Source: Vermamoeba vermiformis (taxonomy: Eukaryota). Taken from it: a stretch of DNA of 64,000 bases. The notes beneath the pieces were generated by a model that made no database searches, had not been told where the DNA came from, and worked only from the letters and a program-made list of their open reading frames with translations. The DNA is taken from NCBI GenBank assembly GCA_045837725.1, contig JBEWZL010000251.1:1-64000 (forward strand). The letters are read 5' to 3'. This document shows, piece after piece, positions 1 through 64,000 of the stretch. Numbering within the stretch: position 1 is the first letter of the stretch; each line of letters opens with the position of its first letter. The position numbers and the translations under genes are program-made.

Positions 1-199
1 AACTCTACCAATATCAACGAGTTAGTAATTGCTTATTTATAATATTAATACGTAAATAAACTTACCTATTTACCACTACGTTGATATTCAGTTCGCGATT
101 CCGCTCAAGTTGCGGATTGCATTTGTTCGCCACTTTAGCTATTTTAGCCGATCTGCTGTAAGATTACATTAGTTGCTATATGGTATAATAGTCGGATAT

Positions 200-2520
200 T
201 ACTTACGGGTCTAACACTTGTTACAATTTTCATGAAATTGCTCTGCCAGATCGCGTGTTCGGATCCCGTAAAATAGCTAACCTGGTCTTACCTGTAAATA
301 AAAACGTATAAGTAAGTGATAATATGTTAAAATAAAGCGTTATACTTACTTTTGGCGCAATCGATGCGCGTCATTGAACTTCTGCGAGATCGAGAGGTTG
401 AGTTCGCGATCTCTGGCCCCAGCTCCGTGGCATCTCCTAGGCGTAAAATTAGCATCAATTATTTAAAATATTAATATATAAGGGGGATCACTTACCTTAA
501 AGACAATCGATGCCCCGTATTGAAAGTTTAGCTGATCGAGACGCGTTGGATCTTGATCTCGTAATTTCTCTTCCATAACCGCCTTCGTTATATCTACTTA
601 TATAAGGCGTTAGTATTGACCAATTTATTACCTTAAGCGTACTTACGGGTCTTCTACTGTCAATGTAATGGATCTGTTGACGCGGGAAGATCGCGTTCGA
701 GATCCGTGACGGTGATTTTGATAAACCTAAATAAGATGTATTAGAATATTAAATAATAATAAAATAAAAGATCTAAGCAACTTACCCTTGACTCGCTATC
801 GGTCATTGAGCGATCCGACTTCGCGCTCGATCTACGACGAGCGTCTTTGCACTGACGCTCAAACAACCTATTAAATAAGGATTAACATATCACTTTAATA
901 ATAAATTAAACCAAAATTTGAATTTTACACGAGCACGAAGCTCGATCCGTGAATTTAAATTGTTAATACTTTCTCAATAATTTTAAATATGAAATCGACG
1001 CATTGATTGCGTCTTATTAATATATGATATATTAAATATAATACTTGCTTGTTATTTGAACGCGTTCCACGCATCCGATCGCGCCATCAAGTCCAATCCA
1101 ACGAGCGAGTAGTTCGAAGACTGTCCAACACATTGTACGACCGAAACAATAATGAATCTCAGCAAACGACCATTGGTGGTCGAGATCTTGCAATTCAAAA
1201 AGTTACAAATAAACGAAATTCGGCTATTGTCTACTGTAGCATTAGAAAACAATAGGATAAATTAAATTATGCTTACCTTTTTCACGCGTTTTACTTTACT
1301 TTTAGAGCTATCGGTGCTCTATGTTAGCACTTTGACCGATCGAGATTCGTTGGATCTCGATCCATTTTACTTCGTCAAAGGGTCGCGTTGAACCCTCTCG
1401 ATCTGTATTTACATTAAGTACATTACAGTAAATACGACGCCAACTTACCTTGGCATTAGAGCCATCAATTTAACGGAAATTACGCGCGCCAGATCGCGTT
1501 GCCAAATCCGTTGAATTTCAACCGCCATCTTAGTACTGATAAATAAACGATGTTAGTGCTTAATAATGAATATATATATGACATTTTACTTACTTTCGAC
1601 GCGATCGATGCGCGTCATTGAACTTGTGAGAGATCGGTACGTCGTGACACGATCTCCGGCCCCAGCTCCGTGTTATTTCCTACACATAAAAATAGTATAT
1701 GTGAGTTAAGGTATTAATAAATAAGGGGTATTGCTTACATTTAGGGCATTCGCTGCTCTCTATAGAAATTTTTAAAGATCGAGATGCCTCGGATCTCGAT
1801 CTCGTAAATATTACTGAGGGCTTTCATAGCAAGCTCTAATAATAAAAACAGTTAGTATTACTCAGTATCTAACACAGTGAATACTTACGGGGCTATATTT
1901 CATTTGTTGTATCTAAATTTTAACGCGGGAAGATCGCGTTCCAGATCCGTCATCGTGAATATCTAAAACCTAAATAAAACGCATTAGCATATTGAATTAT
2001 AATAAAATAACAGTTTATAACTACTTACGCTTTATTCACTTCCGGTCATCGAGCGATCCGACTTCGCGCTCGATCCGGCACTCGCGTCTTTGCTCTACGT
2101 GCAAATAACCTATTAAATAATAATTAATACATTGTAGTAGTAATAAAACACTCGATAATTTAAACTTTACACGAGCACGAAGCTCGATCTAACTTCTCAA
2201 ATTTTAAAAAAATTATCTTGATTTTTAAAGTAATAATCGACCCATCGGTACGATTATTTTACTATTATTGAATATATTTAAAGACTTACCAATTTATTGC
2301 CAGGGCCTGGGCGGATTCGATCTCGCCATCAAGTTACCGACCCCGTCGGCGAGCAGTAGTGATCGTCCCCGCAGCGGGACACGAACGGAAAGCACCAGAA
2401 GACAATAATCCGACCATTGGTGGTCGGGATCTCGCGCATCGAAAGTCAGTAGAACTTTCGATCGCGTTGTTGATTTATGAGTCTATTCTATAATAAAAAA
2501 TAAACGTTAATATCATTCAA
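200..2520. repeat. Diverged tandem duplication with period ~1242 bp (7 exon/intron modules per unit)
   Basis: Matching blocks at a near-constant offset: ATCGATGCGCGTCATTGAACTT (~360/~1604), GGCCCCAGCTCCGTG (~415/~1658), ACGCGGGAAGATCGCGTTC (~680/~1924), GAGCGATCCGACTTCGCGCTCGATC (~808/~2051), ACACGAGCACGAAGCTCGATC (~927/~2169), CGACCATTGGTGGTCG (~1167/~2411). Splice signals sit at the same relative positions. Confidence 0.9.
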
Positions 2521-2563
2521 TTAGTATCATTAAATAATATACTAGTCAAGATTCGGACAAAAC

Positions 2564-5184
2564 TGTTACCGCCACTTACGACTTTATGACACATCGCACT
2601 AAATGGCGAAATCACTTCCGCTCTTTATGACACATGTTACCGCCGAAATTCAAATTTCAGTTTGGTGCGATGTGAGCCACTACAATGATAAATCAAATTA
2701 TGAGTATATTAAAACAATTACTTTTCAAGCAATGGACGATTGGCAGTATTCTGTGTACTGCAAGATCCTTGCCGGGGATCAATCTCCCTTCAGCGAAGCT
2801 GATGTTCCTCCATTGACCAGACACCAACGAAGTGCTCACAGACGACTTGCAAAGGCCAATTATTGCCTTATTGAAGGGAAGCTTTATCAGCGAGTTAAGT
2901 TTACGGAGATCGCGCAGCTTCCGCTCAGACCAACAGACCAGATGAGTGCAGAACCCAAGGTTGGTATTGACTTTGTTTTGCAAAAAGTCAAAACCCCTGT
3001 TTGGGTCCCTGTAGTTCGGTAAGCTGAAAAAGGGCGCAGATCGGAAAATCGCTGATTATTTATGAAACAGAGCATCAGAAAGACATTCGTGGCTTCAGAA
3101 AGCTCACGATGAAAACGCACACCAAGGAAGAGATGCAACGTTGAAATTCTTGCAGAAAACCGTTCATTGGCATGGAATGAAATCGGATGTGAGCAATCAC
3201 ATCCGGCTCTGTGACCTCTGCCAGCGAACAAGGACCGACTATACAGTAGCTCCATTGGAACACATTATTCCTGAGTAAGTAGAATAAACGGCAAAATATT
3301 TAATTTTAATTAATTTTTTTGGATTAGAAAGCCATTTGTTCGCTGGCAAATCGACTTGACTACTGTTGCAGGTCACACAGGTGTTCTCTTAATTGTTATT
3401 GATTGCTTCACAAAGCACGTCTGGTTCAAATGGCTGCCCTCAAAAGAAGCGATCGGCGTAACCAGCTTCTTGCTCTCAATTTTTAAAAAAGAAGGCCAAC
3501 GCCCAAAGATAATCCAATCTGATAATGGCGGTGAATTTATCTCGGATGTAATGAACCAGATCGCAGCAGAATTTAATATCGAGATAATCCATGGTAGACC
3601 GTATCACCCTCAATCACAAGGTTAGTATTAACTATTAACATACAATTTATTAATATTACACTGAAGGAAATGTTGAGCGTGTAAACAAGACAATCAAGGC
3701 GATGCTCTACAAGCTGATCCGTTCCGCAAAACAACAAAATCGTCCCTACTCTATTATGCAATTGACCGAACAAGTCGTTGATATTTACAACAACTCTTCA
3801 CACTCGTCTACAGGCTTTACCCCATTGGAATTGCAACGTCCCATACTAACCAGCCCAGTGCAAGCTAGCACACCACGAGAGATCTTAGCAGAGCAGAGAC
3901 TTCAACTTGCAGGGCTATTTGCACGTGCTCATGAACAACTCCAACGTGCAGCCAAAAAAGCAGATCGTGTTCATAATAAGAAGTATGCCACAAAGCTTCG
4001 TATTTTCAAGGTTGGGGATCGTGTTTTGTACAAAATTCCAAAACAACTGAGGAAGAAAGGCCAACCTGGTTACGATTGCGAAGCAGAGGTGACTGCAGTG
4101 CATCGCAACTCACGCTACTCTTTGAAGTTTATCACAAACAGTCCTCCAAACGCAAACCGAACATTTCATGCGAACGAATTTAAATTATACTACGGTAATT
4201 GAATTTTATTTATGTGTCATATGCTTACTAATATTACACTAGAGCCAGAAAAGCCCTCCGACACTGATCCTGAAGTTCCCACGCAAGGTAAAAAATTATT
4301 TCAAATTTTAATTAATAATCTGCCCACACAGTGGCACGCCAAGGTGGAGATCTGGAAAAAGCTGATTCTGCTGAACCAAAATCCCTGCAAGATGAAGATT
4401 CAGACCGTAAGTCATTAATTATTACGGCCAACATTTTGGGCTAAATTTTGTCCCAGTGTTCGAGGTTAATTTTGATATGGTGGCTGGCCCGAACAATAAT
4501 GACCTCGAGCATGATCACGAGCACGAGCACGAGCACGAGAAAGAAGTCAGCAATGATTTTGATCAATACTCAATTGACGTGTCAGATGAAGATGTCCCGT
4601 CGTACCTTGATGAGCAACTGGAAAATATAATTGACCTTTCTGAAGAGTCGTTGGACTGTGGAAATAATACCAATGTAATAACTGAGCGTACCCCCGAGAC
4701 AGATTCCGTTTCAGAAACGGGTAAATAATTTTCTGTGATCACAGAAATATTTATTAATATTATTTTAGATTATCAGGCTTACCAACCACGTCCACGACAA
4801 CAAATTCTTCGTGAACCTGGTATATCCGAATGCCGGTTTTTCCGGGAGCTTGGATCACCACCAAAAAAATAATCCGCTTCATCTTGTCAGATGTTAATTA
4901 ACAAAAACCGACCAAACACAAACTCACGTTCTGCAATAAACTAAAGTTATCCATATAATTTTGTTCTACTGTGTTTATCACCCGTAAGACGAGCTATGCT
5001 GGATTGGCACGAGATCGCGCTTTCAAAAAATCCGATCTCACCAACACAACTTCAGAAAAAAAAAATTCTTGTTGCATATTAATAGGTATGTTTGATTGTT
5101 CACTCCTTAATGAAGAGTTCAAACTGACTAAAAATTTTTAGCCGTTTGGTGCTACGTGTCGTAAAGTCGTAAGTGGCGGTAACA
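2564..5184 (+). mobile_element. Ginger-superfamily (Ginger2/Tdd-like) DNA transposon, apparently intact, 2621 bp
   Basis: 48-bp TIRs at 2564-2611 and 5137-5184 start TGT and end ACA; the outer 23 bp are identical (TGTTACCGCCACTTACGACTTTA), with 6 mismatches overall. 4-bp TSD AAAC at 2560-2563 and 5185-5188. Encodes a retroviral-type integrase and no RT, gag or LTR. Confidence 0.92.
2732..4872 (+). CDS. Integrase-like transposase (HHCC zinc finger + rve DDE core + acidic tail), 8 exons
   Basis: Hand-spliced frame is open throughout: AHDENAHQG..CDLC (HHCC), WQIDL, IQSDNGGEF, RPYHPQSQGNVER (D,D,E), FKVGDRVLYK C-terminal domain, then an acidic HEHEHE-containing tail ending ..GSPPKK*. Seven GT-AG introns at ~3020, 3275, 3621, 4195, 4288, 4407 and 4721. 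Confidence 0.9.
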
Positions 5185-5431
5185 AAACACGAGCACTAAG
5201 CTCGATCCGAATCTTGCAAGATTTTATTAAAAAAATTAAAAATTCAATTTCACATATAATATTAATTAAAATGGTACCACTAATATATTTAAAAACTTAC
5301 CTTTAATAATCTCGGTCTGTGCACCGAGATCCGCGCAAGTCTTGATCTCGCGCATTGCCTCGCGCTGTAACGACGCTGAATGTCGTTTGGAGCGTGTGTA
5401 TTAATTATAAATAAGCTATCTAAATCAACAA

Positions 5432-5891
5432 ATCGACCCTTGTGGCCGATCTGTTGCGAATCCGAGATTGTCATTATTCGAAATAACTCGCGCTGAACGG
5501 CCGTGTTGACCGTGGTGCGGCACTGTCTGCTGTAATTAATCATTAAATAATAAATACATCGACCCTTGTGGTCGATCTGTTGAATTGTTTATGCGAAATA
5601 GCCCGTGAGCCATTTTCGCATCAGTTCTGATCCAAAATAACTCGCGCTGGAACGGCTCTGGTGCCGCGGCGCGTTACTATAGGCTGTAAATAAACTAATT
5701 GTACGACAATAACTAAATAAATCGACCCTTATGGTCGATCTGTCAAGGTTTAATAAAAATAGCGTTCCAGATGACGCGTGCGAATTCAGCGTATTGAAAT
5801 AACTCGCGCTGAAACGACGTTGGAGTCGTGGCGCGTAACTGTCTGCTGTTGATCATCACTAATAATCAATAAATCGACCCTTGTGGTCGAT
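5432..5891. repeat. Four-copy ~150-bp degenerate tandem repeat, each unit headed by the hairpin ATCGACC-CTTGT-GGTCGAT
   Basis: Hairpins at 5432, 5558, 5721 and 5873 (spacing 126/163/152). A second conserved block AAATAACTCGCGCTG occurs at ~5481, ~5635 and ~5797. A 12-bp stem follows at 5913-5944. Confidence 0.85.
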
Positions 5892-6532
5892 CTCTCGCTG
5901 AACTATTTTTAGTGACAAGTTCGTGTCCGCTAACGGACTTGTCAGTGAGTAGGAATCGCTCCAACTTAATGTAATAATGCTTATTAATATTATTAACATT
6001 GTTTCATGAATTAATTTAAGAGAATTTCGGTGATCTCGCGGATTTAAATCCGTACGAACTTCAAGATCGGACTTAGAACCGCGAGGAAAAATAAACTATC
6101 GATAAATTACTGGTACTTACGGGTTATTTAGCCATTATTAGCCATTAATTTCTCCAAGGCTGACACAATCCGAGATGTCAGATCTGCGCGACGTTCTGTG
6201 ACCACCAACGTTTCCGAAAAAAAAACCAACCACTCCACGCATTGTTAATAGGCACCTACTAACGAAATTTATCAAAATTAAATCAATCAAAATTAATCAG
6301 TCAAAATTCGCGATCTTGGGCATGGTCGTGCCCACGCGGGATTATTGCGATAACTACCTTACCTTATCAAATTATATCGCGACCCTATATTCAATAGATA
6401 GATCTCTGTTTGATCTATCTGTTCCTGTCGTAAATTGTTCAAAAATCAATGTTCATGTTCTTTTTTGGCTATTTTGCTTCGATTTTTTGCCACGATTTTT
6501 TGGGCATGGTTTTCGCATCAATCCTGAGCGTT

Positions 6533-8595
6533 TCATGCCCATCGTATAACCCTAACCCTAACCCTGATCACGGCTCGAATTCGGTCGTTCTCGGACTGCA
6601 CCTTTTTGGATCCTTTTCGTGGCTTTATTCCAGAAAAAGACTTGTAAACTTTTTGCTGCCTGTTTGGAAGTGTCAGCGTGGTCATCAGATCGTTCTTTTC
6701 CTACTTACTTTTCCTTGATCTCCTTCTTGACAGAGTCATTGAGATCGGAGCAATCGATCATCAAGTCCAGCGGCAATGCCACGGCAGAATACCCGGAGTC
6801 AGCGTATGGAGTTTGATTCGAGTGCCGCCAAACATTGCTGCCAGCAAAATACATCTTCACCGCTGCCAGACTGTTTCTGTTGGAGTTGAACTTTATCATC
6901 GAACTCTTCAAGCAACCGATGCCCAAGTTTGGGAAGGACTGCACGGAAGCTCCCAGCGGAACGGAGGGATCATCCCCTTGTTCAAAGTTACGATCGTTTG
7001 GGATGAAAAGCTTCGAAAAAGATGATATTGAAGCATCGTTCATCGAGGCAACAAAGTTGGGGTTCCAGATGACCGAATGAGTCTGCTTCGCACTGACGCT
7101 CCTGCGCAACTTAGGTGTGAGCAGCAGCCTTCACGAGCTTTACCATCGTACCTGAGAGTAATTGCTATATCCTGGTAGAATTTGGTGCCTTCGAAATATT
7201 CGTTCTCCTTGTCGCATATCTCGTCGACTTCGAACACACTCGACACGTTGTTCATGAACCAATTGAACTCGGAGGCATCTTTCATCACCTCTTTACCACC
7301 GAAAAATTGCACCACAAAGACGACAGGAACCCTGAACAGAGGTTGAGAAAACGGAGGTAGATAGGCTTTTTTTTTTGTACCTAGATCCACGAAAGTGGAA
7401 TCGTGACTTAAGCTTTTGAATCTCAGTCAGGCAGTCGGCAGAAACCGTCTCCATCCTCCTGACATCTTGATTTTCGTTTAGGTGCTCCTCCAAGTCATCC
7501 CAAATGCCAATGTCTTTGGCAGCATCGGAGTTTTTGATCCCAGTCAAGATGACATCCTTGTAAAACGCTCGGAACATAGAAGGCAACAACGAATCATGCG
7601 ACTTCCAGCCCAGGAAGCAAGCATACACGTCATTCTTGCCATCCACGGCCCTGATCAAAAGTGGTCAGAACTGTAGGGACTAGCAGCCACTAGCGAGAAC
7701 ATACCCAATTTTTAGGTTGGCAGTTGTCGACAATGAGGACCCTGCCCAATCACCCTTTATCTTGTCGGCAGAAGAACCATACTGAGGATGGATGTACAGA
7801 CGAGGTAGCCTACGGAGCACTCCCAGGGTGTCGGTGACGATCGAGGTCGCATCCAAATCCATTCGAGAATGCAAATCAACTTTTGATTTGAGATCGGGAT
7901 AGTGAGCAGCTGCACCATAGTAGGTTGTGCTATTGAAAAACTCCATAGGGTTATTCGGGAGGTCGGAAGAATCAGACACTTCCTTGTAATCCTCAATCAG
8001 GTGTGCCGAGTAGACGGTCGGCCTGCAGGAACGAGTTTGCAGCATTGAAGCAAGCTCGTCTGACGTTGCTTTCGGCAAGGAACAACCCGCCAGAGATGGG
8101 ATAACGGTGTTGAGGCTAGAAAGTTGTCAATCAGAGTGCTTGCAGCATGAGCAATCTGTTTGTTGATTACCGTTCCACGTTGGATAGAAAATTAACTTGC
8201 TCCTCTTCTTCCATGTTCAAAAACCATTGCAGATTGGAAATGACTTGGTGTTGCCTAACAATGCTCACCATCTTGTCGAATGAAACGGCCTCAGGGGATG
8301 ACAGTTCCTTCATTGCAAAAAAATTAGGATCCAGGAGCTGCGTCTTACTGATCTCTGTTACCTCTGACCCTTCCTCTTCAGCAATCGAGTCGTTGAACTG
8401 GAACAGGCAATCGTCGGAGGGACTCGACTCTGCCTCGTCGACCAAAAGCTGCTCGTCGTTCGACCAGTCAATGCTGCGCTGCCGCTCCGAACTGGACGAC
8501 AGCTCATCATGGGGATTGGAATTGGGAATGTTGTCGCTGGACATCTCGGGGAGTCTGCTCATTCTCCTGGTGAAGAAAGGCGTCAGAAATAGCAT
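6533..8595 (-). pseudogene. Uncharacterised multi-exon protein, probably 3'-truncated at the telomeric repeat
   Basis: Six exons splice into one frame: acidic N-terminus, RMDLDATSIV, TANLKIGAVDG, VQFFGGK, FYQDIAITL, VKMYFAG, QTPYADSGY. The last exon reads ..NDRIRAVI, then RVRVRV encoded by the telomeric repeat, and stops at 6533. Start is at 8595 or 8562. Confidence 0.6.
6547..6565. repeat. Interstitial telomere-type repeat (TAACCC)3T
   Basis: TAACCCTAACCCTAACCCT, C-rich strand on +, directly abutting the last recognisable codons of the 6533-8595 gene. Confidence 0.75.
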
Positions 8596-8656
8596 TCTCC
8601 CATTTTTGTTTACAAGAACTCTTTATAAAAAATATTGTATAAAATCAAGGATACAA

Positions 8657-10642
8657 TCATTCAGACAGATAAGTGGGGATTCTGCTGGCATTGACCGTTT
8701 CAAACAGTTCAGGCTGCAACATGTACGTCTTTCCTTTGTACGACACCACCCAATCCTTGGCAGATTCGATATGCTTTTTCCAAAGCTCATCAAAGCCTTT
8801 GCCGATTTTCTTGGCAATCGTCGAGAACGACAGGTTGCAGAAAAGCAAAGCCGGGATCCTTCGTGCAGCTGCCTCGAACTTGGTGCAATTGTGCTTGAAT
8901 CTGGCAGGGCAATGATTATCAGTCTGGTTTGCTGTTAAACCTAGCAATGCTTACCTTCGAAAAGAGTTGCAGGATCCAGTCTTGTCCTTTGTGTCGAAGA
9001 TCCGAGCCTGAACAAATGTCGATCCCTTGAGCTGCCAAAATGCCTTGTTCTTGATCACTGCTTGGTGAAGCTTTGCATTGACCTCTTCTTTTTTCTTTTG
9101 CTCAGTCATTGAAGAGCTCCAATTGGCCTCGCATTCTGCCCGAATTTGGGACTGCCAATGAGTGAGAAAAGAACTTAGCGCAAACAATTTCATTTTGGTG
9201 GCTATCTAGAAAAGTGCAACATAATTAGTCAGGTTGCAAGCACTGAAAACTACCTGATCCACTTACTTTCACGCTCCTGTCATCCCGGTGCAATTTTGTG
9301 AGGTCTGCAGCAATGCTTGTGAGATAGCTATTGTAGTCCGCTTCAGCAGTCTTGCATTTGAACCAGGCGTTCAGGAAGGAGCGATCCACCAAATCAACAT
9401 GATCTGAAGAAAGAGCAGCATCCACCTCAAAGGTTTGCGACGACTTCATCCCGTTTACGAATTTTGTGTAGGCGGCATAATCGATAGAGCAGTCGGAGAG
9501 CTTGTCGAGAAGCGCACCAAAGTGATCAACTGTGTCAAAAGATTAAAAGGGGACTATGACGTATCTATTGACTCTTAGCTTACCCTCAGGAGTTGCTGGT
9601 TTTGCTTGCAACTCCTTTGCTGGAAAGATTTTCTGGGGGGCAATATCTCTTTGAGCAGATGGGGGCTTGGCTTTCTGGCTAGTCTCACACTGAACGGCTG
9701 GCGCGCAATCTTCTTCGTTTCCAGTGTGGTCCTCGACGGTTACCACCTGCGGAGGTGCCTTCTTGAACAATTTGTCCATCATTCCCTGACTCAGCTCAAT
9801 TGGCAACTCTCCTTCAACCATTGCTGTCGAAATGGGTTGAGCCAGTGCAATGCAGCAAAGCACAAACAAACTCACCGATGAAGAGGTTCTCTTCGTGCTT
9901 GAGTGTATCTGCCAAGAAGCCACCATTGACAAACCTAGCGGTCAGTGCAAAGCCGTTCTTGACAAGGTAGTTGACGCACTTGACTGCCTTGCGAGCTGCT
10001 CCTATAAAACATTTGAGTAAAATTGCATGTACCTTCGGCTGCTACTCACTGGACTCTGTAGTATCATCAATACGCTCCTTTCGAGCCTTCTTCTTCTTTC
10101 CGGCAGGGGAACGGTCATTGCCTCGACTGTCTCCTGCTTGGTGGCCCATGTCATCCGCTTGGGGTTCTTCACCTTGCTCCACCAATGCCGTGCCATCGTT
10201 TGGACCGTCCCAGACATCCACCTGTCCTTCTAGGTTGTCTGATGCTCTTGAAGGCACATCATCACCATGGTGCTGAGACTCCTCCTCTGCCGATAGAGAC
10301 AGAGCCTCGGCGACCTGCAGTGTGACAATGCATTAAACAAGCTGCTTTTATTGAAGGCAATGCGATTATTCGATTTACCTTAAACCTCTTGGCCGGTCTC
10401 TCCGAGGACTCTTCATCATCCTCGAGCACCCTCTTCCGCTTCTTGCCTGCTTGGGCCCAATAGGACTGAGCGTCTGCAAGCTGCTTTTCGGAGTACTCCA
10501 ACTCTCCGTAACTAAAATAAATCGGTTCAGATGATGGTTACAACCCCAGTTAAAACACTTACTATTTTTTAACAAGGGCTCTCAAGTCGCTCTCAGACCC
10601 CCATGTCTCTCCAGCTACTAGGGCAAGGTAAAAAACGCACAT
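8657..10642 (-). CDS. Uncharacterised multi-exon protein with basic NLS-like motifs (KKRKR, KKKKARK) and a helical C-terminal region
   Basis: ORF-track fragments at 10262-10501, 10042-10257, 9543-9932, 9225-9449, 8951-9193 and 8657-8947 join in frame through canonical GT-AG introns. The start codon is uncertain. Confidence 0.65.
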
Positions 10643-11062
10643 CCAAAGGCGGGAACTTTTTGTCGGTTGGATTTTTGGATGCGGATTTTTACTCCAAAGA
10701 CCGACTCTTCTCCCTATAATTAAATCTATTCTAGGCCCTGAAGCCTTTGACAGCCTCGGCTCAATTAATGAGATTTGAGTGAGAAAAATAACAATTTTGG
10801 ATTTTGAATCCTGAGGTCTTGCGTGCTCGGATAAAATTTTATCGACCAAGCCTACATAATTTTCCTTTCGTGTAATTTTATCAGTCATTACTTACGTAAA
10901 TCTTTCAAAAGTTGGTGCGTGGTTGTGCGTACTTGATTTTCGGCAAAAATAACGGTACAAAAAAAGCGGTAGGAAGTATTTATCAGGAGCTACGTGGAAC
11001 AACAAAGTTTTGCGAAACTTTTGTAAAATGTTTTGTCATCAGAATTTGCAAAACTTTAGTAT

Positions 11063-13566
11063 TTATTCGAACTTTTGTTTGGCAATAGAATAAACCAGCT
11101 TTTTTACGTATGATTTCGAGCATTTGTTTTGAAAGCACTCCTGCACTAAATGCGACAGCAAATCTTTTTGAGTTGCAGTGCGTAGATTGTGTTCTTTGCA
11201 ATATAATTGTAACAATTGCACGTCTTTGGGATCAATCTCCTTGGATTTGTTGTTCTGTGAAGAGAAGCCTTTGTCGCGCAAGTTTTCGTAGGAAAATACC
11301 TCCGTTGCAGTATCAATAATGAATACACGCATGGGTAGTTGCTCAAACTGCTCCGACAAGAAAAGCAGTTCAGAGTGCACTCGTTCAGTAGGAGACAAGT
11401 CCTTGCGAGCAACGCTGCACTACATTAGAAGAGATAATAGAGGAGTGCTGTCACCGTACCTTGCATTGTACAACAATTGACAGTGCATGATGATAATTAG
11501 ATTCAACTCAAATGAGATGTTTCCGCTTAGTTGCTGGGCCATTGTCGAAAGATAATGGTGCCAGGCTTCAAGCGGAGAAGTTCCTTGAGGAATCTCTTTC
11601 TTTAAAAGCGATGTAAGTATAAGTGAGCACTGCGTATTTGACCATTCTTACGTCAACTAATGATATGTTATGCAAGCTTGCTAGTGTCACTTCTTTGCAC
11701 AGGTTACCAACTGCATGCTTGACCGTTTCATCAACTATTCCGTCTCGAAAGTCTTGTTTTGTCTTGCGCCTATTATGTAATTAGCTTGGTCGTTGAAACA
11801 CCATTGATAAGCTTACTTTTGATCGCCGATAAGTAGAATCACTTCATTTGTGTTATATCTTGACAGTGGTGTTGGTTCCGCAAAGGTGGTTGACCAATTG
11901 CGCAAAGCATCAGCGAGCTGTGATGCATTCTCATAGGCCTTTGCCTTAATCTTCGCAAGAACTGCTGAAAGCTCTTTAACACTATACTTATAATCTACAT
12001 ATTGTTAGGATTTCGGAAATAATGGTGTGTTGCACGCACCTGGATGCGAACGAGGAAGCAACTTTACAACTCGCATCTTAGCATGATAGATATCCGTCAG
12101 TAATACTGGCTTAAATGTTGCTTGGGGGAAGCACTCTGCAAATGCTTCTAAAACAGCGGCACTATCTGATAATTGTCAGAAAAGCAGCCATAAATTCCTG
12201 AAACGTACCAACTATGACATTATCTGAGTATATAAACTTTGTTGTTGGCTCCTTGTGATGCTTCCATAATGTCGCATAAACTGCCGCGGCAATAGTGCGG
12301 TCATCTGATGGAACGATTCGGATCTGCAGAATTTTTCCGGATTCATTGCTGACAGAAAATAAGCTAGCCTTAATTTTTATCTGATTTATAATTAGTAATT
12401 GTGACGTCAAATTGCAGTCAACTTACCCGTGTTGATTCATTCTTTGAATGCGCAGACAAATTTTTCACAATTTTGTACGTGTGATCTCCTCGTAATACGA
12501 CTCCACTGGTTGTGTTCAGATGTTCTTGTTGTCTTGAGTACTCCTGAGACTTCACTGAATGCCAATAAGACATGTATATGTTCTTAATAGTTTGCGTTGA
12601 GATTTCGGTGCTCCGTTCTTGCAAACTGCTGTTCGAAATCCATTGCAATACCAATATCTTCTTTGCACGTGCGAAATTGAAGCCCACTAGTGGCATTGTG
12701 TTGTAGATATAGCAAGCTAATCGAGTAGTGTACAGTAGACGAGTGCCGACAAACAAAGACATGCTCGGACAGTACGTAGGAGGAAGGCATTGCACAATTT
12801 CTGTACTTAGTGCACTGAAGCTTGAGTTGTGAGTGTTGCAACGGTACCGTTGAATCACCAAGGAGTAGATCCCTGAGAGGTCAAACATGACGCGACGTAC
12901 AAATCCATCTTTCACTACGTTGCACTAAACAAATCATGCTATAGAAAGCAATATTAAAGTATTACCATATGTACGTTTAACTTTGCCGGGCATTGTCTCA
13001 ATTTTGTTATTACGCGTCCTTTGCATTTCCAGTTGAACTTGTATTCCTTCAAGCCATTTAAGGAAATTTCTGGTTGAACATTAATTAACAATTGTGCGGA
13101 GAGTGAAACTGTACCTTCTTCTGAACTCCAGGATTCGTCGTCCGAACTTTCCTCATCGGTAGAATCACTTTCAGAATCGTCCAATTGAGGGAGAGCTGCC
13201 GCAATGTCGTTTAAATTGAAAGACCCTAGTATTGTTAGTCTCTTATTGTCTACCATAATGACACATACCTTGCAGATCAATCTGATCGGTGGCAGTTGGC
13301 AGCTCGCACTTTACTACTGTGGTTGCACGTCGCTCTTTTTTCTTCCAGCCACTCTCTCGTACAGTTACTGTCTACTGTTAGACTTGATTTGACAGAGAAA
13401 ACGTACTTCCGAGATGTACTTCTTTGATGTGCCGCTCAACATTTCCTTTATACTCGGAAGAATAGCGGCACACGATGCAAGAGTGCTTGGTGAATCCATT
13501 TGTTTTAGATGACTGATACAATGATTTGACCCTGACGGCCAGCTCTTCTTCTGTTGTGTGCTCCAT
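11063..13566 (-). CDS. DDE transposase (C2H2 finger + Cys/His domain + RNase H-like core with DxxH), DUF6729-like family by recollection
   Basis: Spliced product contains CIVC..HIKEVH, RYRCNTH, LRGDHTYKIV (D), SVSNESGKI, FIYSDN (D), LLTDIYHAKMR (DxxH) and GTSPLEAWH (E). The gene lies inside the TIRs, and no stop was found in the exons I translated. Confidence 0.8.
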
Positions 13567-13612
13567 CGCGTGTCACAAATAACTTTTATTTACAACGTAA
13601 ACAGATCAACAC

Positions 13613-15263
13613 ATGTCAGGTAAAAATAAAATAGCTGGCACACTAGTGCTAATTTAAATTAGGAAAAAAGAGGGGACGCGTATCACAGGAAGACATCAAC
13701 GTCGCAGTCAAAAGTACGGATCGTGTGTCTTTTTTTTCGCCTACTAATTTTTATTTGCCCCAGAAAAACTCAAAGTTGACAAAAATGGTACGGCCAATAT
13801 CTCTGAAGGGTTAAGAGTAATTTTAAATAATTAGACGAGGAGAAACAGACTCAACCAAAAGCGAAATCTGCAGCAACAAAAAGTGCGTAGCTTATTTACC
13901 GCTATTCCTAACTCACATTAGGTTCTAAAGAGAAGGAGAACGAAAAGAGTGCCAAAGAACCGCAGTCTGGTAAGTGGAAAAGTTCGGCGAATCTTTTGAC
14001 AAAAGTCAGTGTAGTTTTCACTCGTTCGCACAATCTTTTGACAAAACTTTGGTAATTTTTCTTTTAGGTCACAATACTCGTCAAGCCAGTGCTGCGAACA
14101 ATAAGAATAATAACGATGATATTACCAGTAACACAAATGAAATTACAGCATCTGAATTGCCTGTTAAAAAGGATCCTGCAACAGATCTCGTGCCTATAAA
14201 AGAAGGCGACGTAATCTCATTATTTGGTGAAAATAATAGTAAGAATATTATTTTAGAATATTGTGCTATTACTAAAATAATTTTAGAGCCGTGGTTTGGG
14301 ATCGTGCGCAAACTTGAGGGAGATCAGATGCGCGTCACCTTCTTAGAGGTAGATAAATGCTGAGTAAATTCACTAATAATAATATACTAATAAGTATTTA
14401 ATTAGCCCAAAAATGGCCGACGGGTAGTTTTTTCTCAAGGAGCAACAGAGGATGTACCTCACGCCGCGCTAATTTGCCCTGTTAGCGCCAAATTCGTCAA
14501 CGAAGAGGTCATTATCAAAGACTTAGAGCAAAAGCGAGCCCACAATACTTCGCAAAAGATTGGTATGTTGGATCATCTGTTTGCCGAATCTTGAATCTGA
14601 CTCTTCGTATAGATCAGCACATCGCAAACCCTGCCCTGGAAAATAGGCAGCGAATAGAGAATTGGGAATTTGCCGCGCAATACGTCAAGCAGCACTTTGA
14701 GGATTCAGGTACGCTTTACAGCTTTAATTAATTCGCTCATTATTTTATTCTAGAAACTCAACGAAAAGTGCTTAGCGCAATGGCAAAGGACATGGTAATT
14801 ATCTGTTTGCATCGAAATCTCGAGCGCTTTGGTTTTTACAACAAGCAGCACTGGGCAAAAACAAAAGACGGAAACGGAGCAACAATGTTTCCGTTTTTAC
14901 TTCTATTGCGGTTGGTAGCAATGTCTCTCGAACGAGGGAACTGGCAACGTGTCAATCAGGGTGGAATTATATGGCAAGCAACCATAACTATGGCGAATGT
15001 CAACTACCGTCAAGTTAATATATGTGGTACGTGCACCTTGTATTGTATCTATTTATTTATTTACGTACCTAGGAGGAATGTCAGGACCAACGTGGGAGGC
15101 AGCTTTAAAAGTTTTAGCGGATCTTGGATTTGTGGCACCAGTCGACGTGTTCAATGGGCCCCAAGTGACTATTACAATAACTCTTCCTCCTTTTAAGCCG
15201 TTCAATTCCGTGCCAGAAGTAGTTGACTTAACAACAGCCATGCTTGAAGAATTAAACGAATAA
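13613..15263 (+). CDS. Transposon accessory protein with a basic low-complexity N-terminus and a possible Tudor/SH3-like barrel
   Basis: About 11 exons splice in frame from ATG 13613 (MSGKKRGRVSQ..) through IKEGDVISLFGENKPWFGIVRKLEGDQMRVTFLE to ..AMLEELNE*. The domain guess rests on the pattern only. Confidence 0.7.
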
Positions 15264-15587
15264 ATTATTGTGCACGTAAATATTTGTTTTGTAATTGCTC
15301 GCAAATAAACGATAAACCTTATCGCAAATAAACGATAAACCTTTAATTCATTGACAAAACATTTTACAAAAGTTTAGCGGAACTTCGTTGTTCCACGTAG
15401 CTCCTGATAAATACTTCCTACCAAAAAAGCGCGCTACTGGCCATTGGTGGGTAAGCCAAAAAAGGAAACCCTTGTCTTGGGCAAACATATTGAATATAAA
15501 CACGACCATTAGAAGGTGGTTTATTTATGTAACGTATTTTAATGCATTAAACAGAATGCACTCAAAGAAAGCATCCAGATCCTTCGT

Positions 15588-16099
15588 TTACCATTCGTGC
15601 AATTTGTCTCCTCGGATTCTTCTGGCCAATTGCATATCCTTTGGCATTATAGTTACTCTCTTGGCATGGATGGCTACCAAATTGGAGAGCTCCAGCAGAG
15701 TGACGAGAAATTCCTCGGCCGATTCCTGCAAGGCGAGCATTGCATTTTTCTGGAAACGAAGATCCGTCTTAAAATCTTGGGTAATCTCTCTGACCAATCT
15801 GCAGAAAGGAGCAAAGGGCAACAGCAGGCTATAGGACTTTTGGTACTTTCGGATCTCGCGAAGAGCAACTAAAGGTAATTATTAAAAAAATTAATTCAAA
15901 ATATTAGCAAATAAATGATTATAATTAAGTATTAGTTATGCTAAATTATTTTCTTCAATATCTTACCAGTCCCGGGTCTAAATCTGTGCGGTTTTTTAGC
16001 GGATCCCTGCGGAATTTTACTGCGCTTCTTCGGCGCATTGTTCTTACGTGGAGCCTTGCCTCCCGTGCTTTTTCTTGCGTGTTGTTTCGTTCGTGCCAT
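15588..16099 (-). CDS. H3: Divergent histone H3 variant (2 exons, intron 15869-15966)
   Basis: [137 protein letters not shown]; unmistakable H3 tail and histone fold. Confidence 0.95.
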
Positions 16100-16152
16100 A
16101 TTATTACATGTATTAAACCGAGTTTTTGGTTAGTTTATTTTTTGACCAGATC

Positions 16153-17206
16153 ATGGAACACAAAATCAATTTTAGGTAAGCATTAATAGAACTTTATTTA
16201 TTAATAATAATATTTCAATATAATTATTAGACAAGTGGGCAACCCAGATTTATTCGATTATTTTTACCTGGATGCAGCCCGGCAAGAATTTTTGCTCACT
16301 ATCAACGGTGCTGCTAGAATCCTTGGCAAAACTAAGTTTGCATGGATGAAAGCAGCGAAGAAAGGTAATAAATTTAATTTTAAAATATTATTTATTTCTG
16401 ATCTGATCATTAACCAGATCCCGAGTACGCCAGCATTGTCGTGGAAAATGTTGCCATTGATTGGTTTGAGGGGGAAAGGGTTGACGGCAATGCTTTGCGT
16501 GCCAAGTGGATCAACTTGCAAGGGTTGAACAAACTCGTTCCCTTGTACATACGAAACAAAAACTTGAATGCCGTGTGCAGTGTGTTGACGTAAGTATTGT
16601 TATTCTTTATTTTAACTTATCCGCAATTTTTAGTGAGCAACTCTTCACCTTGGGACTTGAAAATGTTCTCCAAGTCCAAATAGACACCGAGAGCAATCGA
16701 GTAAAGGTAAGTCGTATCATGCATTAAATATCCATTTATTAACTTTTGTACAGTTTTCACTGGTTGACGACCTTTCCAAAGCCTATGCTCCCTATCAGAG
16801 GCCTCCTACTGAAGTTGAGCTGCTTCCAGATGGAGTGGAAGTGCTCAATTTGGTTGCCAAACGCATTGACGAGCTCACAGATAACTGGCTGGCTGAACAG
16901 TATCTAACAGCTGACGATAAGGCTTTGCTGGATAAAGCCCCTGATTTGCCTTTCGATGATAGGTGCCGTCAGCGGTTGCGCAATACCATTGCCAACCTCT
17001 TTGCCTCCTTCTCTGAGGAGGAACGAAGACTCAGAACCTTGCGAGCAAGCGACACTGAAGATGATGAAGAGGATGAGGAATCAGAAGAGGAAGAAGAAGA
17101 GGAGGACGATGACGAAGACTATGGTGCGAGCAATGACCATTCCAGCTCCTCGGTGGAGGAGAAGTCAAACGATGAGTCTTCTGTTGACTCTATGGATATT
17201 GATTAA
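16153..17206 (+). CDS. Protein with a BRO-N-like N-terminal domain and a long acidic C-terminal tail (5 exons)
   Basis: Splices in frame from MEHKINFRQVGNP. FLLTINGAARILG and AKWINLQGLNKLV resemble the two BRO-N signature blocks. Tail is DTEDDEEDEESEEEEEEEDDDED. Confidence 0.65.
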
Positions 17207-18621
17207 GTATGAAATATAAAGCATCTTTTCTTAATTTAGCTTACCGATTATCATCTTGGAAATGCAACGAACAGCTTGCTTTTGCGAATTGCCACCTGAA
17301 TAACGCTTTTCAACTTCCGCCACCGATCTTTGCTCATTGTGGGCAATCAATTTAAGATATGCTCTTGATATAATTAGTAATGGATATTGGTGAATAGAGA
17401 GTTACTTACCAGTTGTTATTCCACCAAATCCAACGATCCCGTATCTCGAATCGAAAACTTTTTTGCTTTTACGGCCTTAATTGATGTTTGCTATTAATAA
17501 AAGTAATTAAAATATTATAGGGATATATTTTAATATGTCTGCAACTTCAACAATTGCAGATTTGACCTGGATCAAAAAATTGATCAGGACCAAAAATTGA
17601 TAGAAAATCGATATTATTATTTTTTTAACGTGTAATATGTTATTTTTATGCTATTCTAATATAATTTATATGAAATTAATCATTAAAAGACTTACCAGTC
17701 GCAAAATCCAAAAAAAAAATTAAATCTGGCTTGCATTGGAAAAAAAGTTTTTCTAGTCTGCTGCTAGGTTATTTAATCTCGTGGTAAATTACACCCCACG
17801 AGATTTTGACCCTTTGTGCCCCTCTGTTGCGGCTGCATTGGATCCTGGGATAGAAATACTAACGGCCACAGGTGAAAATCCTCCCAAAAACCGCGAGGGA
17901 GGATTTTACTGGAACGCACTTTTCTCAGCTTGGCGGTTTCCAGTATTAAAAGTAATTACATAGCGATGATCAGCGACGTTTACTCTATAACGTCAATCGT
18001 TTTGAGGCCAATTGGTAAGTGTTTTTAATAAATTTTTATTCGGTTGCACAAATTCGTTTCTAAATCTGGCAACGCTGGATCAAAGATTAAAAACCTTCAA
18101 ATTTAACGCTTCTTTTCACTTCATTATATTATATTGACAGTAATTAATACTATTATGCTTCTCCCATCACTATTCATTGCCTACTAACATGTGGGCAATG
18201 AAGCAGATCCTGAATCCGAAAATTTTTGGCTTAATAATGACTCAGTACAGTTACTAATATGGTGAATATCTATTAAACAGACTGCTTTTTGCATCGGCAA
18301 CGTGATTATTCGTTTTTGCTCGGGTGTACGTACTTTGAACTTTCTCATCCCGAATCTGCAACCAAACTCGCTATCAAAAAATTGATAACACTTCAATATT
18401 TATTCCCATTGCACTTCTGATCATTATTTTGCATTCAGGCTAGTCTAAAACTTTTTTGCCCTGAATCCCAAGTCGTAACCACAGGTTTAAAACTCTAAAG
18501 TATCAAACAGATAGCTTTCGCTGAAAGCAATGTGATTAATCGATTATTTAACTTTGCTCAATAGGTCTACACGAGTTTCCAAAGCTTTTATTTTTTGTTT
18601 TTCCCAAAACGTAGCAACACA

Positions 18622-19260
18622 ATGGACCGTCGCCTGAAGCTCTTCTCCAATATGTAAGTGCTTGAATTATCTAATTGTACATTATTTAATGCATAATACA
18701 GCCCGCCCAGAGACCCTGGTGCACCTCGCATACTGCTTGGACCCCGCCGTGCATCCACGACCGACGATACACCCTCCGCACCCAGCAAGCGCCGCAAGTA
18801 CGAGCAGGTAGTAGGTGCTCCTCTTTACCGACCTTCTTAACAGATGGTTTCGTAGCCTTTGTTGCCGATCATTCCAAGCCAGGTAATCCTCCCCAGGATT
18901 GCCTTGTTATGGAGTCAGTCGTTTGATTCTTCACCTGGTGGGTGCCAATGGAGCCTTGGATCACTAAGACTTGTCAGCCGCAATTGCAAACATATCTGTG
19001 ACGAATACTTGTTGGATCGAGCTGCTTCGCTGGGATCCGTTGCTGGAATGGTCAAGCTCTCTGGCCTGCGCTTTCAGCCCACCAACAATACCTGTCGCTT
19101 GGCTGCTGCTCAAGGGCACTTGGAATGCTTGGTCTTTGCCTACTGCAACCTTTACGTTCCCTTGGAAGATGCATTGAGCATTGCTCAGTCATCAGGCTTT
19201 GTCCACATCCTTGCTTATGCCAAGAAAGCTGCATGGCCAGTACCGAAGAAACTACAATAG
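18622..19260 (+). CDS. Short ankyrin-repeat protein of the type common in giant viruses and protists (3 exons)
   Basis: MDRRLKLFSNI/PPRDPG..SKRRKYEQ/PLLP.. followed by LLDRAASLGS, TCRLAAAQGHLECLVFAY and ALSIAQSSGFVHILAYA. Confidence 0.65.
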
Positions 19261-19381
19261 TCATTATTCTGTTAATGCTTAGTAGCACACACACAGAGAC
19301 GTAATGGAGCCAAAATGCAATAAACAGGTTTCTTTCATCGAGTGCAGCCTGTTTGATACACTTTCAGCCCATCCAAGCAGC

Positions 19382-19735
19382 AGGGCATCCTCCAGAGATG
19401 ATACCTTATGTATTCACTGGCCCTTGTGGGGGAGGGTGTCCACCATGGAGGACGCCCTATGTACGTGTTTGTCTCAGCAGGGGAGGGCGTCCTCCATGGA
19501 GGACGCCCTATGTACTTATCCGTGCCGGTCTGAGTGGGGGAGGGCGTCCTCCATGGAGGACGCCCTATGTACGTGCCTGTCCGAGTCAGGGAGGGCGTCC
19601 TCCATGGAGGACGCCCTATGTACGTGCTTGTCTCAGCGGGGGAGGGCGTCCTCCATGGAGGACGCCCTATCTACTTACCCGTGCCGGTCTGAGTCGGGGA
19701 GGGCGTCCTCCATGGAGGACGCCCTATGTACGTGC
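19382..19735. repeat. Tandem array of 26-bp perfect palindromes AGGGCGTCCTCCATGGAGGACGCCCT, unit 51 or 57 bp
   Basis: Perfect copies at 19484, 19541, 19592, 19643 and 19700, a 2-mismatch copy at 19433 and a degenerate copy at 19382. Periods are 51,51,57,51,51,57. Confidence 0.95.
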
Positions 19736-19770
19736 CCAACTGACCTCAAAACTCCCAGCCCTAGCCCTAT

Positions 19771-19875
19771 TACCAGTATAATCTGACGCAACCACCTAGG
19801 ACCATAATTGGTCTGGGCCTACTAGTACTGGTATAAAGGGGAGTTTGCTACGCGGCCGTGCCTGCCGGCACGGCC
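19771..19875. other. Cluster of stem-loops after the palindrome array (candidate element terminus)
   Basis: TACCAGTA..TACTGGTA (19771/19825) encloses GACCA-TAAT-TGGTC. A 9-bp GC stem GGCCGTGCC-TGCC-GGCACGGCC lies at 19854-19875. Confidence 0.6.
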
Positions 19876-21029
19876 TCACGGAACAGATCCCTAACCACGG
19901 GGACGCCTCCTTGTTGACCAAGTTTGACCAGACCCCCGTCCGCGCCGCGGGGACGCCCCTGTAAAAAAAGTTAAAAAGTTAAACCCTAAAGTGGAAGTTA
20001 GCCCTACATAGTATACTAGTGGCTCCTGGACATTACTTCAATTTCAGCAAGATTTTAGCCAATTTTGCAGTTGTCCCACAGGAAAAGGCTTATAACCCTT
20101 AAAAGGACTAAGCCTAAGTATATATATAATCTTGTAGCAGAAATTGACCTCAACTATGATAGTGCTCCTTGGCATCACAATTTAGATTTACACTATGATA
20201 TGTTTAATTGTATTGCCAATATCACCAACATCACCACTATGCATTGCCCAATAACACCAGATATCAATTCACATTATTTAGGTCAAAACTGAAGAACAGA
20301 TGGCATGTTGACCCACCTCTTATAAATCACCCAGCTCCCACAATACCCATTGAATTTATGCTACCATACAAATATGCAATGGAGGAAGTGTGATAAAGAA
20401 GATTTAGCCTCACTTGACCTAATAAAAAAAAATCTATGAATCCTCAGGGTATGGCATAATTAGAAGAGATTGGATTATTTTCTGCCATTGACATGTTATT
20501 TGAACACTTTCAGAGAACAGATTGTCCAGATTGAAATATTACTTTTGCTATTACAGAAAATTTCATTAATATTTGTTCAATATTTCCAGGAGTTAAATTA
20601 AAATTTCCAAATCCTTACTAGGTTGACTAATCTTGCCCTACAAGTCCATGGCTGGATTTTGTAACACAGGTTTTTGGATACTTCTTCAGCCAAATCTTGA
20701 CAGTGTGCACACATATTGTGAAGTCACTTTTTGATTGCTTGAGTGCTACACTAATTATACTGTAATGCACCATAAGATACTGACAGCAGTTATTGGCAGG
20801 CTTACCCACCAATAAAATTGAAATGGAGCACAAGATGTCAATATAAAACACCGAAAACAGAAAGTACTAATTTTGGAATACCCACAATGCTCATGACAAG
20901 CAGCACTAGCTCCTAAGTTCACCAAGAAAGGATGGGTTAGGGTAAAACAAAGGTGATTTTGGCTTCAGTTATCCCAGCAAAAGTGCATTGCTTGGACTTT
21001 GGGGGACTAGTCAAGCAACAACAATAAAT

Positions 21030-24000
21030 TTATTGACGCTTGCTTTTATGCAAAACAGACATAAAAAACACAGTTGCTACTCTGAAGAACATGGCAATTG
21101 CCAAGATAAACAAGTGGCATTTGACTACCTGGTCCCATGAGAGGATGTACTCCAGCTTTTCCACACCAGCTTCTACTTTGTAAATGTCCTTCCACTGCCA
21201 AATCTCTAGCAAGTATAGCAACTCATTGGACCAACGCAAGAAGGACAAGTTGGGCATGAACTTCATTGGTTGAGCCATGGTTGAAAACTCTTTCAAACTT
21301 GGTCGCAGTCCAGAAAAGATCATGCAAATAAGGATAGCTACAACTGCTCCAACTTGTGCAATGTTTGGCCGCACTATTACGGACACAAAGTAGCCAATGG
21401 CAATAGCACAGTACCAAGTGAGCAAGTAGCCCCAGTACATCGAACCAAAACCAGCTCGCGGTGCAGTGAGCGTAAAGAAGACGCCACAGAACAGTAACGG
21501 AAGTCCGAATATAGTAGGGAGTTGCGCAAGATCTAGTACACGGGTCAGTAAGAGGAGAACAATTCATAACGGAATTACCTTTGCCAAGATAATAAGCCAA
21601 AGTAGAAGAGCCAGAGGCGTTTTCTCTCCAGAACGTAACTTTTTCAGGACCAAATACTCGCAAAGCACTAGCAATAAGATTTGTAAACCTTTCAAAGAAC
21701 TGTAACGCGCTAACTCTTACCTAGTGGCAGCGGTCAACGCCAGCACCAAACAGGACAGACCAGCAATTTGGGCTTGAAGATGTTAATAGCTGCTCAGTGA
21801 GTGCAAACAATGAACACTTACGATATGGATCATCGACAGGCAAAGTGCACGTATCTTTCAAGAACTCAATTTGAATGTCTTTGCAAGCTGTCTCGGGCAA
21901 AGGACCTTTGTACGTCTTGTCCATGAACACGACACCCAGCACTGAAGCTGAGAAGATTGTCAAGAAGATGTCTACGAGCACCGACTTGATGTCGCGCATT
22001 TGTTGGACAAGAGAACGCTTGAAGAACAGCCAAAATTGGAACCAAAAGCCGGATGATTCTCGACGACATTGCACAACATCGTAGCTATAACGGAGGAATG
22101 TTAGAATGTTTACGCTGATTTAAACTATCGTACCTGATCGAAGGCAACAGGGGGGCGGACTCATAATCTTGGTGATTAATTGATTGATCTTGCTCGATCA
22201 CAGAACTAATTTCACTGATCTCAGAACCAGCGGTGTACTCTGAAATGTCTTCTGAAACGACAAGATTGAGACCGTGTGCCCTGTCTTCAGCAACTGCAAC
22301 AAGAAGTTAGTAATGCCTACCTGTCATTTGTGCGACTAGCGTACCTTGCATCTCGCGTCTTTGTTGACCGCCGTTGAGTTTATCTTCCTCCCAGAATCGG
22401 AATAAGTCTTCGGGCTTGAATGACGGATCGCCTTCACGCTGCACGAGACCTGAAATGACGTCCATAAAGAAGTCGGCAGGGTTGGTATGTTGCGGGCATT
22501 TGAAGCCCAAGTTCTCGAAGTAGGGCAATGCTTCTTCGCTGGGACCCAAGTAGACTGTGCGACCTCCTTTGCCGAGCAACAGCACGTCGTGGAACATGCG
22601 GAATATCTCGTAGCGAGGTTGATGAATAACTGCAACGACAGTCAAACCTTTTTCAGCCACTTTACGGAGGGAGTCGCACACTTCTTGCGAGGTGCTGCTG
22701 TCCAAACCGCTCGTAGGCTCGTCCAAAAATAGCACCGTTGGATCAGAAACGAGTTCCATGCCAATGTTGACACGTTTTCTTTGTCCACCGGAAATACCGC
22801 GGTCTGTTTCGTCACCAATAATAGAGTGACGTTGTTCATCGAGTCCGAGCAAACTAATGACGCCGTTAACAATTGCGCGTCGTTCTTTGCTGCTCATCTT
22901 TTTGGGAAGTCTTAAATCGGCGCAGCACGTCAAAATTTCTAACATAGAGGTTCTATTAGCAAGCGTAATACCAAACAAATAGGATGCACGTACCTTTCAC
23001 AGTGAGAGTGCGGAGCATGATATCTTCTTGAGGAACAAATCCGAGCAATTTTCTGAAGTTTTGAATCTTGCTCTCTTGGCCATTGATCAAAATCTTGCCA
23101 GTCTGAGAACCGTAGTAAGCCTTGCCTGCCAATGTAGTCAAGAATGTCGTCTTGCCAGCGCCTGATGGGCCCATAACAGCAGTAACTCGTCCGTGCTTGA
23201 TTTCTCCCGTAACACCAGCGAGGACTTTGACTTTCTCCGAGCCCTTCGAAATCTCGAGACCCAGATCCTCGAATGCAAAGTCAATGAAGAAATCCTTTTT
23301 GCGAGACAAGAACGACTTCAGCGCTGATGACGCAAAAGTGAGCTTCGCACCGTAATAATCACTTTAAAACTTACAACGTCGAGCACGCTTTGACAGCTTG
23401 GGCTTGGGCACGTCAACGGGAGTAGAGATAATGGTGAAATCCATCTCCGAAATTTTCTCGGGTCGCGCCACAAAGGAAACGAGTTCATCCATGCGTAACC
23501 GCTCTCTGACACGGCGCATTCGATCTTGCATGTAGTGATACAACTTCCACGCACCAAGGCAGAACAAGAACACGGCACCACCGTAGACTAGGATGCCAAA
23601 GTTCATCTTCAAATTCTCTGTTCCTTCGGGACACACGCTAAATATCGGGCAAGCTGTGAAGCTGTTAGAACACGCTATTGAACTAACGGATGTCTTACGT
23701 CGCGGCAAAATGCTGCCAAGCTTGCAATAATGATTTTCGGGGCAAATAACTTTTTCATTAGGTGTTGGGCAGTAGTAACCAGCGGGACACGGATCTGCTT
23801 CAAAAGTTCCGTTGGGACAGTATTGGGCTGCAAGTTGATTAGTTATGTGCGATTGATACCACTACGATTAAGCTTACTTTGATAGCAAGAGGTCATGTTG
23901 GTTGGACCCTCGCAGTAAAATCCAGCAGGGCACGGCTGATCCCACCAACTGCCTTCAGGACAGTACGAGCAGCTAGTGTAATTCTTCGTGTCACACGAGC

Positions 24001-26777
24001 AAGCCTTCGGGAACATGACGTCAGGGTCAGCGCAGTAGGCACCCGCAGGACACTCGCGCGATTCACCACTGTATCGACCGAGATTGCAATACTCGCCAAG
24101 GGTGCAGTTCATGAATGTGTCTCGTCGCAAGTTGGGCTTCTCTTCAATGTAGTAGCCAGGAGGTGATGGGAATGGCGGCAAGTACGTAGTCACACAGACC
24201 ATGCCGTCAGGACACACTTTCGGAGCGTCAAGGCCAGGGTCAGAACACGAGATGTTGAGATTCGTGGAGATCGGACATTTGATAGGCTTGGTAGCATTCG
24301 TGCCCGGACAGTAATAACCGATAGGACATTCGTGTTGACCTGCGTCATCACAGAAGTAGCCCGGTTTACAAGGTTTCTGAAATTGGGATTAATGATATGC
24401 TCGCGTACACTTGTAGTCTAGGTACTTACGACTTGAAATGAGTTGTAGATGCGAGTTCCTGGTGGCGTTGACAATTGTTTGGCAGCGAAGAACGATGGAC
24501 AATAAACTCTAGCAGATATTGTGAGCTATTTTGTTCGCACAACTCGGTGAAATTAACTTACTGCGAGGGACACATGCCAACGTATTCCACGAAGTCGATC
24601 AGCGAGGGCAGTCTGTAATCAGTGGTGTTGCAACGGTGCTCTAGATCATCAAACTCATCAGGCGAGGCGTTTCTCCAATCATCGCGTTGTTTCTGAGTGC
24701 TGTTCTTCAACGTCGTACACGTGTCGTAGAATCTCTCCATGGACAGCAATTCCCAATACGCACGACGAATAGACACAAACAAGTGCAAACCATTGTACGA
24801 GAGACCTACATTTTTGATTGGCGCCAAAAACGTGTGATTGCTCATGAAGTCGAAGTAGTACTCGCCATATTTAGTAGTCGGCGTAAGTGCCCAGACGTGT
24901 ATCTTGTCCTCGTTCACGAAGAAAATCGCTGCGTGTACTGGCGTGGAGGATTGCAAACAGTAATATGACTTGTAATTGCTCGAATAAGCTCCAATAGATC
25001 GCACGATCATATTTTGTGGCTGTAATTTGGTTAGTACGATCACTCAACAAGGTTCATCGAACTTACGATACCCAGGGAGCTATTCAAAGCTGTTGACATG
25101 ATGAGGTTGGGGTAACATCCGTAACCGATTGCCCAATAATAATAAAAACTACTGCAAGTCGTTGCATTCGTGAGGGTGATCGGATTGAGAACCTGGCGTA
25201 GAGTGTAGTTTGCTTGGCCAAATCCGTAGAGTAACATGTTGGTCAACGCCGGGGTGTTGTTGTATGCAATGTGCTCGTGCACGATTAACCACAAGCACTT
25301 CAAATTGACCGTTAGTAACTTAAATAAAGCGGACAACTCGTTCATTACCTCCACAGTGAAAAGCTGTCGACCTCCAACGTTGTAGCGTGATGAACCTTCA
25401 GAGTACACAGCGGCGTGTTTGATAGTGTGATTGGATTTGTAGAAGAACGACGGGCCACTTTCCTCGAATGGGATATAAACATCTATCGGGGTTAATGACT
25501 GCCAATTGCTTTCACGCATATTCTATGCGAGCTTACCTTGCGTCGAATTGCTCATAAAGTCTAACACGTGGATAATCTTCTCGCTGCTGAGCATGATAAC
25601 TGTGCGTATAGGATAGACATAACGTCCTCCAATATAAACATAGTTGATCCACTTTTGCCGCGTCGTTGCTACAAAAAGCTTCTCAGGAGACGAGCCAACG
25701 CTATGGCATTACAGATTTAGACTGCTTTCAAGAATACGGCAATGACGCTTACCTCCAAGTCATGTAGTTGTAATTTGAGAAGGGCGCGATGCGTGAGAAT
25801 TTGAGCTGGTACTCGCCTGAGGTCTGATTTTGTAATGTAACGATCAACACCGATGCATTTGCGGCCTCAACGTCGACAAAGAACTGCGCATCTGTTATTG
25901 TTTGCCCCTCATAGTACAAAGTGTTGTTGTCCGTCAACATCCAGTGCGATCCGTAGAGTGTGACTTGGTAGATCAACAAGGTGGATAGTCCAGTCTTCGA
26001 GCCAACAACGAAATAAGCTGTGTTATTATGCACCACTGACTCAATGAGGTCCATAGTGGCCCAATCGACTCCTGGGTGGATCACTTCTAACTGGCACGAA
26101 TCACAAATTAGAAACAAAATAAAATTTTAGTCCACAAATTTAGGACTTACAGTCTCGTCGGAGGAATCAAACAAAATAATGTCCTTCTTGGTAGTTGTAT
26201 AAATAAGTATTTTGTGCGTGTCATTGACCAAATCAAATTCGAGAAAGCCAAAGCTGTCGACCAACTAAAAGTGATGGATGTCAATTCGCAAAACGTTACG
26301 AATAAGATTTCTAGGCAAAAAATAATAGAATTTTGGTAGCATAGTGTATAATATCGCATTATTTTAGCGGCAGGATCGGTTGTACTTACGCCGCAGTTTC
26401 TAAATAATCCTTCCGAATCCGGACAAATATAGTCGCGGTAATTAATTTTATAATCAAATACTCCATACGCAGGATAAGGGTACGAGGTTTGATAGCCACA
26501 CCTACAATAAAATTGAGTTGACTCTTCAGATCGAGATCGTTGAATCAATTTAACAGCGAAATTACATTTAACATCTATAACTCTGAATTTAGCATAATAA
26601 TTTGTTATTGGTATTAATTTTGACATCACCTGCGTTTAATCTGGATTCCGTTAAATTAAATACTTACCAAGAAGGCACGGGAAGCGGGGGTTGGGAACCC
26701 TCGATACACAGCGCTGGTTTTTGCGCCAAGCTAATGTTCAGCAGTGCGAGAACAATAATAACAAGCGCCTGCCTCAT
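21030..26777 (-). CDS. ABCG half-transporter with signal peptide and a large Cys-rich extracellular N-terminus
   Basis: Walker A GPSGAGKT, signature ISGGQRKR, Walker B LFLDEPTSGLD and a C-terminal ABC2-type membrane domain. N-terminus MRQALVIIVLALL and repeated CPAGxYC motifs. Many short introns. Confidence 0.92.
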
Positions 26778-26988
26778 CGGATCAAATCCACTTCTCCGTT
26801 GACTCGTCCAGTGAAGCGTTGCTTGCGTTGATTTTATATAAATACCCTAGTAGTGGTATTGTGCGTTCTACGTGGAACTCAACTAATGACAGGCATTAAC
26901 GCCAAATTTTGCGAACGAAGAAATATCTACCGAAATTTGCGAAACACGGAAGAACATCAGTTGCTGCTACGATTCATTTTCGACTTTA

Positions 26989-29900
26989 TTATTTTCCTCC
27001 TTTGCCAAAATAGTAATAGTCTGAAATAAAATTGTTCACATTTTGTGTAAACGTTGGCAAATCCATCTCTTTCGAAAATGAGACGAGCAGCCTTTGTTTC
27101 TGTTCTGGTGCTAGTGTCGCGTCGCTTTGCAAGACATTAGGCAACACCTATAAGCGGTTGTGTTAGCTTTGGAATGACAAGCACGGTGCATTACTGACCT
27201 CATTGAAAAATACAGCTGGATTTGGTTCCACCAACTGGTACAACAGACCAGTCAGGTGTTCACGGAGCAAATCGTGTGATTTTGACACTAAAATAGACAA
27301 TATTTGTGCTGAAATTGGTGCTGTCATTGATTCTCTGGTATCAGAAAGCAGATCAGTAAAATAATAAGTCGAAATGAGGAAGCGCAACTTACCTGAACTT
27401 AGGACTACTAAACAACTTCCTTTTTTGGTTCAACTCGTCGAGCATTTTGATAACTCGACGCACTTCTTCAATGTCTTGCAGCGTGAAGCTCGTAGCGAAT
27501 GCTTGCATGATGGCTGGCAATGCGCCGTCAATCTTGTTCCACTGATTTAGCACGATATCGTGCAACAGCTGAAAGTAATTGCTGCGAACCTCGACGGCAA
27601 TGCACGTTGGCTACATGAACGATTAGATTGGAAAACCCTCCCATCCGGTTGGTCACTTACTGCTAACACAATGGGGCCAATACGAGTAATAGCGAGGCCT
27701 AAAATATCATTTATCGGCGCTGAAGGCTTTTGAACTACTAGGGACAGAATTTGTTCAAATCTAAACAACGCCGTTAGCCGCTGCAGAATGGAAACAGGTA
27801 CGTACTTGCACGCGACAATAATTCCGTTGAGATCTTTGGATGCACAAATGGCTGGCAGTTGATTAAAGAGTGTTTGTGAGAACATCCTAAGTTAATTAGT
27901 AAGTTGTCGTATAATAATCTTACGAACTTACATAATAGTTTGCTGTACAAAGTTGGCGTCGATGATCGAGCCCATCGAATCGAATACATTTACAAATAAG
28001 TTCAAGACCAGCTCTAGAACTGGGTAGTTTGATAAATAGATAGAAAAAAGCGAGGCAGTTAAACTAGTAAGAAAAAAAGTCAGATATTCAGTGGCGCAAT
28101 AAAGGGCACGTACTGTAAAAATTCAACCGTAGACGATTGCAATATTGATTTAGACTCCGTTCCTATGTTGCTTGACTCGCCTTTGAACTCTGAAAATATC
28201 GCTGTAACAATCCTCAACGTGCGAGTTATTAAGGCGATAGCTGAAAACTGTTAGGACACGCATAAAGTACTAAATTAAGCCACTTACAGTTCGGATGATT
28301 GGCGCCCTGTTCTGCGAATCCAGGGGATTTACACAACTGAGTGAAGGGAGCCAGTACTTGATCTAAAAGAGCTTTGAACTGTTGTCCACGTAACGGCCAG
28401 TTCTTTGCAACAGTTAGCCATCGCTGTCAGACCATCAGTGTGAGGACTTACTTGGGCGTCTTTAGCGACATTCGGGAAGGGAAGCAAAATCACGAGCGAC
28501 AATGCAACATAGAGCTGCTCTTGTACCTCGATGCCCAGTGCGCTGGTGAGCTGATACGCGTTCTGTAGTAAGTGTTCTATCTTCGGGAATGACGCGATGT
28601 TGCCAGGACGAACAGTGCTGGCAATGGACTTAAATAAGATCGCTGCAGCCAACGAAATGTCAGAAGGGACCTATACGACACGTTAGCTCTATGAAATATT
28701 GATTCAAGTCCAACTTACAGCAGCATCCTGCACGGCAATGATGAAGTCCAATAATCCCGATACAATACTGTTCATCGTGGCCACTCCTCCTGGGAAGTTG
28801 CTTTCACGGAGCAAAGCGGATAAAGCAGCTAGCCAAGGTGTAAAGGCTCTGAATGTACCAAACATTTCGGCAACCCTGTGCGCACAAATTAGATCTAATC
28901 AATCCAACTTATTAATGTACTTACAGCCGAATGCCATTAACACCAAATCTGAATATCTGTTGCTGTTGTGTGTAAGCCAACGTCTCCATTAATAACTTCA
29001 CAATAGATTCGCCCGTTTGATATTTTGTCTGCTTTTTAGTTAGAAACGCCCGATGACCGGCGAAAAAACTTACGCGTATCGCGTCAGCGAAATGATTGCC
29101 GATGACACTCAAAGTCCGTAAGGCAGTCGCACCGTCCTTCAGAATTATCTTCGCTATTAAACAGTTAGTTCCGACTCGAACACCACAACGTAAATTGTAC
29201 CATCGGCGTCATTGACCTGGTGCACGGTCTTGATTTTTGAGATAAACTCGACAAGCATCGAGACCAACTGCGTAAGCACTTCATCGGGATAAAGATCCGC
29301 GATTTGTCCAATCAACTTGACGCAGTTTCCAATGTGCTCGTCAACTTCACTTTCAAAGCTGTCACTCTCTTCTTCGGCCAGCATGTTCAGCTGTGTGGCA
29401 TTGTGTCGGAATGTCGATTTCTTGAGCAGCTCTAAGCAGACCATAATAAATCCACCCGTGTATTTAGCCTTGGTTGAAACATTAGACTCCTCTTGTGCCT
29501 TCAAGTAATCGATGAACACGCTCCAAATATCGAGACAGTCCAAAAATCCTTCAAGGTTTGGTTGCATCAAGGTGTATTTGAACAATAACGCCAAAAAATC
29601 CTGCACGGCGAAGCTGGGATTGTTTTCGACTCGCTTCAAATGATTGCTCACGAATAGTGATGTGAACAAAGTGAATTTTTGTACGAAGCTACGATAAACA
29701 ACGATTAGCAACAGACATAGCAAATGCTACGATAACTTACTCGCTATTCAAATTTGCCAAATCGACGGCCGTGACTTTCTGCAGCAAGATGAATACTTGA
29801 GTAAATATCTGCAATAAAAATTGTTCGAATTGTTTTGGCACGTAGTTCTTGCTCATAACCTCGTTGACACAATCAAATGCCAACAAGCTCGTTGCATCGT

Positions 29901-31045
29901 TCAGCTGAATGTACTTGAAAATTGTCTCCAGTTGTGCTGGCTGAAGAATCTCGTTCAACGGGATCCACGAGAAAAGATGTAACAGAGTTTCTATCGAATA
30001 TTAGAACGCCGAATACCACTTGTTTTGACTTACCGAAGCAATCTCGCACAAGATACAAAGCAGCTTGATTTTTGTCGAAATTACTTCGCCCATCAGATCC
30101 GCTCACCGCGACATTCTGTGTGTATAATGCATCCAATACCTCGACAATACGCGCTATTAAGGCCATTAGGGATTAAATATTAACATCTTGCAAAACGCTG
30201 TCACTTACATAACAAATAGGGCACTTGTTGAGCTAGGGCAGCTTTGATTTCATTCTTCCTCTGCGATGGAATGTCACGTGCGACGGTAAATTCTTCAGAA
30301 GTTAATTTGATCAGCATAACACCCAAGTGAACTGAAGCTGGATTCTGTGGGATGAAATTTCAGTCGGTAGGAAATTAGGACACGAAAAAATCTTCGTACG
30401 TACGCTTAAAAACTGGCCTATATCATTAAAATAATTCGAATATTGTGCAGGGAAATCATTCTTAGCAATATTCACGAGGACTGCACATATCTTGGTCAAA
30501 ACAAAGGGTTGCGCATTCTAGACAGTCGTGAGCATTTTTAATAAGCAAATTATTATTATAAATATGTTACCTTGGATGCAATGTTTGATAAATAATCTAG
30601 AATAAATTTTCTAACGGTGAGGTGGTCGTTAGATCTGACCAACAAGTTCCAATTGGATCTCAAAGTTTCCTCGAGCACAGAGCAAGCAAAAAATAGTGTA
30701 TATGGGTTATTTGATTGGTTTAGCATCATTAGAGCCTGTTTCCACGCCTCAGGAGAGTTTTTCAGTCCGTCCAACATGCCCTCTTTAAAAAAAAGTAAAT
30801 TAAAAATAATGTAAATAAATACGGCTCGTTAAATTACTAGAAATAGTTATATAATAAATAAATAAAACAATATAACTACTCAAAAATAATTTATTGAATT
30901 TTGTTGGGCAGAATTAAATATTCAATTTGGATGAGCACTAATAATGACCGAACTTACCTATTTGCTTCTTGCGCTGGTTATTCGTTGTAACAAAAAACTC
31001 AGTAAGAAGAGCTTCCAGCTCAGCAAAGCCCGCGACTTGCGACAT
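26989..31045 (-). CDS. XPO6: Exportin-6-like importin-beta family protein
   Basis: IBN_N-like start (LEALLTEFF..RKKQIE..WKQAL..FFACSVLE), FVSNHLKRVE, FLALLFKYTLMQPNLEGFLDCLDIWSVFIDYL, KSHDLLREH; ends FTQNVNNFISDYYYF. Confidence 0.85.
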
Positions 31046-31301
31046 CTACCTTATTAACAGATCTGCACCAAAGATGAATTGTAGTGCCGTTGATGATAAG
31101 TCAATAAATAATGTGGTTGAACGTCAACAGGATTTAAAATACATTCCTGCAGAAAAGTTTAAACTTTTTTTTTGTTGTGATCGGCGCCAACAAAAAATGC
31201 TCGGTAGAAATCTCCATTTGCAATTCACTTCCAACAGTATAAATACCATGCATCATTTCATTAATGACTCGCGTCAGTCCAAAAATTTAACTCGTCGATT
31301 T

Positions 31302-32858
31302 TTATTTATTCAACTTTCGTCGCTTATTATTATTCTTGTTGTTCTTGCCTTCGTTGCCAACGCTTTTCAAAACATCGTCAAAAGATCTTTTCTTTGGGTT
31401 ATTCAACGCAGCTTCATTCTCCACTGATTTATCGACACGTGTCATGTCGCTCCACTTTTCAAGCTCGTGCAACTCGTTGGGCAATGTTCCCATAACCTTG
31501 CGCTGTTGCTTTAGGTTCTTTCTTTCCGCCTTAGTCAATTGCAGACGCATCATGTGATCTTCTTCGAATTTTTCTCGCTCTTGTAAAGCGTTCAAAAAGT
31601 TCTTTTTCGAGGCAGTTGCTACGCAATTTTAAAAGTTAGTTATTAGCCCTATTAAACGTCAATGCCGGTTACGTACTAGCAGCAACACCAGTGGTTGTTT
31701 CGGTCTCGGGTTCCTGACCAAATGTCTCGCGAATGTACGCGGCCATAGCGCTCTTTTTGATCTTCGAATCATTCTTCTCAAGTGCTCGCTGACGTTGTCT
31801 CTTTTCTAATCGTAAATTAGACACTGGTCCAATGCTCAACTAAGTCATATAATTGTTACGTACCTCGCTCATCCTCGTATCTCATCGCGGCAATCTTGGG
31901 TGCAACGTACTTCTTGTCTTTTTCTACCACAATTATTAATTTACTGAACACAGCATAATAATGACAGCAATGCTTACCATCTCCATTTTCATCGCCTTCT
32001 TCCTCGTCTTCAGCCAAATCGTCGATTTGTGGTCTGTATTTGAGTTTGGCATCCACTTTCAAAATTGTCAGAACTTGTCGGAAATGGTAAACACAACGTA
32101 CCTGCAACGTTAACGTCGCCAAGAGTGGCCATTTTAAGCAATTTGTTGATTTGATAGCTAAGTTTCTGGTCCAAAGGTCGCATTTTTTCTATTAACGTGC
32201 GAATGTTTACTAAATTGTCAATAACCTCGTGGCCTTCGAATTGTCTTCCATTAAGCTACGCAATTATTAGTATATTTTCTACAAGACCAGTTTCTCGTGG
32301 AAATTACCTTCAGCAGGGCGTAGTAACTGAGATGTGTGCAATATTGTAGTAATAAGTGATATTTAACTTCTAAATAACTCAATCCCTTTTCTGTTGGTGT
32401 TTCTCCGTTTTTTACTCTATTAAATTTGTAAGAACGACGCTGGGCTGGAGTTTACTGATCAGACTAGATCGCGATCTCGTAAACGAAATTAATAAAATGG
32501 ATGGAACATACTTTTGTATTAAATGCTGTACACGATCTCTAATTTCAGTGACGCTCTCGTTGATTTCTTTCAATAATTCAATAAATCTGGGCGAATCTTT
32601 CTCGATTAATTTCTCAACTGAGATTTGTTCTTTCTGAGGTGTACTTTGTTTCTAATAAATAATTTAATTAGTATTATAATTAATAAACATCAAAACGGAT
32701 TTCGGATCCAAGATTCGAATCTCGAATCAGCTTACTTTCTTGTGGCTGGGGCTGAATAATTGTGCATCTAAATATTAAAATTATTAGTGTCTGGTAATGA
32801 TAATTCTCTATTGAACGACCAGTTCACGATCAGAGTGATCGTCAATCATCCGTACCAT
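31302..32858 (-). CDS. NGDN: Neuroguidin/Lcp5 (Sas10/Utp3/C1D family); 5' end approximate
   Basis: GIELFEVKYHLLLQY, RTLIEKMRPLDQKLSYQINKLL, LKYRP, KYVAPKI, FEEDHMMRL. Confidence 0.85.
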
Positions 32859-33220
32859 TATCCTCGTGAATAAGCGCTGCCATTGTTGCCTGTAAGTTGT
32901 GTGCTTCGCTATGTACAATCCTTAATAACGCAGTAACAATAGTAATTTGTTCGGGAAGCAATACGATTTGCTAATTTTCCTCCCTTTATGCAACATGGGC
33001 TGAATCATTCGTTTATCATTAAGGACCAACGCCAATCAATAAGTAAAGCTTGCCTTTCACCTTCCGCCTCCGCTATTTCCCCGGGTTAAATGAAGCATCT
33101 GGGAAAATTGGTGTTTATTCGCCTTTTCGGGGCTAATTTTTTTGTTGTTTATTTCCACAACACGCCACAACAGCGCTTTTACTATTTATTATAACTATTT
33201 AATAATACATAGCAGTTATA

Positions 33221-35159
33221 ATGGATGCTTCAGGCGAATCAGGCTCGTTTTTATCTAAACTCGGCAACACTGCGCTCCAAGTGTTGAAGGATCGTATGCA
33301 AAAGGATCCCGTAGTAGTATCAGCGGCTGTTGGTGCTCTCGTTTTGGCCTCGATCTACAACGATTACATCCCCTTGCCAAGATTTTTAGAGAAGAAGAAG
33401 GGCATCTTGGGCTACTTGTTCAACCCTAAGGACCTTTTCGCTATGTTCGTGTTCAAATTCACGCAAAAGATGCCTCAAGTGCCTCAAGGATTGAATGAAA
33501 ACGATAATTGGTGCTATAAAAAATTGATCCAGACTAGCCGCAGCTTTTCAGCTCCTATTCTGGCTTTAGATGCTGAACTTCAAGGTCCCGTAAGTATTAT
33601 AATTATTGTAAAAATTATAGAACGGGTTGTTGGTTAATTAATAACCAGATCCGAAATTATGATCGAGTTCCCAACCGCCATTTTTTCCTTATTTGACTAA
33701 TTATTAATTTGAGCATTGTATTAATAGGTATGCGTGTTCTACATCGTTCTTAGAGGCCTTGATTCTATTGGTAAGTAATGGGATCCTTTATGCAACAATA
33801 CCCGTGACCACTAAAGTGTTTCTATACCTCTGTTTCTACGCTACAATAATTTAATATTAATTAATAGAGGACGACATGGTTCCTCCTGTCGCCGATAAGG
33901 TCAAGCACTTGCAAGAGTTTTATCAACGTTTGGAACAACCCGGTTGGAATTTGAAGGGCTGTAAGTACCACTTTATTAATTTACTGTTTGCTTGGATATT
34001 GAATATTGAATAATTCATATCGCTCGATCGGATCCGAAAAATAATTATTTTCATTTATTTCAGACGGTGAGAAGCCTCACGAAATTGATTTGTTGGAGAA
34101 CTTCGACAAGGTTATTGATATGTACTCTCGCTTGAAGCCTGCGTAAGTAATTTAGTCTCCAAATTGAAATTACTATTGGTCGATACACGCGAACTTGGGT
34201 GCTAATATCTTTGCTTAGTTACCGCAAGGTTATCAGCGACATTACTAAAGAGATGGGCTTTGGCATGGCCAAGTACTTGGAAGCTCAAGTCGTCACATTG
34301 GAGGACTGGAACGAGTACTGCCATTACGTCGCTGGTGTTGTCGGCGAGGGTTTGAGCAGATTGTTTGCTGAGAGTGGCTTGGAAGGTACGTCATAGAATA
34401 TTATAATATCATCATATATATCGTACATGCACTTTTTGAAAGAGTAGCAATGATAGGACAGTAATTAAATCTAATTCGTGGATCAGATGCGAAGTACGCC
34501 ACTTTGATGCAATTGTCGAATGATATGGGTCTCTTCTTGCAAAAGACCAACATTATTCGCGACTACTTGGAGGACGTGTCTCAAAAGCCTCCTCGCGTGT
34601 TCTACCCCAAAGACGTGTGGAGCAAGTACGCCGAGAAGATTGAAGACTTCACCAAGCCACAAAACATCAAAAACGCCGTCACGTGCCTCAATGAACTGAT
34701 TACCAACGCCATGACTCACGCTATTCCTGCCTTGGACTACATGAAGGGCCTGCGTGACCCTCACGTGTTCAGATTCTGCGCCATTCCTCAAGTGATGGCT
34801 ATTGCTACTTTGGAGGTCTGCTACAACAACCCCAACGTGTTCAAATGGGAAGTTAAGATCCGCAAGGGCGAGGCCGTCAGAGTAAGTCACATTTTGATTC
34901 ACAACCTGACCTTGTAACTTACTCACGTGTGCTGCAGATGATTCTCAACACGAACAACTACAAAGAAGTTTGCAGTGTGTTTTACAGCCGCGCTAAGCGA
35001 TGGGAGTCCAACATTCCCAAGAACGAACCTCACGCTAAAGAGTACGTGTTGCAAGCAATTGAACGTTGTGTAGATCAGATAACTAACGATTTCTTTAACA
35101 GGCTTCGTGCACTTCTAAAGCAAGTCCAAGAGAGATGTTTGCAAGACATGAACGCTTAA
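33221..35159 (+). CDS. FDFT1: Squalene synthase
   Basis: TSRSF, LRGLDSIEDD, YCHYVAGVVGEGL, MGLFLQKTNIIRDYLED, FCAIPQVMAIATL, VKIRKGE. Confidence 0.95.
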
Positions 35160-35333
35160 AAGTGTTGCAAGTTGTAATAAAATTTTGTCCTAATTCGAAA
35201 TACGGCTTTGTTATGCTGGGCATTAGCACGATAGCGATGGACCTGTGAAGCTGAGCTGAAGTGCACAGTTCGCTTTGGGTGATTATTACAACGACATGTA
35301 TTCGACGATACTCCGTTTTTATCAGGTACATTA

Positions 35334-36482
35334 TTATTCTTTCAACAGCGGTTGTGCTTCAGTATGTACATCTTCGCTCTGGACATTAGCCCCATTCTTT
35401 TCAACGGCCTTTGTAATCGCGCGCTTGGCTATGACGGAAACAACTACAACTGTCTATAGGAAAGTTAGTATGTTCGAGCTCACCATCAGATCCTAATCGA
35501 ATTTGAAACGTACCACGATGATTACGACGCCCGATACTGCCCATATAATAATCTTAGTCGTCAAATTGGGGCCAACATTGCCCGCTGCAATCTCGCTCAA
35601 GTCCCCAGCTAGACTTCCGATGTAAATATACAAAGCTGTGCCCGGGATGATTCCACCAGCTGACGCCAAGAAATATTGCCAGAACTTAACCTAATTGCAG
35701 CAAGATCAGTATGCGCTTGGGACCTATAAACTAGTTGTGGTATCGTACCGAAGTTAGAGCTAGGCCATAGTTGAGTAAATTGAACGGAATGACGGGACTC
35801 AAACGCACTAATAGCACAATAATCCATCCTTTTTCAGCAATGGCCGTGTCCACTGCTTTGAATTTTGGATATTTTTCGACTGATTTTTCAACCCAACTGC
35901 GCATAATTGTGCGGCCCAATAAAAAGGCGATGGTCAAGCCTAAAAATATTTCAGTGACCAGCGTTGAATTAGAATAAGGGTTAGTACAAACCTATCGTTG
36001 CGCCAAGCCACACAGGGATAATACCCCAGAATTTAAATATAAAGCCAGCTCCTGAATCAAAGGGTCAGAACTTTCGAGATCCACGACCTATTTTGTTAAT
36101 CTCCGTACCTAAAGTTAAAATAGAGGCCGGCAAGAATAGCACCGTTGCTAGTATATATATTCCTACAAATACTACTGCACCCCAGAACGCTCGTGCTTGG
36201 ATCCAGTTCTGAAAAATATCGTTTAGCCTTCCAACACTTCAGCAATTGCTGATATAATTACCAATGCATCCAAGAATATTGTTTTGACTTGAGTTGGAAA
36301 TAATACGATCACCACAATGATAGCAGTAATAAACAAAATTAAAATCGCGAGACGAATCCACGTTCCAAGTGAAATACTCGCTAAACAACTTTTTCCACCT
36401 AAAAATAATAAAAATGAATATTTCGTAATTAATTCAACGCTTTTGAACCTTTTGGTGGTGAGCCGGTCTGATCTGATTTCAT
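35334..36482 (-). CDS. TVP38/TMEM64 (SNARE-associated, DedA/VTT) membrane protein
   Basis: FLPASILTL, GATIG..AFLLGR, IVLLVRLSPVIPFNLLNYGLALT, GIIPGTALYIYIG. Confidence 0.88.
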
Positions 36483-36662
36483 TTTTTACTTGTAACGCTG
36501 TACTTGCTTATACAATTTATACAAATATGTCCTTCATAACACAATGTACACTTGGCGTTTGGTGCGGAGTTAGTCGTGCTCCTCCGTGGCTAAAATCAAT
36601 TTTGATTGCAATTATTTCATTTTCATTTAAGAAGGCTCACAAGCACAAATAGAGCTGCTAAA

Positions 36663-38355
36663 ATGGTCGGATTTTTAAATTCTTTGATGAAAAAAAGAAT
36701 ACACTGGGTGGAGCTGCACGAGCTCCCTTGGTTCCCGAGCAAGCTCCGGATTTACTTGACAGGTACGGCGCAACGCCGAATGTTCCACTTGATCGATAGT
36801 AATCTTTCAGTAATTTGCCTTGCTAGATATGCTCGCAATGTTTTGGACTTTTGGATTCGTATCGAGCTTTCACGTCTTGCTGATGCCGTACTTAAAGGAA
36901 GCTATGAAGAAAATGGGTAAGCGAATGAATTATACGATACTGCGACAGTTAATACAATGCTTTGACGAGAACAATTGTTACTTCGACAAACGAATAATAT
37001 TGAAATTGCAAAATTATGAAAATCTTTTCAGTCTGTATGCCAGATTATATTTCGTTAACTTGCAGCTGTATATTAATATTCTACAATTATTTAATTGCCA
37101 CAATTATTTGAGGAAAAGTTTGCCGTACAAAAATGCGGCCTTTCGAATTGAAATTTTGGCTGATCCAAATTTCGATTGAGGCCAGATACTTTTCTACTGA
37201 ATGATACTCTGATCTTTTTCATCTGCATTGATAGTGCCCTTGTAGCTAATCAAATTATAACCACCTCATCAGGCACCAACGAGATTGTGGACTTGTGCTC
37301 AGGCACTGGCGGTCCGTTAATCAAAATTCAACACGACATGCACAAGTACGAACAATTCGACGTTAAAGTCACGCTGACCGATCTGTACCCACCGACTGCT
37401 GAGGTAACTTAACATTTTCGTCAATTTCGAAGCAATAATTCGAGCCTTATTATGAATGATATCACGTCAATATCGGTTGCGAACAAGTATTTAGATTAAT
37501 AATATTGTAGGTTCAAAAAGAAATCGCCGACAGATCCCATGGTACTGTACAATACTACAACGTAAGCACATAAAAAAAATAGCTAATAATACAGAGTGCC
37601 TTATAGCAGTATTATTAATCTTACCCGATATCTAGGCTCCGGTGGATGCAACAAACGTGCCGCAACAATTAAGCAACGGTTTCTCGACCATGTTTTGTTC
37701 CTTCCACCACATGACTGAAGGTGCAGCTGCGTCTATTTTACAAGGTAAAAAAATGGGTTGGCAATACTTTGTCCGTGCACATTTTGCAATTATTTTTTGT
37801 CCGTAGATCCGATCTAATCTCGCATTAATACTTGTTCAATTTAACAGATGCAGTAAATAAGAAGCGAGGCATTGGAATATTCGAGATGCAAGAACGGTCA
37901 TTATTTGCCATATTAATGATGCCTATTCTAATTCCGGGCACTTGGCTGCTTACATTAATGCTTCGCCCCATCAAACTCGACAGATTATTTTGGACTTACG
38001 TAATCCCTATAGTGCCACTTATGTTGCTGATTGACGGTAAGTCATTTTAAATCGAATTTCGTTCGCGTTAAGTAAGCCGGCACGAATTGAAATCGATGCA
38101 ATGCCTTAGCGGAAAATATCCATCGATTATTACTTAAGATCGGAGGTTAAGCGCCGAATGCCAGAATACTAATATGTAACTTTAGGAATTACTTCGTGCC
38201 TGCGCACTTATTCACCTGCCGAACTCGATGCCCTCATCCGCAACCTCAAAGGGTACGAGACCTACGACTGGGCCATTATTCAAAGAAGAAGGCTTGACAT
38301 CCCTCCTTTGCGAGCCACCATTTTAATAGGAACACCAAAGTCTAAACAGCATTAA
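36663..38355 (+). CDS. Class I SAM-dependent methyltransferase-like protein
   Basis: ELHELPWFP, IVDLCSGTGGP, VTLTDLYP, PVDATNVP, SFHH, IGIFE, TYVIPIVP..DGITSCLRTYS; 7 exons. Confidence 0.8.
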
Positions 38356-38870
38356 ATTGCGCGTGGATTTGGTTTTGTACCAGACATAAAATTTTGAAAA
38401 TCGAGCCAAATTTTCGAACTGATGATTATTAAGTAATTTCGCATAAACTCTTTCCATCTGCGCTTTAGTTGCCTCGTAGAGAGGTAGTTTTCGAAATTTA
38501 AATTTCTGAAAAAGGAAATTCGGCTCAAAAAATTCCGTTTGGTTAAATATCTTGTCAGGAACCAATTTCGCTACACCCTCAAGGGTATCATATTTTATCA
38601 TTCGCAAGAAATCGTCTGATTAAGAGGATTTTCAATTTATAACGATTTTTTTCGTAATTTATGAGGGAGAATTCAACAATGCTGCTTTATTAAAGTATAC
38701 AGATTTTTCCGCTTTAACTACAAAAGTCGGACGTAAAACGCGATCCAACGTCACGCTAAGATAGAAAGAGACTCGTTTCTTCGATTAATACTACACTATT
38801 TACATTTTTCTATTGTACAAAGTTTTCCGATGATATTACACACAAAATTTTGATGCCAGCCCTTCTTAGC

Positions 38871-40776
38871 TTAATAACTGATCTGCGAGTGCTCAAAGTT
38901 CAAGTTGAGGTTCAATGGTGGCCAGAAACTAGCTTGAGCATGGTGATCGATCTCGCTGGCTGGTTGCGTGAACGGGTGCGAATATGATACAGAGGATTGA
39001 TCTAAGGGAGGGTAGTGACCGTAATAGCCGTGCTCCATTGCGTGGCCATTCAAGTCGGGGTAGGATTCTTGGACGTAGTTGTAGGGATCGGGTTTGTAGA
39101 TGGCGGATGTAGGTTGTTGGTACTGTACATGATTGATGTAGTTGCTCATACAATGAGCGGCTTCACTCTTAAGCTTGGTTTCTACGACTTGTTGTGGTGA
39201 GTAGTCCCACGAGTTGCCGCGAGTGTCCATTCCAGAAGGGCTTCTGGATTCTTCAGCAGATGCTTCTTCCTTAGACTCGGAAAACCCGCTTGGATTCTCG
39301 GCAGGAATTACTGCTGACTCTCGAGGAGCGGGCAATTCAACCTCCAGGCTGGTGATCCATTGCTTGAGCTTTCGCTCCATTTTGTTCCATCCGGTTGGCT
39401 TGCTCTTGCTGTTCATGTAGCTGCTCATCGTCGTCGGAGACACCCCGATTTCGTTGGCAACAATTTTTTGATTTTTCTTGGTGGTGCGCATGACTTCTCT
39501 AAGCAAGGTAATCAAATTCTCGTCGGCTTGAGGGCGGATGGGCTCTTCGGTAAATTCCAAACAGTCCTTAAACTTCAGCTTAATGTTCTTTCTAGGTGGT
39601 TCTGGAACAGCCTCCTTATGACCGTTCATGGGAGTCGCGAAGCTGTAGTTCGAGAAGATGATTTTGTAGTCACGTGGGGAGTTTTCAGCGGACGAATGCG
39701 AATCAACTTCGCTGCTGTCCCGGCGGGGCGATTGCTCCGCATAGGAAGAAGAGAATATGCTTTCTTGTTCTCCATTTTCAAGCTTTCGTCTCTTGTTGGC
39801 TTGATTCTGGAAGGTAAAGGTTAGATTCGAATCAGATTCAGATTCATGAAAAGATAAAAAGGCTTACCTGAGCGGCCTTATCTTTCGTGCAATCATTGCA
39901 TATAATGATATCATTGACGCCAGGGAAGTGTTTGCCATAAGTATCGAGGGGTAGTACCACGCTCTTGGCTTGATCGAGATGGCTTCTAGACATTTAAAAA
40001 AATAATCTTTAGTGGTGTGCTCTTGCTCGATCAAGAAAATAATACTGAAAGAATTTTTGTTCTGACATGTGGTGGTGCGGTAGCCATTAAGTAATCAGAC
40101 CGGTCACTGAAATTTTGCAACGATTGATAAGGTAATTTGTTCCTTTTACGGAATTACTTGCGAAATCTGCGCAATGGATAATTTGTTCGAGTGCGCGGAA
40201 TAATATGGATAAGGGTAATAACGAGATAGCAATGGAATAGTATAGATTGTTATTACGTTGCTATTTGTAACTTACGGGCAGAATCTGCGTAGGCAAGCCA
40301 AACATTGAGACCCACACTTCTCGACGTACTCGATGACTGACAAGTGCACTGGAGATCTTTTGGTAGCATTTGTATTGCACATTGAGCACGAGTGAAGAGG
40401 GCAAACCCTTTAACATAAAGTTAGCAACTTCATCCCAAAGATCTCAAGATTCGGAGTTACAAAAAATCTTGTGTTCAACAGACTAAGAAATTACATGTCA
40501 AGATATCATACCAGTTCGATTCTGTAACTAATGCGCTTTCGGCTAGACATTGTTGATGGTATTGTTTGTCGCATCTAGTGCAAGACAAAAAACTCCGACC
40601 TTTTCTTGAGCAGACAAAGCATTTCGCCTGGAGAAATAGATGTCAATAAACTTCCCACCTGAAACGAATGATTAAGCGAAGACTAAAGCCACAATTCCAA
40701 TTTTTTAAAGTTTGACATGTGAGCTTTATCTTGAAGATTTACTTACCGCTTCGCAATCGGGTACCTTGGAACTCAT
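38871..40776 (-). CDS. PHD/Cys-His zinc-finger protein with an XRE-like helix-turn-helix
   Basis: Spliced exons give CFVC..CTRC..YHQQC..WVCPLHSCSMC..CLAC..FCPSH..CNDC, then QKIVANEIGVSPTTMSSYMN and a Q/P/Y-rich tail. Confidence 0.7.
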
Positions 40777-41639
40777 TATTTATATAAGTATAATAGCTTT
40801 GCGTTTGATCAAAGGCTAATTTGTCGCTGTTAAAGCCACGATCTGCGTCTTCACTTGTCCGACGATTGATGTAAAATGAACCGAAAAACAAAGTTTATTG
40901 CCAATAACGATGAGCACACAATTGGCACGTGATCATTAATTGTGAACGCACCTGAGTAAAATCTGTTAACCAATCCTGCACGATCCCGGATGGTGATTCC
41001 GGTGGAAATTTCGGTCGCGCACACAAGGGTATGCACACTGCGACAACCAAATTGTGAACCCTGGATCTGAGGTTGAATCGAGAGTAAGGGCAACGAGTAA
41101 TTAGACGCATTGCCGATACACATTGAATAACCTTGGCTCATCGTTCCGGATTCGATGCGAACAACACGAGCTTCAACGGATATAAAGGTTACCTTAACCG
41201 ATTCAAACCGAAGAGTTTCGCTGCCCTCCGGGTAAATTATACTTTCAAATACTTTCGCAATGACAAAAATCAATCATTATAAATGACGTTTGTTATGTCA
41301 GAAATTTTCCTGAGTTCCAGTCCAGCCTGTCAATCATCCAATTGATCAAGCGGCGAACTCATGCCCGCTGAGCTTCAATTACCCGAGGCCTAGCTTAAAC
41401 TCGAGGTAGGATTAGGACTACTATCAAAATAAGAATTGACCATTTCGAATTCCAATTTGCGTACTGGGCCATTCACAATTTATCGCCTTTGTCTACCGAT
41501 GAATCGCACCGCCAATAAGGACCATCAATCAAATTTTTTTCTTTTGGTTTGATATGAGACGCGTTCAGGATCGCAGTCGCGATCGGAAAAATCAACGTCA
41601 AATGTTAATGCGCGAAAATCCATCTCGAAGCGCATTTTA

Positions 41640-44600
41640 TTATTTCAACCTCGCAATTTGATCTCGTCTGAAATCAGAATCGGAAAAGAGAGCCTTGATC
41701 AGTTGCACTACTTCATATTTTTTGAAGTCGAGCATTTCGCTAGCGTTCCATTTCTCGACTATACTCACCAAACTCATCTCCAATAAGTCTGTAATGATAA
41801 TAAATTTGCTCCATCGTGGAATATAGGTAGTAGGTGAAGCGGATGGGACAGATGGGAGCTTGAAAAAAAGAACACAAAATAAATATCTTCATCATGACAA
41901 GTAAATTGAAGTCTGATAATGTATATACGTTGCAAACCGAAATATGAAACTTACCAGCAGATTCTCTAAGGGAAACAGCAGCTTGAAGAGCCTGTGCAGT
42001 TCGTGCGTCTCTTTTTCCGAGATGTCGGCCAGTTCTTCAACGAAGTAGACCACTTTTTCGATAACAAAGTCGATTAATGTCCCAACGGACTTATTGTACA
42101 TCTCGGACGGTAGGATATCCTGCCAAAGATCAAAAGGTTAAAGACAGATCGAATTTTCCAGCGTGGCCACAAATTTTTATCGTAACGTTTCGAAAATACT
42201 ACTTTCACAATAGTATACGATTTAACGTAAATTATAGTAACGTCAGATATGTAGCTGAGAAATTAAACGGCGAAAAACACAAAACGCCAAAACTCGAAAC
42301 CTAGGTCCACACGCGAGAGCGGCGTTAATTTTCCGTGCTTTTGGCATTAAACACTGGTATAATATTTGAGAACGCGAGTTACGCAACTTCCAGCAAGACA
42401 AAATAACACACTGAAGCTCGGATCTCGATAAACACTCGGTACACAAGTAAATCGGACTTACCTTCCAGACCTTCTGCAACAGATTAAGTTGGTGGAGTAT
42501 CTTCTTAAAGGCGAGTTCTACTTGAGCTGCTCGCGCCTCTTTGTGCGTGTCGGAAAGACCTTGCATAGAGTTGATGTGCTCGACAAGCATCTCACGTTGC
42601 TTGTTCTGCGGAAAAATCATTAGAACGGCTATTATATTAGTTGCGTGAATGAATTGAGCCCACCATTTGGATGTAGTAATAGTCCAAGCCGAGTTTTCGC
42701 AGATCCTGAGCTAAATCTACAAAACTGGCTTTTTTGTTAAGAGGGTCAGGCAATTTCGGTTTGTAGCGATGAGCTAACGTCATTAAATGATGCGCTAGGT
42801 ACATGCAGTCGTTATGGAACAGCAAGCCAAGCTGTGGGATGTTAACAAGGTTCGCACCCTGACATCCCATGCTCAAACTACGGAACATGTCGAACATATC
42901 TCGTGTTGCGCCATACAGATTATCAGCGCTTGTATAAAAGGTTAGTATTAATGTTTTCGATATTCAGAGCCTTCAAAGCTAGAAGGACGCATCCGAAAGG
43001 GTTAGATCGAGGACTGTCAAAATTAATTAATCTATGTAGATTCGGTAAAACGCACAGGAATTATAAACATAAAGGGAAATTGATCACTTGTGTAAATCTC
43101 AACAGAATCTGAGTACTAGGCAACTCGTCAATCGTAAACAAACTTACCACGCAGGCGTGGATTCGCACGCCTCTTGTAGGACAACATCTGCCAACTCAAT
43201 CTGCAGTATAAACTCCGTTAGTAATTTCATTTTTAATGACGGCCTTTCACTCAGCGAGCAATGTCTACAAAAATTGGCCCGGGTTTTTGGTATCATCCCG
43301 AGATGCATCTGGCGCGGCGACCGCGTAGAACATTTGAGAAGGTTTGCATGTTCTATAATGACGCACCGATATCTATTCTTGAGTGTCAATAACTTACCAA
43401 CTTGACGGCGGTGGTGGAAACTTGAACTTTCGGCAGAGCGAAGACAGATTCGTCCATAGAGGTTCCAGAAGATGAATTGGCTACGTACTCGCCCTCGATA
43501 GGACCTACGATATATGATGTAAATTAAAATAGCCATAAACAGTAAGGGCATATTGCAACACAATGTCCCGCTAGTAAACTTGATCCCACTTAGTTTCATG
43601 AAACTCAGGGCGGTATAACTAAAGGCACAAGTACTTCATGTAAAATAAGCATGATAGAGAGGCGGCGCTGTCAATCTCACCAATATCTCGAGCAGTCGTT
43701 GCAAAACTTTATCGACAAGCATTTGACGTGTAACGCAATAAAATTATCTAAATTGTTTACTTTAACCATTCACTTAATACTAAACTGTCCTCAACTAGTA
43801 TAAATCTTTGTTCTTTACAAAGTTGATCGTATATCAAACATCGTTACTCAGATTTTTAATCTCGCGTTTTTTCTGTCACAAATGGCGGATCGAGATAGTG
43901 GCAAGAAAGGGATATTTCCCTCTAAATCGATTGAATAAATCGAACACCTATTCAATAGTGGTCGAGGTGAACTCCGAAATAAAATTTTAGTGTGTAATTA
44001 TCTATCACACGACAGGTCGGTAAGCGAATTGATAGCAGGATGTGCTTTGTTTCAAGGAAAGATTCTACACAACAGATGATCCATAATAATTATAAAATAA
44101 TAAATTAAATAGCAACGTTGTAAGTGGCAGTAAGGATTACACGTGCGTAACAATTGCACGCGTGTTGTAACCATTAAAAAACGACAGTTAATCTTTGAAA
44201 AGCACGTTATAATCTAGCAACATCTTGATAATTTTGAAATCAATTCAGTCGAGCAAATTGAGCATAATATTGGACGAAAGAATGCAGATACGACCAACAA
44301 ATCTCTGTGACCTGCGCAAACAGCAGCACAGTGGCTCAGGATAATTTTTTTCAAATTTCAAAATTCAATAACATAACCGTTATTTGTAAAGTATACGATG
44401 AACGCAACACGAAATTGGTAATTAGCCGATGGATCTCAAATCTGAAATTTTCAAAAAGACAGCATTCGGCTTACCTTTCTCCGTACTGAATTGTACCGTT
44501 GTGGTATTGTGATCTGCGTGTATAATAATTTCTCGTGCCTCTGCCAAAATTCCTCTACGCTTCTTTTTTGCAAAGTGTCGATCGACTTGCTTGGCGAACT

Positions 44601-47286
44601 GGGAAAGAACTCGCGGATCGCTAGGCGAGCTGAAACCTACCAAAAAACTATTACTAAAACTACGTCTTGCGCAAGCAATAGTGAAATGCAAATGCACATT
44701 GGAGATAACTCCATGCAACGTTAAAAAATTCTCCTCGTAGCAAGAATTAAAGAATGGGTGGGCAGCAGTGGGAAAGTACCCCAATCAATCGAATAAAAAT
44801 AGACCTATCAATCAATTCATACCTAGCGCATCCAGATCTTCTTCAAACTTGACTGTTTTGTCGATCACAGCCAAGTACTCCACGAGCTCGTTGCTATGTT
44901 CAGGGATCATCTTGGTCATGAAATTTTTGAGAATTTGATCGAATAAATCAGGCAGTACTCGACGTCCAAAGGCATGTAACTGCTCATTCGTTGCTGGCTC
45001 AAGTCGTGGATAGATTTCGTTTTTCAAAAATGTCACGACGGATAGCAAAGTCGTGAATAGCTTTTCTGTTACATATAAAGCGTTAGTAAGACAACCAATA
45101 TGCTGATGAATAAGAATAAAAAACTCCGCTGTTAATGAACCGTTAAAATTTTAAGTCGGTCCAAAGTCTACCCGAAGGGGCGTGACAGTAGAATACTTTT
45201 TCGGTATGACTATTACATGTAAAGTACATAACGATGTTCGAGCGGCGAGTAAGTCTTCACCGTTCAATAAATCGACCCGGATCCTCTAACGGAAGTACAC
45301 CGATTCTAATAATACAGCGGCCATTAATAGGCTTGTGAGTGGAGGAAAATCTCACACGCACGAGGTTATATTAATCTAAATTTAACTTGCTTGGGAAGTG
45401 TGGCCCTTATATCACAAATTGAATTAACTTAATATATTGATAAAGATTTGTGACCCGTCGGAGGCTTGCTGCAATACGATGGAAAAGAGCTGCCACGATT
45501 GTATTCTAGTAATAATATATTTCTCCCGGTCGATGCAAATTTCGCGGTGCGATGCCGCTGTTTGGCTTTTTTTTAGTATGTCCAATTTTGGAAAATTCGT
45601 TGTTTCATCTCTAAATTTAGTGCCAACTTGCCGTAAACAATTAATGTAAAGCATACGGCGCGTATATTATTTAATACCGCTTGGTTGTCTATATATGAGA
45701 AACTAACTAACGTCATTCTTGTTCAGGAGCGAACTTATAATTTTCGATTGGTATTAATTAACCCTTTTAAATTTAGTATCGGCAATTGTTGACATATCAA
45801 ATGTGTGTCATCAAATGTTGGCTAGTACCCGATTACGATTTAAAATTTTAGTGGATTGCTTACCAGTCTGTTGGATGTGCTCCGATACTTTTGTTGACAT
45901 AAGTTTCCGATCTTTGTAAGAAGTACTATGTCGCTTAGTTGTAGTCGGTGCTTTGCCTTGTTCGACTTCTATAACAATCCGTGTGTTTTCAATGACGACA
46001 CATTTGACTGACGAATTTGGATGCAGCGTAACCTCGCGTAAAATGGCGTTGATAAGTTTGAATAGATGTAATGACTTGTCTTCCCAAATATTCAAGTCTT
46101 TTAAAGTCGCCACGACTTGTTCTAAGACCAAACCTGCACAAGTGTTAGATCAGATCTTTTAACGAACAACGTTCGTTCCTCTGGGTTATCTCCCAGTCTG
46201 AATCAATCCCACTCGTTAAGAAATATCTCGAGCGGGGATTGTTGCTTTGACTTACCGTCGTGCACCAGCGAGATTGTAAGTTGATTTTCTTTCTTTACCA
46301 ACATCTGACTGAAGCACTCATCCGCTTTGACTTTTAACAAAGAGAACTTGTTTTGCGATTGTGCCTATATAATAGCGTTAACAGCTTGCACGACGTAACG
46401 TAGCAACGAACAGAACGGAATTCAAGTTCAGAGTCAATTTCAACGCATCCTGCTTGTTTGCCATGAATTCTGTAACTTACTCGTAGTTTCTCCAATATAA
46501 TGGGCATTGAGTCTGATTCAAATTGGTACTCTTTAACGATTGACGAGAGCGTATTATCCTGTTTGAAAAAAGATCCGCTTAGCCAATAGAATTTCGACGA
46601 GTTGTTACGTACCATCTCATGATACATATGCGCAGCCTTATCTATATTCTTGCTAGCAAGGTACTTATCGAAGTTATCCAAGTTCTGCTTGATCTACAAA
46701 GAAATACCGATCAGACCCAACCTTCGCAGCAAATCCACAGCTTATGAGCTTACTGATTTTAGTTTGGCTAATAATGTTATCAATCCATTTTTCTTATTTA
46801 TGCCCTCTTGTAATGCTGCTTTCTTTTGCAGGACCTCTACAACAGTCGCATCTAATCCGTCCTACAAAATGATCCAAAATTATTATAAAATATTTTTCCA
46901 ATATTACCAAGCACATTGCTTACCGTTTTATCATTTACGCGATCATTGACGCGTTGGAAATCGACATCTAATTTTGAAATCGATTTTTCGGCACTGGATG
47001 GGAATCTTAAGCCACCAAAAAATTCTTCTGAGTTCTCGTTGATAGTATTATATAAATCCAGCTAATAAAATTATTAATAAAATGTCGACGTGGACAATTG
47101 CGTTTTCGAAAAATATTTTTAATATTCGTATTATCTCCTGTAACATTATCACGATGAATTTTGCGCCTAAATTACCTTATATTGAGTAATAGAAGCTGCT
47201 ATATTTTTTGCATAAAGTTGCAAGCGATCTGGACTGTCCTCGCCAGCTGAATTCAAAATAGTCGCTAAATCCACTTGCTCGCTCAT
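41640..47286 (-). CDS. ZW10: Centromere/kinetochore and ER-tethering protein ZW10
   Basis: HFAKKKRRGILAEAREII, IPQLGLLFHNDCMYLAHHL, SFVDL, ADISEKETHEL, EVVQLIKALFSDS. Confidence 0.88.
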
Positions 47287-47432
47287 TTCATTCACTTGAC
47301 TCTTGTTATATATACAATATTTACATCACACAATAATTTTTTCGCCTCGGATCAAATTTTAGAGACGTTGGGCCCGCACATAAGATTTTTATTCGTTCCT
47401 GATCAGCACCAAACACAACACGACTGCTTCAA

Positions 47433-49704
47433 ATGTTCAATATATTTTCTAAAGGCGAGGAATATCTCGATTTTCCGTCTGTGAAGGCAATAAGACAAGC
47501 CAAACAAGACGGGGTTAAAGTCCTCACTTACAGCGGCAAAGGAGACGTTGGCTGCGTTAAATCTCCGATAGCATGGACTCCTGGAACCACCACTCAGTTT
47601 TATTTCGGTAATTAGCCAGTGCTCTGATGCAAATACAATTAAATTGAAATAATATTAATTTTAAGTAATTTTATCTGGTCTTTACTCGTTGGATCTAAGT
47701 CGATATTACTAGTAAATCTAATTAAAATTAAAGAGGTGACGGTAGCCAATCCGGGAGAAAAAGGCACGATAGCCATTGGTTTGTCACAAAATGAGAGCGA
47801 TCCAGCTAACCAGCAGCCGGGCTGGACTAGAGGTACTTCCCATATGCATATTAGAATACTTATGATGAGGATGCGACATACTGAAAAGAAATAACAAACT
47901 AAAATCGGTTTTTGGGATCTAGGTACTTTCGCGTATCACGCTGATGATGGTATAGCGTTTTGCAACGACACATTGTCGATTTCGTCATTTGGTCCAGCGT
48001 GGAATATAACACAAGCAGTCGTTGGCTGCGGCGTCGATTTTAGTGCAGGTAAAAATGAATTGAAAGTACACTCCTCGCAAGAGTCCCTTTCTCACCCCAA
48101 TTCTATGCCCACAGAAATGATTTTTTTCATCTTCCCTAATGGCACGAGAAAGACATTGCCCACGTACAATTTGAAAGAATTTCCGACAAAATTGTACCCA
48201 ATGATTGGCCTGCACAGCGCCAACGAAAGCGTCGTGGTCAATTTCGGTCAAAAACTGCCTTTCAAACACGACCCCTTCGGAGTAAGTCACCCACATAGCC
48301 ATATTGCAATTATGTATTAATAGGCAATAATTGTGTCTCAGAGTAAGCACGGAAGAGTGCCGATGACGTTCAAAATACCTCCGAAGTTTCACGCGGATGT
48401 GAGCGCCAATACACTCACAGTGAGCTGCACACGCAAGAGTACGCTACAGGCCGACACCTTCTTTCCTAATTTGGCTCATGTGAAGCCGTACTTTGAAGTA
48501 ACTATTCTGTCCAAGAAGCGTAAGTCACCCGATCACGCACCTTGAATTTGACCTTACTCGTCTCGTTGCGAAGATTAACTTGTGTGCAAGCCTCTATCGG
48601 CCTTTAATTACGTTAGTCAATGCTTGTGTGACGTTTGAATTGCTTACCTGTTGTGCGATTAAGTACCACCCACACACACTAGGTCTAACAACCCTTCAGA
48701 GAATGACACGCTGTCTATTGGTTTCACCGATCAACTGTGCGACTCAACACAGCTCGTGGGCATGATGCAGAATTCATTCGGGTGGCAGAACAACGGCAAA
48801 GTTGGCTGGAACATGACCGTCGATAACGTGGTGGACTCGTTCGGTCAAGGCGACACGATTGGCTGCGGCCTGGCACACAACTCGTTCAATCAACGCAAAG
48901 TGTTTCTAACGCTGAATGGCGAGTTTCTGGGATTCATTAACAAGATAGTAGCGACCGGCATGGATTGTTTCCCATCGCTTGGATTCCTCGGGGAAAATAT
49001 CCGCGTTCGATTCAATTTCGGTGACTGCGATTTCAAGTGGAATATTCAAACCTGGCCCAAACACCAGAAGATTTGTTACATGGACTCGTTGCCTAACGAA
49101 GCCTTGCAAATGATTGTTGAGGTGAGACACACTAGCTACGGTATTTGAAGTCTAACCTTTTGCAGTACGCAGCACATAACTACGCATTCACAGCCATCAA
49201 TTTGAGCGTTGTCAGCAAAAAGCTTGAGGTGGCATCGAAGAGCAACCAAATATGGAAGAGAATTTATTACAAGAACTACCCGGAACAGAATCCCAATTTG
49301 AAGATCAAAGACTGGTACAAGTTCTTCAAGGCCAGGTTCAGCGCCATAAAAAAACATCGCGATGCACATCCCATCGGTAAGATAAAGCCTCATGTCATAT
49401 TCCACAGCATACTGTGCAATGACGGTTGTTAATGTTTATCCTGGTCAGAGGGCTGTGATTTTGGTTACAAGTGCCCGTTAGTGCTCGAAGAACTGGGCAC
49501 GAGCAAAGAAAAGATGCTGTGCTTTAAGTGCAACAAAGACGTGTACGTCGTGAACTCGCGAGAACAGTTGAAACAGTACGTCGAGTTGGGCCGTTGTGTG
49601 TCGTTCAAAGTTGAGGTAAGGAGCAACAGCTGTTTAAAGACTTGCACAACTAACTTAAAGATTAGCCGGACCGAAGACTATACGAAAGAGGACAAGTTAT
49701 CTAA
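47433..49704 (+). CDS. Tandem SPRY + F-box-like + C-terminal Cys-motif protein
   Basis: SPRY motifs QPGW..FAYHADDG, VVGCG, LYPMIG..VNFG and FGQGDTIGCG..FLTLNG..FPSLG..FNFG; MDSLPNE..VSKK..IWK (F-box-like); CPL..CFKC..C. Confidence 0.75.
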
Positions 49705-49818
49705 TAGACCTGAACTCGTGGAAGAGATAAAAAAGTATGTAGAGTGTTGTAACTATGTTAAATTTTAATGTTCGTACGAACCAGCCTGCTTAACAGAATT
49801 ACATAACTTTACTATCAT

Positions 49819-53294
<3,476 letters not shown>

Positions 53295-53619
53295 TGCGTA
53301 AAACTAATGCTCCCTGTGAGTACGATCGTTGTGATTATGATAGTGGTGAAAAATAATTCAATAAAGTCATGACAAACGTTGTGACCGCGAGATTTTATTC
53401 AGCTAACGGATAGGACATTTTTGGATTAGCTGAAAGGAAACATAGAAAGTGGAATTACAGCGAATGCATCTTTACTTGCTCCTAAACATGAATACAGCGG
53501 CCAATTGCGTCTCCAAATTTTCCTCAAGCTTGTTGAGCTTTTCTAGATCTGCTCTGCTCGATCTTCGCTCGTTTCAACTCTTCAATCGGTTGAAACAAGT
53601 AAAGACCTTAATTGGGTTC

Positions 53620-56600
53620 TCATTGGTTCATTGCGGCAAGGCGTTGTACTACAGATGCCATTGATGGTCGAGTTGATGGTTCGTGTTGCCAACAGTCTTC
53701 GATCAGCTTTACGACGGCCGCACTAACCGACCCATCATCGTCAAACGGAAGTCGTTTGCCGGACTTGACGTGTGCTTCGATATCTGAGTCCCACTTGAAG
53801 TCATTGAACGGTGTTTGTTCGCACATCATCGACCACACGAGCACCGCAAAGCTGTAGACATCAGCACTCTTGTCGATGCGAGGACTTTTGCCCAGTGCCT
53901 CTGGAGCCATAAATGCAATTGTTCCAATGTTCTTTGTGATGGTCGTAGGGTCATCTGAGATAAACCGAGCTGTGCCAAAGTCGGTCAACTTAACGTGGAC
54001 AGGTGCTCTTGGCTCCAATGAGAACACGAGGATATTCTGCGGCTTGATGTCTCGGTGGATTATGCCGTTGGTGTGAAGGAACTGAAGGGCTTTAGCTGTC
54101 TCTAACAGCATCGTGATCTTCATCGCCGTTGATAGCCTTTGTTTTTGCATGACGCTGGCGATACTGCCGAGAGGAGCAAACTCGATCACAATGGCGAGAT
54201 TGTTTTTGACATTTGACGCGCCGATGAACTGCACGATATTCGGGTGTCTCAAGTCCTTCATTAAGGTTACTTCCCGTTCGAATTCGATCTTCATCTCGTC
54301 AGTCAGGTACTGCGAAAGTAGCTTCTTGACCGCTACTTCCTGGCCTCGATAAGTGCCAAGCGTTACGGAGCCAAATCTTTGAACAAATGTGTCAATCTCG
54401 AGGTCTTGAAATGAACGATTTTAACTTACCCTCCACCTCCTAGGTACTCTCCGTTCGATTCAATTTCGTCCAAATCGATCCACGTTGACATGCCGCTAGA
54501 CATTTTGAATTCTATTACTGAATAAATCTTGTCCCGTTCATTCACCACAATCAAGCAGATCTTGCACTTGGCAGTCAGGCGCATTGTAGTAGACACTGTC
54601 ACGTAAGTGACTCCACGTGGATCAAGTTCAACGCTCGCGGGCTCCACTTTGATCTCGTACTTCGGTGACTGAGGTGCGTAGATATCAATGTGAGTGCCAT
54701 CAATGAGGCGCTCTCTCATTCCTCCAACCTTGGATGATGACTTAGCGTCGCGAAGGCTGATCTCTATGATGCTTTGATTCCACACTCCAACTCTGACTGA
54801 CTCTTTGCCAAGTGAATTAAGAGCCGAGTAATCGATGATAAATGGCATTTTGTCGATCGGTTTGTACGTGAATCCGTCGCCTGGGCTCCACTCCCATGTT
54901 GTTGACTGGACGATGGGCACTGCGCCCTCGGGGTTTAACACCTCAGACTTGGCTTGAGTGAGCAAGTTTTCCAGTTCTAACTCGTGCTTTTGACTGGCAA
55001 TCATTCTGCGTCGCACCAAAAAGGCAACAATGATCAGTCCCATTAGACCAATTGCACCTCCAATCGACGTGAGAACAACTCCAAGGACTGTCCAACTTGA
55101 TACTGTCGTGAATCTGAATGGATGAGATTCCAACTTGCTACTGCCGCAAACAGCAACAACGTGGAATGACGCAGCCGTGATTAGAGGTGTGATAGTCACT
55201 CGAATACTGCTCGAATCAGTGCCCGATACATTCATTGGCCGTTCGTTCTTAAACCACTCGTGCTCTGTGCATTCTTCGTCTTTCAGCCTGACCGTTAAGG
55301 TTACTTCACTCGAACTAAGCCAGACGGATTGGGATGACGTGGGTCGTGGGCCATCAAACACCAAATCATGGTCGACAACACGGAGTTGATTGCAACTACG
55401 AGCTGAACCAGACGGGTTGTACGCAACTACGCAGAGCTCGTGAGCAGAGTTGCATGTGAACGATTCTCCAGCTAAAACCACCGATGGATCAGATGTGACG
55501 TGACTCTCGTTCTCCAGTGTCCAATTGAAACGCATTTGCTTTCCTGTAGCGCTAATCTCGACAGGTGCAAGTTCATGGCACATGATGATAGATCTTTCAA
55601 GGGGCGCAGTAATAACTGGAGGCCCGTAAACTTCCAGCTTGGCTTGCTGACCAATGCGTTGGCTGCACTGATCAAACAGCGAAATAGAGTAGGTGCCCAT
55701 CGACTCTTGCGTCACGTGATTGAGAGCCAAACTGAATGTTGTTTCGTTGGCCAAGCGTACATTGTCACGTTGCCAATAAGACGATACAACCTTTCCTTGG
55801 ACTGAAACATCAAAATTCACACTCTCGCCAATGAATAGCTGTGCGTCGTTCAATCCGTTCGTAATTGTTGTCAATTCCATCGCTTTCAAATTATCGGCGA
55901 ATGTTGAAGCCACGATGAAGTTCTCCGTCACGTAGAATTGATTATCGCCGCCACTGTTGTATGCAAAGCTGAAGCTCTCGCCGGTCGTCGTTTCATGAAC
56001 GCTAATCTGACGTTCGACATTTCTTCTGCTGTAAAAGACGACTTTGCTGCCGATCACTCTGACTGAGCGCGGCTCCGAATTAGGCACCAGCAGTGGCCTG
56101 TTAGTACTACTCTCGATATCAACAATATCGACTCGATTTTCTCGTGCAACAAAGATCAAGTTATCTCGTGCAGCCAATTCCACCATCGGGGGTGAATAAA
56201 ACGACAAATTCGGTGGCAGTATTGTTGACTTCCATGTCGCGGTTTTCACGTTATAAATGTCGACTCTGTTGCTGTCGTCGTTCTTTCCTGAACGCGCGTA
56301 TCCGCCGGCATATATGACGTAATCGCCGTGCACGAGCGCCTTCATTCTTATTCGTCCATTGAATGAAGTCTCCTCGACGCGGTACTGATTTGTTTCGACA
56401 TTGTAAACGTGCAGTTTTCGAAACTCGCTGCCCTCTCCAATGCCAGTAATGAGTATCGTAGGGTTTTGCACAGTAACGAATGCGTGAGTTAGAAGTGAGT
56501 CGAACTCTGGGCCAATACGCCATTTACGCGTGTTCATGTTGTAGATTTTCATAGTTGCCAAGTCTAACAGCACAATGTTGTCGTTGACAATGTGGACTGG

Positions 56601-58159
56601 CACGTATTGAATCGCTGGTAAAACTGTCCATTCGTTCGTGGCAACATCAAGAACAAATATATTGGTCGCATTACGCAGCACCACATAATCATCGCTCGAA
56701 GTCGCAACAGTTAGCCGGTCAGTAGTAGGAAGTGCATTGGTTGTCCAAGTCTCGGTGTCTACATTAAACACCAAGTATTGCTCTCTCGAACTGGCAGTGA
56801 ACACCAAAAGCTTTCGGCCTGCCTGAATTTGACCATCGGGGCTTACTGAAAATTGTTCCGGGTAATTGTATACGTTCTGTTGGTTCTTTCGTAGATTGTA
56901 ATAATAGATCACTTGACTTCGTCCAAGAAATCTAAAGACGTATCCAAATGCTGCGTGGATGTAACCAATTCCAATAACGTAATCTCTATCCACAACTGTG
57001 CTCAGTAATGCTCGCGTGTCGAATTGCGCGACGCTCTCGGGAAACTGGTGACCACTTGCTCCGCTGCAGTAAATTATTCCATTCTCTTCCACTGATTGCC
57101 CGCCGGATAAAAACAGAGTAGACGAGCGGAAGCGGACTAGCCGGGCATAAGGACGATAAACAGTGATGAATCCAGGGCCAATGAGATACAGCTCCTCGCC
57201 AATGAGATTGTATGCGGCGATATTTCGCTCTGAAAATGTCGATTCGTATAGCGGTCTGTTTGGATTGTCGATGCCAATATTGAGGAGAGTAGTGTAGCTT
57301 AACAGAGTTAAAGAATCTCCGAAATAGACAATGCCCAATACTGCAGAACTCCACGTGACTGTTCTAGGGGCACTCCAAGTCATATTACCAACGTTGAGAA
57401 TGTTGATAACGACGTTGTAATTCGATCTTCCTGCGAAAAACACTCGATCACCACCGAAGGTAGCAGCAGAAGGTGTTAATGGCAGCTCTAGAGTGTCCAT
57501 AGTGTTTGCGATAGGGTCTACGATGAATACAGTCGTACTCTTATCTGAGTATAAAAACACGCGAGATCCAGCAACAAGAGCATTAATACGCTCCGAGACT
57601 TGTCCAACGTCGAAGTCCATCGTTTGCATTGTCTGGGTATCTGCATCGTATACATCGATCTTGTCATAATAACTTGAGGCTCTACTGTTCAATTGGCCGC
57701 CAGCAAATAGAACTTTCGATCCGACTGAGGAAACTGCTATTCGGCCACGTCCTTCAGGCAATTTTAGAGTAGAAACCACTCCATTTACAGGGTCGAGAAT
57801 ATCTACATTAGTGGATCCAGTTCCGTTGGTTGCAAAAAAGCCACCAGCAAAAAAGATCTTTCCATCTCTTTTTCCCAACCCCATGTAATCTCGTGGAGTC
57901 GATAGTGAAAGTGGTTGATAACATCCTAAAAAATACCCGATTATTTATTGTCGTTATAATTGAATTTTTACAATAATAATCTAATTACCCGCAGCCACGA
58001 TCGGGATTAGGACCAACAAAATTGCCAAAACGATGTTCCAACCGATGTTCCGTCTTTAAAATGAAATATTAATTACATTAATTTACTCAGTAGCAATTCA
58101 GTGCAATTTAGCTGTGGTTGTCATATTGTTAAATTATGAGACTTGCAGTACCTGATCAT
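53620..58159 (-). CDS. Receptor-like TKL kinase (signal peptide, Kelch-like propellers, Ig-like domains, TM, kinase)
   Basis: LGGGGFGSV, VAVKK, HRDIKPQN, DFG, GTIAFMAPE, DVYSF; TM VLGVVLTSIGGAIGLMGLIIVAFLV; signal-like IVLAILLVLIPIVAA. Confidence 0.9.
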
Positions 58160-58383
58160 GCTACCAACTACTTGTCATGTTCACTCTTTTAATTGTAAAT
58201 CTAAATGGTTGATATGAACAGAAATAATAAGAGATGACAAGTGACATGTGTACTTTACAGCAGTCCTGTTTCCGAGTGCGTGTAAACCGCGAGTTTTTCC
58301 TTGTACGACATCAAGTTCAACTAAGGACAGCTTTATTCATTTACGACAAGAGACAGTAATGAACTGTGCGAAAGCTACCTAAC

Positions 58384-60230
58384 TTACAAAGCCAAAACCA
58401 AGAGAACGAAGGCGAAGAGCAATTCAACGGTGTGTTGAACAGCCAAAGAGGCCTTAGGAGTGGCAGAAGGAGTAGTAGGGCAGTTGACTTGAGTAGGAGC
58501 AGGGACAGTAACAGCAACGGGAGCAGGGTTCCATTGAACGGGATCCATGCTTCCGACACCGATGACGCATTGAGCGTAACGGGCACCAGAGTTACCAGTG
58601 GGTTGAGTGCAACCATCATCAGCCTTCTCGTGAACAATGATAGCGCGACCGATAACGGATTGGTCACCTAAAAGGCAAGCCATTAATATTTGCTCTACTA
58701 TGGCTAGGTTATCCTTAATTACCTTCAAGAGCAATGAGGCTGCTGGTGTAATCGAACCAAGCACGATCACCGTCGTAAGTGTTCAAGTTGGGCAAATCAC
58801 CGACGTGGCGAGTGCTGGCGGGAGGAAGAGCGTGGGTCTAAATTTCAAAAGTTATTAATTGCTTTGATTCAGTTGCAAACTCAATAAAAAAACTAATTAA
58901 TTGGATGCACATCCGAAAGTCCGACAAACCAACTTACAACGTTGTTGGGGTTGTAGTGACCACCAGCATTGGCACCAGTGCTGTTGGTAATATCACCGTA
59001 TTGGTGAATGTGGAAACCGTGAGAAGATCCAGCAGCGAGGCCATCAACATAACCATAAACACGAACACCACCGTTAGCAGTCTCCAAGAAGAGTTGACCA
59101 GTAACATTGGTGCCAGAGGCAGGAGACAAGATGCAAGAAGCACGAGTGTAAGAAGTAGCTAGAAAAGGAGTTTTAGTACTTTGGATCCATAAAAGGAAAC
59201 TGTGTATTCAACGAACAACAACGAAAAGATTCGCACGTGCATTAATCCATTAATGCCGAGAAAAGAAAATTGTCGATTAATTAAGGTAAAAAATATTTAG
59301 GCAAGAAGAATCGTGCGGGATCTAAATCTGATCCTGCCACAACTTTCGAAGGATAACTTACGGTTAGCGGCAGCGTTTCCGGAACCACCAGCAATACCGA
59401 TAACACCCCAACCGATGCGCTTGCCAGAAGAGCTAATGTTGTAGCAATCGTCGGTCAAGTTGTGGACAACAACGGCGAGACCAATGATGGAGTTGCCACC
59501 AGTAAGGGAGAGCAAATCGAGTTCCTTGAAGTTATTGATATTTCCGTTTCCATCAACCAGCCAGTTACCCTACAACCGTAAATTATTAGTCCGAAAATAG
59601 CACGGTACAGTGGGTATATTTCTGTCGCTTACCATATCGCCTTCGTGACGAGTGTCGCTAGTTTCGCAACCGTGAGTAGAGGCACCAGCACCGACAAAGT
59701 GGCTTCCGACGGAGAGAGCACCGTTGGTTTGGTTTTGCAAATCTCCGTACTGAAAAAAAGATGTTAACGAATCGCCCATATAATCTAGGTAGTGTTCCAC
59801 TTACTTGGTGGACGTGAAGACCGTGCAACTCTCCCTTGTTTTGGGTGATACCAGAGATAGCAACATCAACGCGGACGAAGGAATCCTTGATATTTTGGTT
59901 AGCAAAACGGAAATGTATTAACTAAAGTAATAATACGCAGCATATGATTGCACAAATTATATGAAATGATAAAATATCAGTTTAAGTCACAAGTTTGTCC
60001 CATTGTCCGACACAAATCCGTGGTAGACTTACATTAATTTGGGTAAACTTGACAGTACCAGAAATACCAGTATCGAGGTTAGTACCGCGAATTAGGGCAA
60101 CACCGACGTCTAAAAAACAAGCGATCGAGATTAGACAAAGTTTCCTACACGGAATTCTAGTCGGCTTACTTTGGGCGAAAACCATAGAGAGGCCCAAAAG
60201 AAGAATAGCAACAATCGAGAGTTGATTCAT
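58384..60230 (-). CDS. Secreted, probably GPI-anchored Cu/Zn superoxide dismutase with two tandem SOD domains
   Basis: Domain 1: HGLHVHQYGD..GSHF..HG..RHEGDMGN..SIIGLAVVVH. Domain 2: HGFHIHQYGD..GGHYNP..RHVGDL..SVIGRAIIVHEKADD. N-terminal signal, P/T-rich stalk and hydrophobic C-terminus. Confidence 0.9.
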
Positions 60231-60987
60231 TTCTAGAAATAATGCCTGTTAGCGATAGATCTAACGAAACGATCGAAACGCACGGCCGCGCTTCACGTCG
60301 ATTCAAAACTTACCGCTGCTCGTGTGTTTATTTAAACCAGGAAAGGATAAATAAACGAAATAACAAGTAAATACGCTTTAAATAGGCACACAATGTGCCC
60401 TGGTTGAGACTGTGTAATTGCCCATAGATTCAGAAAAGCAGAATGGCACAATAACCAATCCCCTTCCCAGCAATAACCAAAAAGTAATGTTGACGCAAGA
60501 GCATTTTGAAAATGTGCTGATTTAAACTGAAATCTTTCGAATCCGAACAAAATATCTTCTACAAACCGACTAAATTTCTCTATTTTTAAGCGAAAAAAAT
60601 GGAAAATGTTATTTTTACAGATCATTGCTCGATCAATAGGCCAGTCTCCACGCTCAATTCCAAAAACTGCACGATCAGATTGATTTTCACAGATGCAGCT
60701 CAAATGCAAGCAAACCTGATGTCATGCACCGCAAAATTAAAGCTACAATTACTAAGGAAGAATATGAGCTGCTAAGTGTCTAGATTTTTTATTTGAGAGA
60801 AGAAGGGAGGAAAATTACCAATCGTTTTGAAATTTCCAGCACCCGCTTTCTGATTCGTCAGTCCAAAATCTTTTTTTTTTGTTGGTTGTGTCATGTCAAA
60901 TCGCTCAGATTTTAGTCTCTTTTTCAAACTCGCTTTCTAAGCAAACAACACACCACTCCCTTTACTTTTTCCTTAACAACACTAAAC

Positions 60988-62063
60988 ATGTCGTGGATGG
61001 ACTTCAAGATGGCCTCTGCCAAGAGTAAGTTGGAGTTTGATTGGTGAGGAAATCTTCAACGCCCGTTCCGCTGTAACGCGACGACGGAGTTGCAGGACAT
61101 CGCTCAACCTACAGATTTACCTTTTTTAAGTTCATAACTAACCTTGCCTCGGATTTCAGAGGCCCAACAAATTGCTGAAGACTCCAAGAGAGTCCAAGTC
61201 GGCAAGGCTCAAAAGGGTACTGACGCCAAGGCCACCTCTGTTGCTGATGACTTCCACACCAAGCAAGCCGTTGGTAAGTTCAATTTTTGATTTTGTCCGT
61301 TTTTTTCATCTCCAACCAAAAAAAAAACCCAAAAAATCAATTTAAATCCGCGTTGCGCCGATTTTACCAATCATGAAAATTAGATTTTTTTGCATGACTC
61401 GATTGTCTGAAATTTAGGAATCGGAAATTGTCAGATGCCGAATTTTACCGCAAAGTCCTGATTTTTTGTTTAATCCAGAGGCCCAAAAGAAGAACTCTTA
61501 CTCCAAGAGCAACCAATTGACCCAACAAAAGGGTACTGGTGAGAAGGTTACCTCCGTCGCCGACGACTTCCACACCAAGCACGCCGTTGGTAAGTTACAA
61601 AAAGATTTTCTTTGATCGACCGCAAGAAGCAAAAACTAACTACTTTTAGACGCTCAAAAGAAGAACTCTTACTCCAAGAGCAACCAATTGACTCAACAAA
61701 AGGGTACTGGTGACAACTTGGCTCAACCCAAGGACATTGGCAAGTTCGTTTCTCCCACATCTACTCCTCGCTCTGGCGGTTATGAACAACAACAATCTCA
61801 CTACGAGGAGCCTCAACACCACGAACAACACTACGAGGAGCCTCAACACCACGAGCAACACTACGAGGAACCCGCCCACCAAGAGAGCTACGGTAAATAC
61901 TTGAAATTTTATTTTGTGGATGTATGGAGCCTAACGTATTTTTTCAGGTGGCGGTGAGGAGTACCACCAACAAGAGGAATACCACCAAGAGGAGTACCAA
62001 CAACAAGAAGAGTACGGTGGTGAGGAATACCAACAAGAAGAGTACACTGAAGAGTACCAGTAA
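60988..62063 (+). CDS. Small protein with ~37-aa nebulin/LASP-like repeats and an E/Q/Y/H-rich tail
   Basis: Five exons; repeat KGTGEKVTSVADDFHTKHAVDAQKKNSYSKSNQLTQQ present about 2.5 times; strong codon bias; tail (HYEEPQHHEQ)n and EEYQQ repeats. Confidence 0.75.
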
Positions 62064-62487
62064 ACGGATTCGCCCTTAACTTTTTCTTCGAAGTTCAACT
62101 GCGATAACGAAAAACCTGGTTGTATTTATAAATACGTCTCGACAATAACCTTGCGTGTGTTGTTTGACAAATGCAATCAATCTTGTTACATTAATAAAAA
62201 ATATTGTTTAAATAGAAACCTACCTCCCTAAAATTAGCAACCTTCCCTTCACCGATCGAAAAGCAAGATTAGATGCAGCAAGATCAAGGTATAGATATTT
62301 TTATTTTAAAGATGGCAGCCAAGATTCTACGAGCACAAACCTCGCCTGCCAGCACGTCAGACGGGTTTATTTTTGAAACGTTCTTTTATTGAAGGACACA
62401 GCACCTTCTCTACTTGTAATTCAGTATTATATTATATATTCGTATTGTACATAGTCTATATATTGCATAGTACCGTTAATTTCCGCA

Positions 62488-64000
62488 ATGGCAACTCATC
62501 GAAAATTTCATCAGATTGACTCACCAAGGTAATTTATTCTGCACCGCTCAATATATTATTTTAAATTATATTATATCCCTGCCGATGTTAAAAGTGTTTC
62601 AATACTGGTGCTATCTGAAATTTATTGTAAGCTCAGGTCAATTTTAATGAATAATTTTCAGGCTGGGCAATCAATTCGTCGAAGACAGCGGCTTACAATC
62701 ATGTCTCGAGTATTTTGTGCCCAAGGAAACACTTGATAAAATGCGAGGAGGCTTAGAGGAGTGGGGACAACGTTGCGTCGGAGATCTGCAAGAAATGGGT
62801 ACGTGTTGTGCTGCTTTGTACTAACTTGTGCTATGATATTTATAATATTATTTTATATAGGTGATGACGCGGAAGCACATCCTGCTACTGTTACTCATTA
62901 CAATGCTTGGGGTGAGCGCATTGACAAGATCAACACGTAAGTGGATCGCTTCAATTTTGATAGCAACTTGTATCTATAATATATCTTAGCGATTATAAGA
63001 TACCAGCGCATTTCTTAATGACATTTTTGTACTTCATTAGTGCTTGGGGCTACAGACGAATGAAAGAAGTCTATCCCGAGTCAGGCATTCTTGCTGTCGC
63101 TTACGAGCGCCCTTACGGTGAATTCAGCCGATTGCTACAATATAGCATGAGTTACCTTGCCTCTGGAGCTCAGGTAAGCGCAAAAACGGATGAATAGGAT
63201 CTTTCTGACTCACCCACCGTCGCGCGAGTTGGAATCAATCCATGACCTATGTTAAAGAACTTTGGTGGATTAACTCGTATCCGTTAGGGTATTTCGTATT
63301 CTTGCCCTGGCGCTATGACTGACGGCGGTGCTCGTCTCTTGGAGCTCTACTTGAAGTCCAAAGATCAAATGTGCTCATCGAATGCAGGCAAGGTTTGCAA
63401 TTGTTCTCAAAAGAATGCGACTGACAAAGTCGTTCAACTTGCGCGCATGTACTTCGAGGGATTTACTTCGCGAGACCCGAAGAAGTATAAAGACTGCGGC
63501 CAATGGATGACTGAAAAGACTGGTACGTTATAGCTGATCAAGCGCACTTGGCACGCTCTAACTTGTTAATACAAAAGGTGGCTCTGACGTATCGGGCACT
63601 GAAACTATTGCTACTCCTCAACCTGACGGCAGCTACACTTTGTCTGGCTACAAATTCTTCACTTCAGCCACGACCAGTGACGTCACATTCACACTTGCGC
63701 GCATTATTGATCCTGAAGGTACTTGCTTAAGCCAGCGCAATAGTACGCGGTTATTCTAATGTCTTTCTTAGATCCTCAAGGTATCAAGAAGAAGCGTCAA
63801 AAACTCTCCTTGTTCATGCTCGAGTTGCGCGATGAGAATGGCAAGATGAACAACATTTACATTCACAAACTGAAGAACAAGTTCGGCACCAAGTCACTTC
63901 CCACTGCCGAGCTCGAGTTGATCAACTCAAAGGCTTATCTTCTTGGCGAGCCCGAGCAAGGAGTCAAGATGATTTCAACCATCCTGAACATTACCCGTAT
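62488..64000 (+). CDS. Acyl-CoA dehydrogenase, AidB-like (runs off the right edge)
   Basis: LGNQF, YNAWGERID, YSCPGAMTDG, GQWMTEKTGGSDV, GYKFFTSA, KLKNKFGTKSLPTAELEL. Confidence 0.9.

Follow-up and report, generated by a model that had tools for sequence, protein, structure and literature searches.

A tandem array of short exons and introns in Vermamoeba vermiformis with kept splice signals and GATC/CGCG cores, possibly a multi-copy spliced non-coding RNA gene

Within a 64,000-nt stretch of Vermamoeba vermiformis DNA (assembly GCA_045837725.1, contig JBEWZL010000251.1, positions 1 to 64,000, forward strand; hereafter the window), the minus strand of positions 1-2487 carries a chain of 14 short exons (80-198 nt). 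Judged from the sequence of a duplicated seven-exon block, the view is supported that constraint acts on splice signals and on short GATC/CGCG cores, and not on the reading frame, and it is likewise supported that the array copy in the window codes for no protein. We give about an even chance to the explanation that module amplification has produced a multi-copy gene for a spliced non-coding RNA.

Between the exons of 1-2487 lie 12 short introns of 43-61 nt, all with full splice signals, and two long ones, of 180 nt in copy B of the duplicated block and about 181-188 nt in copy A, and a third long intron on the same strand, from 5300 to 2488, has a Ginger-like transposon inside it (Table 1). 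A full intron signal was defined as GTAAG, a branch-like YTWAY site and YAG, all within 75 nt. On the minus strand, 1-2560 contains 12 of them, whereas 300 composition-keeping block shuffles had 0.67 on average and never more than 4; the densest gene region in the window has less than half this density of signals. The first-pass annotation had described at least 16 canonical minus-strand introns; these 12 signals, the long introns at 2289-2110 (GTAAGT..TAG) and 5300-2488, and further donors at 6120 and 6362 agree with that description, but the long intron of copy A does not, because it has no GTAAG donor. The 3' end of exon A1 is uncertain for the same reason, the candidate donors being GCAAGT at 1048 and GTATTA at 1044. 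At the left edge, a further exon begins at position 4 and is cut by the end of the window; the array thus goes on to the left.

Table 1. Features of the array and of the adjoining sequence, in order along the minus strand (window coordinates).
Feature	Position	Strand	Length	Characteristics
Upstream GATC/CGCG-rich part	5301-6440	-		Donors at 6120 and 6362; further palindromes
Long intron	2488-5300	-		Donor GTAAGT at 5300, acceptor TAG 2490-2488; third copy of kept intron block at about 5187-5208, plus transposon
Ginger-like cut-and-paste transposon	2564-5184	+		Inserted; outside the array proper
Exon B1	2290-2487	-	198 nt	Longest exon type, several hairpins; acceptor TAG 2490-2488, donor GTAAGT at 2289; stems ATCGAAAGT/ACTTTCGAT and CCGACCA/TGGTCGG; core 2301-2353 multi-copy in the genome, matched by RNA reads from another copy
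Intron iB1	2110-2289	-	180 nt	Long, GTAAGT..TAG; kept block AGATCGAGCTTCGTGCTCGTGTAAA (24 nt), identical in copy A
Exon B2	2029-2109	-	81 nt	Hairpin ATCGAGCG-n11-CGCTCGAT
Intron iB2	1970-2028	-	59 nt	GTAAGT, CTAAT and TAG signals
Exon B3	1889-1969	-	81 nt	Core ACGGATCTGGAACGCGATCTTCCCGCG with 6-bp stem
Intron iB3	1836-1888	-	53 nt	TACTAAC branch site
Exon B4	1739-1835	-	97 nt	Hairpin AGATCGAGAT-n7-ATCTCGATCT
Intron iB4	1680-1738	-	59 nt	GTAAGC..TAG
Exon B5	1594-1679	-	86 nt	Hairpin GAGATCG-n13-CGATCTC; kept blocks CACGGAGCTGGGGCC and AAGTTCAATGACGCGCATCGAT
Intron iB5	1536-1593	-	58 nt	CACTAAC branch site
Exon B6	1449-1535	-	87 nt	ACGCGATCTGG core; without strong hairpin
Intron iB6	1403-1448	-	46 nt	
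Exon B7	1277-1402	-	126 nt	Hairpin GATCGAGAT-n7-ATCTCGATC
Intron iB7	1234-1276	-	43 nt	GTAAGC..CAG; link between copies B and A
Exon A1	1049-1233	-		Homologous to B1; 3' end uncertain
Intron iA1	868-1048	-	about 181 nt	Long; kept 22-24-nt block common to iB1
Exon A2	786-867	-	82 nt	Core as in B2 except one stem-breaking change
Intron iA2	727-785	-	59 nt	
Exon A3	647-726	-	80 nt	
Intron iA3	594-646	-	53 nt	TACTAAC branch site
Exon A4	496-593	-	98 nt	Hairpin homologous to that of B4, imperfect
Intron iA4	437-495	-	59 nt	
Exon A5	350-436	-	87 nt	Hairpin GAGATCG-n14-CGATCTC
Intron iA5	292-349	-	58 nt	
Exon A6	207-291	-	85 nt	
Intron iA6	156-206	-	51 nt	
Exon A7	66-155	-	90 nt	
Intron iA7	5-65	-	61 nt	

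GC content in the array has a period of 138 bp, with a power of 9.3 against a median of 0.52 (18 times the median), and peaks of 1.0-1.6 were obtained in four control regions. Twelve modules, lying head to tail at a constant period as satellite-like units do, are in register, have a common (G)GATC core and are divided into types that are 30-56% alike. A 145-position module profile recovered 12 of the 12, and no further copies in the rest of the 64-kb window. Over the first 3 kb, GATC occurs at 16, 15 and 10 per kb, and 5001-7000 has 11 and 14 per kb, against 0-9 per kb in the 57 bins from 7001 onward. CGCG follows the same pattern, and the GATC/CGCG richness noted at first is real.

The duplication covers 1,243 bp, and its copies A and B are about 61-66% alike in exons and introns alike (identity 0.665 in exons and 0.664 in intron interiors). 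The splice signals are kept far above this level: for the homologous introns 2-6, the copies agree at 29 of 30 donor positions and at all 15 acceptor positions, and the chance of 44 identical positions out of 45 is ~2e-7 (binomial at p = 0.66). Six of 126 20-nt windows are at least 95% identical between the copies, compared to 0.05 expected. The substitutions, 205 transitions and 277 transversions, are not RIP-like. Exon lengths in the two copies are 1-2 nt apart, and of the 17 gaps in the alignment of exons 2-6, 15 have lengths not divisible by three. The initial reading of the duplication, as one in which splice sites and hairpin cores are kept and reading frames are not, is borne out for splice signals, short cores and frames.

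Four hairpins quoted in the first-pass annotation were all found where it had placed them, at 1776-1802 (10-bp stem, loop of 7), 2048-2074 (8 bp, loop of 11), 386-413 and 1630-1656 (7 bp each). Its statement that nearly all exons carry a stem-loop was too strong, since a perfect stem of at least 7 bp is present in 7 of the 14 exons and one of at least 6 bp in 10. The mean best stem is 6.8 bp in exons, compared to 4.9 in shuffles, and 5.3 bp in introns, the same as in shuffles (5.3), so hairpin enrichment is limited to exons; the 10-bp stem of exon B4 was reached by 0 of 200 shuffles. CGATC is present in every exon (14/14) and ACGCG, which is 11-fold enriched, in 11 of 14, and ACGCGATC occurs 6 times, ~100-fold over the window background, with 5 occurrences on the spliced strand. 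Selection on structure, which had also been proposed, was not borne out. Predicted folds are equal on the two strands (mean z -1.11 on the minus and -1.10 on the plus strand), and loops, not only stems, belong to the kept cores, the 11-nt loop of exon 2 being identical in both copies. No compensatory pair change was found between copies A and B, and two copy A stems are broken by changes giving A-C mismatches on the spliced strand. Taken together, these observations indicate that what is kept is primary sequence that happens to be palindromic. Across module types, one pair among 9 covaried, in an alignment with one arm misplaced. Rfam matched nothing, either at the gathering threshold or with E relaxed to 5, in line with the earlier failure to recognise a named family. 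A snoRNA host gene was rejected on the grounds that Rfam gave no match and the short introns are only 43-61 nt. A cluster of miRNA or hairpin small-RNA precursors, whose stems should reach about 20 bp or more, is unlikely, since the best perfect stems here are of 5-10 bp, below what known Dicer-type precursors require.

The proposal that positions 1-6240 form one array of hairpin exons stood for the exon chain of 1-2487, but 2564-5184 is a transposon and 5301-6240 is a repeat of another type, without regular canonical introns, in which the module profile (145 nt) found nothing (best E 2.2). The transposon has 48-nt terminal inverted repeats (88%), TGTTA termini, an rve domain (E 5e-16) and, on the plus strand, an integrase gene with short introns. 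Ginger transposons are described as having a Gypsy-type integrase, terminal inverted repeats and TGTNR termini, with a target duplication of 4 bp, CCGG or CCGT, in Ginger1 and of 6 bp, RTATAY, in Ginger2 (PMC2836005). The integrase, inverted repeats and TGTNR-type termini are all found in the inserted element, and its 4-bp target duplication, AAAC, has the Ginger1 length and neither published Ginger1 sequence. By our own arithmetic, intron 2488-5300 without the insert and one copy of the target duplication would be 188 nt, near the other two long introns. Since a 2.6-kb transposon lies inside an intron, this copy of the array may be inactive. Two transposons with terminal inverted repeats lie within 15 kb; the surroundings are transposon-rich, which suits the mobile island suggested earlier. 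In the upstream part, ATCGACC-n5-GGTCGAT recurs in each of four units, about 150 bp long, at 5423-5898. We consider 5301-6440 to be probably the 5' part of the transcription unit of the array; the exon chain certainly extends beyond the left window edge, and probably upstream to about 6440. Directly upstream of the array, and on its strand, is an orphan gene (6705-10891), with an AATAAA about 60 nt past its stop.

Three RNA runs had essentially zero depth over 12 kb that include the orphan gene, and are uninformative either way for the array locus. Reads were placed on 2301-2353 only (8, 13 and 20 in the three runs), and originate from another family copy. The consensus of their loose ends, inspected by eye, joins the end of a B1-type exon, within one base, directly to the start of an A2/B2-type exon (18 of 20 letters match 849-868), and the homologous 180-nt intron is therefore absent from the RNA. 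This single junction is a thin indication that another family copy is transcribed and spliced at the position homologous to B1/B2, and an intron-less DNA copy would give the same reads. The array locus is a member of a family with other genomic copies. Contig depth at 2329 was 8,938 compared to 260-560 nearby, a hint of many copies, although depth is not a copy number, and DNA contigs contain variable arrangements of units. A search for relatives beyond this genome found none.

No open reading frame of at least 90 aa is present in the array on either strand, the spliced model (1,456 nt) has 17-27 stops in every frame, and copies A and B differ about equally at the three codon positions (52/51/53). 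The protein search covered the B1 frame, the other exons being too short singly; HMMER against 1.84 billion representatives returned 6 hits, of which the 3 inspected were translated tandem repeats, and a word search with the best B1 frame read through gave no candidate. The non-coding status claimed for this copy is accordingly upheld, although the exon chain is cut by the left window edge and an ORF may lie further downstream. An unlikely alternative, though the one that survives best, is that the array is a decayed member of a protein-coding family, whose functional copies would encode a small protein, hydrophobic in an N-terminal segment and carrying repeats rich in Arg/Ser/Asp; repeats of AGA/CGA and TCG/TCT codons are self-complementary, and would produce GATC palindromes as a by-product. 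Consistent with such a family, one B1 frame starts at an ATG and extends over 50 codons, interrupted by a lone TGA; all reads from the other copy carry T>G at 2329, which on our reading changes this TGA to a Cys codon. RS and SR dipeptides are also abundant in the best frame. When A1 is ended at 1056, the best frame of spliced copy A contains just 3 stops (P about 0.017), but this openness hangs on an arbitrary exon end, P being 0.22 with an end at 1049, 0.044 at 1045 and 0.33 without A1. Decay of a coding family is also at odds with the flat distribution over codon positions and the lack of protein relatives of the B1 frame in both searches, as well as with copy B, which has at least 12 stops in every frame, and with the kept block ACTTGATGGCG, which is in different frames in A1 and B1. 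Moreover, splice sites are expected to decay in pseudogenes, and here they are intact despite 34-39% divergence.

We hold it less likely still that the array is a DNA-level repeat, satellite-like or associated with transposons, in which the CGATC/ACGCG palindromes bind a protein such as a transposase or a transcription factor, and splicing of occasional transcripts is incidental, inherited from the amplified ancestral unit. ACGCG is the core of fungal MluI-box sites, and its enrichment here would suit such a role, as would palindromes that are symmetric and fold equally on both strands, the regular period of 138-145 bp, the variable unit arrangements of the multi-copy family in DNA contigs, and the two transposons nearby. 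However, a DNA-binding role does not explain why donors, acceptors and branch sites are kept far above intron interiors. The kept cores are, in addition, many different sequences and not one repeated site, ACGCGATC is oriented 5:1 along the spliced strand, and the module profile has no copies elsewhere in the 64 kb.

Least probable of all is that the array is a very long intron-rich leader of a gene left of the window, toward which the exon chain runs off the edge with the exon starting at position 4, or the trailing part of the orphan gene directly upstream on the same strand, since we know of no precedent for a leader with at least 15 introns and a duplicated 7-exon block, a 3' UTR with so many introns should trigger nonsense-mediated decay, and the AATAAA follows shortly on the stop of the orphan gene.

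For the array as a spliced non-coding RNA gene, the following history would apply. An ancestral module of about 140-145 bp would have been amplified head to tail, the modules would have diverged into at least four types, and the seven-exon block of 1,243 bp would then have been duplicated. After this duplication, most positions have drifted to about 61-66% identity, while donors, acceptors, branch sites and cores of 15-35 nt, rich in CGATC and ACGCG and often palindromic, were held. The mature RNA would consist of many short conserved modules strung together, with about half able to form 7-10-bp GAUC-containing hairpins, and the spliced RNA might be a multivalent platform, or else a decoy, for a factor recognising the motifs. 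We infer that the locus itself is transcribed, that RNA, and not DNA, is the functional form, and, as to the identity of the binder, that it would be a factor of this kind.

A more tentative proposal is that the array represents an undescribed kind of non-coding RNA gene, in which a 140-bp cassette of one motif, one exon and one intron was amplified, and splicing yields a bead-string of GAUC/ACGCG motifs and mini-hairpins. Under this proposal, the intron load itself is perhaps functional, through loading of exon-junction complexes or nuclear retention, and the motifs might attract a dedicated factor that binds RNA or hairpins, or supply a small-RNA pathway policing the neighbouring transposons. 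Should the array prove to be a working RNA gene, it would stand for a long non-coding RNA built by tandem amplification of exon-intron cassettes, a route unfamiliar to us, with selection visible on splice signals and 15-35-nt cores only, and it would offer a compact natural system, with 14 exons in 2.5 kb and paralogous copies to compare, for studying the role of repeated short exons and dense splicing in a non-coding transcript. Should it turn out to be a DNA-level repeat or a decayed gene family, it would be useful as a warning that the look of a 'structured RNA array' can arise from Arg/Ser-type codon repeats and from tandem amplification.

Among known systems, the Xist A-repeat, the NORAD repeat units and the Firre repeats belong to Pol II non-coding RNAs that contain many repeats of one short conserved motif or hairpin between poorly conserved linkers, and which are thought to act as multivalent protein platforms. 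The array likewise repeats a short conserved motif or hairpin between weakly conserved linkers, but those repeats lie inside one or a few large exons, whereas each repeat of the array is its own 80-98-nt exon with a 43-61-nt intron. The repeat types of the array are also strongly diverged, the locus is in a multi-copy family, and its binding partner is only putative. Like snoRNA host genes of the UHG/GAS5 type, the array is multi-exon, spliced and non-coding, with exons largely free to drift; however, snoRNA hosts conserve parts of their introns, the snoRNAs, and the array conserves exon cores. Twelve of the 14 introns in 1-2487 are too short for a snoRNA, and the kept 22-24-nt intron block is confined to the three long introns.

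With satellite DNA, which has units of about 140-150 bp, the array shares a head-to-tail order, a period of 138-145 bp, a higher-order duplication and arrangements that vary among copies. It differs in that its unit types are only 30-56% alike, yet have splice signals in every unit, in that it is short, and in that family transcripts are spliced. Introner elements resemble it in their many similar-sized introns with strong splice signals, and in a repeated context near DNA transposons, but introners are copies of a nearly identical intron scattered over unrelated coding genes. The introns of the array are alike only in their signals, and it copies exon and intron together, in tandem.

The window is eukaryotic, with short introns of the GTAAGT..CTAAY..YAG type, and encodes an ABCG-type transporter and a squalene/phytoene synthase as well as Kelch, BTB, SPRY and kinase proteins. 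At its left end, a minus-strand chain of 14 short exons (the array, 1-2487) is made up of two copies, B (exons B1-B7) and A (exons A1-A7), which form a tandem duplication of 1,243 bp. Throughout each copy, one exon together with its intron (a module) measures ∼140–150 bp, and the chain exits the window on the left, its final intron extending to position 5.

Features of the array and its surroundings, in window coordinates.
Feature	Position	Strand	Length	Remarks
Upstream region	5301-6440			GATC/CGCG-rich, related; four ∼150-bp units, few canonical introns
Long intron	donor GTAAGT at 5300 to acceptor TAG at 2490-2488	-		splice signals
Cut-and-paste transposon	2564-5184	+		inverted ends 48 nt (88%), TGTTA termini, 4-bp duplication AAAC
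Exon B1	2487-2290	-		between TAG acceptor and 180-nt intron
Long intron after B1	2289-2110	-	180 nt	
Exons B2-B7 (six)		-	81-126 nt each	introns between them 43-59 nt
Exon A1	1233 to ∼1049	-		3' end uncertain, no GTAAG donor
Long intron after A1	ends at 868	-		
Exons A2-A7		-	80-98 nt each	introns 51-61 nt

The intron signals, motifs and hairpins of the array exceed chance. On the minus strand of 1-2560, 12 complete intron signals were present, whereas 300 block shuffles preserving local composition averaged 0.67 and never exceeded 4; among the ordinary gene regions of the window, the highest density is 8 per 4 kb. In the array, GATC is three to four times commoner, and CGCG several times commoner, than elsewhere in the window. 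Every one of the 14 exons carries CGATC, 11 of them carry ACGCG, and ACGCGATC is present 6 times, ∼100-fold over background, with 5 of the 6 on the spliced strand. Perfect hairpins (stem at least 7, loop 3–14) numbered 12 in 1-2560, versus 2.2 ± 1.5 in shuffles, and 5 in 5183-6240, versus 0.9 in shuffles. This enrichment is confined to exons, whose mean best stem was 6.8 bp versus 4.9 in shuffles; for introns, both values were 5.3 bp. The first-pass annotation, which had placed hairpins in nearly all exons, overstated their reach, since a perfect stem of at least 7 bp is found in 7 of the 14 exons, five of these seven belonging to copy B.

A common (G)GATC core aligns all 12 modules, which fall into types (B2/A2; B3/A3 with B6/A6; B4/A4 with B7; B5/A5) whose pairwise identity is 30–56%. 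GC content shows a periodicity of 138 bp (power 9.3 versus a median of 0.52, with peaks of 1.0–1.6 in four control regions), and a module profile found 12 of 12 modules and no others in 64 kb (best other E 2.1). The shared core, the GC period and the profile recovery indicate that a single exon-intron cassette was amplified in tandem to form the array, after which a seven-exon block was duplicated.

Copies A and B, which are identical at 757 of 1,239 aligned positions (61%), are old duplicates. RIP was rejected as the source of their divergence, because transversions (277) outnumber transitions (205). Identity is no higher in exons (0.665) than in intron interiors (0.664), and conservation is very patchy, with 6 of 126 20-nt windows at least 95% identical, versus 0.05 expected, and 48 windows at most 50% identical. 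In introns 2–6, the donors are identical at 29 of 30 positions and the acceptors at 15 of 15, and the branch motifs are kept too; the other kept patches are exon cores of 15–35 nt and one 22–24-nt block in each of three long introns. By our own binomial arithmetic, the chance of this splice-site retention is ∼2e-7. Splice sites should have decayed in pseudogenes of this divergence, and we regard their persistence as evidence that purifying selection has acted on splicing in A and B alike.

The coding potential of the exons was evaluated in several ways. The spliced model of 1,456 nt contains 27, 24, and 17 stops per frame versus 26.5 ± 4.9 in shuffles, A/B differences are evenly spread over the codon positions (52/51/53), and 15 of the 17 alignment gaps in exons 2–6 shift the frame. 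Stops in all three frames were found in four of the seven exons of copy B (B2, B3, B4, and B7) and, among A1–A3 translated singly, in A1 only. These results stand against the possibility that the array is a coding family whose GATC palindromes come from Arg-Ser repeats, which we regard as unlikely and retain because such palindromes are a natural by-product of Arg-Ser repeats in AGA/CGA plus TCG/TCT codons. One result, a 144-codon open stretch in copy A (P ∼0.017), points toward coding; however, this signal depends on an A1 end placed by homology, where no donor exists, and it is not robust to the choice of that end, becoming 98 codons (P 0.22) with a GCAAGT donor and 138 codons (P 0.044) with a GTATTA donor, and giving P 0.33 when exon A1 is left out. 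Likewise, one frame of B1 starts with ATG and is open except for a single TGA, where all RNA reads from another copy carry T>G, but with this change the open stretch is only ∼38 codons and not significant. No candidate relative of this read-through frame was obtained in a protein word search, and of 6 matches in an exhaustive search, the 3 inspected were translated tandem repeats. The spliced, non-coding reading is the best supported, and we hold it with even confidence.

The first-pass annotation was largely right in proposing a spliced, non-coding array, and that part is retained; its further claim, of selection on RNA structure, was not supported. Compared with shuffles, exon folds show a modest gain in stability, equal on the two strands (mean z -1.11 and -1.10), no pair change between A and B is compensated, and the stem changes in A2 and A4, both of them CpG transitions, leave the spliced strand with A-C or C-A mismatches. 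Loops are sometimes kept like stems, as in exon 2, whose 11 loop positions all agree between A and B. Across module types, there is one covarying pair in the automatic alignment, and the stem tops of types I and III, compared by eye, are two compensated pairs apart. Because folds are equal on both strands, A/B compensation is absent and loops are kept, selection for RNA pairing is not demonstrated, and the conserved feature is the primary sequence, which is often palindromic. An Ire1-type loop consensus was dropped, since it fits one loop only (B4).

A search of sequencing runs found DNA runs that contain the stretch, together with three RNA-seq runs under the same species label. No RNA run was listed as containing the stretch, and the small shares (0.05–0.08) seen in one run from a different organism, guessed to be RNA, and in metagenomes from aquifer, soil and water were left out of the evidence. 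The three RNA runs gave practically no depth anywhere on 1-12000, and since this includes the neighboring orphan gene (6705-10891, minus strand), which has multiple exons, these runs are no test of the expression of this copy. A few RNA reads at 4506-4538 fall on a simple CACGAG repeat. In addition, 8, 13, and 20 reads per run, 95–99% alike, fit only 2301-2353, a core within exon B1. Past 2301, the read consensus continues for 19–20 letters as an A2/B2-type exon start (18 of 20 to 849-868), which, compared by eye, abuts the B1-type exon end within one base. This joint indicates that another family member is transcribed and that its RNA is without the homologous 180-nt intron. DNA contig depth reaches 8,938 at 2329 versus 260–560 nearby, a depth that does not equal copy number, and the DNA contigs contain many alternative joints among 5.3–5.9 kb units, which together point to a multi-copy family.

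The transposon carries a Gypsy-type rve integrase gene on the plus strand with several introns of ∼45–55 nt, and it is inserted in a long intron that, without the insert, would be ∼188 nt, like the other two. In each TIR, a GTAAGT faces outward at 16 nt from the end of the transposon, so antisense read-through of the element could splice from 2579 to exon B1. Between the upstream GATC-rich region and the orphan gene's 3' end is a (CCCTAA)2.5 tract (6541-6557, plus strand), for which a promoter telo-box, a healed chromosome end and a retroelement scar are possible explanations; a hammerhead or Terminon-like 3' end by this tract was rejected, as neither inspection by eye nor Rfam revealed a ribozyme motif.

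Other features of the window were also recorded. The orphan gene is large, its ORF pieces are acidic and disordered-looking, no Pfam match at E ≤ 0.1 reached the curated cut-off, and in the DNA run its contig depth is raised in parts. Inverted repeats of 71 nt (94%) at 10968-11038 and 15352-15422, 4.3 kb apart, enclose ORFs (12418-13310) that match nothing in Pfam, and the pair is probably a second TIR transposon. Tandem 51/57-bp units at 19382-19735, each with a 24-nt perfect palindrome, GGGCGTCCTCCATGGAGGACGCCC, form a second array that carries palindromes, one unrelated in sequence to that at 1-2487. The region 20001-21000 is a sharply CpG-depleted island, with one CG dinucleotide and no GATC, versus 32–47 CG in neighboring kilobases. 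At 53620-57944 (minus strand), a 1,172-aa Kelch-repeat ORF is immediately upstream of a protein-kinase ORF; because a search of 5.8 billion proteins gave only 4 relatives of the Kelch ORF at E ≤ 1e-10 (56–97% identity), this ORF represents a lineage-restricted, receptor-kinase-like family.

Comparison with known families gave no counterpart of the array. Across the 64 kb, nothing in Rfam reached its gathering score, three weak matches in 1-7000 (E 1.3–2.9) were taken as chance, and ARAGORN found no tRNA. For GATCGAATCC, part of the 2301-2353 core, a tRNA-like or SINE reading was rejected on this ARAGORN result and because no cloverleaf is visible. The 23-nt core at 2306-2328 had no matches in metagenome or viral contigs, and a degenerate 23-nt motif had a single match, attributed to chance because the contig, GC-rich and bacterial-looking, shows no further likeness. 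Among the titles and abstracts listed by a full-text literature search, none was a relevant description of such spliced non-coding short-exon arrays. The transposon, apart from its target sequence, fits the published description of Ginger (PMC2836005). The array itself fits no named family, and our best reading of it is a spliced long non-coding RNA in which modules are repeated.

Follow-up and report, generated by a model that had tools for sequence, protein, structure and literature searches.

The question raised by this locus is whether a single histone H3-like gene, described in the first-pass annotation as an island-borne H3 variant that keeps K4 and K9 and rewrites the K27 region, indeed travels with a mobile element or belongs to the host, and what its unusual residues could mean for a nucleosome. 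We analyzed the gene and its surroundings in a stretch of 64,000 nucleotides (64 kb, called the window throughout; Table 1) and consider it probable that we are dealing with a host-native, transcribed and intron-containing gene for a lineage-specific H3 variant, which stems neither from a mobile element nor from a virus.

Table 1: Coordinates of the H3 variant gene, its divergent neighbour and the adjacent transposon in the window.
Feature	Position	Strand	Details
H3 variant gene	15588-16099	minus	two exons, 137 codons
H3 exon 1	15967..16099	minus	ATG and N-terminal tail; 44 complete codons plus the first base of codon 45; donor G/GTAAGA
H3 intron	15869..15966	minus	spliceosomal, GT..AG, phase 1, 98 nt; inside the Val codon that opens the alphaN region
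H3 exon 2	15588..15868	minus	histone fold (alphaN to alpha3), C-terminal extension and TAA stop; from translation, Pfam and solved chains
H3 3' UTR	15508..15587	minus	AATAAA at 15525-15520; RNA contig end at 15508
Spacer between H3 ATG and predicted ATG of the neighbour	16100..16152	.	53 nt, head-to-head pair
Divergent neighbour gene	16153..17206	+	five exons, ~285 aa, long acidic C-terminal tail
Exons of the neighbour gene	16153-16175 (predicted), 16231-16362, 16416-16589, 16634-16704, 16752-17206	+	boundary at 16231 predicted; RNA from 16237
TIR DNA transposon	10968..15422	.	4455 bp; 71-nt TIRs and 8-bp target-site duplication; outside the H3 gene
Transposon TIRs	10968-11038 and 15352-15422		71 nt, 94% complementary
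Target-site duplication AAAAAAGC	10960-10967 and 15423-15430		8 bp, perfect, directly flanks the TIRs

To see whether the gene is used at all we turned to transcript data. A contig of 481 nt from run X4 (depth 15.4) covers 15508–15868 and 15967–16081 of the H3 gene and lacks precisely the 98 nt predicted as intron, which have CT..AC ends on the plus strand; the joint is at 15868/15967. Four runs were mapped on 14500–17500 and X4, which carries no cell-cycle information, is the sole RNA-derived one covering the gene; it comes from a close strain labelled as a different organism, and its RNA label is only a guess. A search of public runs listed 20 rows from 9 studies that contain part of the stretch, none of them given as RNA, and of these rows X4 was the one mapped. 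As the neighbouring gene is also spliced at GT..AG introns in X4 (joints at 16362/16416, 16589/16634 and 16704/16752, introns of 44–47 nt), the run must be derived from cDNA. The contig of this neighbour runs on into a convergent minus-strand gene, which is spliced as well. Since the spliced X4 contig fits the predicted junction exactly, the H3 gene is expressed, and as far as transcription goes it is a live gene. The raw-read RNA runs X22–X24 gave 0, 1 and 0 reads on 14500–17500 with the neighbours likewise uncovered, and are thus no test of expression. The H3 transcript contig stops 12 nt past the AATAAA hexamer, and an Rfam scan of 15300–16300 (E up to 10) found no member of the histone 3' stem-loop family. 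Like the genes of replacement H3s, the gene has an intron and AATAAA and is without a stem-loop, a combination that does not discriminate where bulk histone mRNAs are polyadenylated; in protists with such mRNAs neither the poly(A) signal nor the missing stem-loop is telling.

The fold encoded by exon 2 matched the Pfam family Histone (PF00125) with an E-value of 5.4e-33 and 114 bits (cut-off 26.4) and solved H3.3/H3.2 chains with 3e-36, gapless over residues 1–89; in the search of solved structures 60 of the 60 chains among the matches listed were H3 chains. Judged by its sequence, the protein is a genuine, divergent histone H3. The exons were searched one by one, the tail exon (44 aa) being aligned only. 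When exon 2 was searched against 5.8 billion proteins, with 8000 candidates scored and the best 120 listed, the highest identity among these 120 was 78%. Identity of the fold to ordinary H3s amounts to 75–78%, with some 23 differences among the 93 residues of the fold. Residues that are rare, defined as present in less than 5% of the 181 H3 matches listed, occupy 17 of the 93 fold positions and include, in canonical numbering, T58Y, E59S, R63P, K64F, Q68C, A75T, S86K and V89M as well as A95S, A98E, G102T, F104L, D106L, T107S and C110V. In the 180 other H3 matches listed, 65 fold positions show an invariance of 95% or more; the variant keeps 59 of them and has lost T58, Q68, A95, F104, D106 and T107. 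The L1/L2 DNA-contact residues and the bundle residues H113, D123, L126 and I130 are among those kept. The altered start of alpha1 and the C-terminal extension (GDKLHEW) reported in the first-pass annotation were both found in the translation and alignment of exon 2, with an extension of 4–5 residues. Overlooked in that annotation were R63P, K64F and the changed stretch 86–110, probably the alterations of greatest physical consequence.

Among the matches listed only one protein, P0009, looks like a true relative that shares derived residues with the H3 variant. It is an unnamed predicted protein of 92 aa from an assembled public run and is 76% identical over the aligned fold (78% by BLASTP). 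Both proteins have an aromatic residue at 58, Pro63, Ala65, a small residue at 68, Lys86, Thr102 and hydrophobic residues at 104 and 106, and both end in a C-terminus of the type GD.L.. followed by an aromatic residue. P0009 differs from the variant in having kept the basic residue at 64 (Arg) and Cys110 and in having a changed R69. Counting only exactly shared rare residues, P0009 has 4 of 16 and every other match listed at most 2. It keeps 57 of the 65 near-invariant positions, and T58, Q68, F104 and D106 are lost in both proteins, an overlap of 4 between 6 and 8 losses among 65 (hypergeometric P = 0.0014). A profile made from the two proteins scored P0009 with 199 bits vs about 155 for ordinary single-fold H3s; other profile matches above the ordinary H3s reached 160–229 bits (126–163 aa, 55–74% identity), and one of them, P0003, contains a partial duplication of the fold. 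A FastTree phylogeny of 109 distinct fold sequences, which remained from 182 after removal of duplicates and of rows with more than 8 gaps, placed the variant and P0009 as sisters with a support of 0.71. Their terminal branches measure 0.167 and 0.182 vs a median of 0.012 (~14 times). A third divergent protein, P0280, joins the pair with a support of 0.90, a grouping that may be due to long-branch attraction. As P0009 shares the derived positions, the variant is older than the divergence of at least two organisms. Moreover, the first residue of P0009 is the residue at which exon 2 starts in the variant, which would fit an intron position common to both.

Long terminal branches may reflect a relaxed constraint just as well as a new function, and the first alternative to be weighed is that of a decaying or non-nucleosomal H3 paralogue, a gene that is expressed and spliced under relaxed constraint and whose product is not used in chromatin. 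We regard this as unlikely, even if several observations point in its direction. The X4 transcript and the window differ at four sites in the H3 gene, two in the coding sequence and two in the 3' UTR. Both coding differences change an amino acid (S58N and V109A, counted along the variant itself) and none is synonymous, and the rate of difference, 2 of 396 coding nucleotides vs 2 of 80 in the 3' UTR, gives a Fisher P of 0.13. The strain-level differences thus provide no evidence of purifying selection and say nothing firm on selection. With regard to the concern, voiced when the gene was first annotated, that it might be untranscribed and neutrally evolving, the first half is answered by the spliced X4 contig. 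The branches of ~14 times the median length and the loss of the normally invariant T58, Q68, F104 and D106 would also suit decay, and the Amoebozoa offer a precedent in H3v2 of Dictyostelium, described in PMC2995078 as short, intron-containing and located outside the nucleus as a GFP fusion. Against decay speaks that the open frame, the splice sites and the poly(A) signal are all intact, that the first 18 residues of the tail are almost untouched and that the variant and P0009 keep 59 and 57 of the 65 near-invariant positions. With the same four positions changed in both proteins, the pattern looks more like a shifted constraint than like random decay.

The surroundings of the gene bear on a second alternative. 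The genes around it are ordinary spliced cellular genes, among them those for an ABC transporter, Kelch/BTB proteins, a TKL-type kinase, squalene synthase and Cu/Zn SOD. For the squalene-synthase exon the top named matches by score are from Arcella and Physarum (58–61%), with vertebrates reaching up to 67% at lower score; it is 93% identical to an unnamed metagenomic protein, and in the Atlas the squalene-synthase clusters found were exclusively bacterial. By score, these named matches and that of Pelomyxa schiedti for the H3 fold hint weakly at an amoebozoan host. Regarding other histones, only the H3 exon matched the Histone family among 140 stop-to-stop ORFs of at least 55 aa between 4.2 and 26.3 kb, and 34 large ORFs across the 64-kb window gave no Histone match. 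A tblastn search of the 64 kb with an H4 from a metagenome locus and two ordinary H3s as queries (E up to 10) returned only the H3 variant gene. The earlier statement that H4, H2A and H2B are missing from the vicinity is thereby borne out by both the Pfam scan of the ORFs and tblastn, with the proviso that H2A or H2B exons below 55 aa could escape such a scan.

As no second H3 gene was found in the 64-kb window, and as P0009 attests to conservation of this form in another organism, the gene might also encode the ordinary bulk H3 in a lineage where H3 has diverged, and P0009 would then be its bulk orthologue in a related organism. We find this rather improbable. For two genes of the window the top named relatives come from amoebozoans (Pelomyxa schiedti for H3 with 78%, Arcella and Physarum for squalene synthase), and the lone amoebozoan H3 among the matches listed, P0024 from Pelomyxa schiedti, has an ordinary fold. 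Furthermore, the joint loss of R63 and K64 occurs in 0 of the 181 H3 matches listed, and the gene is a single, intron-containing one arranged head-to-head with an orphan and not with H4. The depth of its transcript contig, 15.4 vs 28.8 for the neighbour, also speaks against a bulk histone, but only weakly, contig depth being a poor gauge of expression.

The third alternative concerns the tail. The translation of exon 1 and its alignment with H3 matches agree with the first description, according to which residues 1–18 are canonical except for T6H: the H3-type tail (ARTK...ARKS...GGKAPRK) and the H3 alpha block are both present, and T6H is the sole change in residues 1–18. The claim that the K4 and K9 context is kept holds equally, with ARTK at K4 and ARKS at K9, and extends to the context of K14 and K18. 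Also in line with the first description, the segment after K18 is 2 aa shorter, with 15 residues up to KKPHR vs 17 in canonical matches, and is without ARKS at K27/S28. The rewritten segment is lysine-rich and reads KKRSKIP, so that, counted without gaps, the residue at ordinal position 27 is a Lys; in the MAFFT alignment a gap of 2 residues follows K23. Because the gapless count and the gap placement disagree, the alignment of the K27 segment is ambiguous. In order to judge how special the rewriting is, we surveyed the K27 region in 97 full-length H3 matches, of which 95 had a recognisable fold anchor, a sample biased to the matches of this query. No xRK motif at all was found in 25 of the 95, and 20 of these 25 keep ARK at K9. 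By this comparison of sequences, K27 rewriting with K4 and K9 kept appears to be a frequent pattern among H3-family proteins and nothing special. H3 variants are described as arising often and independently, with variation in the PTM motifs and in the chaperone region 85–101 (Postberg et al. 2010, PMC2939574), and the frequency of K27 rewriting with K9 kept (20/95 tails) agrees with what is described there.

It had been proposed from the tail that the variant might mark chromatin beyond the reach of K27-methylation silencing, or act as a decoy for K4/K9 readers. The absence of ARKS at K27/S28 and the presence of ARKS at K9 and ARTK at K4 would be in keeping with such a role, which we nevertheless consider doubtful. 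Tails with the same rewriting and an intact K9 are common, ordinal position 27 is still occupied by a Lys, and T6H between K4 and K9 may itself disturb the readers on which a decoy would depend. As reported in bioRxiv 10.1101/2021.11.30.470311, the amoebozoan Dictyostelium is without EZH orthologues, although H3K27me3 was detected in it despite their absence.

The head-to-head arrangement suggests yet another idea. The neighbour gave no Pfam match for any of its exons (E up to 1; sub-threshold only) and no Atlas match, and its last exon, searched against 1.84 billion representatives, found its own 99%-identical ORF and four weak matches to long proteins. It differs from the X4 sequence at two sites, both non-synonymous. 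Going by these searches it appears to be an orphan protein, and a partnership with the H3 variant is conjectural. One might imagine a co-regulated pair in which a loose H3 is accompanied by the acidic orphan as its private escort or chaperone, perhaps in a stage-specific (e.g. encystment) or locus-specific manner. To us this is a long shot; if true, it would be a variant–chaperone module that has arisen outside the pairs H3.3/HIRA, H3.3/DAXX and CenH3/HJURP.

An origin from a mobile element, or from a giant virus integrated into the genome, as implied by the term "island-borne", we hold to be very improbable. It could be suggested by a TIR transposon of 4.45 kb whose edge is located 166 nt past the H3 stop codon and 86 nt past the last base of the H3 transcript contig, and further by repeats within 15 kb of the gene, namely another TIR pair and several arrays. 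However, the perfect 8-bp duplication AAAAAAGC bounds the TIRs and excludes the gene, which consequently is outside the transposon, and no repeat pair bracketing the H3 gene was found in the window. The only Pfam signal in the transposon is a weak C2H2 zinc-finger match with E 1.7e-4, under the curated cut-off (search E up to 1), and a PDB sequence search with its 168-aa ORF gave no match. The H3 coding sequence has a GC content of 0.484 and a GC3 of 0.533, within the ranges of eight host coding stretches (GC 0.465–0.504, GC3 0.478–0.660), as opposed to 0.36–0.43 GC for the three transposon ORFs. Giant viruses do have stand-alone H3 genes, and the 58 loci on viral contigs in IMG/VR likewise encode an H3 fold with 35–75% identity (at most 75% to exon 2), while metagenomic H3 loci (best 80 of 565 confirmed) reach at most 76%. 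At most 3 of the 16 rare residues recur in any of these 138 loci, and in contrast to the viral loci, which also stay at ≤3/16, the H3 variant has a spliceosomal intron and host-like composition. Together with the ordinary, spliced and cellular nature of the surrounding genes, this speaks against a mobile or viral origin. The island-borne label does not stand, as the gene is outside the transposon bounded by the target-site duplication, has host-like GC and GC3 and is without a viral or metagenomic relative carrying the derived residues among those listed, and the idea of an H3 gene riding a mobile island is hereby corrected.

The absence of Q68, F84 and T107 flags centromeric H3s (CenH3), and in the H3 variant Q68 is lost (Q68C), T107 is changed (T107S) and ~10 positions of alpha2 are altered, alpha2 still being clearly H3-like. 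Nevertheless, the sequence is almost certainly not that of a CenH3, as F84 is kept, the fold is 75–78% identical to H3, the tail begins with 18 canonical residues and can be aligned over its whole length, unlike CenH3 tails, which are unrelated to H3, and loop 1 has no insertion in the gapless alignment of exon 2 residues 1–89 to H3.3, an extended loop 1 being usual in CenH3 but not obligatory (PMC2995078).

Returning to a host-native, lineage-specific H3 variant, we can suggest how it might work. The protein keeps nearly all residues needed for pairing with H4, for the H3–H3' four-helix bundle and for DNA binding by L1/L2, and because these invariant residues are kept it would most likely replace bulk H3 in nucleosomes. 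At the start of alpha1, the exchange of R63/K64 for Pro-Phe is expected to remove a minor-groove arginine at SHL 1.5 and a lysine of the lateral surface. The side chains of H3 R63 lie at the minor groove at SHL 1.5 according to PMC2978337, and H3K64 is described in PMC3965291 as the first residue of alpha1, located on the lateral surface, whose neutralisation lowers histone–DNA affinity and nucleosome stability. With R63 and K64 both replaced, a looser grip on the DNA and easier eviction of the nucleosome would therefore be expected. A residue 64 that is not basic is likewise found in 0 of the 181 H3 matches listed; as R63P with a basic residue 64 kept occurs in 5 of the 181 others, only the double loss is peculiar to the variant. 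Residue 31 and residues 86–89 are where replacement H3s can usually be told from replication-coupled ones (PMC3380720), and the H3 variant is changed with respect to H3s in general at 86, 87 and 89. These changes, together with those at 95, 98, 102, 104, 106, 107 and 110 in alpha2, would fall into the region that is read by chaperones, which makes a separate deposition route plausible. The tail could carry marks at K4, K9, K14, K18 and K23 but would be without the ARKS module of K27/S28, and the His in place of T6 would sit between the reader sites of K4 and K9.

How does such a protein compare to known H3s? Like the lineage-specific and replacement H3 variants described in PMC2939574 and PMC3380720 it is full-length with a conserved tail and fold, and it differs from other H3s in the PTM motifs and in the chaperone region (86–89 and 85–101). 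Unlike them it has lost T58, Q68, F104, D106 and the basic residues 63 and 64 and has gained a C-terminal extension of 4–5 residues, and its divergence from ordinary H3s, about 23 of 93 fold residues, greatly exceeds that between H3.3 and H3.1. The acetylation of H3K64 (PMC3965291) represents the same kind of charge loss at position 64, in that case with lower DNA affinity and easier eviction; in the H3 variant K64F is hard-wired and joined by R63P, and an effect on stability would follow by analogy. A comparison with Dictyostelium, for which PMC2995078 lists the H3 family as H3a/b/c, H3v1 (the CenH3) and H3v2, gives a further example of amoebozoans with several H3-like genes, one of them small, intron-containing and of a role given as unknown there. 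Going by that description only, H3v1 has an unrelated N-terminus of 619 aa in contrast to the canonical tail of the H3 variant, and H3v2, with 96 aa and not nuclear, is set apart from it by the full length of the variant.

Lineage-specific H3 variants are common and form a long list, to which the H3 variant adds one expressed member with one relative. If its inferred properties hold, it would represent a natural experiment in which the K4/K9 code of the tail is kept without the R63/K64 clamp or the K27/S28 switch. If this is true, it could be used to gauge how far nucleosome stability and silencing depend on those residues in a non-model eukaryote.

Using a profile built on the divergent H3 protein of the window and P0009, a predicted protein of 92 aa that is its sole relative sharing the derived residues, we found a third divergent H3, P0280. 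This protein of 144 aa is labelled as histone H3 by JGI and shows Pro63, Ala65, Q68 changed, and a C-terminal extension. In a FastTree phylogeny of 109 fold sequences it clusters with the other two proteins with a support of 0.90, and this grouping may be a product of long-branch attraction, or the three proteins may belong to a broader clade of variants.

The features surrounding the H3 gene (minus strand, 15588-16099) are collected in the table.

Further features of the window
Feature	Position	Strand	Description
~1243-nt unit	within 292-2444 / 5423-5898		repeated twice, 71-82% identity
Array of ~150-160-nt units	within 292-2444 / 5423-5898		immediately outside the second TIR pair
Second inverted-repeat (TIR) pair	2564-5184		48 nt, 88% complementary; 2.5 kb of ORFs between
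TIR DNA transposon, intact-looking	10968-15422		TIRs 71 nt, 94% complementary; perfect 8-bp target-site duplication AAAAAAGC
Orphan gene	16153-17206	+	5 exons, introns 44-55 nt; head-to-head with the H3 gene
Tandem array	19413-19735		six units of 51/57 nt
Kelch/kinase gene	53620-57944	-	long single exon, 1172 aa

The 8-bp length of the transposon's target-site duplication is compatible with hAT, P or Zisupton-type elements. Among its minus-strand ORFs a C2H2 zinc-finger match in Pfam was weak and under the cut-off (E 1.7e-4), and a 168-aa ORF on the same strand matched neither Pfam nor PDB. Repeats are abundant in the leftmost 6 kb of the window. Within the second TIR pair lies an ORF (3654-4199) with zero Pfam matches at E up to 1, which may resemble the C-terminal part of retroviral-type integrases. 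Five of the six units of the tandem array carry the perfect 26-nt palindrome AGGGCGTCCTCCATGGAGGACGCCCT, its copy in unit 1 being 92% complementary, and the two open reading frames of the array are probably an effect of the repeat. In the Kelch/kinase product, beta-propellers of Kelch repeats and a probable membrane span precede a protein kinase domain (Pkinase, 8.6e-52), and the gene is receptor-kinase-like with a putative Kelch ectodomain.

The predicted start codon of the orphan gene and that of the H3 gene are 53 nt apart (ATG to ATG). The orphan product ends in a long Asp/Glu/Ser tail, and a search of 1.84 billion representatives with its last exon found no relatives except its own near-identical ORF from another strain. 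At 98 nt, the H3 intron (15869-15966) has roughly double the length of the five introns next to it in the RNA contig (44-55 nt; 16363-16751 compared). This contig from the cDNA-derived run X4 of a close strain runs on from the orphan gene into a minus-strand gene (17189-17491), whose joints read CT..AC at 17189|17245 and 17363|17410. As one RNA contig spans both genes, their convergent 3' ends overlap or abut, a sign that the genome is very compact.
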